NCBI GenBank assembly: GCA_002245135.1
Contig: NGBS01000873.1
Location: forward strand, 372,001-394,689
Reading direction: 5' to 3'
Source of the DNA: Proteromonas lacertae
Taxonomy: Eukaryota
Length of the DNA stretch: 22,689 nucleotides
Position 1 is the stretch's first letter. Every line of letters begins with the position of its first letter. Shown in pieces: positions 1 to 22,689 of this stretch. The notes under the pieces were generated by a model, which saw only the letters and a program-made list of their open reading frames with translations, had not been told where the DNA came from and made no database searches. Position numbers and translations under genes: made by a program.

Positions 1-987
1 TTTATTATTATAAGATTTTATTAATAAATTTCGAATTTCTTTCCATTTATTATTGTGAAGATAAAATATTGATTGAAAATTAAATGGTGATATTTCTATC
101 ATAAAATCACAACTAAATAACATTTCTTTTCTTTCTCTACATATCATCAAATTGTCTTCATCTTTCAATATTTCACTCATTTTCATCATTTCTTTTTTCA
201 ACTCTTTCAAACTCATTCTATCTTCATTTCTCATTTTCAACATTCTGAATATCATCTCTTTCATCATCAATTCATCACATTCTACATCTAAACTGTATTT
301 ACATTTCATGATATTTTCTATGGTTTTATTCACATTATTATCTTCATTGAATGGTAATTTCTTACAAATCATCTCATATAATACACAACCTATTGACCAT
401 ATCACACTTCCATCATTACATTCATATCCATTCAACTCTTCTGGACTTTTGAAGCAAATATCATACACTCTCATATTCTCTTCTCTTCTCAATGTGTTTA
501 AGTATAAATCACATAAATTAACTTCACCATCTCTTTCATATATCACATTACTACTCTTCAAATTACCAATCATTATATCATTTTCACTCAATATCATCAG
601 ATTATCACATATTGAACATATAACTCTATTTACATCACTATTCTCAACAGAGTTACTCTCAAGTAGCTCTTCTAAATCTCTTGAATAATATGATCGTGAT
701 ATCAACATATACTCATCACAATTGTAGATTTGAAGTATTTTAGAAGGATATATGAAGGGTAGACAATAATCTGACAAAAAGGAGTTTGTCTCAAGGAATT
801 CTAACATACTCTTCTCTTTCATCCACTTAACATTAATCATTTTCATTACACTAACATCATCATTATATTCTACTACAAAATCTACTTCACTAGCACCTTT
901 TTCAACTCTCTTTCTTATCTATTCACAATAAAGCAATTAATATACTTTAGAATTAGGTGGTAAGATAGAATTTAATATCTCATTCAT
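1..987 (-). CDS. Pseudokinase(-LRR) family protein, copy A; 5' part only, continues beyond the left edge
   Basis: Exon 1 987-946 (MNEILNSILPPNSK), 27-nt GT-AG intron 945-919, exon 2 from 918 (IRKRVEKGASEVDF...MKMINVKW...) open to position 1. Positions 1-918 are the reverse complement of 12119-13036 with no indels and ~16 substitutions counted by eye. The ORF track shows only its antisense shadow. Confidence 0.9.
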
Positions 988-1169
988 TGATAATTTGAAT
1001 GATTAACTTAATTCTAAAATCTATTCGTTTCATACTTTCAGTTATTTATTTTATAGAAGAATAACAAAGCAAACACAAGATATATAATATATAATTAATA
1101 TTATTATTAGAGAATTAATATTTTTTAAACAAATTACATATATAGATTTACTTAATTGTCAAAGAAAAT

Positions 1170-2637
1170 TCAATTTGCCAACATCTCTGGTTCTACAACA
1201 TCTTCCTTCTTAAATTCCATCACATTATTAACAACTTCAACATCTATGTAATTTTCTTTATTTTCTAAACTGAAATCTGGATTCTTTACCAATTTAGAAG
1301 ATGCTCTTGTTTGTTGTGGTGGAGTTTGATTTCCTCTATTTATATTATTATTTTGCTGTGAAGATTGTTGTTCTTTCATTGCAACTAATTCAGATTTCAC
1401 TGATGATAATTCTTTTTCTAAATCTGAGCATTTATTCTTCAAGTCAGTATTTTCTTTTATTAATTCTGCTGAATTACCTCCACTTATAACTGCTGCTGTT
1501 GTATTATCACCACTTCCAGTGGCATCCTTGTATTTCTCTACCAAAGATGCCATATATTTCATATAATGTAATACATTAGTATTTGTTTCACATAAGGCTT
1601 GTTGATATGTATGTAATACAGTGGTAATCTGTCTTTTCAAAATCACAACGTAATTCTTTAATTCTGGGATATTATTGACTGATGCTGGTAATGGTTGATG
1701 TATTAGTTTGATTATTTCATTCATTGAAGTATTGACTGAAGCTGTAGTAGGAAGTGGTAATAATGCATCATCTTTTGGCATTACTATATTTACTGTGTTT
1801 TTTCTACCTGTCATATGTAGTCTTTGAGATGATGATAAATTCATATTGCTTGCCTTACGAGGTGGTAAAGGAGTTCCATCAACTCCAGTTGATGGCTTTC
1901 TATTGAGTGGTGATACTCCTCCTCCTGTAGATACTTTTCGTACTGGTGATACTGCACCATTTGACATTTTTCTTACGGGTGATCCTCCATTTGATACTTT
2001 TCTCATTGGAGCTGCTCCTGTTGATGGTTTTCTTACTACATATCCACCTACTGCACCTCTTGGACCTCTGGGTGATGCTGCTACTGGACCTCTAGCACCT
2101 ACTGGTCCTCTTGGACCTCTAGCTACTGGACCTCTTGCTCCAACTGGTCCTCTTGCTCCCACTGGACCTCTTGCTCCCACTGGACCTCTTGCACCGACTG
2201 GTCCTCTTGGTGATCCTGCGATTGGACCTCTAGCTCCAGCTGGACCTCTAGCTACTGGACCTCTTGCTCCTACTGGACCTCTTGCTCCCACTGGACCTCT
2301 TGCTCCCACTGGACCTCTTGGCGATCCTGCGATTGGACCTCTAGCTCCTACTGGACCTCTTGCACCAACTGGACCTCTAGCTACTGGACCTCTTGCTCCA
2401 ACTGGTCCTCTGGCACCTACTGGACCTCTAGCTCCAATTGGACCTCTTCCTGCTGGACCTCTCGCTACTGGACCTCCTATAATAAACAATATAAAATAAT
2501 ATAATATATACTTGCACCTATTGGACCTCTGGCAGCTCCTGCTGGATTTGAACTTGTTGCTGGTTTATAGTCTGTTAAGAAAACTATATCATGATGTTAG
2601 TCATAGTATTTTGTTTCAAAAAAAGATATGTACTCAT
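1170..2637 (-). CDS. Unknown protein: N-terminal collagen-like (GPV-GAR)n repeat, RKxS repeats, C-terminal coiled coil
   Basis: 439-aa ORF extended upstream through a 35-nt intron 2511-2477 (the join gives GA-R-GPVAR in register) and a further intron from 2633 with a TGACTAAC branch-like motif; acceptor 2584 or 2572, both in frame. ATG at 2637 is tentative. Heptad-like segment LIKENTDLKNKCSDLEKELSSVKSELVAMKE. Confidence 0.8.
2055..2545 (-). repeat. Coding tandem repeat, 18-nt unit (GPVGAR) with 15-nt (GPVAR) variants and a 111-nt higher-order duplication
   Basis: Repeated actggacctcttgctcc units on the + strand with third-position variation. The block gatcctgcgattggacctctagctcc occurs at ~2212 and ~2323. 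Confidence 0.95.
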
Positions 2638-3012
2638 TATATCTCGTTAATAAAAATTTATAAAAAATTTATGAAAAATTCTATTATTGGTGAGGCTAAA
2701 ATGAAATTTTAAACCGTCATTTTTTTTGAGGGTGAGTTTTCGCAAAATAACCAATTCATTATTGCGATATGAAGAGAAATATAAATCAAAATTACGAAAT
2801 GAGATATATCATAACTAAAATATGTGGCAATTATGTCCAAAACGATGAGAATAGGTTCATTAGGAAATTAATGCTCTCTTTCACTGTCAGATATATATTA
2901 GGTGATCATAGAACTAAATTCATTATTTGATCCATGTTATAGAATTTACAGTGAATTATATGACTTTCTAAGATTTGACATAGAGAAAACACAGTTATAT
3001 AATAATAATAAT

Positions 3013-5641
3013 TTAATAAATTTCTGACATTATCAATAATATTAAAGAACTCCATCCAGTAAATGGATGGGTACCCATTCCATAACCAGTTTTTGCATCA
3101 TAATGCTCCCAGATATAACCAGATCTTTTAAACTCCTTACTGATCAATAAAATTATATTACTTCTTAATTCATTATAAATAGAAGTAGCTAACTTCTTAT
3201 AGACACAATCATCACTCATATAGTTATTATATAAGCTTTGTAAAGCTAAATAATTAATATTAATCCAAATACTACCTCTCCAATAATTCTCACCTTTACC
3301 ATAATAAGGATCATCAGCTGATAAAGATCTTAATCCATAAGATGACCATAATTTAGAAGGATCTCTCATTAACTCTAGTATATTCTTCACCTCATTGTTA
3401 TTTTTAGGTACCAATCCTAATAAAAGTGGTAATATAGTAACATATCCATCATGATTGACAAATCCATGTTCATAATTGTTAGAATTTGGTGGAGGAGCAA
3501 CTGTCATACCATAATCACTAAATAATGCTCTTTCTTTATTGAAATATTCATCATATAATATTCTAAAAAAATGCTCATATTTATCTTCGTAAGGTTTACT
3601 ATCTTCATCTAAATACTTACATAATTCAATCATTATTTTATTACTATACAATATCCAACTATGTAAATCAACATGTTTATCTTCATAGATTGGCTGTAAA
3701 CCACGTGGAAAATCATCAAATCCTGAAGGTAAAACGTGATCTGCAGTTCTTTGACTCCATACAAATGTATTTGGTATAACTGAAGATTCTTGAGATGTTT
3801 CTAAATAGGTTAAATATCTTAATAAATGACGACTTATATCTCGAATTCTATCTTTAATTTGACTAGGTATTTCTATTTTCGTATGATGTTGTTGATTAGT
3901 ATTCTTATCTATTTCAATACCATTCATTTCTTTCTTTATCTCTTTAATCATTTGATAAACTGATATAAAGAATGTTGGTGGATTTGCGACTACAGGTGAT
4001 TGTATTTGGAATTTCTCTGGAACTTTACTTCTACTTTCATCTCCTAGTATTTGTTCTCTTTCAATCCAACCATTTTCTTCTTGACGATTCATCCAGGAGG
4101 ATATTACATCTAATGATAATGTTGAATTCCAATATAATACTAATATCTGTTGAAAACCTTCATCCCAAAAGAATCCTCTTGGGAAAAACGATCTGCTAGG
4201 TACTACAGTTAATAATTCACTTGGTCTTGTTTTGATTAAATGAGATGCTTTTGTTTCACCAGGCTCGATTACGGCTTGAATTGTATCACCATAAAAGTAA
4301 GTAACACTTCCTATTAGATTACTTAGAGCGAATTGAGCCATTTGTATTTCTGGTAATGTGAATTGTTTCTTTTCTCGTAGTTTGAATACTTCATCGAATT
4401 TTTGATGGAATTCTTCAGCTATTTATATGTATAAATATATAAATAAATATATATATATATATATACATTTTTGGCTTAATAATGAAGTTAATTTTTCACC
4501 TGACAATTCTTCAATTGATTTTGGTAATACTTTGGGTTGTAATTGATAAGATGAATATGATTCTGGATCAGTAGAAAAAACAATATCAATTTGAAATGGT
4601 AACTATATTTAAATATATAATATAATTAATTATTATATATATATATATATTATTATATACTCTCACTACTTTCTGTAATATCAAAGTGTTAGAATTCTCA
4701 GCTATTGTATTTGGTAGAATTGCTATTTTTGGTAATTTAAATGCTTTTTCTAACTTATTCTTTAGTTTAATATTGTTTTCAATTGGTCCAAGTGTAGCTT
4801 GTACATTTTCATGAATTGCATCAATACCTTTTTTGGATTTATATAATACTTCACTTAGAATTCTATTTAAATAAAATAATACATAAATAATATACTGTTT
4901 CATTTTCCATTGATCTTCTTCTTTTACATATGTTCCATAGAATTGAGTATTCTCTAATTCTTTAGAAGAGTCTATTTTTCTTTTCTTATAGATTCCTGGA
5001 TATGATTCTAATGGTGTTTTTTCTGTTTGTGCTCTTATTGGATATGTATTGTTTTTATTATCTGGAATATATACTGCAAAATCACCAATATCTATTGATG
5101 ATCCATAGAATGCTGTATTTCCAGAGATACCCTAAATAATTATTATTAATTATTATAAATATACATTCTTTTCCATCTTTTTTGTTATTCTTGAATAAGT
5201 GAATTCATTCTTTTCACCTTGAACTGTAACAGCAAAAAAAACACTTATATTTCTTGCATCATATACATAATCAGGATTTAATGGTAAGCCTGTTACTCTT
5301 AAACCCCAATTATTGGGAGATGTCTCTACGAATTCTGTGTACATATTGATTCCGTTGTTAGTATCTCTCAACTGTTGCTTTCCATAATTATAACCATTAT
5401 GTTCAAGCCAACCAAAAGTATCGAAGTCATCTTCATGTCTACATTCATAACGTAGTCTATCTACACTATCAGCTTCTGTCCATAATAAAGATGTCTATAA
5501 AATAAATAAAACAGATGTATTTACTTGAATAGTTCTTGGTTTTCTAGATCTAGTTCCAAAATACAAATTAGACTTTAATGTAAGTGCAGAAACAACACAA
5601 AAAATAGCACTAAATGCCAAGAACAATTCAAAATGCAACAT
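3013..5641 (-). CDS. MOGS: Mannosyl-oligosaccharide glucosidase (ER glucosidase I, glycoside hydrolase family 63)
   Basis: Six exons: 5641-5525, 5494-5165, 5131-4896, 4862-4661, 4602-4467, 4418-3013. Introns are 30, 33, 33, 58 and 48 nt, all GT-AG and phase-consistent. GH63 motifs LYFG.R, FGWLEHNG...GKQ, ALSNLIG, PSRSFFPRGFFWDEGF, ANPPT, SGFDDFPR, YWRGSIWININY, WEHY, PFTGWS. Confidence 0.95.
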
Positions 5642-5749
5642 TTTTTATAAATTTAGCTTGAAAACAGCTTGATTTTAAAAATTCTTAAAAAAACAAAAAC
5701 AATCAATTGGAAATAAAAAGTTGTAATAATATTAAAAAAATAAGTAATA

Positions 5750-6376
5750 CTAATTACCCCCTAACAATAAATTAGCTGCTCTATCCACATCGTTATTACT
5801 TCTTCTCAAAGCACTTATACATTCATCTCTGGTAAAGCCTAACATCAACAATGAATTTATATTCGTTTCACTAACTTCCACATCTGCTGATGAGATATCT
5901 GGAACATCATCCAAAGGATCAGCAGGTAATCCATTGCTACCATCCAAACTATTTCTACTACTTCCATTATAGCTATTTCTTTGTTGGTTCATCATCCTTT
6001 GCTCATTTTCTCTGAATAATCTTTCAATCTCTTCAACAGAAGGATCTCCTCCTAAACCACCACCCATATTATTAGCATTACCATTTCTCCTTCTATTTAC
6101 ACCATTATTCACTCTTCTTGTTATATCATAAGACTTAATTAAAGGAGCTATGTAATTCTTACCTATATTCTCTACAGACAATGGGAATTTTCGATTAATT
6201 AAATCAAATTTTACATATAGAAAGGTAAAAATAAGTGAACCAAATACAAACCAAATACTGTGAAAACCTCTACAAAACAATAAAACTACTGCCATAAAGA
6301 GTAATATGATTTTATCAGAAATGTACTGGTTGAGTATTTTAAAGTATTTATAATCAAAAGGTGGAACATAATCTAG

Positions 6377-6420
<44 letters not shown>

Positions 6421-6567
6421 GCATAAAATAACCATAAACTATATATAAATATGAAAGGTCCTGATGGATAATTCTCAGATGACAAAAAAAACTGTGAAAT
6501 GAAAATGAAGATATAAGAATAGGCTAAACTGCTTATATAGAATAAACAAAATTTATTACTTCCCCAC

Positions 6568-6599
<32 letters not shown>

Positions 6600-7111
6600 G
6601 TATATAATAATGAATAAACAGCAAAATAAGAGAGAATAATAGGCTAATTGTTAATCAGATTGAAAACTTTTCAACATATCTCAAGACGGTTAGCATTTTC
6701 ATTACATTCTTGAGAATATAGTATAGTCGAGTCTGTCGGGAAAAGGAATTCTTCATTTTAACTTGTTTTAGAATAAAGAATTAATAAAGTTATAAATACA
6801 TACCAATCTTTCAAAAAAACGACATTGATACAGTATATACATCGACACTACTAATTCTCCAGGACTATTTCACAAATATAACTATAGATTATACGAATTA
6901 TAGTAAAACTGAGATAATAAAAATTGTAAAAGTGTTCCATTACTCTCTAAATTATAAATTAGACCTGATATACTAGGATGATTCTGTTTTTGCATTGAAA
7001 GGAAGAAGAAAGAACAAATACAGTCTACGAACATAATAGCTTTTGTAGCTGTTGCATTTACTAAAAGAATAAAAAAATAAACATCATACAGAAACCAGTT
7101 TGTCTATCCAT
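5750..7111 (-). CDS. UBAC2/Dsc2-like rhomboid-pseudoprotease with C-terminal UBA domain (ERAD-associated)
   Basis: Exons 7111-7090, 7060-6895, 6864-6804, 6566-6419, 6372-5750; introns 29, 30, 237 and 46 nt. The spliced protein has GFLNATATK, SPGELVVSMYILYQCRFFERLWGSNKF, SGPF, ISDK and the UBA INSLLMLGFTRDECISALRRSNNDVDRAANLL. Confidence 0.85.
6380..6417. repeat. (TA)n microsatellite inside an intron
   Basis: Pure TA run of ~19 units within intron 6418-6373. It produces the spurious YIYIYI N-terminus in the ORF track. Confidence 0.95.
6569..6599. repeat. (AAT)n microsatellite at the 3' end of the long intron
   Basis: About 10 AAT units next to the acceptor at 6567. Confidence 0.9.
6650..6762 (-). 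ncRNA. Intronic box C/D snoRNA candidate with an LSU rRNA antisense element
   Basis: Terminal stem GTTAA (6762-6758)/TTAAC (6654-6650); box C ATGAAGA 6756-6750; guide TCCTTTTCCCGA 6747-6736 followed by D' CAGA; internal hairpin TCTCAAGA/TCTTGAGA (6715-6679); C'-like ATGTTGA; box D CTGA 6658-6655. It lies in the only long intron and on the host sense strand. Confidence 0.75.
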
Positions 7112-7353
7112 CAACAGAATAGAAAGTTTATAAAAATGATAGGTAATTCTATTCGTTTTTCTAAAGAGAAGTAGCAGTATGTTTACACATAAACAAACTT
7201 TTATCGAATTCAATATTTAGTTTATTATTAAAACATGTTTGTGTAGAAGTGATTATTCAACATATTTACTCAAAAAAATCAAAATTGAATTGAATGTGTT
7301 TGATTTTAATATAGTATTTATAATTATCATCCTATTAGTAATATGCATCGTAT

Positions 7354-7441
7354 AATAATTCAATGATGATAATTTATACAACATAAAATACACAGACATT
7401 CTGGATATTTGTATAAAACCATTATACACTGAGGAATTATT
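7354..7441 (+). ncRNA. Box C/D snoRNA candidate, target unidentified
   Basis: Perfect box C ATGATGA 7363-7369 and box D CTGA 7429-7432, closed by AATAATTC (7354-7361)/GAATTATT (7434-7441). Possible D' CAGA 7393-7396. Confidence 0.6.
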
Positions 7442-7796
7442 TTTATAGTAAATTGTTGTATTTATAGAAATGATTATTTTGCTATTATTTTTGTTTTGTT
7501 TTTAGTATGATATTATTAATAATTCCTTTAGTAAGTACGATGCGATTAACAATTAATACCTCACTCAAAATGCCAATTATCACATTCATTTAATCAGTGT
7601 TGAGAAATTGGTGTTTTTAAAATCAAGTTTAAGCTTGAAAAAACAATAAAAATTCGTTACTCCATTTTTATAGTTTTTGTCTTCTTTCTTGTAAACTAGA
7701 ATTGTTTTTTGTTTTTTTCTTGTTATTCTTTTCGATTAACTCCTCAATACTTATATTTACACTTTCAATCTACATTTCAATTAAATCAAATCCAAT

Positions 7797-10700
7797 ATGT
7801 CTGTAGCAGTGGTATATATGTTATATTTATCATTTAAAACAGCCCGGTGCAGTTCCTACTGATGAACAAATAGCCCAAAAACAGAAACACGTAAACCCTC
7901 GTATTGGTTCACTACTACCACAAGCAAATGGTGTAGTTCCAGAGACGAGAACTTTACAAAATAGACAAGCCAAAACAGTTTTCGATAGAGTATTTATCCA
8001 TTCGTTTTTATTCATATAGATTGGTCAAGGGACGATTGTTGCAGATAAATACAGAGTAGAATCAAGGATTGGTAATGGCTCATTCGGAGAAAGTATTTCA
8101 TTCATAATTATTCATTTTAATCTATAGTTATTCGTGCTGTTGATATTCATACCAGTAAAGAAGTAGCATTAAAATTTGAAAGTTGTGGATTAAGTCGTCC
8201 ACAGCTAATCTATGAAGCAAAAATCTATGAAGCAATGAAAGGTGAAAGTATAATATCATATTATTATTATATATATTTATATATTTATTTATTATAGCTG
8301 GTTTTCCAAAACTTTTTTACGTTGGTGCCCAATTAAATTACAATATATTAGCAATGGAATTATTAGGCAACACGTTAGATTCATTATTCGAAAAACAAAA
8401 TAAGAAATTTTCACTCAAAACTGTTTTACTGATAGTCGATCAAATGTTACAAAGAATCAAAGTTCTTCACGAACATTCCTTTATACACAGAGATATCAAA
8501 CCTGAGAATTGGATGTTTGGTCAAGGAGAGCAATCAGATACATTATACATAATAGATTTTGGATTATCTAAACAATATCGAAATCCACTTACACAAGAAC
8601 ATATTCCTTATAGAGAAGATTGTAATTTGACTGGTACAGCTAGATATTGTAGTATAAATGCGCATTCAGGTGAACAATCAAGAAGAGATGATTTAGAATC
8701 GATTGGTTATTTATTAATTTACTTTTTAAAAGGTTGTTTACCATGGCAAGGAATTAGCAGAGGAGTTCAAACTGGACATATGCAAATAATAGAACAAACG
8801 AAAAAGAACACAAGTTTAGATGATTTATGTAAAGATTTACCAATTGAATTTAAGAAATATATGCAATATTGTCATGATTTAGAGTTTAAAACAATTCCTG
8901 ATTATAGATATTTGAGACTGTTATTTAGAAAATTAGCTGTTAGAAAAGGTTATAGATATGATAATATATTTGATTGGACAAGTGATGATGAAGTTAGAAG
9001 AAAGCAAAGACTTTATGCCAACCGAGAAGAAGATGAAAATGAAGATAGTGATAATGATTTTAGTAATATAGAAGATGAAGAATATTATCACGAAAAAAGT
9101 GCATTATGTTTATGGAAGAATAATGAAAAAGACAATCATGAAGAATATTATGCATTAGCAGAAGGTATTGTAGGTGGTGATATAATAAAGAGTGATATTT
9201 ATATTGAAAATTTAGAAAGCTCACATGCTCAATTGACTTGGAATCAAGTAAAAGGAGCTTATTGTATAAAAGATTGTAACACAAAATGTGGTTCATTTTT
9301 GCTATTAAGTGCTGAAAGACGATGTAGAGAGATTTTCGAACTACAAAAAGGTGATAAATTATATATAAATGATTGTGTTGAAATAGAAATAATGAATGTA
9401 GAACATACTGCTATTCCAATTGCTTCTAATTCGTTTTATATACCTGAATCAAATACTGATAATAATAATAATAATAATAATAATAAAGTAGAAGAAGGAA
9501 GAGCTTGTGAAGAAGTTAAAGTTAATAATGAGGAGGATAAAAAGAAACGAAGAAGAATTCAATTTAATGTAAAAGTAGAAGATAATGAAGGTACTAATTT
9601 AAGATTAAATGATGATATAGAAATAAATGAACCAAAGAAATATTTGATAAAAGCTCGAATCGCTGTAAGAATAGGAAAACACTATAGAAATGACGATACT
9701 AATTCATTATGTAGTAATAGTGAAATGACATGTCAAATTATTGATGTTTTACATGATATTACACTTGGTAGTTTATCAACAAATACAGTAATATTACCAG
9801 AAACATGCAGTGGAGTTCATTGTAAATTTTCAATAAAAGATGAGAAATTAACAGTAAAAGATTTAGCAGTAGGTGATCCAAATGGTACAAAATTATTATT
9901 GAACCGTCCAATAGAATTATATGAAAGAGATATCTTATTATTAGGAGATATGGAGTTTGGAGTAATGTCAGTAGCTGATTGTCCACAACTAGAAGCAGTT
10001 TGGGAGAAATGTGCAATAAGAATGACTCCTTTAAGGCGTAGTAAAAGGACACCAATTTATAATAAAGAACAATCAATAAAGAAATCAACTGTATATCAAA
10101 TCCCTCAAGATGGTGAAGTGTTAATAGGAAGAAGTACTGAATGTACAATTAGTATTGATGATTATAAACTAGCAGAAAGACATGCTTGTATGTATTATGA
10201 GAAATTAGATAAAAAATATTTATTAGAAAGCTTGGTAATGAGTCGAGCTCAAGTAACTCAATTATTATTGGGTAGAGCAAGTAGTGCAACAAAAGCACCT
10301 TATAAATTAAAGCAAGGAGATGTATTTTGCATTGGAGGAAGTCAAATTGAAATAATTGATATGAAAGTTGAAACACAAGAACAAATTGAAACTCGAGAAC
10401 AACTATCATTTGAGAGAGTAGAAATGTTATGGAAGAAAGTATCATTATTGTCATTATTACCAAAAGAAGTATTTACAAAAGTAGCTGATGCTTTAAGACC
10501 AGTATCCTTCCATGAAGGTGAAATAATTGTACAACAAGGAGAACCAGCTGCAATATTATATATAATAAAGAAAGGTAAAGTAGATATTAAATACAATAGT
10601 CGTGGTGATTTAGTAAAGTTAAAAACATTAAGTTCCCATGATTCAATCGGTGATATAGCAATAGTGAGTGGAATGGTACATACAGCTTCAGCTATAGCTG

Positions 10701-11872
10701 CTACTGAAACAGTGGAGTGTATGGCATTAGATAGTGTTTCATTTTTAAATTTTGTTGGTCCTTATCTTGGTGCAATGGGAGATGAAGCTAAAAAACGAGA
10801 TCAAGAATCAATAGTGAATGTGTTAAGTAAATTTCAATTTTTTGACAAATTACCAGTAGAAACAAATCTTCAATTAGCGAATGTATTAAGTTCAAAGACA
10901 TTTAAAGATGGTGAATATATAACGAAAGAAGGAGATAGAGATACAAATACTGAATTTTTCATAATATTAAATGGAGAAGTAAAAATAACCAAAAATCAAA
11001 ACCCTGATCATCCAATCGCTATGCTAAGTTATGGAGATTATTTAGGTGAGATAGCAATGTTGACAGGTCAAAGTCGAACAGCAAATGCAGTGGCAGTTGG
11101 ATTAGTTGAAACCTTAGTATGTAATGAAGAAAATTTCAAGAAATTATTGAAAGAACCATTTGAGAAATTGCTAGGAATAAATGCGAGTAGTGTTTTAACT
11201 CCGAATGGTGATGGAGGTCGTGGTTCAATAACAATCAATAATAATAATAATAATAAAGATGAAACTGAATTAACAATGACTCAAAGATATCGAACTCGAA
11301 AATTGAGTAATAAAGCCTTACAACCAACTCCAGTTAAAACAATAAGAGCTAGTGTAAAAGAAGGTAATACTGCTTCAAATCGAACAATTGGTTTATATGG
11401 AGGAGTAGAAGATGAAATGCAAAGTGCAAGTGAAGAAGAATTTTTCTTATCAAATGATGATGAAGATTATTTATTTGATGCAAGTAATACCTTAACGAAA
11501 GCTCATTATATAATCTTAAAAGTTCAAAGTGGTCCAATGAGAGGTGAATTATTTGCGATTGAAAGTGATTTAATAACAATAGGTCGAGGTATTTGTACAA
11601 TTACAGTGAATGATATGAGTTTAAGTAATGTTCATTGTTGTATTGAATATCGTGATGGTGGTTATTGGTTATATGATAGTGACAGTGAAAGTGGTACGTT
11701 TTTACAATTGGGAGTTGGTTTAGCATTTCCAGTTCAAGTTGGTGATGTGTTTCGATTAGGTCATACTGAATTGACAGTGTTAGGTAAAACAAAGATAGTT
11801 CAAAAGAGTAGTACAAGTGGTAAAGATGATGATGATGATGATAAAAGATCAAAATGTTGTATAATGATGTGA
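7797..11872 (+). CDS. Casein kinase 1 family kinase fused to 3 FHA-like + 2 cNMP-binding + 1 FHA domains, with C-terminal CCIMM (CaaX); ~1309 aa
   Basis: Exons 7797-7811, 7843-7989, 8020-8092, 8128-8247, 8298-11872; introns 31, 30, 35 and 50 nt; total 3930 nt. CK1 motifs IGNGSFGE, VALKFE, PQLIYE, MELLG, HRDIKPEN, IIDFGLSK, LTGTARYCSINAH, EQSRRDDLES, LPWQG, PDYRYLR, FDW. CNB motifs GEIIVQQGE...LYIIKKGKV and GEYITKEGD...FFIILNGEV...LGEIAML...RTA. FHA motifs IGR...H...GT...GD.F..G. Confidence 0.93.
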
Positions 11873-11980
11873 TTATAATAATATTTTATACTTAATAATA
11901 AATGAATAAAATAATAAAAATTTTAGTTTATTTTTTGTGTATGATATTGTTTATTAGTGGGATCATGATAAACATGAATT

Positions 11981-11988
11981 TGTTTGTT
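11981..11988 (+). terminator. TGTTTGTT putative 3'-end/polyadenylation signal of the CK1 fusion gene
   Basis: Exact match to the GU-rich motif described downstream of Blastocystis poly(A) sites, ~110 nt after the stop codon. Confidence 0.45.
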
Positions 11989-12040
11989 GTTTTAATCAAT
12001 TTTACATAAATAATGAAACGACTATATTTTTGATTGAAAA

Positions 12041-15000
12041 ATGTTTTGTGTAGAAGAGTTATTAAAATCAATTCTTCCTGTTATAGTTAAAGTATTTAAA
12101 TAAATTTGTAATGAATAGATAAGAAAGAGAGTTGAAAAAAGTGATAATGAAGTAGATTTTGTAGTAGAATATAATGATGATGTTAGTGTAATGAAAATGA
12201 TTAATGTTAAGTGGATGAAAGAGAAGAGTATGTTAGAATTCCTTGAGACAAACTCCTTTTTGTCAGATTATTGTCTACCCTTCATATATCCTTCTAAAAT
12301 ACTTCAAATCTACAATTGTGATGAGTATATGTTGATATCACGATCATATTATTCAAGAGATTTAGAAGAGCTACTTGAGAGTAACTCTGTTGAGAATAGT
12401 GATGTAAATAGAGTTATATGTTCAATATGTGATAATCTGATGATATTGAGTGAAAATGATATAATGATTGGTAATTTGAAGAGTAGTAATGTGATATATG
12501 AAAGAGATGGTGAAGTTAATTTATGTGATTTATGTTTGAATGAATTGAGAAGAGAAGAGAATATGAGAGTGTATGATATTTGCTTCAAAAGCCCAGAAGA
12601 GTTGAATGGATATGAATGTAATGATGGAAGTGTGATATGGTCAATAGGTTGTATATTATATGAGATGATTTGTAAGAAATTACCATTCAATGAAGATAAT
12701 AATGTGAATAAAACCATAGAAAATATCATGAAATGTAAATACAATGTTGATGTAGAATGTGATGAAATGATGATGAAAGAGATGATATTCAGAATGTTGA
12801 AAGTGAGAAATGAAGATAGAATGAGTTTGAAAGAGTTGAAAAAAGAAATGATGAAAATGAGTGAAATATTGAAAGATGAAGACAATTTGATGATATGTAG
12901 AGAAAGAAAAGAAATGTTATTTAGTTGTGATTTTATGATAGAAATATCACCATTTAATTTTCAATCAATATTTTATCTTCACAATAATAAATGGAAAGAA
13001 ATTCGAAATTTATTAATAAAATCTTATAATAATAAACCAAATGAAAGAATATTGGCAATATTATTGATGATGAAATTATACAAACATGATGAATCAATAA
13101 AAGAAAAACTAAAATTAATTCATCACCAGTGTAAAGATAGAAGAGAATGTTATTTAGATGAATTGATATGTAATATTGATTATTATGAAGAATTAATTAC
13201 AATTTATTCATACAGTATATGTTTATGTGATGAAGGAATTAATTTTCTGTTTAGAATATTGAAACTAATTGATCCAACACAACTGTCATTTAGTATAATT
13301 ATTTAATTAATAATACACTTAGATAATGGATATGATGATTGTGATTGTATTTCAATCCGATATCAATCATTATTTGGATTATTATTTTCTCAATTAACAA
13401 ATCTACAAGAATTAGATTTATCTTCTTGTAATCTTACTTCTGAATTCATTGAATCATTTGTTAAATCAATTCCATTGATGAAACTGAAATATTTAGATTT
13501 AATATGTATATATTATTCTATTTTCATTCTATTTTGAAATAGGTAATCCAATTGGTCCAAAAGGATTCAAATTGTTACTTCCATATTTGCATTTATTTAT
13601 CAACAAATTGAATTTTTATAAAATGAATTTAAATGATGAATCGATGATATTATTATCAAAAGAGTTATATAAATATCCAAATATTCAAGGAATAGATATT
13701 ACATCAAACAATATTCATTCAAGAGGATTAAAAGCCTTATTCTCTAAATTTCCTATTTCAAAAATCGAATTTGATTTTAATGAATGTAAAGAATTGTTGG
13801 TTGATAAAGATATTCCAGAATTAATAGAATTTATTAAAGATTATAATCAATTAAATCTGAGTTATTCAGAAATTGATGATGATTTATTCAAATCATTCAT
13901 TTCATTAAGATCAAATGAATTTGAGAAGATAAAACAGTTAGATTTGAGTTGTATATTTTAATATTTTTCTATTAATTAGATAATAAACTAACATATAAAA
14001 GTATGGAAATACTGATAAACAATTTATCTTCATTTCCTAACCTTAAACATCTTCAGTTGTATGGCAATGAAATAGGAGATGAAGGAATGAAAATATTATC
14101 TCCTCATTTAGATTTATTAAAAAATATTTATAAAAGAATAAATTGTTCAAGTATTGTTGTTATAATATTATATGTAATAGAAATGAGATTATCTTCAAGT
14201 GGTTTAAAATATTTAATAGATGGTTTAAAGAATATCGATGAAAAGATTGAACTTGATGTGAGTGATAATAATATAGATTCACATGGAATAGAGTATTTGG
14301 TGAGTTTTGTAAAAGAGAATAATAATGTTGAAAAGTTAATCATACATAGTATATTTATATCAGCATGTAATATGCTCAATAGATAATCCAATTGGTAATA
14401 TTGGATTTAGACTATTACAAAACAATTTTAACATGTTATGTGAATATAATGAAATGAATTTGAGTAACATCTCAATAGATGATGAAAGTGCAAAGTTATT
14501 AGCAGATAGAATTAATAAGATAATATGTTCTACAATCTATCTAAATGGAAATAATATTGGAATGAATGGATTGAAATCAATATGTGAAAAGTCATTAGAA
14601 AAAGAAGAATATCCATTTATAGAAATGAAGAATTTATCATGGACAAATGAAGAATTGGAATATTATTTGGATTATTGTATTAAAAAGAAAAAAGATATTT
14701 ATAATTTTTCAAGTATAATATCAAATTTCTAATGAAATAGATTTAAATCTCAACAGTTCTCATATTTCATTGTTTAAGTGGATTAATCATTATATAGAAC
14801 TTGATTTAAAATAATCATATCAATTTTAAAGGATTAAAGGAATTAATAGAATTTTCCCCAGAATATGCAGAATATATTCTAATATATAATAATCCAATTG
14901 GAGATGAAGGAATAGAGATAATGTGTAAATACTTAGATAAATTCGTTGAATATTTTAAATCATTAAATCTTTCAAGTATTATATGAATATTATCTATTTG

Positions 15001-15307
15001 AATAGATATTGTAATGAGTGAAAAAGGATTGAAAATGATAATAGAAAGATTAAAAGATTATAAACTATTAGAAAAGATAAATATATCAGGAAATGAATTA
15101 GATGAAAGTGAATTAAGATTAATGAAAGAGAATGAAGCGGTATTTGATTGTTTAAGTGAATTATCAATAACAGTGAAAGAGAATATAGATAAATCAGAAT
15201 TAAAATCATTTTTAGAAACATTTTCATCAATTGGAAAAATAAAACTAGATGGACTATCAGATGAAGAAAAGAAAGAATTATCAAAAGAATTATTTAACAT
15301 AGAATAA
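12041..15307 (+). CDS. Pseudokinase (NEK/CAMK-like, catalytically degenerate) + ribonuclease-inhibitor-type LRR protein, copy B; one frameshift near 14810
   Basis: Exons 12041-12091, 12119-13292, 13323-13505, 13543-13950, 13980-14150, 14181-14348, 14383-14712, 14741-14975, 15006-15307. Kinase remnants IGNLKSSN (for HRDLKxxN), DLC (for DFG), SPE, IWSIGCILYEM...PF. LRRs LQELDLSSCNL, LKHLQLYGNEIGDEGMKIL, LDVSDNNIDSHG, IYLNGNNIGMNG. Exon 8 is 235 nt with an in-frame TAA after an A-run. Confidence 0.85.
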
Positions 15308-15385
15308 TTATTAATTATTATATTATATATATATATACCAACAAAACACACAAAAATGTAATTCGATAAAAAAAATCAATTTCTT

Positions 15386-17205
15386 TTAACTACTAGAAGG
15401 TAATGGAGTTGATTCAGTATTAGTAGGAGCAGTTGGTAATTCTTGTGGTTTCATTGCTGGGAATAACAATACTTCCTTAATATTATTACTATCTGTTAGT
15501 AACATTGTCAATCTATCTACACCTAATCCCCAACCACCAGTTGGTGGTAAACCATATTCTAAGGCTACACAGAAATCTTCATCATAAGGCTGAGCTTCAT
15601 CATCTCCAGCACTTTTATCTTTCATTTGACCCATAAATCTTTCTCTTTGAACTTTTGGATCATTCAATTCAGTATAAGCATTTATTAATTCAAAACAATT
15701 CACAAATAATTCAAATCTTTCAGTTAATCCTGGAATACTTCTGTGGAATTTAGCTAATGGTGAGCAAATCTCAGGATGATCACAAATAAATGAAGGATTT
15801 GTACATTTTGGTTCAATAAAATGTTCTACCAATTTATCTAATAATCTAGCTGTTGTTTTAGGGTCTGGACAGTCGACTTGTAACTCTTCACATTTCTTAA
15901 GTAAAAAATTATGACATTCATCACTTTCTAATGGTTTAGGAATGGTAAATCCTCCAAATTCTTCTACGCTTGAAACCATTGAATATCTCTTCCATGGTGG
16001 AGTAAAATCAATCTTTACAGGTTCATTTTCCATCCCATTACTGTGATATTCGATTATATAACTACCTGTTACTTCTTTAACCATTTTACTGATCATATCT
16101 TCAGTCATATTCATTAAATCATTATAATCAGCATAAGCCATGTAAAATTCACAAGTGGTAAATTCTGGATTGTGAGTTAAATCAATACCTTCGTTTCTAA
16201 ATTGTCGACCAATCTCATAAACTCTATCTAGTCCACCTACTACTAACTGTTTCAAATATAATTCAGGAGCTATTCTCATGAATAATTCCATATTTAAATC
16301 ATTGTGATGAGTTACAAATGGCTTGGCTGTTGCTCCACCTGCTTTCATATTCATCATAGGAGTTTCAACTTCTAAGAATCCTAAATTATCTAAATATTTA
16401 CGAATTGAACGGATTATATTAGCTCTTGTGTTGAATATTGTTCTAGTTTTATCTCTAATCATTAAATCTAAGTATCTTTGTCTGTATCTTGTTTCTTGAT
16501 CCTTCAATCCAATTCTTGCATCTGGCATCATGTATAAACAGGGTGATAATATTTGTATTGTATGTGCGAAAATGGATAATTCACCTCTCTTTGTCTTGCC
16601 TGGGAATCCTACTACACCAATAATATCACCTCTCTTGATCTTGTTGTTGCATGTGATGAATTGTTGAGTTTTTTCTTCCTCTGAACTTCCTTCGGATGGA
16701 GTGTAGTACATTAAGTTACACATAACTTGTACTTTTGATCCTTCTCCATGACAATCGTAAAATACTAATTTACTTCCACTTGAACGTTTACTGTATACTC
16801 TTCCTGCAATACTTACAGATTGGTCCGTCAATAATTGGTCATTTTCCAAATCCTTGTATTTCTCGACATATTCTGGGATTCTAAGAGAAACTTGAAATTT
16901 GTGAGGATAATATGCTTTTTCATCAGCAAATACAACCTTTGAACGATTTTCATGATATTTCCATGGATCAGTTTCTTCAGTATCTTTATCTAAAGATGCT
17001 CCTTTACCTTTACCTTCTCCATCTTCAGCTTTTTTAGCAGCTTTAGCTGCTTCCTTTTCAGCTTTCTTTTTTGCAGCTTCTTCAGCCTTCTTTCTTCTTT
17101 TAAGTTCATTTTTACTCAAAGTTTCACCTAATGATAAAATAAGCAAAATTTTGCAATACCTCCTTCAACTGGAACTTCTGGAGCTTGTTCTACTTTATCA
17201 CTCAT
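15386..17205 (-). CDS. KARS: Cytosolic lysyl-tRNA synthetase (class II)
   Basis: Exon 1 17205-17160 ([15 protein letters not shown]), 32-nt intron 17159-17128, exon 2 17127-15386. Motifs [81 protein letters not shown]. Confidence 0.98.
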
Positions 17206-17382
17206 TAGAAATTAGTAAAAATGCAAAAAAACAAATCTTTGAAGTGTTTTAATAAAAATGTCATTCACAATTAGCCTCACACAAACTCGTCATTTTTTTT
17301 ATTATTTCTCAAAACCAACAGCAACACAGTTTAGTTGAAAAATGTTGAAAAAAATAGTATATATATTAGATAAGATAAACAT

Positions 17383-18314
17383 TTATATATCCATAGAATG
17401 GTATCCTGGACAGGACGAAAAAATATCACTGTAATCATCATTGAACTCATCATACCACGTGTTTTGATTTAAAAAATCTTGTGAAAATGATGATTCTCTT
17501 GGTGAGTCATGTATAAACGAAGGAGTTTGTAATAAGGACGATTGAGAAGACAATAAAGGTAGTTGCATCTGTTGTTGTTGTTGCTGCTGCTGCTGCTGCA
17601 ATTGCTGTTGTTGTAACAAATCTTGTTGTTGTTGATAAATATTATACTGCGGCAAAGCGTAATTATCACAGTTGGTAGTGTTGGTATTATCAATATTATT
17701 ATTATTATTAGTAGTAGTAGTGGTAATACAACTATTCTGAGGACAAGGTGGAATGTTTAAATAATACGAGGAATCTGAATATAAATTAGGATTACACAAC
17801 GAAATAGGACTTTGTTGAATGGAAGTATTCTCATTAGTAGATGTATTGGACATGTATTGAGGTTTTGGACCAATTAAAGGCAAATGTTTTAGTGTAACGC
17901 ATTGGTTAGGATTATAATATTGCGGCTGATAATTGAATTGTATAGGGTACTGCATAGGCATAGAATCAATGTCAAATGTAATGTTCTGTTTTGATAATTT
18001 CTGAAAATACTTTTGAGCATGAGTACGGACTTGTACAACAGTTCTAGTTTTAACTAAAGTAGAAATCATTTTCCAATCTTTGCCGTACTTATCTAAACCC
18101 TCAAGAAAAAGATCATGTTCCTCTTTTGTCCAACGGCCTACAGTATAGTGTTTGTTGGTATACCGATGTGATCAGCAAAAGTTTTTGTGTGGTGTTTTTG
18201 TTTAGTTGGCTGTTCATATTGACTCATTTTCTGTAATTCCTAAAACATATAAATTCTACTCCATACATTTTGACTTAGCGAATTATCTAACGACATAAAT
18301 GGTATAGTTTCCAT
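17383..18314 (-). CDS. Single-repeat MYB-related transcription factor (SHAQKYF class) with Q/N-rich C-terminus
   Basis: Exons 18314-18267, 18239-18164, 18137-17383; introns 27 and 26 nt. Splicing restores [45 protein letters not shown]. The start could also be the downstream ATG at 18296. Confidence 0.9.
17570..17635 (-). repeat. CAA/CAG polyglutamine coding repeat
   Basis: [22 protein letters not shown] in the MYB C-terminus. Confidence 0.9.
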
Positions 18315-18623
18315 TAAATTACTTTTCTATAAACAATTAAAAAACACAAAAAAAAAGGCGGTTTCGAGGTTTGACTCTGATCGTGAACTAACAAATGAGC
18401 TTTCTTTATTTTTTATTTACGCAATATGATTGGTTGGCTTGGCTCGTATTTAGGCTTGAGTGTCAAACCTATTTCCCCAATTACATTTGGTTATACACGT
18501 CAGATATTGATCTGATTGAGTATTATCTCTAAAATATGCGCTCACATGATTGCAGCTGAGATCTCTTATTAAAAACACATTTAAACCCGATGCAGCAAAA
18601 AACATCATAAAAGTATAAAGGAT

Positions 18624-19521
18624 TTATGTTAACATATTATACAAAGTCAGTCCAACAGCGACAATTAAGACGATCATCACAAGATATCTACAAAAGTGAT
18701 CTTCTTTTTTAGCTTCATCTATTAGCCTGTTCAATTCTTTGTTATTCTTATCTAATTTTGCTTGTTGTGTGTCCATATTTTTATCTATATCGTTAATCTT
18801 CTGTTCCTGTTTCTTCAACTCATCTCCCATATTTGTGGCTATATCTTTGAGAGTATCCAAACCATCTCCTATTATATTAATCATATCATCAATCTCTTTG
18901 TCATTTTGCTGTATTTGTGCTAAAGCTTGTTTCTGATCTTCTGTTAATTCTGGATTTTCAGCTTCACCTCCAGCTGTTGATGGAATTTTCCCATCTTCTG
19001 GTATAGTTTGGATATCGTCATTTTTACATACAAAATCATCATCATCATTCATCACTTTTTCTTCTGCATCTTTTTAATTTCCATTATTTCTTTGAGAAGT
19101 TCTGTTATTACTTTAGTTCGAAATTGCTTTTCATCTGGAGTTAATTTAGACTATTTATATTAAATAGTTATAATCGAATATAAAATACTCTTCTACTTTT
19201 ATTTTCTTGTTCTATTAATTCACCCTAAACTATTAAAGTCAGCTAAAACCTGATTCAATTCATATCGAATTGAGGAGTTCATCTCAATTACAAGTCTACG
19301 ATTACTTCCTGCTTCTATTAGTGCATTTCTTTTGGTTATTAACTATTCAATAAAACAATATATTTTACTTCTCGAGTTTCGTCAATCTCAGCATTTCACC
19401 TTCTTCTTCATTCTAAAGAAATTGATCGAGCTTCTTTTTTAACCTGTGGGTCTTCAAGGTCTACAGTATAGACTTCTTGCAATTCAAGAATTCTCTTTAT
19501 TATCGGCTCCACTTCACTCAT
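18624..19521 (-). CDS. Qc-SNARE (SYP7/syntaxin-like) with C-terminal transmembrane anchor; several apparent frameshifts
   Basis: ATG 19521 (MSEVEPIIKRILELQE), introns 19368-19343 and 19188-19151. SNARE motif NDKEIDDMINIIGDGLDTLKDIATNMGDELKKQ...IDKNMD...LDKNNKELNRL, then TM FCRYLVMIVLIVAVGLTLYNML. The 5' half needs single-base corrections in homopolymer runs near 19435, 19420, 19395, 19223 and 19055-19080. Confidence 0.8.
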
Positions 19522-19585
19522 ATTAAGTTAAAACTGATTTAATGTTAGCTTGATATAAAGCTTGTCTTTTTCATTTTAGTTTTGA

Positions 19586-20497
19586 ATGAATTTAAATTTA
19601 TATGTGTATCAAGCAAGAAACCTGAGAAAGGTACAAACTTTTGGAAATCAGTCCGCCAGTGGCTGTAATTACAGTGGGTGAAAGGAAGTTTCAAACCTCT
19701 GTTAGTGAAAATACTGGAAAAGAAGCAAGTATTGATTATGATTTTAAAATGAAATAGAATGGGATGATTTAGTGGAGATACTGTTGATGGAAATACTAAA
19801 AATATATTCATTGAAGTGTATGTCCAAATCTTTTATTTTTAAATAGTTATGATAAAAAAATATCTTCTAGATCAATGATTGGAATGGTTGGAATAGCTAT
19901 TGCGCAATTGTTTCAAAATAGAGGATATCTCAATCGAATTTGGTTGCCTATATCACACGAATCTGGATTTATAAGTAAATCTAAAAAACCAGCAGGTGAA
20001 ATAGAAATAGAAATTGAACCATTAGTGGCTTATAAACCAAGGGAAGAACCATTATCTAAAAACACTACTAAATCAGGTTCAAAACTATCAGAGGATCACA
20101 AGGTTCAAATGGTGGTAGAACTTCCCTTAGAAATACTGGTAATCTATTAACAGAACCGTCTTTAACAAAACCTAAAAGAAGATCGATAACTACACCTGCA
20201 TCCACTGCTCCTATGCCTGGTGCTATTGGTGCAGAGGGACTTGAGAAAAAACCAATGCCACTTCCTGTTCCTAACTGCTATCCTGGTGGATTTATTCCTC
20301 CTGTTAAACTCAATGATAATAAAAATAAGACAGAGACTCTGACTGAAGTTACTGCTGGTAATTTTTCACCTCCTAAAGCTCAAAAGAAAGATGCTATTCC
20401 TCCGCCTTGTAGATTCGAACCTCCTGATAATGTAGCACTTCCTTCTTCTACTGATGAACTTCCTCCTAGATTTTCTCCTCCTGCAGCTGAAAGCTAA
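19586..20497 (+). CDS. C2-domain protein with proline-rich C-terminal tail; apparent frameshifts
   Basis: C2 strands LNLYVYQARNLRKVQTFGNQSP.AVITVGERKFQT...KEAKW...IFIEVYDK...MIG...IAIAQL...WLPI...KPAGEIEIEIE. Introns 19729-19757 and 19818-19846. Frameshifts near 19653, 19780 and 20085 join the ORF-track fragments. Confidence 0.75.
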
Positions 20498-20660
20498 ATA
20501 GAATCTCTATTTTTCTATCTTCTCTTTTAATGGAAAAATATTTAGCATAATTACTTTAATATAATTAAAAGTGAATTTTTCATTATTTGTTGGCTGCTAA
20601 AGAGAATGAATAGAATGATATTTAAAAAAATTATACCCGTTTCGTTGTTTTGTCGTTAAT

Positions 20661-22689
20661 ATGGATTTTGATATATTAGAATTAGAAGCAGCTATACCGA
20701 AGGTAAAAAACCTTCTTTTGCGTAAAGTAAGAAAATTTAGAGCAAAAAAAGAGAAGAAAATAGCCATGCAAGCAGAAAAAGAGAGAATTAAGAAGTTAGC
20801 GAATAATAGACCAAGGCAGATTGTAATAAAAAAGAATTATGAACAAGTTATTGGATTATTAGAACATGATGTTGGAACGTATGATTTTTATTTTAGTTTC
20901 TTAGTCGTTTATCGTTGAGTCATGTTTTATCTGCTGATGGCTATAAGACTAAAGAATTTGCAGATGTAAAATCAATTTGATTACCTCAAAGACAATACAA
21001 TGGAATTAATTATCTGTGATTTAGTTATTCCTATTTTTTCAAATATTACAAATGGTCAAAAATTGTTGCAATGTATTAATTCAACAATGTCTAAAGAAAT
21101 GGGGCAGTTATATATGGATAAAAATGATACAATTCCAATAAGAGTTCCAGTTATAGTCACAATTGATAAAGATAAATTTGATTTACAACAGGAGTATATA
21201 ATAATATATATATACATATAGTATAATCCAAGATTGTCTTAAAATGGGAGTTACAGGATATGTAATAAAACCAATTGGTTTAAATTCACCAGTGATTAAA
21301 AAAATAGAAGAAATTATTAAATTAAATCATATTTCTGGTAAAGTTTATACATCTGTAATGTCTGTTGATTATAATATAGCAAGAGTATATATATATAATA
21401 ATAATTATTATTATTATTATAAACTAGAGTCATTTAGGAGATGATGAAGTAATAGAATATCAAGAAGAATTATTAAGAGCAGATGTAGATGTAAATAACC
21501 ATAGATTAGACGATATAAATAAAAAATATGTTGAAAATCGTGTATCTAAAATCTACAGAACATCAATAATACCTGAAGAGCAAAGTACTGGTAGAAAATC
21601 TTCACTTAGTGAAGGACCAAGGCCATATTCTACACCAAGCTTGACACATCAATCCTCTTTTATTGCTTCACCCAATAATGTTCCATTGAGAAGACTTTCA
21701 AGATGTTCCACTGCTAATCCATCAGCTATATTAACTCCAGATAAACGAGGAGAACAGGGTAGTAAATTCACATTCATGCCAATTGATAATAAAGGAGAAA
21801 TGGTAGATGAAGAACCAATATTAGCTGAATCTCCATTAACTAAAAAGAAGAAAGAAAAATTGAAGTTCCTGTTGCTCAAGCTACAATTATTAATCCAAAA
21901 GATGTTAGTAAAATCCTTAGACCAGGAGTTTCTCCTTATTTTCCAGCTGTAAAAGGTGATCCAGAAATTAAATTCAATAAAATTACCAACTATCAGCCAG
22001 TATTATTACAAAGTGATATAAGAGAATTAGAGTTTAGAAGATGTGCTGATACACCATCTGATGATTATTTAAGTAAAGGATATGAACAAATGAAGAAGAA
22101 TCAATTAAAAAGAGCAATTCAACTGTATAATAGAGGTATAAAATTAGTTCCAAAATTCAAAAATGGTGATCCAGTAACACCATCTGCTACAATTATATTT
22201 TGTAATTTATATTTTGCTAAATCAATGGCATTATTCAAAATGAGACAAATGGAAGAAGCAATTGCTGATATGACAACTTGTTTAAAATATCAACCCAATA
22301 ATGCAGCTGCTTTATATAATCGAGGTATTATGTATTCACATGTAGGTAAATTTAATGAGAGTATTGAAGATTTTACTATAGCAATACAGAATTCACCAGA
22401 TGACATTGATTGCTATAAGAATAGAGCTTTAGTATATAGAAGATTAGGTTTCTTTGTTGAAGCTCAGACTGATTATAATATTGCTAAACAATTACAAGGG
22501 AAAATTTGTACTATGAGTGATGTATATATTATTATATAATATTTTGTGTTTATATATATATAGTTGGTACAAAATTTGATTAGACAGAAAAGAGCAGAAA
22601 GAGAGAAGAAAGGAGATATTGAAGTATATGATGCAAGTGGTATAATATTATATATTATTATTATTATTTGAATAGTGAGTATTCATAGT
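20661..22689 (+). CDS. Response-regulator receiver (REC) domain + TPR-repeat protein; 3' end beyond the window; two apparent frameshifts
   Basis: Introns 20879-20904, 21194-21221, 21385-21427, 22522-22563, 22640-22675. REC pattern VIGLLEHD...LSHVLSADGY...ELIICDLVIP...NGQKLLQCI...VPVIVT...CLKMGVTGYVIKP. TPRs ALYNRGIMYSHVGKFNESIEDFTIAIQNSP and CYKNRALVYRRLGFFVEAQTDY. Frameshifts near 20978 and 21850. Confidence 0.8.

Follow-up and report, generated by a model that had tools for sequence, protein, structure and literature searches.

Does the predicted gene at this locus of Proteromonas lacertae encode a casein kinase 1 (CK1) under the control of a cyclic nucleotide? CK1 is the textbook kinase without accessory domains or second-messenger input, and the first-pass annotation of this DNA had described a CK1 joined to four FHA-like folds and to a PKA-R/PKG-like tandem of cyclic-nucleotide-binding (CNB) domains, hereafter CNB-A and CNB-B. 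The analysed stretch (22,689 nucleotides of contig NGBS01000873.1, hereafter the window) is eukaryotic DNA with a GC content of 28.6%. We examined whether the frame is continuous, which of the domains retain their functional residues and how the resulting protein compares with known kinases and cyclic-nucleotide receptors.

Continuity of the frame and relatives of the module

The predicted gene (7797-11872, + strand) comprises five exons and encodes 1309 amino acids in a single frame from the ATG at 7797 (Table 1). Its four introns, all of the GT..AG type, measure 31, 30, 35 and 50 nt; for comparison, introns of Proteromonas (27% GC) are mostly 24-46 nt long in the opening rows of the genome annotation, the part of that source available, and tortoise Blastocystis genomes have a GC content of 21-23%. 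The claim that the fusion lies on one long exon was borne out. Exon 5 (8298-11872) is uninterrupted by stops, and 38 of its 39 30-codon blocks score as coding under a codon model derived from four further ORFs of the window. Coding character extends across the linker between the kinase and the first FHA-like fold (FHA1), where the two blocks covering 9020-9199 reach 19.4 and 19.1 bits, among the higher coding scores, while introns 1 and 4 score below zero in every frame; three intergenic stretches used as controls of this score belonged to the background and are thus not independent. The probability of 55 codons without a stop in non-coding DNA is 0.008. The domain coordinates proposed previously also agree with ours to within a few codons. 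A 71-nt intron at 11856-11926, which would delete the C-terminal tail, was rejected because the tail is conserved.

Table 1. Features of the predicted gene, in window coordinates
Feature	Position	Strand	Basis or remark
Exons of the gene model	7797-7811, 7843-7989, 8020-8092, 8128-8247, 8298-11872	+	GT..AG introns
CK1 catalytic domain, aa 64-345, spanning introns 3 and 4	8047-8977	+	Gly loop, VALK, HRDIKPEN, DFG, SIN..SRRDDLES
Acidic linker with Ser residues	8978-9139	+	Coding-like; free of stops, intron candidates and in-frame Met
FHA-like fold 1, degenerate (G-G replaces G-R, and Glu replaces Ser)	9140-9403	+	17.9 bits, below cut-off
FHA-like fold 2 (G-S for G-R; S..H and NGT here, absent in P0162)	9734-9973	+	Pfam, alignment
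RRSKRTP, conserved basic motif between FHA2 and FHA3 (RKSKRTP in P0162)	10034-10054	+	Alignment
FHA-like fold 3 (retains G-R; Ser replaced by Ala; NGT missing)	10088-10366	+	Pfam, alignment
CNB-A; cassette at 10649-10690 degenerate, with Glu replaced by Asp and Arg by His; beta-5 L-K and the Thr after the Arg position kept	10424-10762	+	Pfam, alignment
CNB-B; complete cassette 11045-11086, G-E-x-A...R-T-A; predicted cyclic-nucleotide site	10811-11158	+	Pfam, alignment, fold
R[RK]xS motif (RKLS), linker from CNB-B to FHA4	11297-11308	+	In five of six aligned sequences; missing in P0006
FHA-like fold 4 (G-R, S-x-x-H, S-G-T; orthologues replace Arg and Ser)	11504-11791	+	Pfam, alignment
KRSKCCIMM: CaaX box (CIMM), upstream Cys, basic residues	11843-11869	+	Predicted prenyl/palmitoyl membrane anchor

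A phmmer search against 1.84 billion representative sequences returned, among its best 150 matches, 147 CK1-profile proteins and three CNB proteins, and none of these 147 carries a CNB or FHA domain. The library was clustered at 50% identity, which could hide a fusion; since it contains annotated CK1s (of plants, animals and metamonads), a fusion of CK1 with CNB domains, if common, should have appeared among the leading matches. A word search among proteins of 654-2083 residues gave a single match, which is PKG-like. Orthologous pieces were recovered as Logan fragments: five of nine matches cover parts of FHA3-CNB-A-CNB-B-FHA4, and one covers FHA1-FHA2-FHA3. These fragments, which end at AT-rich intron read-throughs, represent about four lineages besides the window and share, over the CNB pair, 53-61% identity with the window and 50-97% with one another; two of them, P0162 and P0172, have longest contigs of equal length (4165) and so seem to derive from one locus. 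The kinase is reached by none of the orthologous fragments. As judged from these sequences, several lineages conserve the FHA-CNB-CNB-FHA-CaaX module, and the kinase fusion is known from one sequence. Scans of DNA found no orthologous locus in metagenomes (three weak CNB loci) or in prokaryotes (the best 80 of 112 CNB loci are at 24-39% identity), and no CNB locus in viral contigs.

Could the long frame instead represent two genes or a recent private fusion, produced by an assembly error or belonging to a transcript that is cut by polyadenylation? In Blastocystis, polyadenylation can end genes and give rise to chimeric gene models, according to the available part of PMC5608401. Furthermore, kinase and FHA folds occur together in none of the relatives found, and at two other sites in the window frames on the same strand overlap, perhaps through indel errors. 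The orthologous pieces, however, lack the kinase-FHA junction because they are cut at introns or contig ends, and the linker itself is coding-like and stop-free. The linker contains no intron candidate, the only one in exon 5 straddling the stop codon, and because residues 307-484 include no in-frame Met, FHA1 would have to begin a separate gene without a start codon. The Blastocystis polyadenylation motif, TGTTTGTT, likewise has no exact + strand copy within the ORF; the only + strand copy there with one mismatch sits in the kinase core, and one exact copy lies 109 nt downstream of the ORF stop. We regard two genes or a private fusion as very improbable, and the kinase, FHA and CNB modules are predicted, with high confidence, to form one transcript.

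The kinase, the FHA-like folds and the C-terminal tail

Pfam profiles detect in the long ORF a protein kinase domain (Pkinase, 65.7 bits), cNMP_binding (118.6 bits, two stretches) and FHA (88 bits, three stretches). By its catalytic domain, the protein is a CK1 and not a PKG: the closest solved structures are CK1s (E 6.5e-79, against merely 4e-33 for TTBK), and the best sequence match is far stronger to CK1 than to TTBK or VRK. The earlier description of the CK1 domain as intact agrees with these structural matches and with the retention of 63 of the 65 columns conserved to 90% or more among 120 CK1 relatives (out of 146 BLAST rows, the ones that span 250 residues or more). The catalytic Lys and Glu, the HRD and the DFG are all kept, SIN replaces APE, as is the CK1 signature, and a single residue is deleted after SINAH. 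In a tree of 121 sequences, a phylogeny having been advised in the first-pass annotation, the kinase has no close sister and its nearest neighbour is a long-branch CK1. The kinase domain is intact and very probably active, and the acidic, Ser-containing linker that follows it is a candidate autophosphorylation tail.

All four FHA-like folds that had been claimed could be recognized, although at unequal strength. With a Pfam cut-off of 20.7 bits, FHA2 (21.7 bits), FHA3 (26.5 bits) and FHA4 (42.6 bits) pass, and FHA1 (17.9 bits, E 0.004) fails and is the weakest call. The C-terminal half of FHA1 is 63% identical to P0162, Gly, His, Leu and Asp line up across all four repeats, and a profile built from the repeats finds 24 solved sequences at E values of 0.01 or below, including the FHA domains of OdhI, Ki-67 and CHFR. 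The phospho-Thr-binding residues of FHA domains are G-R, S-x-x-H and N-G-T, represented in the OdhI reference by G-R, S-R-R-H and N-G-T. None of the four folds carries all three elements: FHA1 is without the Arg and the Ser, FHA2 without the Arg, FHA3 without the Ser and the N-G-T, and FHA4, the only fold with both Arg and Ser, without the Asn. Even in FHA4, both orthologous lineages that cover the fold have replaced the Arg (by Thr or Lys) and the Ser (by Asn), despite an identity of 67-76% to the window. Since the fold is conserved while these residues are replaced, phospho-Thr reading is not what selection kept, and the proposal that the FHA domains read phospho-Thr is doubtful. A role as general phospho-readers was rejected, the binding residues being mostly lost or not conserved, and the folds more likely serve docking or structure.

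The protein ends in a C-terminal Cys-a-a-X, which reads CIMM here and CSTM and CTVM in orthologues. Together with the upstream Cys, the CCxxM pattern is kept in the sole orthologous cluster that reaches the C-terminus, as CCSTM (P0155/P0167) and CCTVM (P0166). Applying the CaaX rule, we presume that the second Cys of CCIMM is prenylated and the first palmitoylated, and this double modification is likely on the basis of the motif. The CCxxM tail did not feature in the earlier description of the gene.

The CNB pair and its possible control of the kinase

Scored alone, CNB-A and CNB-B reach 59.8 and 64.3 bits in Pfam, and a model of the pair (pLDDT 82.7, 42 sequences) matches the tandems of PKA-R and PKG at E 2e-24; the two domains proposed originally are therefore present, and structure prediction, which had been put forward as a check, returns a confident tandem fold. 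A model of FHA3-CNB-CNB-FHA4 built from six sequences reached a pLDDT of 31, and a joint model of the CNB pair and the kinase residues encoded by exon 5, run without alignments, scored 0.00 and counts neither for nor against an interaction.

The two sites were compared in an alignment of six sequences, namely the window and orthologous fragments. CNB-A lacks the phosphate-binding Arg in all six, having His, Tyr (four sequences) or Ser instead. In the window, Asp occupies the place where the cassette Glu is expected, and cassette position 3 is Ala in one sequence, Ser in four and Asp in one, the trypanosome-type Glu being absent. Kept in all six are the Gly and an acidic residue, the beta-5 L-[K/R] and Ser/Thr11. 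The last two are features of the guanine pocket of PKG. In CNB-B, the G-E and the Arg are kept in all six sequences, and the G-E-I-A...R-T-A cassette aligns residue for residue with that of PKG I-beta CNB-B. The Ala at position 3 is found in four of the six, with Ser or Thr in the other two; the residue following the Arg is Thr in the window and Asn (four) or Ser elsewhere, and never Ala; and the beta-5 Arg typical of the selective pocket of PKG is missing. That CNB-B retained its Arg in six of six sequences while CNB-A lost it in six of six, at 53-61% identity, points to selective retention. Of the original PKA-R/PKG-like tandem, the fold and the complete CNB-B cassette thus stand, and the working tandem does not, because CNB-A has lost its Arg in all six aligned sequences; the candidate reading with both CNBs functional was rejected on that ground.

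It is the cassette Arg that neutralises the cyclic phosphate; the trypanosome PKAR, which has lost this Arg and carries Glu at position 3, is thereby turned into a nucleoside sensor, which responds to cIMP once the Arg is restored (PMC10959531, available in part). Judging from its residues, CNB-B probably binds a cyclic nucleotide. As to which one, the residue after its Arg (Thr, Asn or Ser) leans weakly toward cGMP, and the missing beta-5 Arg speaks against this; in PKG, the Thr anchors cGMP and alone confers only an approximately two-fold cGMP preference on CNB-A, according to the accessible portion of PMC3080414.

The same residues are relevant to an explanation in which the CNB pair has no endogenous cyclic-nucleotide role, CNB-A being structural or repurposed for a nucleoside and CNB-B being a relic or a sensor of external cyclic nucleotides. 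CNB-A, with its guanine-pocket features retained in six of six sequences without the phosphate Arg, fits this explanation, as does the trypanosomatid PKAR, which binds nucleosides without the cassette Arg. The ribose-cassette Glu of the trypanosome protein is, however, missing in CNB-A, and the Arg of CNB-B is invariant. The genomic background is similarly divided: in the available text of PMC12129017 and PMC13466520, all eight Blastocystis genomes have no cyclases and no cyclic-nucleotide phosphodiesterases, yet 2-7 CNB genes, whereas the flagellated Proteromonas has 14-16 cyclase genes and 75 CNB genes. The 30-50 nt introns and the 28.6% GC of the window are compatible with either group, and hence also with a cyclase-less lineage. 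The window itself is not enriched in TGTTTGTT (3 observed versus 1.94 expected), which also counts against this explanation. We consider it rather unlikely.

The explanation that we favour, tentatively, is a membrane-anchored CK1 gated through CNB-B by a cyclic nucleotide. The lipid tail would anchor the protein to the membrane, and the CK1 would be held down by an intramolecular brake, for example the acidic linker once autophosphorylated, or the R[RK]xS segment that follows CNB-B. The cyclic nucleotide would bind at CNB-B only, whose occupancy would lift the brake and so switch the kinase; structural or docking roles would fall to CNB-A and the FHA folds. The gating explanation draws its support from the continuous frame, the intact kinase, the CNB-B cassette kept in six of six sequences and matching that of PKG I-beta, the confident fold of the CNB pair and the conserved CCxxM, for which palmitoylated CK1-gamma offers a precedent; for the step in which ligand binding at CNB-B may release the brake, we see the balance as even. 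Counting against gating, the kinase lies approximately 480 residues and three folds away from CNB-A, the order being the reverse of that in PKG, and the orthologous fragments all stop short of the kinase, so that they show conservation of the module and not of the fusion. The replacement of Ala3 of CNB-B in two of six sequences, with Thr11 in one of six, the two-fold preference given by Thr alone (PMC3080414, in part) and the cyclase-less state of Blastocystis were counted on the same side.

Alternatively, CNB-B may bind its ligand while the kinase is constitutive, the ligand reshaping a membrane-proximal scaffold and hence the location or substrate reach of the kinase. The CNB pair is indeed distant from the kinase, adjoining FHA4 and the lipid tail, and the surfaces of FHA3 and FHA4, which are together 66-76% identical to the orthologous fragments, are conserved without phospho-reader residues, which fits protein docking. 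Less easily accommodated is the R[RK]xS right behind CNB-B (five of six sequences), which resembles a PKA-type site or an inhibitor-like or regulatory sequence. The single-domain nature of CK1s, as described in the available parts of PMC4177888 and PMC3019232, is in keeping with a constitutive kinase; overall, we judge this alternative unlikely.

Under the gating explanation, the protein might be the first CK1 under direct second-messenger control, with an independent PKG-like switch on a CK1 and a CNB-A possibly for a non-cyclic guanine ligand, a suggestion we make with some reserve. If true, such a naturally occurring CK1, equipped with a functional cyclic-nucleotide pocket, would reveal a route to ligand gating of the CK1 scaffold, and cAMP or cGMP signals would be routed to acidic or phospho-primed substrates and not to the basic sites of PKA and PKG. 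If the lineage were cyclase-less, the gene would be relevant to the question of why CNB proteins are retained in such protists at all. The reach of these implications is limited by the narrow lineage, by a fusion known from one sequence and by CNB grafts already published for other non-AGC kinases.

Comparison with known systems

In a search of largely open-access literature, we found no description of a layout combining CK1, FHA and CNB, although supplements may list the architecture; nor does it appear in the available parts of PMC3019232, PMC1266030, PMC4143559, PMC4177888 and PMC5608401. This accords with the first-pass remark that no characterised protein with such an architecture was known to its author, as do the 147 CK1 matches without CNB or FHA. 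The architecture, a CK1 that has a single intact pocket for cyclic nucleotides and ends in a conserved lipid-anchor motif, is apparently undescribed.

The catalytic domain is approximately 50% identical to that of the CK1 family (especially CK1-gamma/Gilgamesh and Yck1/2), with which it shares all catalytic motifs. Yck1/2 of yeast are lipid-anchored CK1s. CK1-gamma is a palmitoylated, membrane-bound CK1 (PMC9157009, in part), and the C-terminal Cys motif for membrane anchoring is common to CK1-gamma/Yck and the present protein, although here it is of the CaaX type. Known CK1s are single-domain kinases (PMC4177888 and PMC3019232, in the parts available), whereas here the CK1 is accompanied by four FHA-like folds and two CNBs. 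The CK1s of P. infestans have no extra domains in the available text of PMC3019232, and cyclic-nucleotide-binding domains are found there on AGC and CAMK kinases.

PKG and the PKA regulatory subunit share with this protein the tandem CNB fold and sequence, the cassette of CNB-B being that of PKG I-beta CNB-B. In these systems, an AGC kinase domain lies C-terminal to the CNB pair or acts in trans; in contrast, the kinase here is a CK1 and N-terminal, and the protein has four FHA-like folds, a C-terminal lipid motif, a CNB-A without its Arg and a CNB-B without the beta-5 Arg.

CNBs grafted outside the PKA/PKG family provide a further likeness. The accessible parts of PMC1266030 and PMC3019232 report CNBs on the STE kinase LmjF15.1200 of L. 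major and on CAMK-group kinases of P. infestans, as well as a PP2C-CNB-pseudokinase in oomycetes and plants, and the trypanosomatid tables of PMC1266030 place cyclic-nucleotide domains on STE and FHA domains on CAMK and STE kinases. None of these is a CK1, and the kinase tables of the two papers, as far as available, contain no CK1 with cyclic-nucleotide or FHA domains. Finally, the trypanosomatid PKAR has lost the cassette Arg, as has CNB-A here (PMC10959531, in part). In that protein both sites are changed and position 3 is Glu, whereas here the change affects CNB-A alone and position 3 is Ala or Ser, and once Asp.

Genomic surroundings of the CK1 gene

The 11-kb block that carries the CK1 gene is flanked by two kinase-like copies in opposite orientations, which share 96% identity with each other. 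The HRD and DFG motifs of this kinase-like gene appear to be substituted, and it is therefore probably a pseudokinase; LRR_6 repeats lie downstream of the plus-strand copy. The GH63, UBA, lysyl-tRNA synthetase, Myb and SNARE-like genes are the ordinary surroundings of the CK1 gene. The repeat unit of the collagen-like ORF is GC-rich and measures 18 nt. Of the two overlapping frame pairs, one is C2-like (judged by eye), while the other carries terminal TPR repeats; the overlaps may reflect assembly indel errors or tiny introns.

Features neighbouring the CK1 gene (window coordinates)
Feature	Position	Strand	Remark
Kinase-like gene, copy 1	1-981	-	inverted relative to copy 2
Collagen-like repeat ORF	1170-2564	-	Gly-Pro-x-Gly-Ala-Arg repeat, then coiled coil
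Glycoside hydrolase 63 (GH63)	3013-5494	-	
UBA protein	5750-6523	-	
Kinase-like gene, copy 2	12056-13036	+	inverted relative to copy 1; extends to about 15307
Lysyl-tRNA synthetase	15386-17164	-	
Myb protein	17383-18171	-	
SNARE-like protein	18624-19073	-	label by eye
Overlapping same-strand frame pair	19815-20497	+	
Overlapping same-strand frame pair	21428-22539	+	

CK1 and CNB proteins among the similarity matches

The prenyl-type tail may not be unique to this CK1 among CK1s, since five further CK1 matches (P0002, P0041, P0071, P0088 and P0105) have a cysteine at the fourth residue from the C-terminus; some of them have CaaX-like ends. Another match, P0090 (1333 aa, on two contigs), combines a CK1 domain and a calcium-dependent kinase with EF hands in one sequence. 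This is possibly a second CK1 with a second-messenger module, or else a read-through model. In the 3779-aa match P0004, 12 cNMP-binding domains come after a set of adenylate-kinase-like repeats.

Cyclic-nucleotide genes in Blastocystis

According to Table S5 of PMC12129017, each of eight Blastocystis genomes holds between two and seven CNB genes, with counts of zero for both cyclases and cNMP phosphodiesterases. The retention of CNB genes in these genomes without either enzyme is a puzzle.
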